Positions 1 through 64,000 of a stretch of 64,000 bases of DNA are shown piece by piece; the first letter of the stretch is position 1, and every line of letters begins with the position of its first letter. The position numbers and the translations under genes were made by a program. Source of the DNA: Eledone cirrhosa (lineage: Eukaryota); contig OZ024746.1 in assembly GCA_964016885.1 (NCBI GenBank), forward strand, positions 30,318,001 through 30,382,000. The letters run 5' to 3'. The notes beneath the pieces are model-generated. The model was given only the letters and a program-made list of their open reading frames with translations, ran no database searches and had not been told where the DNA came from.

Positions 1-399
1 CCATATTATGAGGTGACATAAAGTAGAATTGCATGTGCCGTAGACCAAAGCGTTAACTCCCAATGAGCTGAATTGGTGTGCCATATTTGATTCATGTTTT
101 CAAGCTAATACACATGACATTAGCTTACTATACCGACCATTCGATATTTATGTAAGATTTTGTAATGATATATTATGAAATAAAATAATACATTTAATCA
201 AATATATACATAATAGCGCTGGTGTCTAAATATTTATGTGAAATCATTTGATCTGTGTAGAAATACCGTTCACAGCTTCTAGTTTAATTTAGATTAAACC
301 AGACTCCAACTGGTTTTCTCACACCAACTATCTATCTTTCATTCTATCTATCTATTGATTTATCCGTCTATCCATTTATCTATGTTCTTCTCTCACCAC

Positions 400-484
<85 letters not shown>

Positions 485-524
485 TCTCTCTCCCTCTCTT
501 TCTTTCTTCCCCTATCTCTCTCTT

Positions 525-575
<51 letters not shown>

Positions 576-682
576 GTCGAACACCGGGAGGTTATATCTA
601 TAGTAAGTAGAGCACTCTGTCTATAAGACGAGTTCGGTATAAAGTTAGTTCCATTAATATATTGCGGAACCAACTCTACATA

Positions 683-734
<52 letters not shown>

Positions 735-817
735 CTGTTTCTACTTTTGGAAATAGGGCAGCAATTATTCAGTGCATTACTGGTACTTTATTTTATCGCA
801 AAACTAATTTATCGCCG

Positions 818-855
<38 letters not shown>

Positions 856-1091
856 CGGCGATGAATTAGTTTTGCGAGGTTTTTTATATGAAATCGTGTG
901 TCGAAACAAATATTGTTATACTTGGGGAGGGTCATATTTGTGTAATGATATTGCCAGAATTAATAACAGAACACACTCACTGTTTGGTTGGTTTTCGCTT
1001 CTGTGTCTTTTATATCGGTTAATTTAATTTATTCGGTCCTCAATGTTGCCATTGACTGACCAACGGTCAAAAATACAGATACAATATAGAC

Positions 1092-1175
<84 letters not shown>

Positions 1176-1907
1176 GTATATATATATATTAGATATTAAT
1201 TTAACAATGAAAATAATAACAACAAAGTCAAGTTATTTTACCTATTCATATCATTGTTTTACGATCGTTTCGGAGGGTTGATCATATTGACATACTGACT
1301 TATCTATAGCAGTTATATACTATCAGACTTCATATAGGTTCGATCAGAATCTTTATTGGTAGTATGGATTACTCACTATCGGATTACATTGAGTTATATC
1401 TACGGTTCAGACCCTACCACGAAGGGTAGACCATATTGAAAAAGAAAAAATATATATATATATGTTATTTACATGTCTGTCTACATATCTATCTACCTAT
1501 CTGTCTCACTGTCCCATATCTCCCTTTCTCTGAATCTCTTTCCTTCCCTCTTTCATTTTTATAGTTTTATTACTAATACAATTTGTGGAAGATGCAAATC
1601 GTATGCCGTAGTATACAAGTTAATGAAAGCGACGTGGAATTGAGTCTTTACGTAGGGTTTATTTCTTGTGGGTATGAGACAGTCCCATATACATGGCTAT
1701 CTTCCTATCTTTCAGGGCCTGGTGCCAATGTATAGGTTGAACTCTTTTAGGCTTTGAGTATGTAAAGAACTGTCTCTGAATCACGGGTCACCTGACTGGA
1801 AAATATAATTCGTTGTTAATATCGATTTTTTTAAATATATATATAAAAAAATTGATCAAATAGAAAAGAAATGTGATTATGTATATATCTGAATCATCTG
1901 AGTTATG

Positions 1908-2126
1908 TAAATGAGATATTAAAGCTACGGCTTCACTACCTTTAGTTAATATGGGTGGTCGCTAAATGAGATATTAAAGCTACGGCTTCACTACCTTTAG
2001 TTAATATGGGTGGTCGCTAAATGAGATATTACAGCTATTTCACTAATTTTAGTTAATATAGGTTGGCGCTAAATAAGGTATTACAGCTACGACTTCACTA
2101 TTTTTAGTTAATATAAGTGGTCGCTA
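1908..2126. repeat. ~55-bp minisatellite, 4 diverging copies
   Basis: Unit taaatgagatattaaagctacggcttcactacctttagttaatatgggtggtcgc repeated in tandem; later copies carry substitutions and a small deletion. Confidence 0.85.
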
Positions 2127-2427
2127 AGTTTAATGAAAACTTTCTCCAAATTATGGAAATTTCTGTGGACATTTCTGAAGCAAACAGAAAGAGAGAGACA
2201 TCAAAAATAAGGTGGAAGCTGCAGGGAGGGTTTCTAGATGGTTATTGCTTAAGAGAAGTGTCCGGTGAGGTCTGAAGTGTGTAAGACATTTGGTCACTAA
2301 CTGAGGCTTTATCAACCTCGGTCGGATTACCTGGATGAGGGTCACTATAATGTAAAATCTAATAAACTCTGACTGCAGGATACAGCACGGATGATGTGTT
2401 CTGTAGTCAGGTAACCTGAACGTGAAT

Positions 2428-5400
2428 GTATGTTGTAAAATCTAAAACAGCCAGTAACTGCAGGATACAACGGAGATTATGTGTTCTGTAGTCAGTTCAT
2501 CTGGATAAGGATGGATGTTGTAAAATCTAAAACAGCCAGTAACTGCAGGATACAACGGAGATTATGTGTTCTGTAGTCAGTTCATCTGGATAAGGATGTA
2601 TGTTGTAAAATCTAAAACAGCCAGTAACTGCAGGATACAACGGAGATTATGTTCTGTAGTCAGTTCATCTGGATAAGGATGGATGTTGTAAAATCTAAAA
2701 CAGCCAGTAACTGCAGGATACAACGGAGATTATGTGTTCTGTAGTCAGTTCATCTGGATAAGGATGTATGTTGTAAAATCTAAAACAGCCAGTAACTGCA
2801 GGATACAACGGAGATTATGTGTTCTGTAGTCAGTTCATCTGGATAAGGATGTATGTTGTAAAATCTAAAACAGCCAGTAACTGCAGGATACAACGGAGAT
2901 TATGTGTTCTGTAGTCAGTTCATCTGGATAAGGATGTATGTTGTAAAATCTAAAACAGCCAGTAACTGCAGGATACAACGGAGATTATGTGTTCTGTAGT
3001 CAGTTCATCTGGATAAGGATGTATGTTGTAAAATCTAAAACAGCCAGTAACTGCAGGATACAACGGAGATTATGTGTTCTGTAGTCAGTTCATCTGGATA
3101 AGGATGTATGTTGTAAAATCTAAAACAGCCAGTAACTGCAGGATACAACGGAGATTATGTGTTCTGTAGTCAATACATCTGGATAAGGATGTATGTTGTA
3201 AAATCTAAAACAGCCAGTAACTGCAGGATACAACGGAGATTATGTGTTCTGTAGTCAATACATCTGGATAAGGATGTATGTTGTAAAATCTAAAACAGCC
3301 AGTAACTGCAGGATACAACGGAGATTATGTGTTCTGTAGTCAGTTCATCTGGATAAGGATGTATGTTGTAAAATCTAAAACAGCCAGTAACTGCAGGATA
3401 CAACGGGGATTATGTGTTCTGTAGTCAGTTCATCTGGATAAGGATGTATGTTGTAAAATCTAAAACACCCAGTAACTGCAGGATACAACGGAGATTATGT
3501 GTTCTGTAGTCAATTCATCTGGATAAGGATGTATGTTGTAAAATCTAAAACACCCAGTAACTGCAGGATACAACGGAGATTATGTGTTCTGTAGTCAGTT
3601 CATCTGGATAAGGATGTATGTTGTAAAATCTAAAACAGCCAGTAACTGCAGGATACAACGGAGATTATGTGTTCTGTAGTCAGTTCATCTGGATAAGGAT
3701 GTATGTTGTAAAATCTAAAACAGCCAGTAACTGCAGGATACAACGGAGATTATGTGTTCTGTAGTCAGTTCATCTGGATAAGGATGTATGTTGTAAAATC
3801 TAAAACAGCCAGTAACTGCAGGATACAACGGAGATTATGTGTTCTGTAGTCAGTTCATCTGGATAAGGATGTATGTTGTAAAATCTAAAACAGCCAGTAA
3901 CTGCAGGATACAACGGAGATTATGTGTTCTGTAGTCAGTTCATCTGGATAAGGATGTATGTTGTAAAATCTAAAACAGCCAGTAACTGCAGGATACAACG
4001 GAGATTATGTGTTCTGTAGTCAGTTCATCTGGATAAGGATGTATGTTGTAAAATCTAAAACACCCAGTAACTGCAGGATACAACGGAGATTATGTGTTCT
4101 GTAGTCAATTCATCTGGATAAGGATGTATGTTGTAAAATCTAAAACACCCAGTAACTGCAGGATACAACGGAGATTATGTGTTCTGTAGTCAGTTCATCT
4201 GGATAAGGATGTATGTTGTAAAATCTAAAACAGCCAGTAACTGCAGGATACAACGGAGATTATGTGTTCTGTAGTCAGTTCATCTTGATAAGGATGTATG
4301 TTGTAAAATCTAAAACAGCCAGTAACTGCAGGATACAACGGAGATTATGTGTTCTGTAGTCAGTTCATCTGGATAAGGATGTATGTTGTAAAATCTAAAA
4401 CAGCCAGTAACTGCAGGATACAACGGAGATTATGTGTTCTGTAGTCAGTTCATCTGGATAAGGATGTATGTTGTAAAATCTAAAACACCCAGTAACTGCA
4501 GGATACAACGGAGATTATGTGTTCTGTAGTCAATTCATCTGGATAAGGATGTATGTTGTAAAATCTAAAACACCCAGTAACTGCAGGATACAACGGAGAT
4601 TATGTGTTCTGTAGTCAGTTCATCTGGATAAGGATGTATGTTGTAAAATCTAAAACAGCCAGTAACTGCAGGATACAACGGAGATTATGTGTTCTGTAGT
4701 CAGTTCATCTGGATAAGGATGTATGTTGTAAAATCTAAAACAGCCAGTAACTGCAGGATACAACGGAGATTATGTGTTCTGTAGTCAGTTCATCTGGATA
4801 AGGATGTATGTTGTAAAATCTAAAACAGCCAGTAACTGCAGGATACAACGGAGATTATGTGTTCTGTAGTCAGTTCATCTGGATAAGGATGTATGTTGTA
4901 AAATCTAAAACACCCAGTAACTGCAGGATACAACGGAGATTATGTGTTCTGTAGTCAGTTCATCTGGATAAGGATGTATGTTGTAAAATCTAAAACAGCC
5001 AGTAACTGCAGGATACAACGGAGATTATGTGTTCTGTAGTCAGTTCATCTGGATAAGGATGTATGTTGTAAAATCTAAAACACCCAGTAACTGCAGGATA
5101 CAACGGAGATTATGTGTTCTGTAGTCAGTTCATCTGGATAAGGATGTATGTTGTAAAATCTAAAACAGCCAGTAACTGCAGGATACAACGGAGATTATGT
5201 GTTCTGTAGTCAGTTCATCTGGATAAGGATGTATGTTGTAAAATCTAAAACAGCCAGTAACTGCAGGATACAACGGAGATTATGTGTTCTGTAGTCAGTT
5301 CATCTGGATAAGGATGTATGTTGTAAAATCTAAAACAGCCAGTAACTGCAGGATACAACGGAGATTATGTGTTCTGTAGTCAGTTCATCTGGATAAGGAT

Positions 5401-6972
5401 GTATGTTGTAAAATCTAAAACACCCAGTAACTGCAGGATACAACGGAGATTATGTGTTCTGTAGTCAGTTCATCTGGATAAGGATGTATGTTGTAAAATC
5501 TAAAACACCCAGTAACTGCAGGATACAACGGAGATTATGTGTTCTGTAGTCAGTTCATCTGGATAAGGATGTATGTTGTAAAATCTAAAACAGCCAGTAA
5601 CTGCAGGATACAACGGAGATTATGTGTTCTGTAGTCAGTTCATCTTGATAAGGATGTATGTTGTAAAATCTAAAACAGCCAGTAACTGCAGGATACAACG
5701 GAGATTATGTGTTCTGTAGTCAGTTCATCTGGATAAGGATGTATGTTGTAAAATCTAAAACAGCCAGTAACTGCAGGATACAACGGAGATTATGTGTTCT
5801 GTAGTCAGTTCATCTGGATAAGGATGTATGTTGTAAAATCTAAAACACCCAGTAACTGCAGGATACAACGGAGATTATGTGTTCTGTAGTCAATTCATCT
5901 GGATAAGGATGTATGTTGTAAAATCTAAAACACCCAGTAACTGCAGGATACAACGGAGATTATGTGTTCTGTAGTCAGTTCATCTGGATAAGGATGTATG
6001 TTGTAAAATCTAAAACAGCCAGTAACTGCAGGATACAACGGAGATTATGTGTTCTGTAGTCAGTTCATCTGGATAAGGATGTATGTTGTAAAATCTAAAA
6101 CAGCCAGTAACTGCAGGATACAACGGAGATTATGTGTTCTGTAGTCAGTTCATCTGGATAAGGATGTATGTTGTAAAATCTAAAACAGCCAGTAACTGCA
6201 GGATACAACGGAGATTATGTGTTCTGTAGTCAGTTCATCTGGATAAGGATGTATGTTGTAAAATCTAAAACAGCCAGTAACTGCAGGATACAACGGAGAT
6301 TATGTGTTCTGTAGTCAATTCATCTGGATAAGGATGTATGTTGTAAAATCTAAAACAGCCAGTAACTGCAGGATACAACGGAGATTATGTGTTCTGTAGT
6401 CAGTTCATCTGGATAAGGATGTATGTTGTAAAATCTAAAACAGCCAGTAACTGCAGGATACAACGGAGATTATGTGTTCTGTAGTCAGTTCATCTGGATA
6501 AGGATGTATGTTGTAAAATCTAAAACAGCCAGTAACTGCAGGATACAACGGAGATTATGTGTTCTGTAGTCAGTTCATCTGGATAAGGATGTATGTTGTA
6601 AAATCTAAAACAGCCAGTAACTGCAGGATACAACGGAGATTATGTGTTCTGTAGTCAATTCATCTGGATAAGGATGTATGTTGTAAAATCTAAAACAGCC
6701 AGTAACTGCAGGATACAACGGAGATTATGTGTTCTGTAGTCAGTTCATCTGGATAAGGATGTATGTTGTAAAATCTAAAACAGCCAGTAACTGCAGGATA
6801 CAACGGAGATTATGTGTTCTGTAGTCAGTTCATCTGGATAAGGATGTATGTTGTAAAATCTAAAACAGCCAGTAACTGCAGGATACAACGGAGATTATGT
6901 GTTCTGTAGTCAGTTCATCTGGATAAGGATGTATGTTGTAAAATCTAAAACAGCCAGTAACTGCAGGATACA
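2428..6972. repeat. 85-bp tandem satellite, 53 full units plus a partial unit, with diverged units on both flanks (~2350-2427 and ~6973-7145)
   Basis: Unit GTATGTTGTAAAATCTAAAACAGCCAGTAACTGCAGGATACAACGGAGATTATGTGTTCTGTAGTCAGTTCATCTGGATAAGGAT; period 85 (e.g. 2851, 2936); one PstI site per unit; few variants (cagcc/caccc, cagtt/caatt, ctgg/cttg). Confidence 0.97.
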
Positions 6973-7715
6973 AGACAGAAGATGTGTCTTGTGGTTGGAT
7001 AACATGTTTATAGGTGTATGTTGTAAGACATTGAACCCCCAGTAATTTCCCAGGATACAGCACCTAAGATGTGTCTTTAGTCAAGTGAACTGTATGAGGG
7101 TGTATGCTGTAATACCTGGAACCCGCAGTGACTCCAGGATACTTCTTATTTCGTAAAGATGAAGTTTTTTCAGTGGTTATCCAAGAATATCTGTAGGATA
7201 CGGAACTTTGATATACTTCTATTTGTTACAGGTATGATAGGACATAGGAAAAATATTCCGGCTAGTTCAACATCCGAGTATTAGCTACTTGAAAATGATT
7301 GAAGTAATTTTCGATGATGGAATTTTGAAATACTGAAAATAGATTGAAATATAACGGAATGCCAAACTCGAATTGAAATCAATAATTCTGGCTTCGGTCC
7401 AATCTAATTTAAGCAGCAGGAAAATAAATGAAAATTTATAAAGATATAATCTAAATGTAGTTTACTATGAATGGGTCTTTGCGGGGTACTATCACATGAA
7501 TATATTTATGGTATGTGGAGGACATTGAAGATGACTTCGGCAGCAGAAATCGGTTGAAATCAAATGTAGTATTTAGCTACTGTCATCTAGATTTTAAGTT
7601 CAAATAATCCTAGTCGTCTTACGAAATCTATAGTAAAACAGTAGAATTTAAAACAAGGAAAAAATAGTAATACTCTGCAACGTCATAAAGTGACACAGTA
7701 AATCATAAGACGTTG

Positions 7716-7764
7716 GTTATCTTTACGAGTTTCAGATATTATTTTCTCCTCATCAGAACATAAC
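7716..7764 (-). ncRNA. degenerate minimal type I hammerhead ribozyme motif
   Basis: Minus strand GUUAUGUU-CUGAUGA-(weak stem II)-GAAAC UC GUA-AAGAUAAC; stem I 7/8 paired. Confidence 0.45.
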
Positions 7765-8425
7765 TACACCTATGTTTCTACTTACAATGTTACTTATGTC
7801 GGGCGTGACTAAAAGGATCAATCTAATTAAAACTGAGTTGAGATAAATGTGACATGATCACAGCATAAATACACAAGGCATACATGGATATAAATTAGAT
7901 TTTATAACGTCAATTGCATATATATCTCTCTCAACATATAAATTATGCACATCCAAATAAATACATATCTAAAAAAAAGTTTCAAGTATATATAGGATTA
8001 TTCCAAGAATTGAAAAAAAAGAATGCTTTTTTTTCAAAAAAGCTCATATTTACAACTTTACTGATTTATAGGGATTTAAGAACCGGCTGGCATATTTATG
8101 ACTATTTACAAATATTAGTAAAATATATCATCTTAAATAAAATTAAGTGGTTATTCACAACTAATATATTTGCGAATGTTATCAAAATAAACTGCAGCCG
8201 CGCCATGCAATCGAGTATGACTTGGTAGTAAGTACCATGCTTTCACCGTCTCGATCCTCCCTCATTTATCTAGTGGAACAGCCAGGATGTGACAACCAGA
8301 AAGGGAGAGAAGTGGAGCTGAACTAGCACAGGGTTGGTACTTTATTGGCAGTAAAAGGATGAAAAGCAAAGTGAACTTCGGCGAGATTTGAACTCAGATC
8401 CCAGAGACCCAAAACAAATATCCAT

Positions 8426-8463
<38 letters not shown>

Positions 8464-8484
8464 GTAGATAAATCTACCAAGAGT

Positions 8485-8632
8485 ATTATTTCTGAAGACG
8501 GCATATATATGTGTTGGTATGTATATTTAATCTTGATAGTTTGTATAATTTTGTATAATTTTGTACATAGATCTGTTGAATATGCATGCCAATTCTAACA
8601 CATATATATCCTAGAAACGATCGTTAAATAAT
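8485..8632 (+). ncRNA. type I hammerhead motif with ~115-nt extended stem II
   Basis: AUUAUUU-CUGAAGA (8492)...GAAAC GAUC GUU (8614)-AAAUAAU; stem I 7 bp; palindromic stem III; the insert folds on itself (auauauauguguugg/cuaacacauauauau); base of stem II is mismatched. Confidence 0.6.
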
Positions 8633-9402
8633 GAACTTTTTTTGTTTAATATAAGGAACTGTTTCATTGTTTTATTCATTATTTTTTTAATATTTTATAT
8701 ATATATATATATATATAATTCATGTGTGTATGATTGTGTGTATGTATGTATGTATGTATGTATTTTCTTCTGGTTTTATAATTTTATAAATTATTACCAA
8801 TAGAAAGAGAGTGGAATTTAAACATCAGCTATGCAACCGCTCGTATTCTGAGTTCAAATCCTGACAAGACCGACTTTGCCTTTCATCCTACCAAGTTCTG
8901 CTGAAAATTCATAGGCTGACCAAGTTACTCTCATGAAATGACCAACTGATGTTTATCGTTCAAAATATTCCCAGAAAAAAAAACAATGCAGTTATAAATA
9001 AGAAGATTTGAAATTAATACATGCAAGATTTTACAGCTTCTTTTTACATGCTTACATTTACCTCTACCTAACATTTTCTATCAACCTAATTTTCTTCCCG
9101 AGGTTTTGGACAAGTTGAGACTGTTTTAGAAAGCATTGAAGGAGGGTGGGTATTGGTTGAAGGATCAAAACCGAAACTATGATTTTATGATATATCTAAT
9201 CCACGCAAAAAAACAACAGTTTCATCAATTCTTTCATCAATTAACTCTAATCATCCTGTAAATGATTTAGCAAAAATGTCTGAAAGTGGTTTTGTTAATT
9301 CAAATGGCAATAGTATTTTTACTTGTAGACAAATCATTGTGAAATTCTGAATAATTGGAGCAATAATTACTATTGAATGTAATGCAAACTATTATTACCA
9401 AA

Positions 9403-9940
9403 TTGGCAGTATCGGTAGAGCGTCGGAAAACATGCTTTATGGTATAGAGTTACGTCCCTTTACGTTCTGAGTTCAAATCCCACTGAGGTTAGCTTTGCCT
9501 TTCATCCTTATGGGGTCGATAAAATAAAGCACCAGTAATGCACTGGGGTCGATTTAATCGACTTTCCCCAAAATTGTTGGCCTTGTACCAAAATCAGAAA
9601 CCATTATTACCAGGCGGAGTTCAAATCCCGCCAAGGTTGACTTTGCCTTTCATCCTTACGGGGTCGATAAAATAAAGTACCAGTAATGTACTGGGTAATT
9701 GCTGGCCTTGTGCCAAAAAGTAGAAACAATTATTACCAGGCGGAGTGGCAGTATCAGTGGAGAGCCGGACGCCATGCTTTGCAGCATAGAGTTACGCCCT
9801 TTTACGGTATGAGTTCAAATCCAGCCGAGATTATCTTTGCCTTTCATCCCTACGGGGTCGATAAAATAAAGCACCAGTAATGCACTGAGATAATTGCTGG
9901 CCTTGTGCCAAAAGTAGAAACAAACGTAGAAACAATTATT
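9403..9940 (+). mobile_element. three head-to-tail tRNA-derived SINE copies (Meta-domain-like core)
   Basis: A box-like TGGCAGTATCGG, B box GAGTTCAAATCC, core actttgcctttcatcc-n-ggggtcgataaaataaag(t/c)accagt, tail ggccttgtgccaaaagtagaaacaattatt; copies at ~9403, 9613 (5'-deleted) and 9740. Confidence 0.8.
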
Positions 9941-10198
9941 ACCAACAAAATGTTTTGTGTACATATTTGTTAATTTGAAACATAATATTTAGAGTTTTAA
10001 TTCTTATAATGGATGGTTTGTTGGAGTTTTCTAATGTTTTAGAACGAGTTACTGCTGAATTTTCAGAGTTTAATAGAAATAAAATAGAAAAGGGAGGAGC
10101 GAAGATAATTATCTCCTTCAAACCATGTCTTCTCGGATTTTTTCTTATTTTCTATATTCTGTAGACGGTATGTTGAAATAATAATAAAATATTACCTC

Positions 10199-10334
10199 TA
10201 GCTTATTTAGAGGATTTCATCTGAAACAATTATGTATATAGATGTGTGTGTGCGTATATATATATATATATATATATACGCACACACACATCTATATACA
10301 TAATTGTTTCAGATGAAATCCTCTAAAAAAGCTA
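10199..10334. repeat. inverted repeat centred on a (TA)n tract
   Basis: tagcttatttagaggatttcatctgaaacaattatgtatatagatgtgtgtgtgcg-(TA)n-reverse complement; one mismatch. Confidence 0.9.
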
Positions 10335-10353
10335 TATATATATGTATATATTT

Positions 10354-10433
<80 letters not shown>

Positions 10434-10779
10434 TATATTCTTAATTATTTCATACTTTTGACTGACTAATTTTAACTTTTCCATTGTCTCTGCCTTACGG
10501 AAATTTCCGCATTTGTTAAATTACCTTACAAACTTCAACATTGCATGTCATTCACTTGTATACATGCCTATACATAGACACACAAATACAGACACACATA
10601 TGCAAACACATATGCATACACATACACATACTCACATTCACACAAATACAAATACATATATATATAAATATGTTTGTATGTATATACACACACACGCAAA
10701 TATGTGTGTGTGTATATATATATATATGTATGTATAATAAATAAATTATACGATTATCAAAGTTGTGTTCAAATCATTT

Positions 10780-10831
10780 AATAGCTGACAATCGTTTCTT
10801 CCAAACTCTCGTTTGGAATCATCGGAGCATT
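10780..10831 (-). ncRNA. hammerhead motif (CCGAUGA variant), inverted pLTR copy
   Basis: Reverse complement of 14456-14507. Confidence 0.72.
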
Positions 10832-12099
10832 ATCAATGTTTGCACATATAATTAACCTCCTATTCAACTGAACAATAATATAGATACATATAAATTGATG
10901 TTGTGAGCAACAGTTTCGTATTTACAGGGTGGAATGGATGTGATATATGTATTCAAGTTCAAATTCAAATCAAAATTAAAATTAAAATCAAAAGCACGGA
11001 GTGGAATACATGCAACAGTTAAAACAAGGGAATAGTCCAAATATTAAAGAGGCATTGAGGAGCAGTTTTGAGAAAGGAAGAGTGCGATAAAAATTCATAT
11101 GCAGACGTGTGGATAGTGTGACTGCATAATTTCATATACATGAGACGGAGACAACAAAGCTATTATGCATATATAGATGAATAAATACTGCAATTGAAGC
11201 AAATATGTTAATGTAGTAGAGTCTATGGTGGGTGTTGAATGTTGATGGTTTTCGAATTAATATGTGTTGAGAAACATACAGTTTTTGCAGACTTTTCCAT
11301 GACATATGTTGAATTAAATTTTAGTTAATGTTTATATTGAGTGTTTTAAGTTAGTTAGAGCAATGGATTGTAAATTAGTCTTAATGAATTCATATTCATA
11401 GACTATATTTGATCAACCGTTAAATTTTCAATCGTTAATTTCCGGAAGTAAATAAGGGGAGCTAATGCGTAAGGGGAGGTAACTAGCTAATTAAGTTCAA
11501 TTCAGTTATTAAAATTCTTTGTTCTAATACACAATATAATGGGATACCATTGGATCTCTGTTACATAACCCTGTACATTTATGCGTGATTTTAAATACAT
11601 TGTATTCTACTATCATACATTAAAGGTTTCTTTAGATTTTTATCTATTCATTACTGGACAAGGTTAATGTTATGAAGGATTATACAGCTGTTAATTTGTC
11701 ATAATAGATATGCTATATGTGTAATAATATAATCCCTAATATAGAATGCTATTACATTTTATATTTAATTATAAGTGTATATATACTTTATTATTATTAT
11801 GTTGTGTAATTTAAGCATTTAATTATACAATTACAAATGCACAGAGAGTTTATCATCACACATTACATTAAATGTCTCTACATACCAAGTGCCAAATATC
11901 CATTACTGTATAAGATATAATTAATCTATTGTAGTTATATTACAAGGTGGTAACTCTATGTCTAATTCTAACTGTTATTGCAGAGCATAAGGTTATAGAT
12001 GAATAGGAGTTGTGTAATAGAAAGAGTTGGTCGAGGGGTTTGTGGTTGTGGGTGCTGCTAAGTCCAAGGTGTATTAAATTTGTTATAGTCAATTCTTAC

Positions 12100-13767
12100 T
12101 ACACCTCTATTTCCACCTATCCTATTAAATAAAGCTCTAATTATGGCCATGAACAATAGTTACCTGACTAGATCCCAAATTGATGTAATACTTGCGGCCC
12201 GAAAAACCATAATTACATTTGAAGAACAATTTGGGACCCGCAAGGATACGCATAACAACTTCGACATAACCATGGGATCTAGTGACTCGGCGCAGGTCAA
12301 CGATTTGGTGGGCCTATACCTACTTAATGAAATCCATAAGAACCTACCCTACCTCAACGGTGGTGTATACTGCGATGATGCGCTTCTTCTCATAGACTAT
12401 AAAAAATTTAATATAGAAAAAACTAGGAAATAGTTACACAAAATTTTCAAAAACTACAACTTAAGTATCACCTTAGATAAAACACTAAAAACGTCAACTT
12501 CCTTGACGCTACCCTTAGCCTAGACTCTAGAATATACACACCCTATCATAAACCTAAGGAAAAACTAATTTATGTGAACACCAACTCTAACCACCCTAAA
12601 TCCATATTAAACTCCATTACCAAAGGAATATCTAATAGATTCTCTAATCTATCATATAATGAGACTATATTTAACAATAATTCACAATACTATAATGAAA
12701 CCTTAGCTAAATCAGGACATAAGAATGAGATTGAATTCCTACCTATAAAATCACATAGTTACAACATTATTTCTCATAATAGGGCCATGCGGAAAAATAG
12801 TAAAAACACTAGCCACTATATCCCTAAGACGAAGATTAATACCAAACTTAACTCGCACCAAAGTAAACACCACAATAATAATTTAAACAGGGATATAAAT
12901 ACCTCAAAAAACAATACTATAAACAAAAATAGAAGGAGAACTAATACATTCTTCAATCCCCCTTTCAATCTAAACGTCTCTACCAACTTGCCTAAGGCTT
13001 TCTTCTCAATCTTAGAAAAAAACTTCCCGACCGGCCACAAGTACCATAGCCTTATCAATAAAAATACAATTAAAATATCGTACTCCACCACACCTAACAT
13101 AGCATACCATATAGCTAGTAGTAATAAAAGGAAGATTAATAACTATTTACAACTAATTAAAACACAACAGGAGGTAAACTTAGTATCTGTAAACAATAGT
13201 AGTAATAATAGTAATAATGATAATAGCACTAATGAAATCAATAACAATACGAATGATAGGCATCATTACCTTAGTGCTACCCCTAGCAACCAGAATTCTT
13301 CACAACATAAGAACCGGCAAGCTAACACCCAGAATAAATGTAACTGTAGAACTAATAGAACTTGCCCCTTAGGTAATCATTGCTTAACCAAAGACATCAT
13401 CTACTCATGCACCGTCAACGCAAACAACTCTTCTAAAACATATATAGGTTCTACTTCGAACAACTTCAAGACGAGATACAACTCGCACCTCCACTCTTTC
13501 AAAAAACACAATCTAGCTAGCACCACTTCTTTATCTAGCTACATACACTCTATGAAAACTAGGAATAGACCATTTACACTGTAATGGGAAGTAGTAGGTA
13601 GGGCCTCATCGTATAAACCACCGAATAAATTGTATAATATCTGCCTTCTGGAGACCCATACTATAATCTTTTCGAAACTAGACCTCCTTAATAGAAAGTC
13701 AGAGACATTTTCCTCGTGCCAACACCGGTACCGACACTCGTTCCATAACTTTAAACCTAGCTGTTAG
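12100..13767 (+). pseudogene. disrupted Penelope-like RT + GIY-YIG endonuclease polyprotein
   Basis: RT motifs FDITMGSSDSAQVNDLVG, GGVYCDDALL and VNFLDATL; linker FFNPPFN; CNCRTNRTCPLGNHC; IIYSCTV...TYIGSTSNNFKTRYNSH; C-terminal NICLLE..LLNRKSE..CQH. TAG at 12431, frameshift ~12480, TAA at 13582. Confidence 0.92.
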
Positions 13768-14455
13768 TATACAACAATGTCAGATTTGAATTCCCCACCA
13801 CCATTAACACTACACATCTAGGACTTAGCAGCACCCACAACCACAGACCCCTCGACCAACTCTTTCCGTTACACAACTCCTATTCATCTATAACCTTGTG
13901 CTCTGCAATAACAGTTAGAATTAGACATAGAGTTACCACCTTGTGATATAACTACAATAGATTAATTATATCTTATACAGTAATGGATATTTGGCACTTG
14001 GTATGTAGAAGCATTTAATGTAATGTGTGATGATAAACTATGTGTGCATTTATAATTGTATAATTAAATGCTTAAATTACACAACATAATAATAAATTAT
14101 ATATACACTTATAATTAAATATAAAATGTAATAGCATTCTATATTAAGGATTATATTATTACACATATAGCATATCTATTATGACATATTGTTATCGTAC
14201 TCTTCCTTTCTCAAAACTACTTCTTTAATATTTGGACTATTCCTTTGTTTTAACTCTTGCATGTATTCCACTCCGTGCTTTTGATTTTAATTTTAATTTT
14301 GATTTGAATTTGAACTTGAATACAATTTTCGTAAAATATATGTCACATCCATTCCACCCTGTAAATACGAAACTGTTGCTCACAACATCAATTTATAGTG
14401 TATCTATATTATTGTTCAGTTGAATAGGAGGTTAATTATATGTGCAAACATTGAT

Positions 14456-14507
14456 AATGCTCCGATGATTCCAAACGAGAGTTTGGAAGAAACGATTGTC
14501 AGCTATT
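14456..14507 (+). ncRNA. minimal type I hammerhead motif in the pLTR, CCGAUGA core variant
   Basis: AAUGCU-CCGAUGA-UUCCAAAC GAGA GUUUGGAA-GAAAC GAUU GUC-AGCUAUU; perfect 8-bp stem II with GAGA loop; GUC site. Confidence 0.72.
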
Positions 14508-14674
14508 AAATTATTTGAACACAACTTTGATAATTGTATAATTTATTTATTTAACTGCTCTGTAAAACAACTGATGTTCATACATTGAGCTATTTCTCTT
14601 ACTGGTAATAAGGTAATTAAGAAATTACTGACCTTCCTGTTTAGAGTTGTTTATATTATATACATAACTATAAA

Positions 14675-14707
<33 letters not shown>

Positions 14708-14714
14708 GTATATG

Positions 14715-14745
<31 letters not shown>

Positions 14746-14781
14746 GTATATGTGTATATATGTATATATATACACATATAC

Positions 14782-14842
<61 letters not shown>

Positions 14843-14939
14843 TATATACATATATACATATATATATATACATATATATATATACATATATACATATATA
14901 TACATATACATATATACATATATACATATATACATATAT

Positions 14940-15032
<93 letters not shown>

Positions 15033-15369
15033 CACAAACCCATATTTATATATATATCTATGTGTATATGTTTGAGTGTGTGTGTGCGTGTGAATGCGTA
15101 TATATATATAAATATGTATGCATGTATTTATGTATGTATGTATGTATCTATGTATGTATGTACGTATGTATGTACAATTCAAAACTCTATATATAGGTAT
15201 ATAAAACAAAGTGTAGAATGTAGAATGTGATTGCCAAATTGTCTATTGATCCTATACGGGTATTTTCGTCTTGAAATATTGTTCTATAATAAATATTACA
15301 AAAGTCAATCTTGTAAATCTCTGACTGCAGAATGATTTTGACACAGTATCCATAAACACTGCCAACTAG

Positions 15370-15470
<101 letters not shown>

Positions 15471-15510
15471 ATATCTATCTATCTATCTCTCTCTATATAT
15501 ATATATATAA

Positions 15511-15950
15511 TTGGAGGCTTAGTAAAATCGAAACTTTGGCGGTGTGCAAGCAAATTCGACCTACGATATGAATGAGTTAGCAAAGCACTCGATAAGGTAG
15601 GTCCTACGTTTAAATAGCTTGACAAATTGAACATTGTGGTAGGCAAAATCTAACACACAATACCAAAGTAACGAAAGAACTATCAGGTTGAAAAAATACA
15701 CCTGGACAAATCAAACGATATACGTTTAAAGTGTTTCTATGAATCCGAAATCAAATATCAGAGTTACGTAACTGGAAAGCTCGTAGTATTCATGATCGAA
15801 CAAAGGACTCATTTCATCAACAGGAATTTCGTTCTATCAAAGATCGGGGCGAAACACTGAATGGTGCCGCTAACAGCCACGATTCGAACATTTAGTTGTC
15901 ACGTGTTATTTCCAACAAGGGAAATAACCCCCGGTTTTTTTGGAGGGTCA
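15511..15950 (+). repeat. unclassified interspersed repeat between TA tracts (second copy inverted at 25930-26326); strand arbitrary
   Basis: Shared blocks, e.g. gagttagcaaagcactcgataaggtagg, tacgtttaaatagcttgacaaat, tacacctggacaaat, gaatccgaaatcaaatatcaga. Confidence 0.75.
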
Positions 15951-16042
15951 TTATATATATATACCAGATGGACCATAACGCACCAGAGTACTCAATACTT
16001 AGGGTAGTAGAGTGGGTAATAGGAAAAAGTATGCCCCCGTTT

Positions 16043-16098
<56 letters not shown>

Positions 16099-16120
16099 TA
16101 TATACACAGATATATATCCT

Positions 16121-16160
<40 letters not shown>

Positions 16161-16248
16161 TGTATGTATATATATATATACATGTATGTGTGTGTGTGTG
16201 TGTATAGGTATATACATATATATACATATATATACATATATACATATA

Positions 16249-16316
<68 letters not shown>

Positions 16317-16652
16317 GTAAGCATGATATACACGTTTTCTGTGAGTCTCCAATTAAATCCGAAAATCGATTAAAGATGTTTATCACTTTTTTCAGTTTGT
16401 AGGGAAATTCGTAATTTCTGGCATGTTTACATGCCTATATATTAGATATGTATATATATTTATATACGTTGGAGCAGTATCCGTAGTGTAGTCAGGTTAT
16501 GATGGCTGTGACTGTGTGTCTATATGTATGAGTTTGTGTCTCTGGGTGTGTATGGATATGTCTGTTTGTCTGTGTAAGAGCGGAATTTGAAAGAGATTTA
16601 GTTGTGAACGTTATCAGGTTGATTTCTATATTTAAGCTTCCTAGCTGATAAT

Positions 16653-16808
<156 letters not shown>

Positions 16809-16856
16809 ATGTGTGCGTGTGTGTGCGTGTGTGTGTGTGTGCGTGTGTGTGTGCGC

Positions 16857-16892
<36 letters not shown>

Positions 16893-17299
16893 GTCGGCGC
16901 TTATGTCACGTAACACCATCGGTTCAACAAAAGATGATTGCTAAAATAAGTAGTTGATATGAACGTCTAATCGCTTCAAGGTGGTGCTCCAGCATGACCA
17001 CCTTCTAATGACTATATCCAACAAGAGAGAAAGGGTATAAAAGAAATGAAAATGTAAAATTAATCAGATTTCATTCTCACTAAAGAGCTGTTGTTGAGTT
17101 ACGAGAAGACCCTTAACCAAATTGAATCCTACACTTGATTAGAACGACAAATGTAATAATAAAAAAATGAGCTTTTAACACCTAATGCAAGAGTCGTAGG
17201 GGCACCGTTCTGACATTCAACGTGTCTTAGGCATTTAATACTTATTGGAGCTCATCCTTCATTAAATCAGTCCCAACCACCTTCGTACAGAGAAGAGAG

Positions 17300-17465
17300 G
17301 GGGGAGCACCGACCCTAGTATCGTACTGGTACTGTATTTATCGATGTTGAAATGATGAAATACAAAATTGACCGTGGTAGGATTTGAACTCAGAGCATTG
17401 TAGACCCCAACAAATACCGAATACTTTTCATACGACGACCTATCAACTCTGCCAATTCGCCTCCT
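17300..17465 (-). mobile_element. diverged tRNA-derived SINE, same family as 9403-9940
   Basis: Reverse-strand B box (ggatttgaactcaga), tactggtactgtatttatcga core, ctgccaattcgc head. Confidence 0.65.
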
Positions 17466-17870
17466 TCTATGTAGTAAACCGGTTAGATATTCCAACCTAG
17501 ATCGATAATCTAAAGAATAGATATGACTATACGAGCCATAAAAATATTATTAGAAGCCTTTCTTTATTTCTTTTACATGGAAAAGTTTAGTGTTTTGTGA
17601 TAAAACCCAAAGTGCGGTAATTTATTTGATTTTCAGGCAAAACAAATATATCCTTGCTTTATCATTTCATTTTTATTTTATTATTGATTTTAGTTTATTT
17701 CATACTATATTTGCTTCTTTCAACTGGTGTATGTTTAATATATTTCTATTCATCATATCCAGATATGTCTGTATATCTGTAAGAAGCATTATAGCTCTAA
17801 CCTACCACGTATTCAAGGTCTTAGCAATGTTTACTTGAAAGCAGTTTTTTTTTTTTGGGGGGGGGGGGGC

Positions 17871-18710
17871 AATAACAAGTACAACAACAATAACAACAAC
17901 AATAACAATAATAGTTACAACAGCAGCAATGACAAGAACAACGGCAACAACATCGGCGACAACAACAACAACAACCACGCCATCAGCAATAACAAAGACG
18001 ATGAAAAGAACATCAACGACTACAACAACAACAACGTCGACGATGATAACAACAAAAACAACCACACCGCCATCACATACCCCGCACGACAACAACATGA
18101 CCACCAATCACACCAACAGCAACCACAACTATAACTCCACCAACAGCCCGACACTACCACCTGCAACCACACACCACCACCAACACCACCAACAACAACA
18201 ACAACCACACAAGCACCAATCACACCACCAACAATCCCACACCACAACCATTCCACCACCAGCAACAAAAACCACACCATCGACACCACCAACACCTCTT
18301 ACAACCACAACATCACCAACAACCACAACACCACCAATCACATTAACAACCACAACCACGCCACCAATATCACTACCAACAGCAACAACTATACAACAAC
18401 CAACCCCACACCACCACCATAGCACCAACAACAACAACCACGCTACCACCACAGCAACAACACAACCACAACAACCACACCACAACCAAAACACCAACAT
18501 CATACCACTATCATACCATCAATACTACAACAAGCACACGACCAACAACAACTACAACCACTACACCAACACCACAACACCAACAACAACTACAACCACT
18601 ACACCAACACCACAACACCAACAACAACTACAACCACTACACCAACACCACAACACCAACAACAACTACAACCACTACACCAATACCACAACACCAACAA
18701 CAACTACATA
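17871..18710. repeat. low-complexity (AAC)/(ACC) tract ending in a 38-bp minisatellite (18541-18708)
   Basis: Degenerate trinucleotide repeat; unit accaacaacaactacaaccactacaccaacaccacaac about 4.5 times. Confidence 0.85.
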
Positions 18711-19002
18711 AAGAGAATTTCGCCAAACATTTAACTGTTTATCAGATTTGACATATTTTCTTCGCTTTGTTGACGCCAATAAAATTTCCGACAATATAGA
18801 TTTCTTTGCATAACAGAAAAAAAAACAAAGTGAATTCTGTTAAATATAGCAGGACAACAACAACAACGACAGAAACGATAGGAGCTGTAATAATGTTCAT
18901 GGTTAGCGTTTGTTGGCACAGAATCGTTTACTAAAGACAACAATAATGTTTTCTAACTTTAGCATGATGTTATATTAAGGTGAAAAGAAATGAAATGAAA
19001 TA

Positions 19003-19320
19003 TACAGCTCACATCTATGTAGGTGAAGCTGGTTTCTTTTTTGCTTTAATGATAGAGGCCCCAGTCCTGTCATATTACAGCTCACACCTATGTAGGTTTA
19101 GCTGGGTTCTTTTGTGTTTTAATGATAGAGGCCTTAATCCCATCGTATGAAAGCCCACATCTGTGTAGGTTTTGCTGGCCTCGTACGAGGTTGCCCTTCA
19201 CAGGCGGATTCTTCTTGTCTTTTAATGATAGACGATCCCAGTCCTATCATATTGTTGTTGTTACAGTTCACACATATTTGGGTGTAGTTGGTCTCCTACG
19301 AGGTTGTAATTCATGAAAGG
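19003..19320. repeat. degenerate minisatellite, ~4 units of about 73 bp or longer
   Basis: Recurrent tacagctcaca-n-tatgtagg...ttttaatgatagag-n-ccagtcc. Confidence 0.65.
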
Positions 19321-19332
19321 TTTATTTGTGCT

Positions 19333-19621
19333 GGCTTCCTTGAGAGGAGCAGAGTCTCAGTTTTCGCAGCACTGATTTCTATTCCAGTCATGCAGTACTC
19401 AGCATCAAACCAATCAAGTGCAAGACGGAGATCTTGCACTTTCTGTCGAGTTAAGTAACACCATGTCGTCTGCAAATTCTAGCTAACTGATTTTACACCC
19501 GCCAGTCGTGATAGTCCTTCCAACGCGGCTGTGTGTGTCAATCCTATTCATGAAAATAATGGACAGGAGAGTTGAGAGCACGCTCCCTTGGCGGAGTCCG
19601 AGTCCCACATTGAATGGTTGA
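19333..19621 (-). mobile_element. RTE-clade LINE reverse transcriptase fragment
   Basis: Minus translation QPFNVGLGLRQGSVLSTLLSIIFMNRID...KIS*LEFADDMVLLNSTE; same family as 61520-62297. Confidence 0.85.
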
Positions 19622-19656
19622 TTACTTTAGACATACAGTTTTCTACATACTCGCCC

Positions 19657-21629
<1,973 letters not shown>

Positions 21630-21632
<3 letters not shown>

Positions 21633-22445
21633 CAAGGAGAGGTTAAGACAAATATTGCTCAAGTTATGCTGGAAACAGATAAAAGTGAAAAAAAATCAAC
21701 TGAAGAGGTACATTCTGCACCTCGTCTTTTGTAACTCATGGTACAAAAACTTTCTTCACGAGATTTTCTATCAGCACCGATTTCCTCAACAAAGAACCTT
21801 CAACATGGCAGGATGATCCTTGTTACAAAAGTTGACATGAAAAACTTGAGATGACAGTTGTTGTGAATGACATTGCAGAAAGAGGTGTGAAACTCATTCA
21901 GGATTACAATAACATCCTCACAAAAGATGAAACTGAGAAACAATTTGGTTTACAGATCGTTACCGAAAACCGTAAAACACACCCAACTGCCACTAAATCC
22001 TCTCTTATGCAAAAATAATGTTCAATATTCAATGTACAGTGTTAACATTGTTTTTGATTCTAAATAAAAATGCGTTTCTCTTATAGAAGTTGTGTGCTTT
22101 ATTAAGAAAACCTAATATTTCTTAAGTTTTTCATGTTATTTCAGGAATTTTTCAAATTAACTATTAGTAAATTTGATTCAAAACTTTTTTAAACATTTGC
22201 TGGGGTTGCATGGATGTGTCTACCTAAATTTCTCTAAGAAGAAAAAAGAAAATGGTCGAGATAGGGAACAGTATACAGCTATTGAACAGAATTAATCGTT
22301 GCGTATATAATGTTCCAACTTCAAGGTGTTTGAGGGTCGCCTAAACAGTTGTCCGGTTGAGCTGAAATATTGCACACCCCGTTTTCTTGTTGATTGAAAC
22401 AGGATTAACTTTCGGAAAGTTACCTATTGTTAAGGGCCACCCTAA
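21630..22445 (+). mobile_element. 3' part of a hAT-superfamily (hATm-like) DNA transposon with terminal repeat
   Basis: Translation FFTRFSISTDFLNKEPSTWQDDPCYKS*HEKLEMTVVVNDIAERGVKLIQDYNNILTKDETEKQFGLQIVTENRK; ends in gggccaccctaa (reverse complement TTAGGGTGGCCC). Confidence 0.72.
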
Positions 22446-22504
22446 TATATATATATATATGTATATGAAATATAAGAATCAAAGAACTGTTCAAAACATT
22501 TTTG

Positions 22505-22551
22505 TGCTTACAACTGTTTCCTCCAAACCGAGGTTTGGATTCTTCGGAGCA
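22505..22551 (-). ncRNA. minimal type I hammerhead motif, CCGAAGA core variant
   Basis: Minus strand UGCU-CCGAAGA-A UCCAAACC UC GGUUUGGA G-GAAAC AGUU GUA-AGCA, in a ~130-bp unit between TA tracts. Confidence 0.68.
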
Positions 22552-22600
22552 ATTTATTAATGGATGGACAGCATAACCATAAATAGTATAATTAATACTA

Positions 22601-22655
<55 letters not shown>

Positions 22656-22657
<2 letters not shown>

Positions 22658-22909
22658 CGTTTCTGAATTTGTTTAGCAAGATTCTTTATCTGAAATCGTG
22701 TGTTGAAACCGATATTGTTATACTTTGGGAGGGTCATGTTGCCAATGCTATGACTATATATAAACAACTATCTGGTTGTGGAACCAACCAACCAGAAATT
22801 TATAAGTTTGTAGATTTGTAAATTTATAAATTTATAAATATATAATAAATTGAAGTGAAAGCAACTGGTGCGTGTGTTTCTTATTGGCAACTTGACCCTC
22901 CCAAAGTAT

Positions 22910-22915
<6 letters not shown>
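22656..22915 (+). mobile_element. non-autonomous 3'-end fragment of the 47.8-49.8 kb Penelope-like family, with an inverted terminal copy
   Basis: 22750-22915 matches 49660-49813 (tctggttgtggaaccaacc...ttattggcaac-n-tgaccctcccaaa); 22712-22746 is its reverse complement. Confidence 0.85.
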
Positions 22916-22955
<40 letters not shown>

Positions 22956-23513
22956 GAATAATCGAGTATCGAAAAATCGGCGCACGAGTTCACGATAAAC
23001 AAAATTCGATATGAGCGGCAGAGGGCTCAATAATTCAGATAAATCAGAGCTATAACTATCGTTAAAATACCGTCACACATAGAACAAGTCTATAATCAAC
23101 CGTACGACCGAAAGATTGCGATCTGGAAGATTCGGGACATTCAGAAAAAAATATCAAAAAATCAATAAATCAAATGAATGTAAAAAGCATACCCGGACCC
23201 GCTAGAAAGATGGTAAATCTAGCTTCTTGGGTTTCTGTAAATCCTTAAACTGCCCTCTATCAGCTCACATAAATATATATGAGACTTCTAGAAGCCAGCG
23301 GACGGGAAAATTTACTTCCTCAACGAGCCTTTGTCCGAACGAATGAAAAGGCATAACCCAGGCTGAAGGAACGCACATGTAATTCAGCAAGGGAGATAAC
23401 CTCTACATCCGCAAAAAATATTCGATTTCATCTTTTTTTCTTAATACTTTTTTTCTTTATACAGAGCGAGCACTGATACTATAATATATATATATATATT
23501 AATATATATATAT

Positions 23514-23585
<72 letters not shown>

Positions 23586-23642
23586 AAAGTTTTATTTAAA
23601 ATTGTTGGGATACAACAAGTAAATATTTTATTAATATTTATT

Positions 23643-23729
23643 TGGTGGTTGTGGTGGTTGGGGTTGTGGTGGTTGTAGTGGTGGTGGTGCTGGTGGTAGT
23701 GGTGGTGGTGCTGGTTGGGGTGGTTGGGG

Positions 23730-23760
<31 letters not shown>

Positions 23761-24590
23761 GGTGGTGGTAGTTGTGGTGGTTGGGGTGGTGGTGGTGGTG
23801 GTGGTTGTGGTGGTGGTGGTTGTGGTGGTTGTAGTGGTGGTGGTACTGGTGGTAGTGGTGGTGGTGGTGGTGGTGGTTGGGGTGGTGGTGGTTGTGGTGG
23901 TGATGGTTGTGGTGGTGGTGGTGGTGGTGGTGGTGGTTGTGGTGGTGGTGGTGGTGGTGGTGGTTGTGGTGGTGGTGGTGGTGGTAGGTTGTGGTGGTTG
24001 TGGTGGTGGTGGTAGTGGTGATGGTGGTGGTGGTGGTGGTAATGGTGGTTGTGGTGGTGGTTGTGGTGATGGTGGTGGTTGTGGTGGTTGGGGTGGTGGC
24101 GGTGGTTGTGGTGGTTGTGGTGGTGGTGGTGGTGGCGTTTGGGGTGGTTGGGGTAGTGGTAGTGGTGGCGGTGTGGTGGTGGTGGTGGTTGTGGTGGTTG
24201 TGGTGGTGGTGGTGGTGGTGGTGGCTGTGGTGGTGGTTGTGGTGGTTGTGGTGGTGGTGGTTTAGGTGGTTGTGGTGGTTGTGGTGGTGGTGGTGGTTGG
24301 GGTGGTTGGGGTGGTGGTAGTGGTGGTGGTGTGGTGGTTGTGGTGGTGGTTGTGGTGGTTTGGTGGTGGTGGTGGTGGTGGTGGTTGTGGTGTTTGTGGT
24401 GGTTATGGTGGTGGTGGTTGTGGTGGTTGTGGTGGTGGTTGTGGTGGTGGTTGTTGTGGTGGTGGTGGTTGTGGTGGTTGTGGTGTTTGTGGTGGTTATG
24501 GTGGTGGTGGTTGTGGTGGTTGTGGTGGTGGTGGTGGTTGTGGTGGTGGTTGTTGTTGTGGTGGTGGTGGTGGTGGTTTGTGGTGATGAT
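23643..24590. repeat. degenerate (GGT)n tract
   Basis: ~950 bp of ggt/gtt triplets. Confidence 0.95.
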
Positions 24591-24857
24591 AATGAAGATT
24601 GCATAATCTTACTAATGATATTCTTGATGATGATGATGATATTGAATTTGTTATCATTATCATCATTATCATCATCATGTTTGTTGTTGTTGTTGTTATG
24701 ATGATAGATTAATTTAGGATACAGAGATGTATTTAGAAAAAACTTACGTAATCGATGTTATTTTGCAACAATACGAATTATCTCGGATATGATTCCATAT
24801 ATCAGCGTTTATTTTTCCATTTAATATTGATTTCTTGCGCTTTCGAATCGAAATAAT

Positions 24858-25161
24858 ATCATCACCATCAACATCATCATCATCATCATCATCACCATCA
24901 TCATCATCACCATCACCATCATGAATCATCATCATCACCACCATCACCATCATCATCACCATCATCATCACCATCACCATCATCATCATCATCACCATCA
25001 TCACCATCATCATCACCATCATCATCATCATCATCATCACCATCATTATCATCATCATCACCATCATCACCATCATCATCGCCATCATCATCATCATCAT
25101 CACCATCATCATCACCATCATCATCAGCGCCATTATCATCATCATGGTCATCATCACCATC
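24858..25161. repeat. (CAT)/(CAC)n microsatellite
   Basis: Direct reading. Confidence 0.95.
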
Positions 25162-25929
25162 CTAACTAATATTGAGTAGCCCTCAGAACCCCCTCCTCCA
25201 CCTCTATTGTGGAATTTCTCTTTGTTTTCATTTTATTGTTACCCCTAATGTATATGTGTTTGTTATTTCCCTTTTTACACGTTTCTTGTAAACCCACACA
25301 CTCTATTGTCCTGTACCGTCCATCATCCTTATGTAAGGTTCATAAATAAATAGTTGTTATTACATATTGTTATTATTACTATATTATTATTAGTATCATT
25401 ATCATTATCATCATTGCTAATATTCTTCTCCTCCTCCCCCTCCTCTTTCTTTTTTGTATTGGGTCATCAAGTATGGAATTTGTAGAAATTTGTAGAAAAA
25501 AAACAAATTTCTACAAATTTCATACTTGACGCCCCAATATTATTATTGATATTATTATTGCTTATTTCCTATTATCATCTACATGGTTTTGCTATTCCTA
25601 TTGTACAAAAGTTAATATAATTCATTGAATTGAATATTGAAAATATAAAGAGAAACATATATTAAAATAAGTCAAAGAAAAACTCAGTAGAAATATTTAT
25701 TAGAAGTTATGTCAAGAGTTTCTACATGTTTGTATCATTACAATGCTAAACGAAGCAAAATTATTTATATTAGAAGAATAAGAAGAAAAAAAGAAAGGCA
25801 TGTTCTTTGCACTGATTTATTTTATTTCTAGAAATATTATTTTGAAAAGTTTGTATTTACACTGTGCCTTCTCGTGGGGTTTTCATGGCTCAGCGTTTAC
25901 TGATAAATTTAATAATTATAGATACGATT

Positions 25930-26323
25930 AGCAGCTTGTAGCAGCAACATATAATTTATCACTCCGATCCTAGGAAGAGCGATAAAACCTGTTGATAAAC
26001 TGAATCCTACGTTCGATCACCAATACCATGAGCTTGCCTTTCAAGTAAGTCTGATATTTGATTTCGGATTCAAAGAAACACTTTAAACGATTGTCCGTTT
26101 AATTTGTCCAGGTGTACTTTTCTCAACCTGATTAGTTCTATCGTTACTTTGGTACATATTGTGTGTTAGTTTAGCCTACCACAATGTTCGATTTGTCAAG
26201 CTATTTAAACGTATGTTATTACTCTAAGGCCCTACCTTATCGAGTGCTTTGCTAACTCATCACTTCATATAAGTAGGCCGAATTTACTTGCAAACCGCCA
26301 GAGATTCGATTTTATTGATTTCC

Positions 26324-26326
<3 letters not shown>
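25930..26326 (-). repeat. second, inverted copy of the 15511-15950 repeat
   Basis: Reverse-complement blocks of 15511-15880. Confidence 0.75.
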
Positions 26327-26360
<34 letters not shown>

Positions 26361-26379
26361 GTATATTATGTATATATAT

Positions 26380-26571
26380 AACAAAGGAATAGGGGTAAGG
26401 AACCAGATGGACCATAACGCACCAGAGTACTCAATACTTAGGGTATTAGAGTGGGGAATAGGAAAAAGTATGACCCCGACGGCAGAGCTCAAGCCGTTTC
26501 GACGGCTATTTCTGGACTCCAGAAATATCCGTCGAAACGGCTTGAGCTCTGCCGTCGGGGTCATACTTTTT

Positions 26572-26576
<5 letters not shown>
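26380..26576. mobile_element. short TA-flanked element ending in a 59-bp-arm palindrome; truncated relative at 15963-16045
   Basis: accagatggaccataacgcaccagagtactcaatacttagggta occurs at both sites; 26458-26576 is self-complementary with one mismatch. Confidence 0.75.
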
Positions 26577-26611
<35 letters not shown>

Positions 26612-26986
26612 AATAACAGTAAGAAGGATGCTGTGATTACATAAAGCGTTTATTCATGATAATTATTTCCATGGCGACCCTTAACCAATCCAAAATCCAG
26701 CATTTGCATTTGTTACTGGTATGGGAGCAATTTCCTCAGATGAATCCGCATTCGTGTGATATGCTGCAGGCAAAAAACATGTTCTTGTTGCGTATTTTTT
26801 ATACAAATATCATTACCCACACGTACTTCATCTTACTGTTTAAGGAATGTGTGTACTCTGAGCTAGAGGTTTGTATTTCTAACGCACAAATCTTGTAATA
26901 TTATTGAGTAAGTGATGGCCTGAGTTTTAGAGTTTTACCAATTCTCTTCGACTATATATATATATATATAAACACCAGGATTTTTA

Positions 26987-27040
26987 CATTCTGACGACTG
27001 AAAGCAGATCTATTTGCTTTCAAGAAACCACTGGTAAATG
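26987..27040 (+). ncRNA. minimal type I hammerhead motif
   Basis: CAUU-CUGACGA-C UGAAAGCAGA UCUA UUUGCUUUCA A-GAAACC ACU GGUA-AAUG. Confidence 0.72.
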
Positions 27041-27215
27041 AAATAATCATCTTATGTTGTTTATTACATAAATAAGCTCTGTAACCTACATAGAGCACTC
27101 TTTTTCCTGGACCTTTCCGACGGAATTACTTCATATATATATATATACATATGTCCCAAGGCTCTAATACCATCAACACTATAAACACAGAGCTGGCATA
27201 TCTAAGAACTGACTA

Positions 27216-27271
27216 ACTGTCTGATGAGGTCATAGCCATTCAATGGCTATCATCGAAATATATATAGCAGT
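27216..27271 (+). ncRNA. minimal type I hammerhead motif
   Basis: ACUGU-CUGAUGA-GGUC AUAGCCAU UCA AUGGCUAU CAUC-GAAAUAUAUAUA-GCAGU; self-complementary stem III. Confidence 0.8.
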
Positions 27272-27312
27272 AAATAAAGGATTATGAGTTCATGCAATTG
27301 ACTTATGTTTCG

Positions 27313-27353
<41 letters not shown>

Positions 27354-27382
27354 GATTCTCCAGAAAGGCCGGTAGATAGGTA

Positions 27383-27427
27383 AATATTGCTGATGAGTTG
27401 TAACAACAACGAAACTAGTTCAATATT
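27383..27427 (+). ncRNA. minimal type I hammerhead motif
   Basis: AAUAUUG-CUGAUGA-GUUG UAACAA CAAC-GAAAC UA GUU-CAAUAUU; perfect 7-bp stem I; palindromic AACUAGUU. Confidence 0.85.
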
Positions 27428-27643
27428 CCTTGTCTGGCTTTCTGGAGAATAGAGGAAAGGTGTTTCCTCAAAAACCAGTATGACTCTAAAAACCGGTTTG
27501 TCTGTGTGTTTACATACAGAATAGCTGGATACTCACAGTAAAGTAACCAGTGAAAGACTTGGTGCATCTACATATGTATACGTGTGTCTATTCATATGCA
27601 TACTAGTATTTCAGTATGCATATGTAGATGTACATTTTTTAAC

Positions 27644-27715
<72 letters not shown>

Positions 27716-27753
27716 AAGAACACAAGAGCGTCTACAACATCAAAAGATTTTTA

Positions 27754-27806
27754 TTGGCTTACAATGTTTCTTCCTTACGTAACCGTAGGATTCGTCAGAG
27801 CTATAA
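27754..27806 (-). ncRNA. minimal type I hammerhead motif within fold-back element 27711-28073
   Basis: Minus strand AUAGCU-CUGACGA-A UCCUACG GUUA CGUAAGGA A-GAAAC AUU GUA-AGCCAAU; 27711-27774 is inverted at 27913-27976. Confidence 0.72.
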
Positions 27807-28073
27807 AAGGGGTTTGATTGGTGTTATGGACTCTACCAACCAAACATTCAAGAACAAATAGTAAAGAGAGTAAAGAGCAAAAGTAGGGGACGATAAGTCT
27901 AATTTTGGTGCGGGAGGAAACATTGTAAGCCAATAAAAATCTTTTGATGTTGTAGACGCTCTTGTGTTCTTTATCATATATACGGCTCTGCTCCAAAGCA
28001 TAGAGCTAATTACTATGCTGCCAATACCTTAATGGGACACGGGTATACAATACCTAACTCCTATTAACCTAAG

Positions 28074-28105
<32 letters not shown>

Positions 28106-28250
28106 GCCGAGTGGAGCCACATTTAGTCATGCGAATGCGGGGTTTTTTGGTGTGTTCGCTGAATGCGTTGTTCACTGTCCAGAAGTCATCGTGTGAGGTG
28201 TTGTACTATGTAATTGTCGCATTTTCATTTCACCCTATGCATTCAACAAG

Positions 28251-28770
28251 GATACTGAATTCCTGGACACCGTAATAATTAGGAATGAGGCGTGGATGTA
28301 GGGGTTTGACCAGGAAACTAAACTCAGTCATTTAAATCAGACGGGTTATGAAGCACATTCAAGGTGACGCTGACTGTTCTCTTCAACTATCAAGGTGATA
28401 TGCGACGCGAATATACAACAAAATGACAAACGGTTACCAACGATTACTATCAGGATATGTTTCGACGTCTTCGTAGTGAGGTTCTTTTTAAACTAACTCG
28501 CAGCTAATCCAAGACTTTCTGAAAAAGTAAAGAATTTCTTGCATTCACCAAGCTACCTATACGCCAGGAGTGACTTCTGACTTCTGATTGTTCTAAAAAA
28601 TTAAGGTACCACTGAAGTGCTTTAAGATCCGAGAGGACATCACAGTGGAACTGAAAGGAATTCCAGAATTAGCATTCCAGATATTTTTTTAATAAGGGGC
28701 TTACTTTGAACGGGAATGGCAAATGAACCCTACCTTCGGTCAAACAATTTTTCGACAGTCCTCACATAAA
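28251..28770 (+). mobile_element. decayed mariner transposase remnant
   Basis: DTEFLDTVIIRNEAWM*GFDQETK, KVTLTVLFNYQGDMRREY..*QTVTNDYYQDMFRRLR, YTPGV..DF*LF*KIK, GAYFE. Confidence 0.8.
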
Positions 28771-28833
28771 TGTTAGATTCAGCAGCATTCAGAAAATGTA
28801 AAATTTCATTAAGATTCAGAAACATAAAATCTA

Positions 28834-28992
28834 TATATAGAAATAACTTCTACAGGACTAGAGCTGTTTCATTCGTATGATTTCGTACGAATGAAAGGAC
28901 ATTCCAGGTGATTTCTTACGATTGAAAGAACATTCTTGATGATTTCTTACGGATGAAAAAGTTCTACTCCTGTAGAAGTCATTCCCATATAT
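28834..28992. mobile_element. MITE-like element with ~40-bp imperfect terminal inverted repeats and three ~30-bp internal repeats
   Basis: aataacttctacaggactagagctgtttcattcgta / tacggatgaaaaagttctactcctgtagaagtcatt; TA-flanked; internal tgatttc-n-tacg-n-tgaaa three times. Confidence 0.7.
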
Positions 28993-30415
28993 AATACAGA
29001 TGCCTATACTCTACCAATGTATTGAGTACCTTTTTTAACTGTAGTTACCCCCCGGTACGAGAGTTTATAATTTTCTCTATATATTTGATTCTGTGTTTGA
29101 CTTTAATAGAAAGAATGTGTGTATAATTTTTTGACCAAACAAAAGGGTATAATTGTGAGAAATGTGTAAGTAGAAAGCAGTAGTGTACACAATTAGAGAA
29201 GAGCAATGGAGTTTCATTTCCTTTATGATTTCATAGCGTAATTATATCACTAATGAAATTAACTGTATACCCTATACCCAACTTTCGTGTGTTTGAGCTG
29301 TAGATAATAGAATAGGACCTTCTCCTACACACCCATCATTCTCTAGTTAATATTCTTTCATGTAAAATTACTTTCTCGTGCTTAGAATTTCTTGTTACTA
29401 AATTCCTTTTCAGATGCTAAATTAGGAATCCACTGTCAGCGATATTTCAGATATCACTACTGTAAGATTTTAACAATGGGAGCAATTCACAGCTATAGTA
29501 GAGAGATGAAAGCTTTATTGGCCTGCATGAAAATAAAACCCTTGTGAACCACATTAGCGTTTAATGTGTTATGTTTAATGTTTAATGTTTAACCACACAA
29601 TGTTCGTCATTTCAGTAATGGATGTCAGCTTCAACTTTATTAACATGCAGCAGCGTTCACAACTCACGGATAACATGAAACTTTTCAAAACACAAGAAAT
29701 ATTCAGATATATGAAGTTAAACTAATTAAAGCTGAAAGAAATCAAGTAGAAAATGGATAGTTTGCCCGGAGGAGAGCTTCGCTTGAGTGAGAAGTTAAAT
29801 TAGTTTAATAGAAATATTTAATGTCGACATCCCAGAGGAGAGAATTCGTGTATAGAAGAATGACGATACGTTGTCATGGCTATACAAACTGTGGCTTTAA
29901 AAATTACTGACTATTCAATAAAACATAGGAATCGTTGATTGGCGAAATAAGAGTAACTTTGTAGTTGAGATTAGTGTAAAGCCAAGTCACAATACTGTTG
30001 ATGCTCAAAAGATGGAAGATGAGTTGTATTAAACATTTGTGTTATAGATTTAAACCAATGGTGTTACCGATGTTTAAATTGAGATAGAATTGTTATATTT
30101 GAAGTGAGCTAAATTCTTACTTGATATTAGTTGTTATTCTTGTCTAACCAAAAGCCACAAAGGCATTCTTTGTGGCAATGCTTTCAACATCTTTTCCGCG
30201 AGGTGCATCTAAGATATACAGCAAATAGAATACCTGAGCACTACTTGGGTCATAAAGGTTAAAAAAAGATCTTGGACATATTATCTCTATCAATCTTCAA
30301 ATCTCCTATATGTTTTGACCAAAGTGATAAACTGTTTTATTACCTCCTTTGGCAATTATATTTTATTAACACGCAAACACACATACATATATATATAAAT
30401 ATGTGTGTGTGTGCG

Positions 30416-30561
<146 letters not shown>

Positions 30562-30689
30562 CGTGTGTGCATGTGAGTCCTGGGTTCAATCGGGGTAACC
30601 ATAGCAAGTAAGGTACTGAATACATTAGTTTATTAAATTTGTTTTATATATATATATATAGAGAGAGAGAGATAGAGGGGGGGGGGGGG

Positions 30690-31950
30690 TAAATGTGGGA
30701 ATATCTTCTATTTTCTTTTGACTATTAGAGCTTTCCTCCCTTACACAGGTATCATATAATCTTAAATAGAAAAATACTCCGGTTGTCTTACTCTATCACA
30801 GAGAACCCTAGTAGCTTCATTATAGGATTAAATAATAAACGCCTCCGGGAGTTTGACAAAAACAATGAACTAGGACACGTATATAACTCCACTATTAGAA
30901 CAACTAACTGACCATCTTCCCAACCCTCATTATTGGGCAGGCCCAACCATTTTGATGGATCGAGCAACGTACGTGCGAATCTAACACAACCTCCCATATC
31001 TTGAATATCTCCCCAAATGCAAGAACATGATTGCATCGACACACTGCAACTGCAGGCAACCTAATAAATGTCATCTAATTGGAAAATGCATGTATAAAAA
31101 CATCATTTACTAATGTCTGGTCAAACCCCAATTGGTTATGCAGGGGTGCCACATCAAATGTTTTTTTCATTCAAGAAGCCCTGGCTACGTAAATCAACCA
31201 CCCTAGCCAAAAAAAAATCTGGGATATAAAACGGAATAATATGGATTACGCACTTACTTGATCAGTGTTAAGATTTGCCTGTCAAGATACTCCTGCAATC
31301 TTTGTGTGATGGAAGTGATGGAGATTATCACTGGATCAGATCTGTTGAATTTTCGACACGACAGAATCTTTAACTGCCAACAATAGGGCATTAATAACAT
31401 TCGCTAAATATCACCCTGACTAACATAGGATTGGATCCTGTGTCTCTGTATCCATTCTACGTGAACTACTCACCTCTTACAGCACACCCTCTCGACGCCT
31501 TTATTTGTCTCGGCGTCCGCTTATCCCCTCTCTTACTGGTTTCTGTTGAGATAAAATCTAATACATTGCCCACCAATTTAATTGATAGCCTTTCAACGAA
31601 ATCTTATCATTTCTGGTAACGTTGCCTAATTTCTTTTTCCCTTGTTTCTTCTTTCTGTCTCCCTCTTCCCCTATCCACAATATATCAGTAAAGTAAGTTT
31701 CTTGACCAGCCATATTGCTACCTCTGTGCAAACTCCCTCTACTTACAACTCTTTTCATTTGTCATTTGGATTATAATCCCTATCCCAGCATACAAATTTA
31801 GTATCAATACTTGGTATAATTATTGTAATTCATGAACATATTTTTATTTATTATTTTTGTTATTTCCATATATTTTGATTCTGGATTTCTCTGATTTATC
31901 AATGTGTTGTACATAATGCTTATTGCAGACACGTGGAACCTACAACTAGG
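30690..31950 (+). mobile_element. highly decayed Penelope-like remnant (linker + GIY-YIG + 3' region; 3' boundary uncertain)
   Basis: FPPLHRYHIILNRKILRLSYSITENP, HCNCRQPNKCHLIGKCMYKNIIY*CLV, KSTTLAKK, SCNLCVMEVMEII, LLNFRHDRIFNCQHR, collinear with the 12.6-13.8 kb protein. Confidence 0.82.
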
Positions 31951-33561
31951 AATATAACCAATTTTTCTTCTTCCCTGTTATATTTTTCTCTTCTTTCTGT
32001 TGAAGTCCAATCACAATCACACGTAATACATACAAATGAACATTGTATAATGTAGTCAGCGGATGTAGACTGTTACCTAATTGTATAGAAACATATGTTA
32101 AAGATTGAACACAATAAATTCCGCCTTCTGTCAACATTTTCCTACCTAGTTTTTCATTTTTCCCTGGTACCATATATATACTTATATATATATATGTGTG
32201 TGTGTAATAGAGAGAGAGGTGACAAATTGAAGGATGGATGGATCGATGTTTGGTGTGAATTTGTAATGCCACATATAATCTGAATGTGATATTTTCGTTT
32301 CGTGTTAAACTATTTCAGTGCCAAAAATTGTTTTTCAGATTCCAAAGATTTTGAATCGCCTGGCGCAAAGATGGGAAAGATTGCGTGATAAACACCCATT
32401 AAGCCTGAAACTAGACGCAGATGATGATATAAAATATATATTTTCTGTGCACTGCACCTCGTGTAATTGCTACAGACGTCTGGAAATATATCTAAGGCGG
32501 CCATCTCTTGCTAGAAAATATTAACTACTATTTCTTCAGTGTGCAAATGTATTGAACAGTAAACTTTTGAAAGGAAATGAAATGAAATATAATTGTAAAA
32601 AGAAAAAAAAATAGTATTTTTCCTGGAAGCTATTACCTATATAGAAGAGAGTTCTGAGGAACGTAATCGAAAAATGTCTAAAAATATCATTTTAAAGTAA
32701 AAATCTACAGGGGGGACTTAATAACCATTTAGCAGTATTGACTTCTGTGTTAAGAAGTTCATAGTCGAAATTTTTCCATTCAAGCTGTCAAATATATGCT
32801 TTCTGTGATACAGCTAATGGAAAAATGTTCTCGAAAGATATATTGAACAGGTGCCAGTCGGGGGAGGATGGAGGGGAATTATTTTACATTGCCGGAAGAA
32901 CGATGAGGAATTTTGAGAGGGGTGAGTGATATAAAGCAGAAGGCTAACCCTTTGCCTGTGAAAGGAAATGCTGTTGAATTTAACCGTGAAATTGAATAGA
33001 AAGAAATAATGATGCGTATGTTCTGTGTATATGTGTGTAGGTGTGTAGGTGTGTAGGTGTGTAAATGTGTGTCTGAATATGTGTGTAGATGTGCAGGTGT
33101 GCAGATGTTTATGTGTTTAGGAGTGTATGTGGATGTGTCGGTGTTTTGGTGTAGGTCTGTATGTGTGCAGTTGTGTAGATATGTATGCAGGTGTTTAGGT
33201 ATGTAGATGTGTATGTGTGCGTGTGTGTATGCGTGTAGGAGTGTATGTAGATGTTTTGGTGTTTTGCTGTGTATGTGTAAGTATCTGTGTGCCAGTGTGC
33301 AGGTGTGCAGCTGTGTAGGTGTGAATGTGCAGGTGTGTAGATGTGTATTTGTATGTGTGTATGTTTTAGTCTGTAGGTACAAGAAATAAGCGTTCTAGAA
33401 AATTCTATTGCTGCACGTAACAACTTTATATCAATATAAAAAGGTATTATGCAAGCCAAAGCATATCATTTATTCTTACGTATTGAGAAGAGCATTTTAA
33501 AAAGTAATTGTTCTTTTTCTATTATTATTATTGTTATTATTATTATTGATATTATTATTAT

Positions 33562-33629
<68 letters not shown>

Positions 33630-33732
33630 TTATTATTAATCATTATCTTTTTTTAAAAAGAAAAAAATGTATATATTCCAATATTTCGTTTTGAATTTTT
33701 CATTTCGATTTATTTCAAATTATTATTATTAT

Positions 33733-33806
<74 letters not shown>

Positions 33807-34660
33807 TCATGATCATCATTAATGATTATTGTTTGTTATTTCTTCTCTATTTTAATTAATTCCCATAGTCCGTCCCCCCCCCCCCCAACCCCTTCATTTT
33901 ATCCATTGCTCCTCCTCCATCATCGTGTTCTTTTAATATAAACGATAGCTTTTATTTATTTTATAACTTTTTAATTTCATTTTTTCTTTATTATTTAGAT
34001 GACTGGTGCTGTTATTGAAAAGCTAAAACACTGTTCGCAACATAATACAATTCGTTTGACATTGTAGTAGCTAGCAGCCTTATTGGTTGAAAGTAGAGAA
34101 AGGGGGACCATCGATCATACGTTTTTTGCTTCCGAAATCAATGAACTTTTTCTCTTCAGTTATTATTTATGAATGGCGGATGTTGAAGGTAGCCAAGTCA
34201 ATGGTGCAATGAATTTCTGAGTAAAACCAGCATCTGTCACCGTATGCAATCGCTCTTCCCTCCCTTTGATTAGTTATTCTGTCTCTGTTCGTTAGTTGGT
34301 TGTATAGAAATAAAGTGAAGAAGCAATAATAGTGAAAGCAACATGAAATTAAATGCTAAATTAAATTTCCCCTCTTATGCATCTGTTAGAAAGTTGGCAG
34401 CCATTACAAGACTGACATTTCTATAATACTTGCATCTTTTATAAGATTGCTATCACCTTTGTAACGAACAACTAACATTCCTCAATAAGTTGACACCTTC
34501 TGTGAAGCTGAAACTTCATACATCATTGATAATTTCTAACATATCTTCCATACATATTTCCCAAAAGGCAGGAGTATAAACCACGAGGCTGGAATGTGCT
34601 TTATTAATATATAAATATTTCATCAATCAGAGGGTTAATACCTGGTGGGAATAAACTATA

Positions 34661-35105
34661 GGATATCAAATCATAGACTGTCAGATATCAACACATGGAC
34701 AGTACGATATCACCATAGACTCAAGGATATGAGCAGATAAACAGTAAGAGATATCAGTACATAGACTGAGGAATATTGCCACATAGACTGATAGATATCA
34801 CCATATAGACTGAGGGATATCGACATATGACTGTAGGAGTATCACCACATAGACCGTAGGATATCAATACATAGACTGAAGGATATCACCACATATTCTG
34901 AGGGATATCACTACATTAACTGATGAATATTAATGCATAGGCTGAAAGATATCATCACATAAACTGGGGCATATCAATATATAGAGTGAGATACATCAAC
35001 ACATAGACTTGGGGATATAACCATATAGGGTGAAGGATATCACCAGATAACTGAGGTATATCAACACAGACAGTAAATTATATCAACACACAGACCGAAA
35101 TATAT
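34661..35105. repeat. degenerate ~22-bp minisatellite
   Basis: Consensus approximately ggatatcaccacatagactga(g), about 20 copies. Confidence 0.8.
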
Positions 35106-35904
35106 TCTACCAGTCAAACATAGAGACACGCCACCCTGAGTGACTATAAATCTTCTCCAGCACCTCCTAGTGTGTTGGATTCATCTACACCTTGTCACAC
35201 CTTCAATGGATCTAGCGTGAACGCTGTACCTTTTCTTTAAATCCTCTGTTTGGATCTTATATGCTTCTGTCGTTAGAAGTCGGCGATGGTGAGGCACCAC
35301 TTTGAATTAGTCGATCATATAAACCCGAGTATTTATTTTGTCAAGTCTTTTACATATTTCATCGATCACGTTTTATTCGACCGCTATGCTATGAGATGTA
35401 AACAGATAGATACACAAAGATAAACACATGCGCACACACAAACACAAACACATACATATTTTGCCGATCAACCCTGGAAGTGATCACATCGGGCGCAAGC
35501 ATGCTAACCTTTTTCCAACCACATCTTATGGTTCAGGATTATACCTCGTTATGCCACGAGGACATTTGTTTACCTCCTTTGTAACATGGACTACAATAAA
35601 TGCAAGTTATTTTGATACTCGTCTTGAGAAACTTATTATTCTTCAGTCATTACTTCTAATGTAGTGAGAGATAATTCTCACGCAAAATGAATTTGTATGA
35701 AAATTCTTCTATCTCTTATTTTTATTAAATTTAGTAGTTGGGATCCCGTGGTACTTACTGGAGTAAGTAACCTTGGGACATGCTTCCGCGATTCCACACC
35801 ATGTTTTTTTTTACATTTAGCGATCATACACTGCTAACGGGTGGACGTTTCTCTCTCTCTATATATATATATGTGTGTGTGTGTGCGTGTCCGTCTGTAT
35901 ATGC

Positions 35905-36010
<106 letters not shown>

Positions 36011-36383
36011 GTCTGTATATGCTTGAGTGAGTGAGTGTGTGTGTGTAATTATGCCATACAGTATTTGACAAGTAGACTCTACAATATAAAGACTTGGCGT
36101 AAAAGTGGAAAAAGAGAATTTCAATAAATATCATTGAATCAGGCTATATCGCAATAATGAAGATAAAACCAAGAATCAGGGATGAGATTCACAGTATATT
36201 CAATGGTTTTCTTATAAACATTAGTCAATACACAAAGATGAATGAGACTTTTCGTTCCTAATACAAAGCATTATATATATATATGTATATATGCATCTGT
36301 ATATACATATTTTTATATATACATGTAGATATTTACACACATATACACATATATACATGTAGATATTTACACACATATACTTA

Positions 36384-36432
<49 letters not shown>

Positions 36433-36642
36433 TTATATATATATATATATTAGTATGTATATGTGTATATTTATATCTAGTTGTATGTATATGTATATAC
36501 TTAGTTTTGGCGCTGTGCATTAGTAGTGAAGATGTATTGTGAAGTCGAGTGAAAAAGACATAAGTTTTACTTTAATCTTTCGTTTCATATATAACTTGTG
36601 TTCTTCCTAATAGCCCATCCATCTCAATAACAGGTTTCCTAC

Positions 36643-36681
<39 letters not shown>

Positions 36682-39381
36682 GTACAAACACGTACACATT
36701 CACACACATACACGCACACACACATATATATATATATATATACAGAGAGAGAGACAGCATAGAGAGAGAGAAAGAGAGAGAGGGGGGAGAAGTGCGCTAG
36801 CTGCCGAAGTGTATGTTAAAGTTATATCTGTATAAATACAGGGTGTGTAACTAAACCTTCACCAACGAGTATACATATATACACATATCTAATACATATG
36901 ACCTTGTAAACACACAAGGAACTTTCCTGTAAATTGAGAAAGTGGTAAATATCTTTAATGGATTTTCAGATCAAATTGTATCTTCATAAGAAGGTGTGAA
37001 TATCATCACTCAACTGCAAAGAAACATGCATTTCATGAGTATATATACCCATTCTCTTTTAGTATTATTCTGGAATTTACATACTAGTGTGCATACTATT
37101 ATATACATACATATCTTGTGTGGCTGTTTGTGTAGGCAATGAGATTGCAGAAATATCATCTTAAACGAAATATAATTTTAAAGAATCATGTGCGTGTTTG
37201 TGTGACTGTTGGAGGAAAGAAAGACTGGAGGTTGATAAAATCCGGCAAAGAGTGTGTATGTATATTCTAAACACAGAGAGAAATAGAGAGAAAGAGAGAG
37301 AGGGAGGGGCAGACAGAAGTAGAGGCAAAAAGAAGTAGAAGATAGGAGAATAGCCGGAAAAGAAATCAAAGAGATAAAATGTAGAACCAGAGTGGGGGTG
37401 GCAATTAAAGAAAGGGATGAGTTAGAGAGGGATCTCAGAACGCAGAATCAGAACAAATACCACAAGTCACCTCTACCATTTTTACTAATCCACTACCCTG
37501 GTATCGATTTAGGGCTGGGAGGGAAAGGTATAGATTGATTGATTTGAACTCACAACACAAAGAGCCGGAACAAATATCGAACGACTCTGCCAAATCTCCG
37601 AGTAAAACAGATGTTGGTAAAAAGGACAAGAGAGAGAAATGAGGTTCTTATGAAAGAATGAAAGATTGCCAGATAGAGGGAGGGTTTATTTTATATATTT
37701 AAAAAGAGATTTTAAATTCTTTTTCGTTCTTCTGCGAATAAAACTATAATGAGACACACTAAAAATAGAAAGGAAAGTTGAAAAATAACAACAACAACAG
37801 CAACAATAACAATAACATCAGCAGCAAAAACAACAACAGCAGCAACAATAACAATAACATCAGCAGCAAAAACAACAACAACAACAACAAAATCAACAGG
37901 AGACTACATAAATAACAACAAAATACTACAATTACAACAATAACAACAAAAATAACTGCAAACGCCACAAAGATACCAGCAAGTCACAACAATAACAGTA
38001 ACAACAACAGCCATCAAAACAACTATTACAACAACAAATAGCATAACAACAACAACAACAACAACAACAATTACAAGAACATGAGGAAGGAAGGGAGGGA
38101 AGGATAAAAATAAGAAAATGAAATCAATAAAGTTAGCCATGATGGATTAGTTGACAATTGTGTCTCCAAAGTAATTTAATAAATAGAAAAAAGAGGAAAG
38201 TGAGGAAGGAGGATGGAGTATTTGATTTAACTTAGTGTAAACGTCTGATTGATTCATTGGAAAGCAACTGATCAGCTTATAGATCACTTTCTCTTGTATT
38301 AAACTGAATTGTATTTCTGCTTCAGACAGAGATTGTTCTAGAAATCAGAGTTTTCTATATTGTAGCCTTGTTTTGCAACGGGATAAAGCCAGTGTATTTT
38401 TTTTTCTATCTTTTATTATTTTCTTGCTTCTATTTTCTTCTTCATAGTAAGTTAGTGTTATGTTTGTTAAAAAAAAAATGTTATGTTTGTCTCAAGCCCA
38501 GCGGCTCATCTGAGAGGAGTTTATCCAGTTTTCTTTGGAACCAGTACACAGTTACTGTATGTATTGAACCTCCATCGGTTACGATGAAGAGTGTTCCAAT
38601 TGTTGGCCAACGCAGCCACCTGGTCGCACATTTCACAGATACGTGTGCTCTTCGCACATTTCAAGTACATGTCCGACTTCTTTACGCCCATAGAAGAAGA
38701 AGAAGAAGAAGAAGAAGAAGAAGAAGAAGAAGAAGAAGAAGAAGAAGAAGAAGAAGAAGAAGAAGAAGAAGAAGAAGAAGAAGAAGAAGAAGAAGAAGAA
38801 GAAGAAGAAGAAGGATGAGGAGGAGAAGAAGAAGAAGAAGAAGAAGAAGAAGAAGAAGAAGAGAGTTAACCAAAAGGAAAACAGAATGTAATAAGGGGTT
38901 TAAAAGGGACAGTATCGTGTAACTTTTGTCTTGTAATTTGAGATTCTGTGATTTTCAAGTAGAAGGTTTATTTTGTTTCTTTTAAAAAAGTCATCTCCAA
39001 AGGTTCAACATAACACCAACAGGTGAAATTAGCGTGAGAGATCGAGTATTCCACGAATAGAACAGGGGAAGAAAGAAAGATAGACTAAGATATAAGATAA
39101 AGAATGAAAGAAAATGAAGGAAGAAAATGTCAAAATTTTAGGATAGCGAAGGTGGTTAAACATTTTTTTTTGTTTTTTTTTTTTGCATGTGTTTAGAAAG
39201 TATATTGACTGGGAATACAGAACCAGAAAATATTCTATGGTGACCTAATGGTCCTAGAAGTAGGACATAAAATATTCCTTTTTCTTGCTTTTAGTAAAAA
39301 TGGGAAATCAATTAACTGGAAACTATGTTTTTACTTTGCCATTCTCAACAATTGTTATAGAATACTATTATATTGCTTTAC

Positions 39382-39435
<54 letters not shown>

Positions 39436-39532
39436 AGGGGGTGTTTGTGCGTGTGCGTGCGTGAGTGGCTGTGTGTGTATATATATATTATGTGTTTTTG
39501 TACGATATCCCCTAATTCGTCGTGGCTTCCGT

Positions 39533-39616
<84 letters not shown>

Positions 39617-39689
39617 GTGTATGTATATGCGTGTGTGAGAGAGAGAGTCTATGTTTATGTGCGTGTGTCTGTTTATATACACATATGTG

Positions 39690-39725
<36 letters not shown>

Positions 39726-40339
39726 TGGGTGTGTCTGCCTGTGTGTGTAATGTACTATAAGCTTGGCAGCTTTTAAAAATGTTCCATGATCCACCAATAT
39801 GATATTACATCAAAAGCTATTCCTTCCACCATCTCCACTAACCTCTTTATATCCATTATCACAGAACATTCTTTTATCGATAAAAACTGGGTCAGTAGCT
39901 CTCAGCGATATTTCCCGATAATATTTTCATACATATAGTAACACACAGCTATAAATACGTGGCTTGCATTATAAAATAACTATTAAGACTTTGACAGGCG
40001 GAGACAACGTCACGGTTTCAATAACAAAACACATCTCCTTTCCGTTTCACACATCTACAGAAATAAAGCAATTTAATTGTCAAGATATTTCAAATATCTA
40101 ATCATGGTAGTTATTTTCAACGTCGTCGTTGTAAACATAATTTTCTCTACAATCATTCTCATTCTTATTTACAACATATATACTTTCGATAACAAAAAGC
40201 AGACTTTGAAATACATAGATAAGTATATATATAGCTCAAGTGATACTACATCCAAGCGATACTACATTAGTCCAATAAAGAAATCAAACAAGTGGGAGAT
40301 CTGCTGGGAATTATTTACGTAGTTGGTGAGTGGTTGCAG

Positions 40340-41150
40340 TTGCTAGACCCCTTCGAAGTAGGCCCCATGTGTCTCCATATATTTAAGTTAATGTTCCTTC
40401 CACTGTTCGAAGCATATATAGAATGCTTCCTCCAGAATGGCTCTTGGATCCGTCGTTGACGCCAGCATAATCTCTTCTCAGTTCGATGTCAGAAGGAGTT
40501 ATGTCGGGAGAGTATGAAGTCTGGCGAAATGGGTGAAATTATTTTGTTTTCCAAGAAATATTGTATCAGCTGCGAAGTATTAACAGGCAGGGGCGTAGTC
40601 TGAATGCAGCTGCCAGCATTGAAAATATCACAGATCCGGTATTTTCGTCGAAATGCATCACGAAAACGTCGGAGGACTTCCCGATAATACTCTTTTGTAG
40701 CCGTTTCTCCTTCCAGCGTTTAGTTGTGATGTATAACACCTCGTTTGTTAAAGCAAACATTCAGCATCACCTTAATTTTGCTCTGCACCTGACGTGTCTT
40801 TGGGGGCCTTTGCGACATTGGATACTTTGACTGTGATGATTGACCTTTGGTTTCTCGGTCATACCCTTACACCGACTTCTCATCTCTTTTTATTACGGAA
40901 TTTAAGAACTCAGAATCCTTGACTGTATCAGGTGAAATAAAATGCGACAATTTCGACAGTGATAGATATATCCAGTAAGATCTCAAATAACTGGAAGGTA
41001 CATGCTTGTATACGACTCCATTTTTGCACACGCTTGTCTCCCTAACCTTATTACTTCCCACACAAAGATATAGTCGTACACGTTTTTGGCAGAACTCATA
41101 TAATTTTGGTAATCCTTCAGATAACATAATTTTAATACAATTTTTTAATT
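40340..41150 (-). mobile_element. decayed mariner transposase remnant
   Basis: Minus translation DSEFLNSVIKRDEKSV*GYDRETKGQSSQ, SKIKVMLNVCFNKRGVIHH, TKEYYREVLRRFRDAFRRK, QTSYSPDITPSD, HGAYFEG. Confidence 0.85.
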
Positions 41151-41534
41151 ATCTTCAGTTATTTTAGATGAACTTTTTAGCTCTTTTCCATTTATCAACA
41201 AACGCATTTCTCATTCGTATTGTTGTAATCTTTAGAATCTGAAGAAAGATTAATTCTCTCCAGATATCTCTTTAATTTCTACACCTGCTTTCACTATTTA
41301 CCAGTCTACTAACAATTGTTGTTTACGTATTTTCATTCTTTCTATATTCACAACCAACTAAGAATTGAAATAACAATGTGGGTGTTATTTTAATCAATCG
41401 AGTGAGTCAAGAAGTTTTAATTAATTCGAAATTTCAATTTTGATGACGATAAAAAAAAGTCTATATCTGTAAAAAGGTTAATTCTGGTCAACAAAGATAG
41501 TCTAAAGATAGTTTAAATATTATATTACATATAT

Positions 41535-41579
41535 AGGTGTGTGTGTCAGTCTGTGTGTAACTGTCTGTGTGTGTGTAAC

Positions 41580-41649
<70 letters not shown>

Positions 41650-42392
41650 TGTGTGTATGTGTGTGTGTGACTGCCTGTGTATCTGTGTGTCTGTTTGTTT
41701 GTGTATCTTTGTCAGTGTATGTGTCTATGCTTGTGTCCGTCTGCCTTTGTGTGTGTGTGGGGGGGTATGTGTGTGTGTGTGTATGTGTGTCTGTGGTGTT
41801 TGTGTTTACTGTTTATTATGTCAGGCATCTTAGCAGTGTATGTGTCTATGCTTGTGTCCGTCTGCCTTTGTGTGTGGGGGGGGGGGGGGTATGTGTGTGT
41901 GTGTGTGTGTGTGTACGTGTGTCTGTGGTGTTTGTGTTTACTGTTTATTATGTCAGGCATCTTAGCTGTTCGAACAAAAGTGATCCTTAAAGTAAGTACC
42001 GGACAAGAAATTAAAACAAAGCATTAGGTTCGATATGATCGCCAAAACTCCTTCATTGCTGTGCCCCAGCATGGCCACAGTTCCAAGACAGAAACCAATA
42101 GAAGTATAGACCAAGCTCCGCCGCCCCAGCATACCCCAGTTCTATGACATAAAGAAGAATAAAGCAATGCTGTGCCCCAGCATGACCCTAGTTCCATGAC
42201 ATAAACCATTAGAAGAATAAAGCAATGCTGTGCTCCAGCATGATCAGAGCTCCAAGACAGAAACCAATAGAAGTATAAAGCAAAGCTGTGCTCCAGCATG
42301 ACCACAGTTTTATGAAAGTAACCAATAGAAGCATAAACCAAAGCTGTTCCCCAGCATCACCCTAGTTCCATGACAGAAACCAATAGAAGAAT
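41535..42392 (+). mobile_element. SINE 3' part with internal (GT)n, a ~120-bp internal duplication and a six-fold tandemised tail
   Basis: Tail unit gctgtgccccagcatg-n-cacagtt-n-atgacagaaaccaatagaag at 42058-42392; a related single tail at ~16975-17030. Confidence 0.65.
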
Positions 42393-43086
42393 GAACTAGT
42401 AATCATAATTAATTATTAAACATAGTGAAATTAGTAATCAGAAGCTGTAACGTTGCACTGTGCTTGTAATTCAAAGGCTCAGCTTTGTATTATATCCTAG
42501 TATGACACTGATTCTGTCTGACGATTAGGTGAAGGGCACACGTGTCTGTGGAATACTCAACCACTTACACAATACAAGATAAAGTGTAGCTGTTTCGCGG
42601 TGGTTTCGATTGGGAATTACTTTAAGGGTACACGTGCCTGTGAAATCCTCAATCAGCTACATATTAATTCAAAAGGACAAAGTTGAAAGTTCAGTTGATC
42701 CCCGTCGAAACCGACGGAGGATCGGTGACTATCATTTCGGTTTATTTCAATGCCATACATCAGAACTAAGCGACTGAAATGATAATTACAAAATAATCTC
42801 AAATAATTAATTATATTTGAGCGAGACGGTGATGAAATTAAAACATTAACTCATAGGATTTAATATTTTACAAATCTGTAATTGAAGGAGTGGTTAGAGC
42901 GTTCAATAGAACATCTTGTGGCAAATTCTCTGCAGTGGTTTAACTTTGCCTTTCATCCATCCGAGGCAGAATTAATAAAAAACATATGTATATATATATG
43001 CAAAAGTTCTATTTAAATTGTTGGGATACAACAAGCAAATATTTTTATAACTGATATAAAGCACTCGACAAGTATTTGGAGTAAAT

Positions 43087-43440
43087 ATACGATATTAATA
43101 AATGGAAACTATATTTATAAAACCATATTTATTTCATTATACATATTTCAAGGATACCATGTTAAATTATGGTATGCCTTCATCAGACAAAATACAATAT
43201 ATCCCAGTTTTATAAATAAATATTGACGTACCCTTTCAAAATGCGACCGTTATTTTTTGAAGACATCAGGATAGTAACGGTCGCATTTTGAAAGGGTACG
43301 TCAATGTTTATTTATAAAACTGGTATATATTGTATTTTGTCTGATGAAGACATACCATAATTTAACATGGTATCCTTGAAATATATATAATGAAATAAAT
43401 ATGGTTTTATAAATATAGTTTCCATTTATTAATATCGTAT
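43087..43440. mobile_element. fold-back element, ~165-bp near-perfect inverted arms, one hammerhead per arm
   Basis: Arms are reverse complements around ~43263; TA-flanked; left extension 43000-43050 also occurs at 23583-23630. Confidence 0.88.
43333..43397 (+). ncRNA. minimal type I hammerhead motif (antisense copy at 43130-43194)
   Basis: UAUUUUGU-CUGAUGA-AGAC AUACCAU AAUUUAAC AUGGUAU CCUU-GAAAUAUAUAUA-AUGAAAUA. Confidence 0.78.
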
Positions 43441-44404
43441 GTATATATATATATATTTCCGATTGACTTAAGAAGCAATGAAAGAATTTGAAACTGGTAA
43501 TATAGTCGTCTCATCGCAGTTGAATATAATATTCTTCTTCGCTCATTTATTTCTGTGAGTATCGTGAGGGCAGTGTCGTCAAGCACGCCTTCCAGCGGGC
43601 CCACTCACAAGCAATCTTCACCGATTGATCCAGCTGAATCTTCAAGCGAGACCAGCCGAGCTCATGCGTGTTATCCATTCATCTTGCTCAATCTACCACT
43701 GGGACTCATACGACAATCATTGACAAGGTAATCCTTACTGTAATGGCTTAATACACGCGTCCGGCATCGGATTGATGCGTGGTTCGATTCCACGAAGGTA
43801 CCTCTGTCCACCTTTATTCAGTCACCAGAAATACTTTATCCGATTTTCCCAGCACATACTTATAGTGGCCTATGATTATTATAGTCATCTGCGTTGGAGT
43901 GGACAACATTTCAAATTTCTTATATTTATTTATAAAACTAAATGTGTTCTTTATTGTTTGTTCAATTAATAATACTCTCAAATGGCGTGCATCTATTCTT
44001 CACTATTTGTGCTATAAATTAAGTTATTTGTTGCTAGAATGTAGACAAAACCAAATTGGTGATTCTTAGTTATCACTCATTTAACTGAACAGAAAATTAA
44101 AACTCCTTCGGGCAATATATCTTAATTAAAATTACTTGTAATTAATGATTATATACAGCACATATATTAATTAACGATGGCTGTGAGAGACATATGAAGA
44201 ATGTGATGGGAGCCTTTTTCATCTTTTTTTTATATTTTTTGCTTTACAATTAATACAAATGGAGAATTCTTGGAATTTGTCTTTCACATAAGCACGCACA
44301 CTCGCACGCACACTCGCACGCACACATATATATACATGCATACATATATATGCGTGCATGTATATATATATATATATGTATGTCTGTATGTATATATATA
44401 TATA

Positions 44405-44463
44405 CAGGGTGTCCCCCAAAAATGTATATATACTTCAACATCACACATTTTGGGGACACCCTG
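44405..44463. mobile_element. 59-bp Tc1/mariner-type MITE or deletion derivative
   Basis: TA-cagggtgtcccccaaaaatgt...acattttggggacaccctg; CAGGGTG termini are typical of Tc1/mariner. Confidence 0.7.
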
Positions 44464-44533
44464 CATACATACATATGTGTGTGTGTATGTATGTGTGAAT
44501 GTGTGTATATATATATGAGTGTGTGTGTGTGTG

Positions 44534-44604
<71 letters not shown>

Positions 44605-44847
44605 AATCTAGTGGCAGAAACGTAAAGACTAACAACACACATTATTCGATCACTATCAATTATAATTGAGAAAATCGAGTAAGATAATCCTGGAGAGGAA
44701 ATCGAACTGTTCACCTATTGGAGATTGGGTACTGTTATATTTATTTCGGATGATTCAAACTTTCCTGTATTAATGCTCTAAAGACAAATCGAATGTTCAT
44801 ATATATTTACATCTATGTGTGTGTCCATATATACATACACATTCATG

Positions 44848-44894
<47 letters not shown>

Positions 44895-45224
44895 TGGCTG
44901 CCAACTCGTTTTCGAGTACGGCCACTACTTTATATCCATGTAGAAGAACCCCTACCGATGCGCTGAACAAGTGTGACATTTTAGTCCAGCCAGCGACTTT
45001 AAAACTCTGGTAGAAACACTACACTTGTGACAATTATTGACACATAGTGCTGGGCCCATGGTACCATGAGACGACTAGTGCAGAAAGATCTCCAGATATA
45101 AAGCAATGCCTGTGCCGTGAAGCTTTTATAGTGAGCACTGCACAAAGCCAGTCCCACTCTCTTAACCAAGATGATATTTACCAAAAAGAAGAACAAATCA
45201 ACATCATTGGATACCATCAGGGTT

Positions 45225-45499
45225 GCAGGTGTTATAACAGAGTTTTCCTTCTCCTAGAATTCTGCCATGACAAAGGCTAAGGGGTCATCTCTCCCGGGGA
45301 TTTTGGATGGCCATTGACTCTTAAGAGTTCCTTTGCTCTTTGACAGGTTTTGTTTTTAGTCCTGCAGGATGTCCAAAGTCACCCTCCTCACCAAGAAATC
45401 TTGGTGGGGTTGCCAGTTTAGTCGCCAACGACCCGACCATGAGACAGGTTGTACTGGAATACATGTTACCAATAGCACCAACTGGTGACCTGACCTGAC

Positions 45500-45502
<3 letters not shown>
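45225..45502 (-). mobile_element. probable RTE-related 5' UTR or SINE fragment
   Basis: cagagttttccttctcctaga and ggggttgccagtttagtcgcc resemble RTE-associated leader motifs; recognised from memory only. Confidence 0.35.
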
Positions 45503-45566
<64 letters not shown>

Positions 45567-46081
45567 TTATTAAAATAACAGATTAAAGTTTAAGTAAAGA
45601 ATCGGTGCCTTTACCCTTAACGGGATATGTATACATGTAAATGTAATCTGAGTTTTTCGAATATTAATGATAATATTCGATTCGTTTTCAATTATGCAAA
45701 CAGCCACTTTTTTAAGCCATGTCAGTAGAATGAGCCCCTCATTCTTGCTCTTGTGTTGGCATGTAAACAGAACTGCAGACACTAATATTTCTGGGTATCA
45801 CCCTTCATCAGTGCAGTTCACTGTTCACCTACCAACTGTCAGAGCTAGTGAAAATATATGATATTTTCTCAAATATACAGTGACTGATCAGCCTGATTTG
45901 CATATTAGCAGAGTGGCTGATTAGTTAGATCTGCATATTAACAGATCCACTGATCAGCCAGATTTACATATCAGCAGACAGGCCAGTCAGTTTCCTGTAT
46001 ACGAGCGAGTTATGGCCGGCTTTGCCATATTCAAATAAATAAAATAAAAAAAGATTATAGCTCTACATGGCTATATTTATA

Positions 46082-46112
<31 letters not shown>

Positions 46113-46130
46113 GAATATAGCCATGTAGAG

Positions 46131-46237
<107 letters not shown>

Positions 46238-46238
46238 T

Positions 46239-46269
<31 letters not shown>

Positions 46270-46270
46270 T

Positions 46271-46388
<118 letters not shown>

Positions 46389-46544
46389 GTATACGTACAT
46401 ACATATATGTATACAGACGTACAGTAGTATGTATATATATACATACATGCACACATATATACATGCACGTAATATGCATAAGCCGTTAATATGCATGAGG
46501 AAAGTATATACTTTCAGACGTTCAACCATCTGGCAGGAAGGTAT

Positions 46545-46587
46545 ACGATGCTGATGATAGCTAATAGGCTTGAAACTGGTACATCGT
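46545..46587 (+). ncRNA. minimal type I hammerhead motif inside an inverted-repeat-bounded unit (46387-46799)
   Basis: ACGAUG-CUGAUGA-U AGC UAAUAG GCU U-GAAAC UG GUA-CAUCGU; perfect 6-bp stem I. Confidence 0.78.
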
Positions 46588-46864
46588 TCCTGTGTCAGTG
46601 TTGAACAAAAAGGTGACGTGGTTGCCTAAACAATATACGGCGTAATTCGGGCTGTTTGTTTGTTTACAAACAAACAAACCGAGCATTATAAAAATGTTCG
46701 GTAAACCGATCCGTGCATGTATATATGTGTGTGCATGCATGTATATATATATACATACTACTGTACGTCTGTATATATATATGTATGTACGTATACATAC
46801 ATACTTACATTTAAGTAAGTGCCATACTAAGAGTGAGAAATGAAATTTCGTTTCATTCTATTCC

Positions 46865-46961
<97 letters not shown>

Positions 46962-47466
46962 TAACCTCGATTTCATGTGATTGATTCTTTTGAATTTGCC
47001 ACCAACCAAGTAGGCAGTGATTTTTTCAATGTCTTGGAACTTAGTCCACGCTTTGCTTTTTTCCATCCACTGAATTATGTTTGTATAAGTTCCCTGTGTC
47101 CACGCATTGCCTAGGAACTTAGCTGAGAATAGACTTCCCTGATGACGAAAGGCTTTCTCCATGTGTTCCTTCGGAAACCATGTTTATTCCCTTTCAGAAA
47201 CTAATTAGTTGGAGTGAAATTTTAGTAAGTAAGTTAATTTATATAATTTTCTTATTTTACGTCTTTCATATAATTGTTCTGCATCCCCTTGCATTGAACC
47301 ACAAAGTTACTAAGACAAAATCTATATATTTGCTAGCATAGGTATGGATCTGTATATATGTGTTGGTAGATATACTAATTCTTTATATATATATATATAT
47401 ATAAATGAAAGGTATAGAAATTGTTTTAGCGAGAAGCTAATAGTATTCCATAACATATATGCGACA

Positions 47467-47504
<38 letters not shown>

Positions 47505-47800
47505 TGTGCCTGTGTGTCGAGTGATTTGTGATGTAATGTAAGGAAGAACATAGACCACGACCCCACTATAACTGGAACAACCACCACGGACTTGCTAAAA
47601 CTCATAACAAGGACCCGATCGTACACGGCTACCTACTTTCACTCCGACTAGAGTGTGATTTGACAGGCTCTCTAGATTATTGGTTTGGTGATTCTATTTT
47701 ATCTCTTCACTTTTAATTTTTTATATTGATCTTTTAATCTAGTGTCATAACTACACCAACATATATGTAATGTAGTTTTAGGGCATATATATATATATAT

Positions 47801-49808
47801 TTGGTGTGGAGAAATGCGTAGAAATGATCAGTGAGATCAATGTTGAATTCGGTGGGATTGATGCCAGTGAGCTGGGACTCCCACTCAAACTTACCTATAG
47901 TAATAATTATCTAGATACATATGGCCTTAGCAACCTGTGCCCTACAAGACCAGCAAGAGGCAGACCACCTACCATTACCTCAATGGCCAAGAAAACCCAC
48001 ACAGATAGATGGAACAGGTGGACCAGAGCCATACGGACCCCCGAAAACCACGATGAACTAAAGAAAATGATTGCACATGCGGTGGGGGCAAGCATAAAAT
48101 TAACCCTTAAGGAACATATGTTCAAATTTAATGGAAAAACATATGCTGAAGAGGAGGGAGCAGCCATTGGTGTTAGCATTGCAGGTGACATAGCTAACCT
48201 ATTCATGGTATGGTGGGACAATGGACTTAAACTTAAACTTAAAGAACAATTAGAAGACAGCAACCCCTTAACCCTGATAATGTACTCCCGCTACGTTGAT
48301 GATATAAACATCGTAGTAAAAATACCCCCAATAGAGAACAGTCAGGAATTAGAGAAAAACACCATGGAAAGATTCCAGCAAATAGGTAACTCCATCCACC
48401 AGAGTATTAGAGTTACTATAGACTACCCAAGCAAACACCCCAACCATCGATTACCTGTACTAGACACAGAGCTCTGGTTAGATAATAATAATAACAAAAA
48501 ACAAATCCCCCATTCCCATTAAGCCAAACCCATGACTTCCAAATATATGATCCACCAAAACTCAGCTGTTTCGGACCATACCAAAATCAACATACTGATT
48601 GCGGATTTGGTACAGGTGATGAAAAATGTGTCCCGCATGTACAACCCCAAAGAACTAGAGAGACACATACAACACTTCACCCACCGTATGCAGTTCTCTG
48701 GTTACAATCAGAGAGATAAAATCAGAGTATATATAGGAGCCAGAACCAAATGGGAAACAATGGTAAATAATGACACAAATGGGACCTGCCCCTTGAATAG
48801 GAGCAAATTTTGGAATAGAATAGAAAGAACTAGGAATAAGGTTAATAGAATAAATTCATGGTATGATAGCAATAAATACCAGAGTGTAATGTTCATCGAT
48901 ACAACCCCTAGAGGTGAATTAGCTTACAAATTTAGAAGGGCCCTAGATAAACATAAACTCAATATTAAGATAGTAGAAAGACCAGGTTCAACCATAAACA
49001 AACTTATTAGCAATACATACCCTTTACAAAGACCTCCCTGTATAGATAAGAAATGTATAATCTGTAAATTAAGCCCCCATATTAACTGTAAAACTAGAAA
49101 TGTAGTATATAGCATAAGATGTACTGAAGGACAATGTAGAGATAAGAATATAGTGTACATAGGTGAGACAGCTCGTAGTATAGGGGAACGGATAAATGAA
49201 CACTGGCGAGACCTTCAAGATAGTAAAGAATCATCTGTACTCTACCAACATGCTAAAATAGAACATAAGGGTAAATTAGAGAACATAGAAATAAAAATAG
49301 AATCTACACACAGAAAAGACGCAATGTTTAAACAAATCACAGAGGCATAAACATAAATAAACTCCAACCAATATTAAACAGAAAACATGAATGGAACAGC
49401 AACATCACAACTTACAATTAAGGACAAAATGAAAACACACACGCACATAGAACAAACAACCAACCAGTAATATGTAAATAAACAAATAAATAAACAAATA
49501 TAAACACACACAGACACCCGGATGTAACACATGCGCAAACTAAGCACAGAACACACACAAAAACAAGATGGCGTAGGACAGAACAAAGGAGAGGCACAAA
49601 AACAAAGAAAAGAATCCCCAGTCACTGAAGAGGTCAGAGAATGCGCGAGGAAAGAACTTTGACAATATATAAACAATCATCTGGTTGTGGAACCAACCAA
49701 CCAACCGGAAATTTATAAATTCCTAAATTTATAAATTTATTATAATAAATTGAAGTGAAAGCAACTGGTGCGTGTGTTTCTTATTGGCAACATGACCCTC
49801 CCAAATAT

Positions 49809-49813
<5 letters not shown>
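47801..49813 (+). mobile_element. 5'-truncated Penelope-like retroelement of a second lineage, inserted in (TA)n
   Basis: RT + GIY-YIG frame followed by a ~400-bp 3' region shared with 22750-22915; TA tracts on both sides. Confidence 0.92.
47806..49400 (+). pseudogene. disrupted Penelope-like RT + Cys-rich linker + GIY-YIG endonuclease
   Basis: FKFNGKTYAEEEGAAIGVSIAGDIANLFM, YSRYVDDI, RLPVLDT; in-frame TAA at 48520 joins ORFs 47806-48522 and 48532-49350; CIDKKCIIC..C; VVYSIRC..YIGETARSIGERINEH; frameshifted end ILNRKHEWN. Confidence 0.92.
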
Positions 49814-49872
<59 letters not shown>

Positions 49873-50335
49873 TGGGGGTGTAGTTCAAGGAGTTAACGCT
49901 TTATATTGGAAAGAGGAAAGAAAGTTCGACGTGTCGGGACTATGCCCTTCTTCAGGAGTACAAATAGAGACAGGGTCACAATGGAGAAACAGAAAGAATG
50001 TCCAGTAAAGACACAAAAAAAAGCCGTTAGGTAGTCTTGGTAACGAGTATGAACGCAAAAAGACAGCAGTAGGCCTGGCTGGAAATTTACTTTAGACTTT
50101 TAAATTCTTCGAAAGCACTGTATATATTTCGATGGCCCAGCCTTATCATCCTATCATGATGCAACATTTAGACGATATGTATATGAGTGTGTGTGTATTC
50201 ATATATGTGTGTGTGTATGTGTGTATGTGTGTGCAAGTATGTGTGTGTGTGCGTGTGTGTTTTTGTTTGTGTGTGTATACATTTGCATTTGCTTGTTGAT
50301 TTCGTTTAGCAGGTTTCTGCTAGTTTCTCCAACCT

Positions 50336-50376
<41 letters not shown>

Positions 50377-50422
50377 CTCTTCCTGTTTCTTCATATACAT
50401 ACTCACAGATACATACACACAC

Positions 50423-50459
<37 letters not shown>

Positions 50460-50463
50460 AACA

Positions 50464-50555
<92 letters not shown>

Positions 50556-50564
50556 TATATATAC

Positions 50565-50670
<106 letters not shown>

Positions 50671-50899
50671 CATCAATATATTTCTTCTTTCACCGTTTTC
50701 TTTAATTTCAATAGAGTCTTAGACAGATTAAAATCTATTCGGAATGAAATTTAATTTTCTAGCTTTACTTTGATATATTCCCATGGCTATATTTAACAAC
50801 TGATATAAATGTGATAGATAAACGGAATCTTGCCTGTATAATGTTTAAACTGGTGTATCTAATGGTGGGGATGCAGGTGCAATGTATGTACCCGTATAA

Positions 50900-50933
<34 letters not shown>

Positions 50934-50947
50934 TTATTTATCTCTCT

Positions 50948-51046
<99 letters not shown>

Positions 51047-51048
51047 AA

Positions 51049-51466
51049 ATCAAAAGATAGTTAAAAGAGTTCCATGTATTTTATTATGCGCATTTCAAAA
51101 ACAAATATCATCATGCAATAACATTTGTGTTTTCATCAGATAAAATAGGAAGACATAATATGAAAGTTAAAAAACACTTGTGAATAGTGCAGTTTTAAAT
51201 CAACATATATATGTTGATTTAAAACTGCACTATCCACAAGTGTTTTTTAACCTTCATATTATGTCTTCCTATTTTATCTGATGAAAACACAAATGTTATT
51301 GCATGATGATATTTGTTTTTGAAATGCGCATAATAAAATACATGGAACTCTTTTAACTATCTTTTGATCTTATATATTATGTATACTCCAGTCCTACAAA
51401 CTGTAGAGTGCTTCTTATCCGATATCTGCATTGCTTTATTGTACTACAATAAAACTCACCTCCTAC
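51049..51466 (+). mobile_element. fold-back element, ~160-bp inverted arms centred on a short (TA) run, one hammerhead per arm, ~100-bp unpaired 3' tail
   Basis: 51049-51368 is self-complementary with about 2 mismatches; TA-flanked. Confidence 0.9.
51270..51340 (+). ncRNA. minimal type I hammerhead motif (antisense copy at 51077-51147)
   Basis: UAUUUUAU-CUGAUGA-AAAC ACAAAUGUUAUU GCAU GAUGAUAUUUGU UUUU-GAAAU GCGC AUA-AUAAAAUA; 8-bp stem I; palindromic AUGCGCAU. Confidence 0.85.
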
Positions 51467-51724
51467 ATATATATATATATATATAGTTGTTTGGTATGTA
51501 AAGTTCAGTTACTGTGGCTTCACCAGTTAAGCACTCAATATTACGCGGATATTCCCGTGCACTTCGTTCTTCACAAGTCTGATGAGCTGTCGATTGGTGA
51601 GTCAGGTCTGTCATGAGCGAGCCTACCTCGAGCAGATCCACGTGTGTCACAGGGGAATAAAATACGCACTAGATGCTAAAATGATACCTCGTTGCCATTT
51701 ACATATTATTATTCTTTTCGTAAT

Positions 51725-52085
51725 AATAATTGTTTCTACTTTTGGCACAAGGCCAGCAATTATCACAGTACATTACTGGTACTTTATTTTATCTACCCCC
51801 GTAAGGATGAAAGGCAAAGTTAACCTCGGCGAGATTTGAACTCAGAATGGCAAGGGCCGTAACTCCATGCGTCAAAGTATGGCGTCCGACCCTAATAATA
51901 ATTGTTTCTACGTTTGGCACAAAGGCCAGCAATAACCCAGTACATTACTGGTACTTTATTTTATCGACCCCGTAAGGATGAAAGGCAAAGTTTAGCTCGG
52001 CAGGATTTGAACTCAGAATAGAAAGGGCCGTAACTCTATGCGTCAAAGCATGACGTCCGACCCTCTACCGATACTGCCAATCCAC
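51725..52085 (-). mobile_element. two head-to-tail tRNA-derived SINE copies
   Basis: Reverse complement of the 9403/54545 SINE twice (ggatgaaaggcaaagtt, gatttgaactcagaa). Confidence 0.8.
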
Positions 52086-52201
52086 TGATAATAATAATAG
52101 TTATATATATATTATAAAGAGTCGGGACCCAACGGCTGAGCTCTTGCCACTTCAACAGCTAGTTCCGGATCCTTGTAACTATATATATATATATGTATAT
52201 A

Positions 52202-52270
<69 letters not shown>

Positions 52271-52304
52271 AGATTTGAATGGATACAGTTTAGTTGAAAG
52301 GAAT

Positions 52305-52425
52305 TTATTGACACGTGTTTCTATAACAGTTACATAACCTGAAAACAGCTGCTATCTACAAAGTATTAGTTATGCAGACATTCAATATTTCAATGTTATT
52401 ATCTACTGTCATTTCATCAGAATAA
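52305..52425 (-). ncRNA. type I hammerhead motif with ~90-nt extended stem II
   Basis: Minus strand UUAUU-CUGAUGA-A AUGACAG...CUGUUAU A-GAAAC ACGU GUC-AAUAA; palindromic ACACGUGU; GUC site. Confidence 0.72.
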
Positions 52426-52980
52426 TATTACTGAGGACCTGTTTGGTTTTTATAGAGAATATTAGGAGGGAGGGGTGAAGTTGTTAGAAGAATAGTTGAG
52501 GGAGTGGTTTTTTGATAGCAGTGAGAATTTTTGGTGGCAGTGAGTAATTAGATTCCCATCTGTTGTTTTGACATTTTTATAGAATATATTATTGGATATT
52601 TTTCTAAATCTATAGAAGGATTAGAGATAGTAAAGATTCGTGTGGTTGGTTTTGTGTTTGCACTTAATTAACATTCAGACTTAAATTTTTCTTTCAAGTG
52701 TACGTATCCTTTCGCCCACGCATTCACACACAAACATATTTGCACACCTCTACAAAATACATATACTCACATTCACATAGTAACATGTTCTTACTTACAT
52801 ACATATACACATGCATACATATATATATACACACATGTATTCATGTACATACATACATACGCGTTCATGTGTATACATTTTCATACTCAACTTATCTTTA
52901 TATACACACGTATAGACACACACATATATACATACATACTCTAGTCTATGTGTATATATATATATATATATATACATATA

Positions 52981-53109
<129 letters not shown>

Positions 53110-53339
53110 CACTTTAATACATGAATACACTTACATCTAACTATACACATCAAACATATATATATATTTACTTATTTATATACATTTTCACATATATATA
53201 CATACTTATGGTCGCTTTTAGACACATTCATTATAGCATATTAACACCTATTCTCATCAGCATATCTTTCCATTATTAGTGTGGTAATTTGAGGTTATTA
53301 ATATACATATATATATGTTGAGAAGAGATTGTTTTTATA

Positions 53340-53555
<216 letters not shown>

Positions 53556-53569
53556 GTGAGGAAGAATTG

Positions 53570-53722
53570 ACCCTAGTACTTGACTGATTTTTTTTATTTA
53601 CAAACATCGAAATAATAAGATGTGAAGTTGACCTCCAGTTGAACCCAGAGCTCAGAGAGCTGGGACAACCACAGAAAAGCATTTTATCCAGAGTTCTAAT
53701 GATTCTGCCAATTCGCTGCCTT
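53570..53722 (-). mobile_element. diverged tRNA-derived SINE
   Basis: ttctgccaattcgctgcc head, degenerate core and gaccctagtact tail as in the other copies. Confidence 0.5.
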
Positions 53723-54544
53723 ACAAGGTTGCATACACATAAAACCGGATTTGGTAATGGGATTACCTTTAATATCTAACTCAACTTAAATACACAGAAA
53801 ATATTTTTGAAGTCTTAATCTAACATTTAATTACTCGCCCTAAATTTCTGGTCATGTACCCATGTTATATATCACTATGGTAAATTAAGACTGGTTTCAA
53901 CAATAATAGTATTTCAATTGGAGTTAAAAGCTCATTCTTCTGTTTTACATTCATAACGCTAATTCTAATTCTATCCTCATGTGTCACGCTCCATATCCAT
54001 CGTTATCTCTACCTCTTTATTTTTATCTGTTATACCTTGTTATTTGTTGTGCCTCGGCAAAAATTAATTAATATTAAACATTTGTAGATCTAGATATTAG
54101 ATAACAAAACACGTTGAAGTTTATAACGACACAGAAAATATATGTCTGAAATATTGATTACTTCTCAGATACTGTTGGCTTTTGAGAAATTAGATTTAAA
54201 TTCCCTATGTGCATATCGATTATGTCACTTTTTTAACGAAGCCTTGATATCATGTGAGGGAGAAATACAACACCGAGGCTCTACACGGTCGCTACATTTG
54301 CGAGAAATAATAGCTCCAAATATTCCTCAAATCACGCATGATGATTTAGTCAATATCACATATGGAGAAATTTTCCTCTGGCGGTATCTAAAGCCTAAAA
54401 ACCAAAAAAAACAAGGGGGAATAACTCCGATACAATCAGCTTATTGAGTAATTATTTTTTGTTTTCTTTTTCTACGAATTCTAATAATACTTCAACTCAG
54501 TATAATAATCTAAAACATTATACTATATAACATTATACTAATAG

Positions 54545-54735
54545 GGCGGTGGATTGGCAGTATCGGTAGAGGGTCGGACGCCATGCTTTGCAACAAAGAG
54601 TTACGGCCCTTTATGGTCTGAGTTCAAATCCCGCCGAGGTTAACTTTGCCTTTCATCCTTACTGGGTCGATAAAATAAAGTACCAGTAATATACTGGGAT
54701 AATTGCTGGCCTTGTGCCAAAAGTAGAAACAATTA
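54545..54735 (+). mobile_element. full-length tRNA-derived SINE (Meta-domain-like core)
   Basis: ggcggtggattggcagtatcgg...gagttcaaatcccgccgaggttaactttgcctttcatcc...gtcgataaaataaagtaccagt...agtagaaacaattat. Confidence 0.85.
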
Positions 54736-54749
54736 TACTATATAACTAT

Positions 54750-55020
54750 CTTAAAGTCGTGAGTTCGATACCTGGTGGTGCGTTGTGTCCTTGAGCAAGG
54801 TACTTTACTTCACGTTGCTCAAGTACACTCAGATGGAAAAAAAATGTGTAGGTATAATTCAAAGGGGTTAAGTGTCATGCTGAATCTCCCCGAGAACAAC
54901 CTTAACAGTACACATATCTGTGGAATGATCAGCCTCACTTACGTTGATTTTGTGAGATGGCTGTTCCTTTGATTAAAAACCTGGAACACTCGTCGTCGAA
55001 ATTGACGGTGATCCAACAAG
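54750..55020 (+). mobile_element. second SINE family, diverged; related pieces at ~42450-42725 and ~61075-61360
   Basis: B box-like gagttcgatacc, gtgtccttgagcaagg core, shared (g/t)acac-n-t-n-tctgtggaat block. Confidence 0.55.
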
Positions 55021-55376
55021 GTTATCTACCATACACAGAACCCCGTGAAATAAAACATATTGTTGTTACATACACAAACACATACCCTCCCATCATACAC
55101 ACACAAGCACTGGCACTCACACCCACAAAGACTCATGCATACACACACTTACAAACACACAAGCACACACACTCATACACACAGGCATATACACCCACAA
55201 ACACACACACAAACACACAAGCTCAAACTCAGACACACTGACATCCACACAGGCACATACACACATGTACACGCATACACACACACACACCCATAAACAC
55301 ACAGGCAAACACATTCACACTCCACACAGGCACACACAGACAAACGCACATACATATAAACACGCAACCACACAGG

Positions 55377-55407
<31 letters not shown>

Positions 55408-55410
<3 letters not shown>

Positions 55411-55700
55411 CATACACAGTCACAAACATACGGCCACACATACACATATAAATACAAACACGCGCAACCACACAAGCACACACACACACATGCAGAGGCA
55501 TACACAGTCACAAACATACGGCCACACATACACATATAAATACAAACACGCGCAACCACACAAGCACACACACACATGCAGAGGCATACACAGTCACAAA
55601 CATACGGCCACACATACACATATAAATACAAACACGCGCAACCACACAAGCACACAAACACATGCAGAGGCATACACAGTCACAAACATACAGCCTCACA
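55408..55700. repeat. ~86-88-bp CA-rich tandem repeat, about 3.3 copies
   Basis: aggcatacacagtcacaaacatacggccacacatacacatataaatacaaacacgcgcaaccacacaagc repeated. Confidence 0.85.
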
Positions 55701-56767
55701 TACATACATATATACACACAAACACACACAAGCTAAATACAATATGGTAGAAACATGTGAAACATCTGACATTAATATTTGGAGTTGTACAGAATTCTTG
55801 TTTTTTACTATTTTCCTATATTTTGTAATCTATTCTTGTCTACTTGTATTCTTGTATTCTTGTATGATTTGTTCGTTTATAAATTAAAGAGAAAAAAAAT
55901 AGTTTTGTCAGCTCCTTGTCGCAGCTGTATAGGAAGAACGCTATATCGAAACGACAATTTCAAAAACTAATATATTGTAAATGATGTAACACACTGTTCA
56001 AACAAACACACATACACGTACGTATACATACACGTACGCACGCCAATGTACATACATACACACTTACGTATACATACACACTTTCATAGATTTAGGCATG
56101 CACACACATATAGACATGCTCAAACATTTATGCACACATTTATATAAACATATATATGAACATATATATATATATATTCATACATTGCATAAGTACATTC
56201 ATACATACATACATACATACTTCCATGCACACACACAAAACAGGGGCGGTGGAACTGTGGGAGGGGGGCAGTGGGGCCATGCCCCCACCAACACTAACAG
56301 CCCCAACCCCACTGTACCCCCACCCCCAGAGTTTGGTAGTGATGGATAGAGTGGGAAGGTATGAGAGGTAGTGTTGTATGGTAGATATAGAGAGGGGGAT
56401 AATTGATCTAGAGAGGGAGGTTGTAGAGAGTATTGTATATTAGATATAGAGAGAGTAGGAGATTGATGTTTATTGATATAGAGAGGGAATTGGAACACTC
56501 CCTCCTCCACCTTCTCCTTCATGGCCTCCACTCCCACCTCAATCCCTACCATCTCCACCACCTCTACCTATACCACCTGTATCTCTATCTCCTCCACCAA
56601 CTCTACCTCCATCAACGCCACATCCACTTTATTCGTTAAACAACCCTCACTAACTGCAAAACCTTAGAAATATTCCCCTTTCTTCGCTCTCTCAACACAC
56701 CAACATTATTATCCGTTCTCTTAAAGTATCGATCTGATATTTTTTCCTTTTTTTTTTTTGTCGACAG

Positions 56768-56814
56768 AGAGCAGCACTTGTCGCCTCGAATTTCTGCACT
56801 TAACAGTGATTGGT
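56768..56814 (+). other. candidate 47-nt internal exon (unverified)
   Basis: Long pyrimidine tract + CAG acceptor (56740-56767) and GTAAGT donor (56815); open frame EQHLSPRISALNSDW; no homology recognised. Confidence 0.3.
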
Positions 56815-56964
56815 GTAAGTTTATTCTGTAATATAAAATGGCTGAATGTCTAAGCCTGAATCAATGTCTGCCGGGTGAGAGGTCAAATCTCATCGGAGGC
56901 CATTACAGCGTGTCTGAAGAAATCATTTAATTCAGTTTCATTCAATATTTCAACAAATATACAA

Positions 56965-57148
56965 TAATGGTTTCTAATTAAAGCACAAGACTAGCAAATA
57001 TGGGCGGAGAAAGGGCAAGTTGATTTCATTCAACCCCAGTACATGACTGGTGCTGTATTTTATCGACTTCGGAAAGATGAATGGCGAAGTTGATGTAAAA
57101 AGACACAAATATTATTGCTAAGCATTTGTCCGGGGATCTAACGACTCT
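56965..57148 (-). mobile_element. diverged tRNA-derived SINE
   Basis: accccagtacatgactggtgctgtattttatcgacttcggaaagatgaatggcgaagttga is the reverse complement of the family core. Confidence 0.6.
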
Positions 57149-59447
57149 AACCCTCTTGTACCATACAGATATACACTAAAGAAAATATATAAAATATTTT
57201 AGATAACAAAAGATGAGATAGAAAAGAGGAGAAACAATGTGTGTGTTGGAGAGAGGGCGTGAAAATCAAATAATGAAAAAGGGTGAAGGGTATATCTCTG
57301 CTGCACCCTACAGATAAGCTGGCATTATGGTCAACATTGAAGGCTGTACTATACATTCCACAAACACGTATACTGTTAACGTTAAACTGAGAAAGATTAC
57401 AGCTAGAGTCTATCTAATAAGATTCTAAATAGTTTCCATCTAAGCAGTTTTACTCAGAAGGCATAAGCTACCCAAGCACCCGAGACCTAATGATTGCCTC
57501 TACACCATATCACCTTAACAATTAGGTGATATGGTGTAGAGGAGTGATTTATCCTGAAATATCCTTCACTGGCTCGACTTCTTCAGCTAAACAGCCAAAA
57601 TATTTCCCCAATACAATAAGACAATTAAATATTAACAACGAGAATGAAAAGCATACAACTCGTATTTTGTTGTTGGACTTCCGTCGGTTCCGAAGAGAAA
57701 TGTTTTAGTTATTTGGGCAACGGAATGGCCTGCTCGGGAAATTGATGTGCAAGTGGCCGGGCATTCAATAGTAGACACGTATACCATTAATATAAATCTC
57801 GGGGAAATTCGGCGGAACACATAGTGTAACATGGCTGGCACATTGAATTATAGATACAACTTATTTTTCCCAGCTAAATAACCTGCAGCAAAGTAAAATG
57901 AAGTAACTTTCTCAAGCACACAATGTGCCACCGGGAATCTAACTTATGACCTTAAGACCGGGAGCTGATCACCCTAACAACTAAACTATGTACATTCACA
58001 ACACTTAGATTTATAGTGTTGCTAAATGGATCAATTAACATTAAGTTATATTTGGGTTTTGTTTTGTTTTTGTTTGTTTGTTTGTTTGTTTTCTTTTGTA
58101 TTCAACAAATAAGGGTGAGAAAAGAAAGTACTATCATCGTGTAGCAACTCGCAACAGAGGGTGGGGTTGGACTCGGACACTCTCAGATGGATCAGATACC
58201 ACAAAGCACCCTGTTCGACTCTGCCAATACCTCGCTTCTCTGGATTGGTAAAATGATGGTGAAATGGCATATTTATTAAATGCTTCACTATTTGTTCCAG
58301 TTTTCTGCGTTTTAAGTTCAAATCCCTCCGTGGCCAGCTTTCTGTTCTATCCAGATTATGTTCAACAAATGTTATTGATGGCCTAAACTTTTATAAATTG
58401 AGTAGTAAGACTATAAATACAGCCTGGTACCGTATATTTTTCTAATCAATTTCACATCGATTTTTTTTCTTTTTCCTAGAATATTAATCCTGAAGATTAT
58501 TGAATACAGCTGTTGTACATATTGATTCTGTGAAATTGAAGATTGGAGTGATTGAGAAGAGAAAGACTTATCTGAAAGTACTTCAGGTTTGCAGTACAAA
58601 ACGCAACCGTTCGTTTGCTAAGATATTTAAAAGATTAGAAGAAACTATCGAATAATTTGGTTTTATTTATTTATTTTTTATTTCTTCATTTCTCTCTTTC
58701 TCTCACACAAATATATTTCTTCACTAAATATTTGAGACCATCTGCTTGCTTTCTGATTAATGGCTGAATTATCGATACAACGAAATTTTGTAAATGTTTT
58801 TCTTCGATTACATTGTGTGTGTGTTTGCAGAGATCAAATTATATCCTCATCTGTGAAATTGAAGATGTTTCTACAGCTGTTTTTACAAAGAGCAGGTCAA
58901 CGTGCGATCTTTACAAATATTATCTTTCATTAACAATTAAATAGGAATTTATTACACACGTGAAAAAAAGTGCTTTTTAACAATATTTATCTAAATTTCA
59001 ACTATATTTCTTTACATTTGGTTTTTGATATTTTAATTTTTGTTAAGTTTTGGTTATTTATTTAATGTACAAAACAAAGGGAAATAATGTACTTTGAATA
59101 AAATAACGAAAGCGCCTTTATGTGGTTTCTTTTTATGCTAGAAATAACAACCAAATCTCCAGAAAAGTACTGTGTGTGGTTTTGAAAATTGAGACACATA
59201 TTGGATAAGGTAATCTTAAATAAGCTCTCCTAGTATGGGAGCAGATGATAAGTGGAATACCTTTTATCAAATGTGCGTGTGCCTGTGTGTGTGCGCGCGT
59301 ACGTATATGTGTATGTGTATGTTCCGTTAAAGGTGTAAGCAGCGATTCTTTGCTTAAACTTTAATGTTATTTTAATAAATTTTTATATATATATTATCCT
59401 TATCGAGCCCTCTTCGGATTTTAGTCTTCACATTTATTATTATTACT

Positions 59448-59515
<68 letters not shown>

Positions 59516-60339
59516 CTTTTATCAATACACCGAATATCGATCATTGTCTAGCAAATGCACTGGCCCACAGTTATGCTAAATATAACTCAACTAAGATTAT
59601 AAATGCTAGGAGCAGAAATACAAAAGTACATCAGTAAATATTGTCTAGATAAGATCTATCCAAGACCAAGCGTGAGCTATATGTATATAGTAAAATGTTA
59701 CCTACTGATGTTACATCTTAATGATGCCTGTTATTTAATAATGGTAATCAGCATTATTTCTTGGAAAATATATGAAGCTCACAACGTCCCATTTCACAAC
59801 ACTAAAATATATTACTATGAAACCTAAATTTAATTTAATATACACCATTGTATAATTTATTCCAACATTTTTCGTTTTCCCATCAGCTGTCACAGATTTC
59901 TTCTTCCTTCATATTGTTATTCTCATTAGATAAAAAAACAAAAAAAACAAGCAAGAATTTAGATTCTGACAAATCTAAACAAATGCTAATTAATATTGAG
60001 CTTTCTAGCAAAATATATATGTTTACATTTGGAAAACTAAGCGAAACTTGTTAATACAAAGAGTATACACACGTGAGAATATTTAAACAAAAAACAACTT
60101 TAGCACCAGTTTTATTTAAAAACATAAACATGTATTCATTGTACATCCGTAGGTTAACTAGCAATGTCTTTCATTATTTAATTTGATAAATTATATTACT
60201 AAAGACTCAATGAAAGAGGAAACAAATATATTCTTGTGAACAGGAAAACGAAAGAATAAAAAACACCAATAACAAATATGTGTGTATTTGTATGTGTGTG
60301 CGTGCGTATGTGTGTGTTTGAGTTTGTGTGTATGTATAA

Positions 60340-60377
<38 letters not shown>

Positions 60378-60867
60378 TTGAGTTTGTGTGTATGTATAGA
60401 TATATAGATACATATACGTGTGTGTGTGCGTATGTGTGTGTACAGTGAGAATGGGAGCATTTTTCGATTTGCCTTAATCCGTATTAATTACTAACGCTCT
60501 ATCGAAAACACGATCTCGTTCAGAAGATTGAATGTCTTATAGAGTACAACAAGCCTGAAACAGTTGCAAGAATACGAAGACGAAGTTGACAAATTAAATC
60601 TAATGACGACGTCATAGTAGCATCTGTGTTAGAGCTGAACGATTAAACATTACAACAAAATCTATATCGTATGAGAAAACTGAATGAAATAAACTGTGTG
60701 CGTGTGTGTGTGTGTGTGCTTGGAGGCACAGAAACTTCTTTCATTTTCTGAAATATATACAATTGATTTACTTTGACGCCGACATCGACAACCACCATTA
60801 TTTCATTGCTTTTCCTTTCCCTGGAGTCGAGTCTGTTTCCTTCTTTGTTTCTTTTCTTGTTCGTGTA

Positions 60868-60938
<71 letters not shown>

Positions 60939-61519
60939 TTTTGCATCTCATTATTGGCGATGCGCTATGTTCCTGCTAAGTATATTACATTGTGTGTGCG
61001 TATGTGTATATATACGTGTGTGTGTCTGTGTATGTTTGTATGTATGTCTGTGCATGTGTGTGTGTGTGTGTAGACTAAGGAATGTCTGAGTGGTTAAGAC
61101 GTTCTCTCATTAACCATGAGATTTCGATTATAAGCATTCAGTTGTTTTAACGTTCAACTCTTAAATCAACGTGTAAGTGGTTGAGTATTCGTCATGTGCA
61201 ACCTCAACATAATTCTCAGACAGAATCAGTGTTACACAGTGTGGCAATGTGGGAGCTTTGAATTACAGATATAGCACAGCTTTTATTATAGTGTAAGTAG
61301 TTGAGTATTCCACTGACACGTGTAACCTTAACGTAATTCTCAGGCAGAATTAGTGTGAAACGTTTGCGTTATAAGAACAATACCTCCGACAGGCTTCCGC
61401 ATAACATCTGTCAACCTGAAATGATTGATGATGAATGATCCTTCATAGGTTTCGGCGATGAGCCTTCATTTGCTCGATCAAGTAAACGGCTAACGCGTGG
61501 ATTAACATTTAGGTGGTTG

Positions 61520-62297
61520 AGTACTCCACTGTATTTGTGTTCGGATAAATGGGGCTAAGACCGAACCATTCAATGTGGGTGCGAGCTGTCATCTCTTTTG
61601 ATCATAATCTTTATGGACATGATTGACATGCGCAGCCGTACTGAAAATGGTATCAGGACAGGCTGGTATAGGATCAGTCGGCTGGAATTTGCAGATGACA
61701 CGATACTGCATAACTCGTCAGAAAGTGACCTCCAATATGCACTTGATAGGTTTCAAGCCGAGTGCTGCATGGCTGGAATGAAAGTCAGAGCAGCAAAAAT
61801 GAAGGCACTCATCCTCTCAAGGAATCCAGTGAACTGCACTCTGCATGTGAGTGGAGTTCCACTGAAGCAGATGCAGAAGATCAAGTGTTCACGAGTGAAG
61901 GAAGTAAGGAAGCTGAATTAAGTGGGAGAGTTGCAGGAGATGGAGCTGTAATGTGCCAACTTCAGTATTCGGTTATCCGGGGGATAAGTGAAAAAGCCAT
62001 ATTCAATATCATTAATTCGATATATTCGTGCCAACCCTTATCTATAGTAATGAATCTTGGGTACGAAAGGATTCGATGGTCTTGCATGCAAATTCAGCCG
62101 TATTAATTGGACACTGTTGTTTCTGACAGGATACGCTGAAAGGCGTGCTTGATGACACTACCGCCACGACCCTCCCAAAAAGAAGAAGAAGAAGAAGAAG
62201 AAGAAGAAGAAGAAGAAGAAGAAGAAGAAGAAGAAGAAGAAGAAGAAGAAGAAGAAGAAGAAGAAGAAGAAGAAGAAGAAGAAGAAGAAGAAGAAGA
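61520..62297 (+). mobile_element. decayed 3' part of an RTE-clade (Rex3/Expander-like) LINE with (AGA)n tail
   Basis: KTEPFNVG...ISRLEFADDTILHNSSESDLQYALDRFQAECCMAGMKV...LSRNPVNCTLHVSGVPLKQ; ends LPPRP then (AGA)n at 62181-62297. Confidence 0.85.
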
Positions 62298-63765
62298 TTG
62301 TACAGTCACGGGAACCCTAAATGTAATTTCGGTATTGAATCAGTGTAACAATTACTGGTACAATCCCTCCAGCTCGAACAGACATCCAAACAGATTCCGT
62401 CTCACCTAAAATAGTACGAAGTGGTATCAAACATGGAACCTCATGATTACCAGTCAAATATCTTAACCACTCAGCTATGCAATATAAAACATTATATATT
62501 TTATTCACTTCGATGTTTATGTTTGTCTGTGTCTGGCAAAATCTGTTTTAAATAGGTAAACATATTTACTGTTTGATCCTTGTTTAAACATTACAAAAAC
62601 AAAAACAAAACAACAATAATAAAATTAAAATTCAATAAACCTAGAAACTTCAAGGAAACCCTCCTTCTGTTATCGATATACAAAACAAAATACTGCGACT
62701 GTTGAATATTTCATACTATAATTCAATATATCCAGTAAGTTTCTTTAAATATTTGCTCATGGAAACATTCAGAATCTAACCACATTTGCTGTTGTGTTGC
62801 CTGTAGAGAAATCATATACTAGCCTAGACATGGAAGCAAATTAAAATAATTCTCTCATACATTTTTTTTTTGTTTGTGTCATTTACGTTGTCTGATCCAA
62901 TTATGTGAGAAACCATTAAGTGAACTCTGGTTAAAATTGGTTTCACCACTGAAATCAGATTTTGTCTATATGATTTCCTCCTTCTTTATACATAATGTAT
63001 GTGTATATTTGTCTGTGTGTTTGTGTTTGTGTTTTTGTGATTTTGTGTATGTGTGTGTGTGTATGTGTGTATGTGTGTGTGTATGTGCGAGTATGTGTGT
63101 GACCGTGTGTATGTGTCTATATGTGTGTATGTGTGTATGTATGTGTATGTGTATGTATGCGTTTGTGTTTGTTTATGTGTGTTTATGTGTGTATGTGTGT
63201 ATGTATGTATGTATGTGTATGTTTGTATGTGTATATCTGTGTTTGTGTGTGTGTACATGTGTGTCTATGTGTATGTGCAACTCTGTATGTGTGTTTGTGT
63301 GTGATTTATTGAAGCAAATACCTGCAAGATGGATGTAATATACTTCTTGCCCATGTCTGTAACTCTCTTTGGTTGTCGTCATTTCATTCTACTTGGAATT
63401 TCTAGTTTCTTAATATAAACTTAAAACCCACGTTTTCCTTTGTCACTTCTCATAAAAATATAAAATATTTGTCTTTACAAATCCTATAGTTTCATTCATG
63501 AAAAATTCTAGATTGAGGACCAGAATGAAATGCTTTCCTCAGGAAGACGCAGAAAAATTCCAAGAAGGCTTGGGCGAAACAGTTACGTACATTGTCTGTG
63601 GGGCCCAGCCTTGGCAAAGGAATGAATAAATCCAGAGCAAGGGTTAAAACGCTACACCCCAGGCTCACATATAGCATTTCAACCTATCAGGAATAAATCT
63701 TATGTGGTCTCAATGTTCCCTATTTAATGTTATTAAATCTGCACATCCACGAATTATGTCTATTA

Positions 63766-63921
<156 letters not shown>

Positions 63922-64000
63922 AGAGAGGGGGAGGGGGAGAGAGAGAGAGACATAAAGCGAGGAAGAGATAGACAGATAGATATTAATATATTTTCTATAT

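Follow-up and report, generated by a model that had tools for sequence, protein, structure and literature searches.

Within the window analysed here, the whole stretch of 64,000 nucleotides from Eledone cirrhosa (GCA_964016885.1, contig OZ024746.1, forward strand), we found an array with a period of 85, 54.2 copies and 98% matches at positions 2372-6973. The array lies inside the remains of a non-LTR retrotransposon of probable HERO/Zebulon type, with the following features:

2125..7187, + strand: decayed, 5'-truncated HERO/Zebulon-type RLE non-LTR retrotransposon (putative assignment) of the old subfamily, containing the array (alignments)
2182..2268, + strand: remnant of the RT-RLE ORF, its last 28 codons and stop (translation, profile of relatives)
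2292..2299, + strand: decayed 5' strand of helix Pa, single and in the head only (alignment, helix covariation)
2300..2322, + strand: predicted hairpin Pb (7 bp, 9-nt loop), adjoining the stem II 5' strand on its upstream side, in the head only
2323..2401, + strand: first copy of the putative ribozyme module (alignment)
2372..6973, + strand: 85-bp array, 54 copies of a single, already broken module (repeat and alignment analysis)
2457..2492, + strand: the 13-bp hairpin of the initial annotation, in an example unit (fold, alignment)
6960..7165, + strand: terminal, unamplified, diverged modules, the last without the hairpin (fold, alignment)
7160..7187, + strand: decayed 3' tail of the element, approximate (alignment)

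From about 2125 the head aligns at 68-72% to the single-motif copies L061, L063 and L069, and the tail alignment stops at 7187; the ORF remnant matches the end of the relatives' profile (E 6e-6, six frames of 600 nt). The same order of ORF end, module and tail is present here and at other loci. A second tail-like stretch, judged by eye, runs to about 7207.

The first module copy contains the stem II 5' strand, helix B, the cut-site strand, the GAAA block, stem I and the core (2388-2394), with both the GAAA block and the core mutated. In the array, 14 substitutions separate the unit from the family majority, and the modal unit is changed at core positions C3, U4, G8 and G12, a loss of 4 of the 10 core bases. 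CTGANGA is absent throughout 2100-7300, and the array yielded no hammerhead parse; its units do not have the CUGANGA plus GAAA core and are predicted to be catalytically dead. The 54 units share these 14 private substitutions, four in the core, and were therefore copied after decay. Internally the array differs by 0.74 per unit, while the unamplified flanking units are diverged. On the - strand, outside the array, the parser gave one weak chance match in the window. Among other identities for the unit, a coding repeat (EGF-, antistasin- or zinc-finger-like) was rejected because every frame is closed, box C/D snoRNA, pre-miRNA, HDV-like and classical type I/III hammerhead folds were rejected by eye, and an Rfam search of 1800-2900 returned nothing at E<=5.

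The parent element and its predicted hammerhead wiring

Near-full elements with RT and RLE end in a single copy of the same module. In the young subfamily, RVT_1 (Pfam) is above cut-off in L058 and L059 and the RT is followed by a C-terminal restriction-like endonuclease with PD and ELTVPW motifs; the old subfamily is tied to the young by the ORF end and the module. The single RT-RLE ORF is 62% identical, over 190 aa, to the Tetraodon protein cluster AAN12398.1/BAC82599.1, which we take to be Zebulon and HEROTn. The element thus probably belongs to the HERO clade, judging by pairwise protein likeness and element names rather than by a tree. With HERO/Zebulon of Tetraodon it shares one RT-RLE ORF, varied insertion sites, several of them microsatellite, and head-to-tail copies, whereas the window copy is only a truncated, decayed 3' end. 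Zebulon of Tetraodon, the element of Bouneau et al. (2003), reportedly forms partial tandem arrays. HERO elements are characterized, in the available text of PMC2790886, by a CCHC motif before the endonuclease and by the absence of an N-terminal Cys-His motif; in the copies examined a frameshift falls in the CCHC region, and L059 has an N-terminal Cys/His-rich stretch where the Tetraodon protein aligns. Insertion of HERO is outlined as mostly non-specific and partly into microsatellites (PMC4640811), and the 3' flanks of our copies are unrelated, several being (TA)n or (CA)n. Among viral contigs we found no relative, and among genome contigs two short scaffolds, neither with a 3' end.

Of 80 metagenomic loci, 16 were excluded because the ORF end or enough 3' sequence was missing. 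A hammerhead parse (CUGANGA, GAAA, NUH, G10.1-C11.1) was obtained in 40 of the other 64 relatives, leaving 24 unparsed, against 0/64, 0/64 and 0/1280 in the controls. Covariation among these sequences shows the module to run in the order Pa5'-Pb-II5'-B-III3'-cut-I3'-short linker-II3'-GAAA-III5'-B'-I5'-CUGANGA-Pa3', the block order of a non-circular S-G-C hammerhead in which stem II is supplied from upstream and extra helices are added. In the 40 parsed relatives the linker between stems I and II measures 0-11 nt, mostly 2-5, G10.1-C11.1 occurs in 37, and the cut site is GUH in 36 and AUA in 4, where stem III has changed to match; that H is never G in these parses is a condition of the parser. 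A kink-turn pattern between III and B was present in 26/40.

Covariation was scored on 27 of the 40 parsed rows, which are mutually related and include two that are misaligned: two-sided change was seen in 26/28 pairs, and 91% of cells were paired, against 66% when shuffled and 35-42% when slid. Stems I, II and III, in register with the core, had 95-98% of cells paired with two-sided changes, two columns of stem I being alignable. Placing stem II directly after the core gave 41% pairing versus 43% shuffled, and at least 3 pairs were possible directly after CUGAnGA in only 2/40 parsed relatives. Pa and Pb are not among the parser requirements; two-sided change was found in 7/7 pairs of Pa and in 8/8 pairs of Pb, which was predicted by folding. 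The strand after CUGANGA, which the initial annotation took for the 3' arm of a hairpin, has in these relatives a different, covarying partner, the Pa 5' strand. Rfam on 8 relatives gave a single weak snoRNA match on the - strand.

The closest known system appears to be the type-SGC hammerhead (Eckert et al. 2023), for which the available text of PMC10085705 takes the gap from CUGAnGA to stem II to be no more than 1-2 nt and which, according to the same text, is known from metatranscriptomes and not from genomes of known organisms. The parent module shares with it the order of cut-site block, GAAA block and CUGANGA, the short stem I-stem II linker and all core bases, as far as that text describes them (PMC10085705). 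It differs in that the stem II 5' strand lies upstream of everything, Pa and Pb bridge A9 and G10.1, and helix B, with its kink-turn pattern, extends stem III (compared with PMC10085705). Our literature searches found no paper on a wiring with an upstream stem II strand and no report of a HERO ribozyme. A hammerhead in which the A9-G10.1 link is broken would add to the known permutations a case outside the three-block scheme of Eckert et al., and one that Rfam would miss.

It may be asked whether such a module cleaves at all. It could instead be a hammerhead-like, non-cleaving, protein-binding fold for template recognition, with the array dead; R2 proteins are described as binding pseudoknotted 3' UTR RNA (PMC12222951), the A9-G10.1 link is interrupted, and genomic copies continue unbroken across the predicted cut. 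We nevertheless consider this unlikely, since CUGANGA, GAAA, NUH and G10.1-C11.1 are exactly conserved, and the stems free to vary, among relatives whose proteins have 33-87% identity to the query.

Junctions and the multiplication of the module

We favour, with considerable confidence, the reading in which the array is 54 near-identical copies of one mutated 3' module of an old HERO/Zebulon-type retrotransposon. In this reading the module was probably amplified as plain DNA, well after the element had inserted, and its copies are predicted to have no catalytic activity; in intact elements the module holds a rewired, pseudoknotted hammerhead core predicted to cut, and likely to rejoin, the element RNA. 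Cleavage, ligation and a circle of the parent RNA are predictions of this model: cleavage and religation would yield a circular 3.6-kb RNA, and reverse transcription would start 88 nt beyond the cut, at a fixed position, and might exceed one round. In the old subfamily, a template slip between the tail and the Pb 3' arm may have doubled the module in source copies, the joins lying at two shared junctions, and at some loci one decayed unit of such a seed may later have expanded via slippage or unequal exchange.

In the young subfamily, a canonical hammerhead parse was found in 11/24 loci of this genome, 20/24 end at one tail position, and 4/24 read on into the element head through one shared junction, with no break at the predicted cut. 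Among seven partial young matches, only one has its start no more than 4 nt from the cut, and another, which carries an internal deletion, joins at most 5 nt from it. Old copies that lack the head and begin at the cut were also sought and set aside: of about 9, 2 begin within 4 nt of it, which is near chance. Copies reading into their own head, with a ribozyme in the 3' end of an R2-like LINE, point to a circular RNA intermediate, although head-to-tail copies could also arise, circle-free, from multimeric transcripts or template jumps. Such an intermediate would account for the tandem arrangement reported for Zebulon, and it is relevant to RLE elements as tools for RNA-templated insertion.

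Of 36 old-subfamily loci, 29 have the short junction and 11 the long one, 4 loci mixing both. At 15 two-unit loci the units share on average 1.4 of about 7 derived changes, compared with 0.65 between loci. Arrays of 6-65 units grew from this module at 11 of the 37 loci examined, and at L061 and L064 arrays also expanded from ORF parts of the family. Local expansion of an element piece with short flanking near-repeats is likewise described for transposon-derived mini- and satellites, among which the available text of PMC6947457 lists no HERO-derived satellite.

Tandem repeats with a hammerhead-based unit are also known from animal retrozymes (PMC7229834). In the available accounts, these non-LTR retrozymes and hammerhead satellites of newt, schistosome and cricket have units of 150-450 bp with working type I hammerheads, are expressed as circles and are linked to Penelope-like elements (PMC7229834; 10.64898/2026.07.22.740005); the window unit differs from those of PMC7229834 in being 85 bp long, wired otherwise, dead in its core and placed between a LINE head and tail. 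It is improbable that our units derive from a retrozyme-like mini-circle of the module alone, through rolling-circle reverse transcription with array length set at insertion. A unit equals one ribozyme module, both junction types are mixed at 4 loci, and hammerhead tandem repeats that yield circles are described (PMC7229834), but at least 58 nt of shared element head stand upstream at 26/37 loci, arrays terminate in the usual tail, a part that would be missing from such a circle, all 54 units have the same 14 private substitutions, four in the core, and a full hammerhead parse was obtained at only 1/37 tandem loci.

Beyond this locus, the odds seem evenly balanced that HERO elements carry a working hammerhead of as yet unprinted wiring (S-G-C, split catalytic strand, kink-turned brace) by which their RNA is circularised, and that in the old subfamily an RT slip at the folded A9/G10.1 junction and retrotransposed module multimers seeded genome-wide satellites of 85-100 bp, this array included.

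The hairpin of the array unit

The initial annotation had read the array as a + strand RNA whose hairpins are kept by selection. Refolding bears out the hairpins themselves: the main one has 13 contiguous pairs, three of them G-U, with a 10-nt loop, it is specific to the + strand (-14.8 kcal/mol versus -3.1 on the -), and the 16-bp stem at 2369-2410 also folds as claimed. The 14-bp stem at 6959-6996 forms as well, but its 3'-arm changes are one-sided transitions tolerated via G-U, with no compensatory double; at 7052-7077 the 8 pairs are possible, but the MFE has 7 and the whole-unit MFE of 7035-7119 is without the hairpin. Against 200 shuffles, z was -2.06 on the + strand and 0.09 on the - for the main unit, -4.28 for the first unit, -1.36 for 6950-7034 and 0.15 for 7035-7119. 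Folded as DNA the unit is no better than shuffles (z -0.45), and hairpin-driven DNA slippage was rejected on this ground. The inner 7 pairs of the 13-bp hairpin join the stem I/B region with the orphaned Pa 3' strand and the outer 6 use the duplication junction; the hairpin forms in internal units since Pa5' is missing there and the stem I region is similar to it.

Related units occur at 36 further loci of the genome, and decay of the stem was followed in 96 units from 37 loci, long arrays being reduced to their modal, first and last units. Of 186 single-sided changes in the 13-bp stem, 61 leave the pair intact, where the mutation spectrum predicts 57.7; of 11 double changes 2 do so, and the substitution rate is 0.114 in stem and background alike. 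Pairing is thus disrupted at the neutral rate, an outcome that the initial annotation had named in advance as speaking against its own reading. Nor do 27 distant relatives show the covariation it proposed to look for, the inner 7 pairs holding in 65% of cells versus 61% shuffled. The supposedly variable spacer of fixed length is the decayed CUGAUGA, that is the catalytic core, and deletions in the loop or 3' arm occur in the modal units of 4/11 long arrays. The initial annotation was right that the unit originated in a structured + strand RNA; the structure and the place of selection differ. The hairpins are real, yet they are not a selected structure of the array, and decay like neutral DNA.

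That the array has newly been co-opted locally as a functional + strand RNA carrying over 50 hairpins (a scaffold, protein-binding array or small-RNA precursor) is highly improbable: its fold is strand specific, its stem is more complete than that of any other among the 11 long arrays (13/13 pairs versus 3-12 elsewhere) and 0/6 substitution sites inside it hit the stem (chance about 0.11, by arithmetic), but other arrays expanded from units with as few as 3 and at most 12 pairs, the stem decays neutrally in the family, relatives show no covariation of it, the unit at 2627 has a 2-nt deletion in its 3' arm, and at about 7126-7165 another diverged unit, the fifth, retains the 5' arm, lacks the 3' arm and forms no hairpin. 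The array itself is a dead, transposon-derived minisatellite of little importance, and the locus illustrates how a ribozyme module may become a satellite with no RNA function in the array. In three contig sets of one sample (kind unrecorded; possibly the source of this DNA), which cover the head, the depth of the repeat is about 15-60 times that of the head.

The array and its parent element

The 85-bp array in the window belongs to a 5'-truncated, decayed copy of a HERO/Zebulon-type non-LTR retrotransposon:

2372-6973, + strand, tandem array of period 85, 54.2 copies

A search of the 3.0-Gb, animal-like genome with the array end returned 105 matches, from 40 scored candidates, and 36 loci besides the window were compared. 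These carry 1-65 full units each, with periods of about 85-100, and most share, besides a short tail (the element's 3' end), a head upstream of the units. The head translates as the end of a retrotransposon ORF (window 2182-2268), and a protein search with this ORF end recovered longer copies of the element; at two loci (L058 and L059) a single copy of the module, the element's 3' RNA unit, comes after reverse transcriptase pieces (Pfam RVT_1) and a C-terminal restriction-like endonuclease (RLE). The 190-aa ORF end has 454 relatives, with identity of up to 87% in fish, and is 62% identical to a Tetraodon cluster that we take to be Zebulon/HEROTn. The family divides into a young subfamily, in which the module is single, and an old subfamily that includes the window copy; tandem modules occur in 3 of the 9 old copies with a 3' end (found by protein alone, query locus excluded). 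Arrays have also grown from the old-subfamily ORF end at L061 (about 5540-7420) and L064 (about 7700-8100; oriented coordinates), so this genome expands many pieces of this kind. A four-copy 55-bp minisatellite (window 1908-2127) adjoins the element's 5' edge. In two bacterial assemblies, scaffolds of 507 and 353 nt (L152, L153) carry HERO-family RLE pieces that are likely animal DNA contamination.

A predicted hammerhead variant in the 3' module

Among 80 metagenomic loci, 64 extend far enough beyond the ORF, and their 3' ends are widely divergent yet retain CUGANGA and GAAA. A scrambled-order hammerhead descriptor parsed 40 of these 64 relatives, compared with 0/64 ORF windows, 0/64 reverse complements and 0/1280 shuffles. 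The module runs from Pa5' through hairpin Pb, the stem II 5' strand, B and the stem III 3' strand to the cut site; the stem I 3' strand, a short linker, the stem II 3' strand and GAAA follow, and then the stem III 5' strand, B', the stem I 5' strand, CUGANGA and Pa3'. G10.1-C11.1 is present in 37 of the 40 parsed relatives. When 27 of these 40 rows were aligned with MAFFT, 26 of 28 pairs showed two-sided change and 91% of cells were paired (66% when shuffled, 35-42% when slid), figures that parser selection inflates for stems I-III; Pa and Pb, on which the parser places no requirement, covaried in 7/7 and 8/8 pairs, respectively. The window array thus leads to a well-supported predicted hammerhead variant in a LINE, one that appears to be new.

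The usual wiring, with stem II directly after the core, failed the pairing test. Of the 40 parsed relatives, 26 show a kink-turn pattern where stem III meets B. The palindrome UGAUCA, a possible kissing-loop or protein site, is frequent in the Pb loop of the metagenomic loci L072-L146 and of young copies, and absent in some relatives.

Type SGC hammerheads have been described from metatranscriptomes (Eckert et al., 2023; PMC10085705), in a description that, as far as its accessible text goes, assumes an unbroken CUGAnGA block. A literature search found no paper linking a hammerhead to a HERO non-LTR retrotransposon, nor one linking an SGC hammerhead to a retrotransposon. In the openly searchable literature no HERO ribozyme paper was found by title or abstract start, and the term 'Hero' was not found in the main text, as accessible, of 10.64898/2026.07.22.740005.

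Origin and decay of the satellite hairpin

The initial annotation had described a hairpin with a 13-bp stem and a 10-nt loop in each unit, and RNA folding confirmed these hairpins as described, on the + strand only. Relative to shuffles, the main unit showed a modest folding excess (z -2.06) and the first unit a strong one (z -4.28); the last two units showed none (z -1.36 and 0.15). In one internal unit the stem is 2 nt short, and no 3' arm is present in the last diverged unit. The interpretation is redirected: the loop corresponds to the catalytic core region, and the 3' arm to Pa3'. Because Pa5' is missing from internal units and their stem I region is similar to it by alignment, the Pa3' arm pairs with the stem I region instead. 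The outer six pairs are drawn from the duplication junction.

The proposal that the stem is under selection was not borne out. Across 96 units from 37 loci in this genome, pairing was kept in 61 of 186 changes against 57.7 expected, which is the neutral rate; double changes in the stem kept pairing in 2 of 11, and the stem substitution rate equalled that of the background (0.114 vs 0.114). In distant relatives, hairpin pairing is near chance (65% vs 61% when shuffled). Two observations run counter to a neutral reading: the window stem is the most complete among 11 long arrays, and 0 substitution sites within the window array hit it (chance about 0.11).

The amplified unit carries 14 substitutions from the family majority, including C3, U4, G8 and G12, whereas the window units differ from their own mode by only 0.74, which suggests that amplification came after decay. 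Junction lengths are recurrent and of two kinds (short at 29/36 loci, long at 11/36), and in two-unit loci few derived changes are common to both units; the first duplication therefore likely took place in source copies or during reverse transcription. The duplication junction lies away from the cut site. The modal-unit core is intact in only 2 of 11 long arrays, a full hammerhead parse was obtained at 1 of 37 tandem loci, and the window array is a dead minisatellite. A 2-nt insertion beside the cut site in 54 of 96 old units (window example 2339-2347) disrupts stem III and lets a hairpin form with the strand of stem II/B; the window locus has both variants, since its first unit carries the insertion and its amplified unit does not.

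Possible replication of the parent, and other elements

The young subfamily gave a canonical parse at 11 of 24 loci. Twenty of the 24 stop at a single point in the tail, 88 nt beyond the predicted cut, and in the remaining 4/24 this point is joined straight to the element head, one of the four being a dimer of 3,599-nt period. Young copies are continuous across the predicted cut, and copies starting at the cut showed no clear enrichment. It may be that the element RNA is cut and then religated into a circle, whose copying would begin at a fixed site and sometimes go on for more than one round; copies unbroken across the cut, the fixed tail end and the run-on into the head all fit this scheme. 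The head-to-tail copies could possibly stem from multimeric transcripts instead of a circle. At L066:7230-7805 a young copy has, beyond a (TA)n tract, part of its own 3' end repeated in inverted orientation.

The young subfamily (L059:4600-7850) shares 74-87% protein identity with conger and dab elements (P0002-P0004) and 88% DNA identity over 1.9 kb with a marine metagenome contig (L072), similarities that would point to horizontal transfer if the host is an invertebrate, as the character of its repeats may suggest. Two further broken ORFs in the window resemble, by eye, the following:

12089-13581, + strand, Penelope-type reverse transcriptase with a GIY-YIG endonuclease-like domain
47782-49347, + strand, Penelope-type reverse transcriptase with a GIY-YIG endonuclease-like domain

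The first has a Cys-rich linker of the kind known from Naiad elements.
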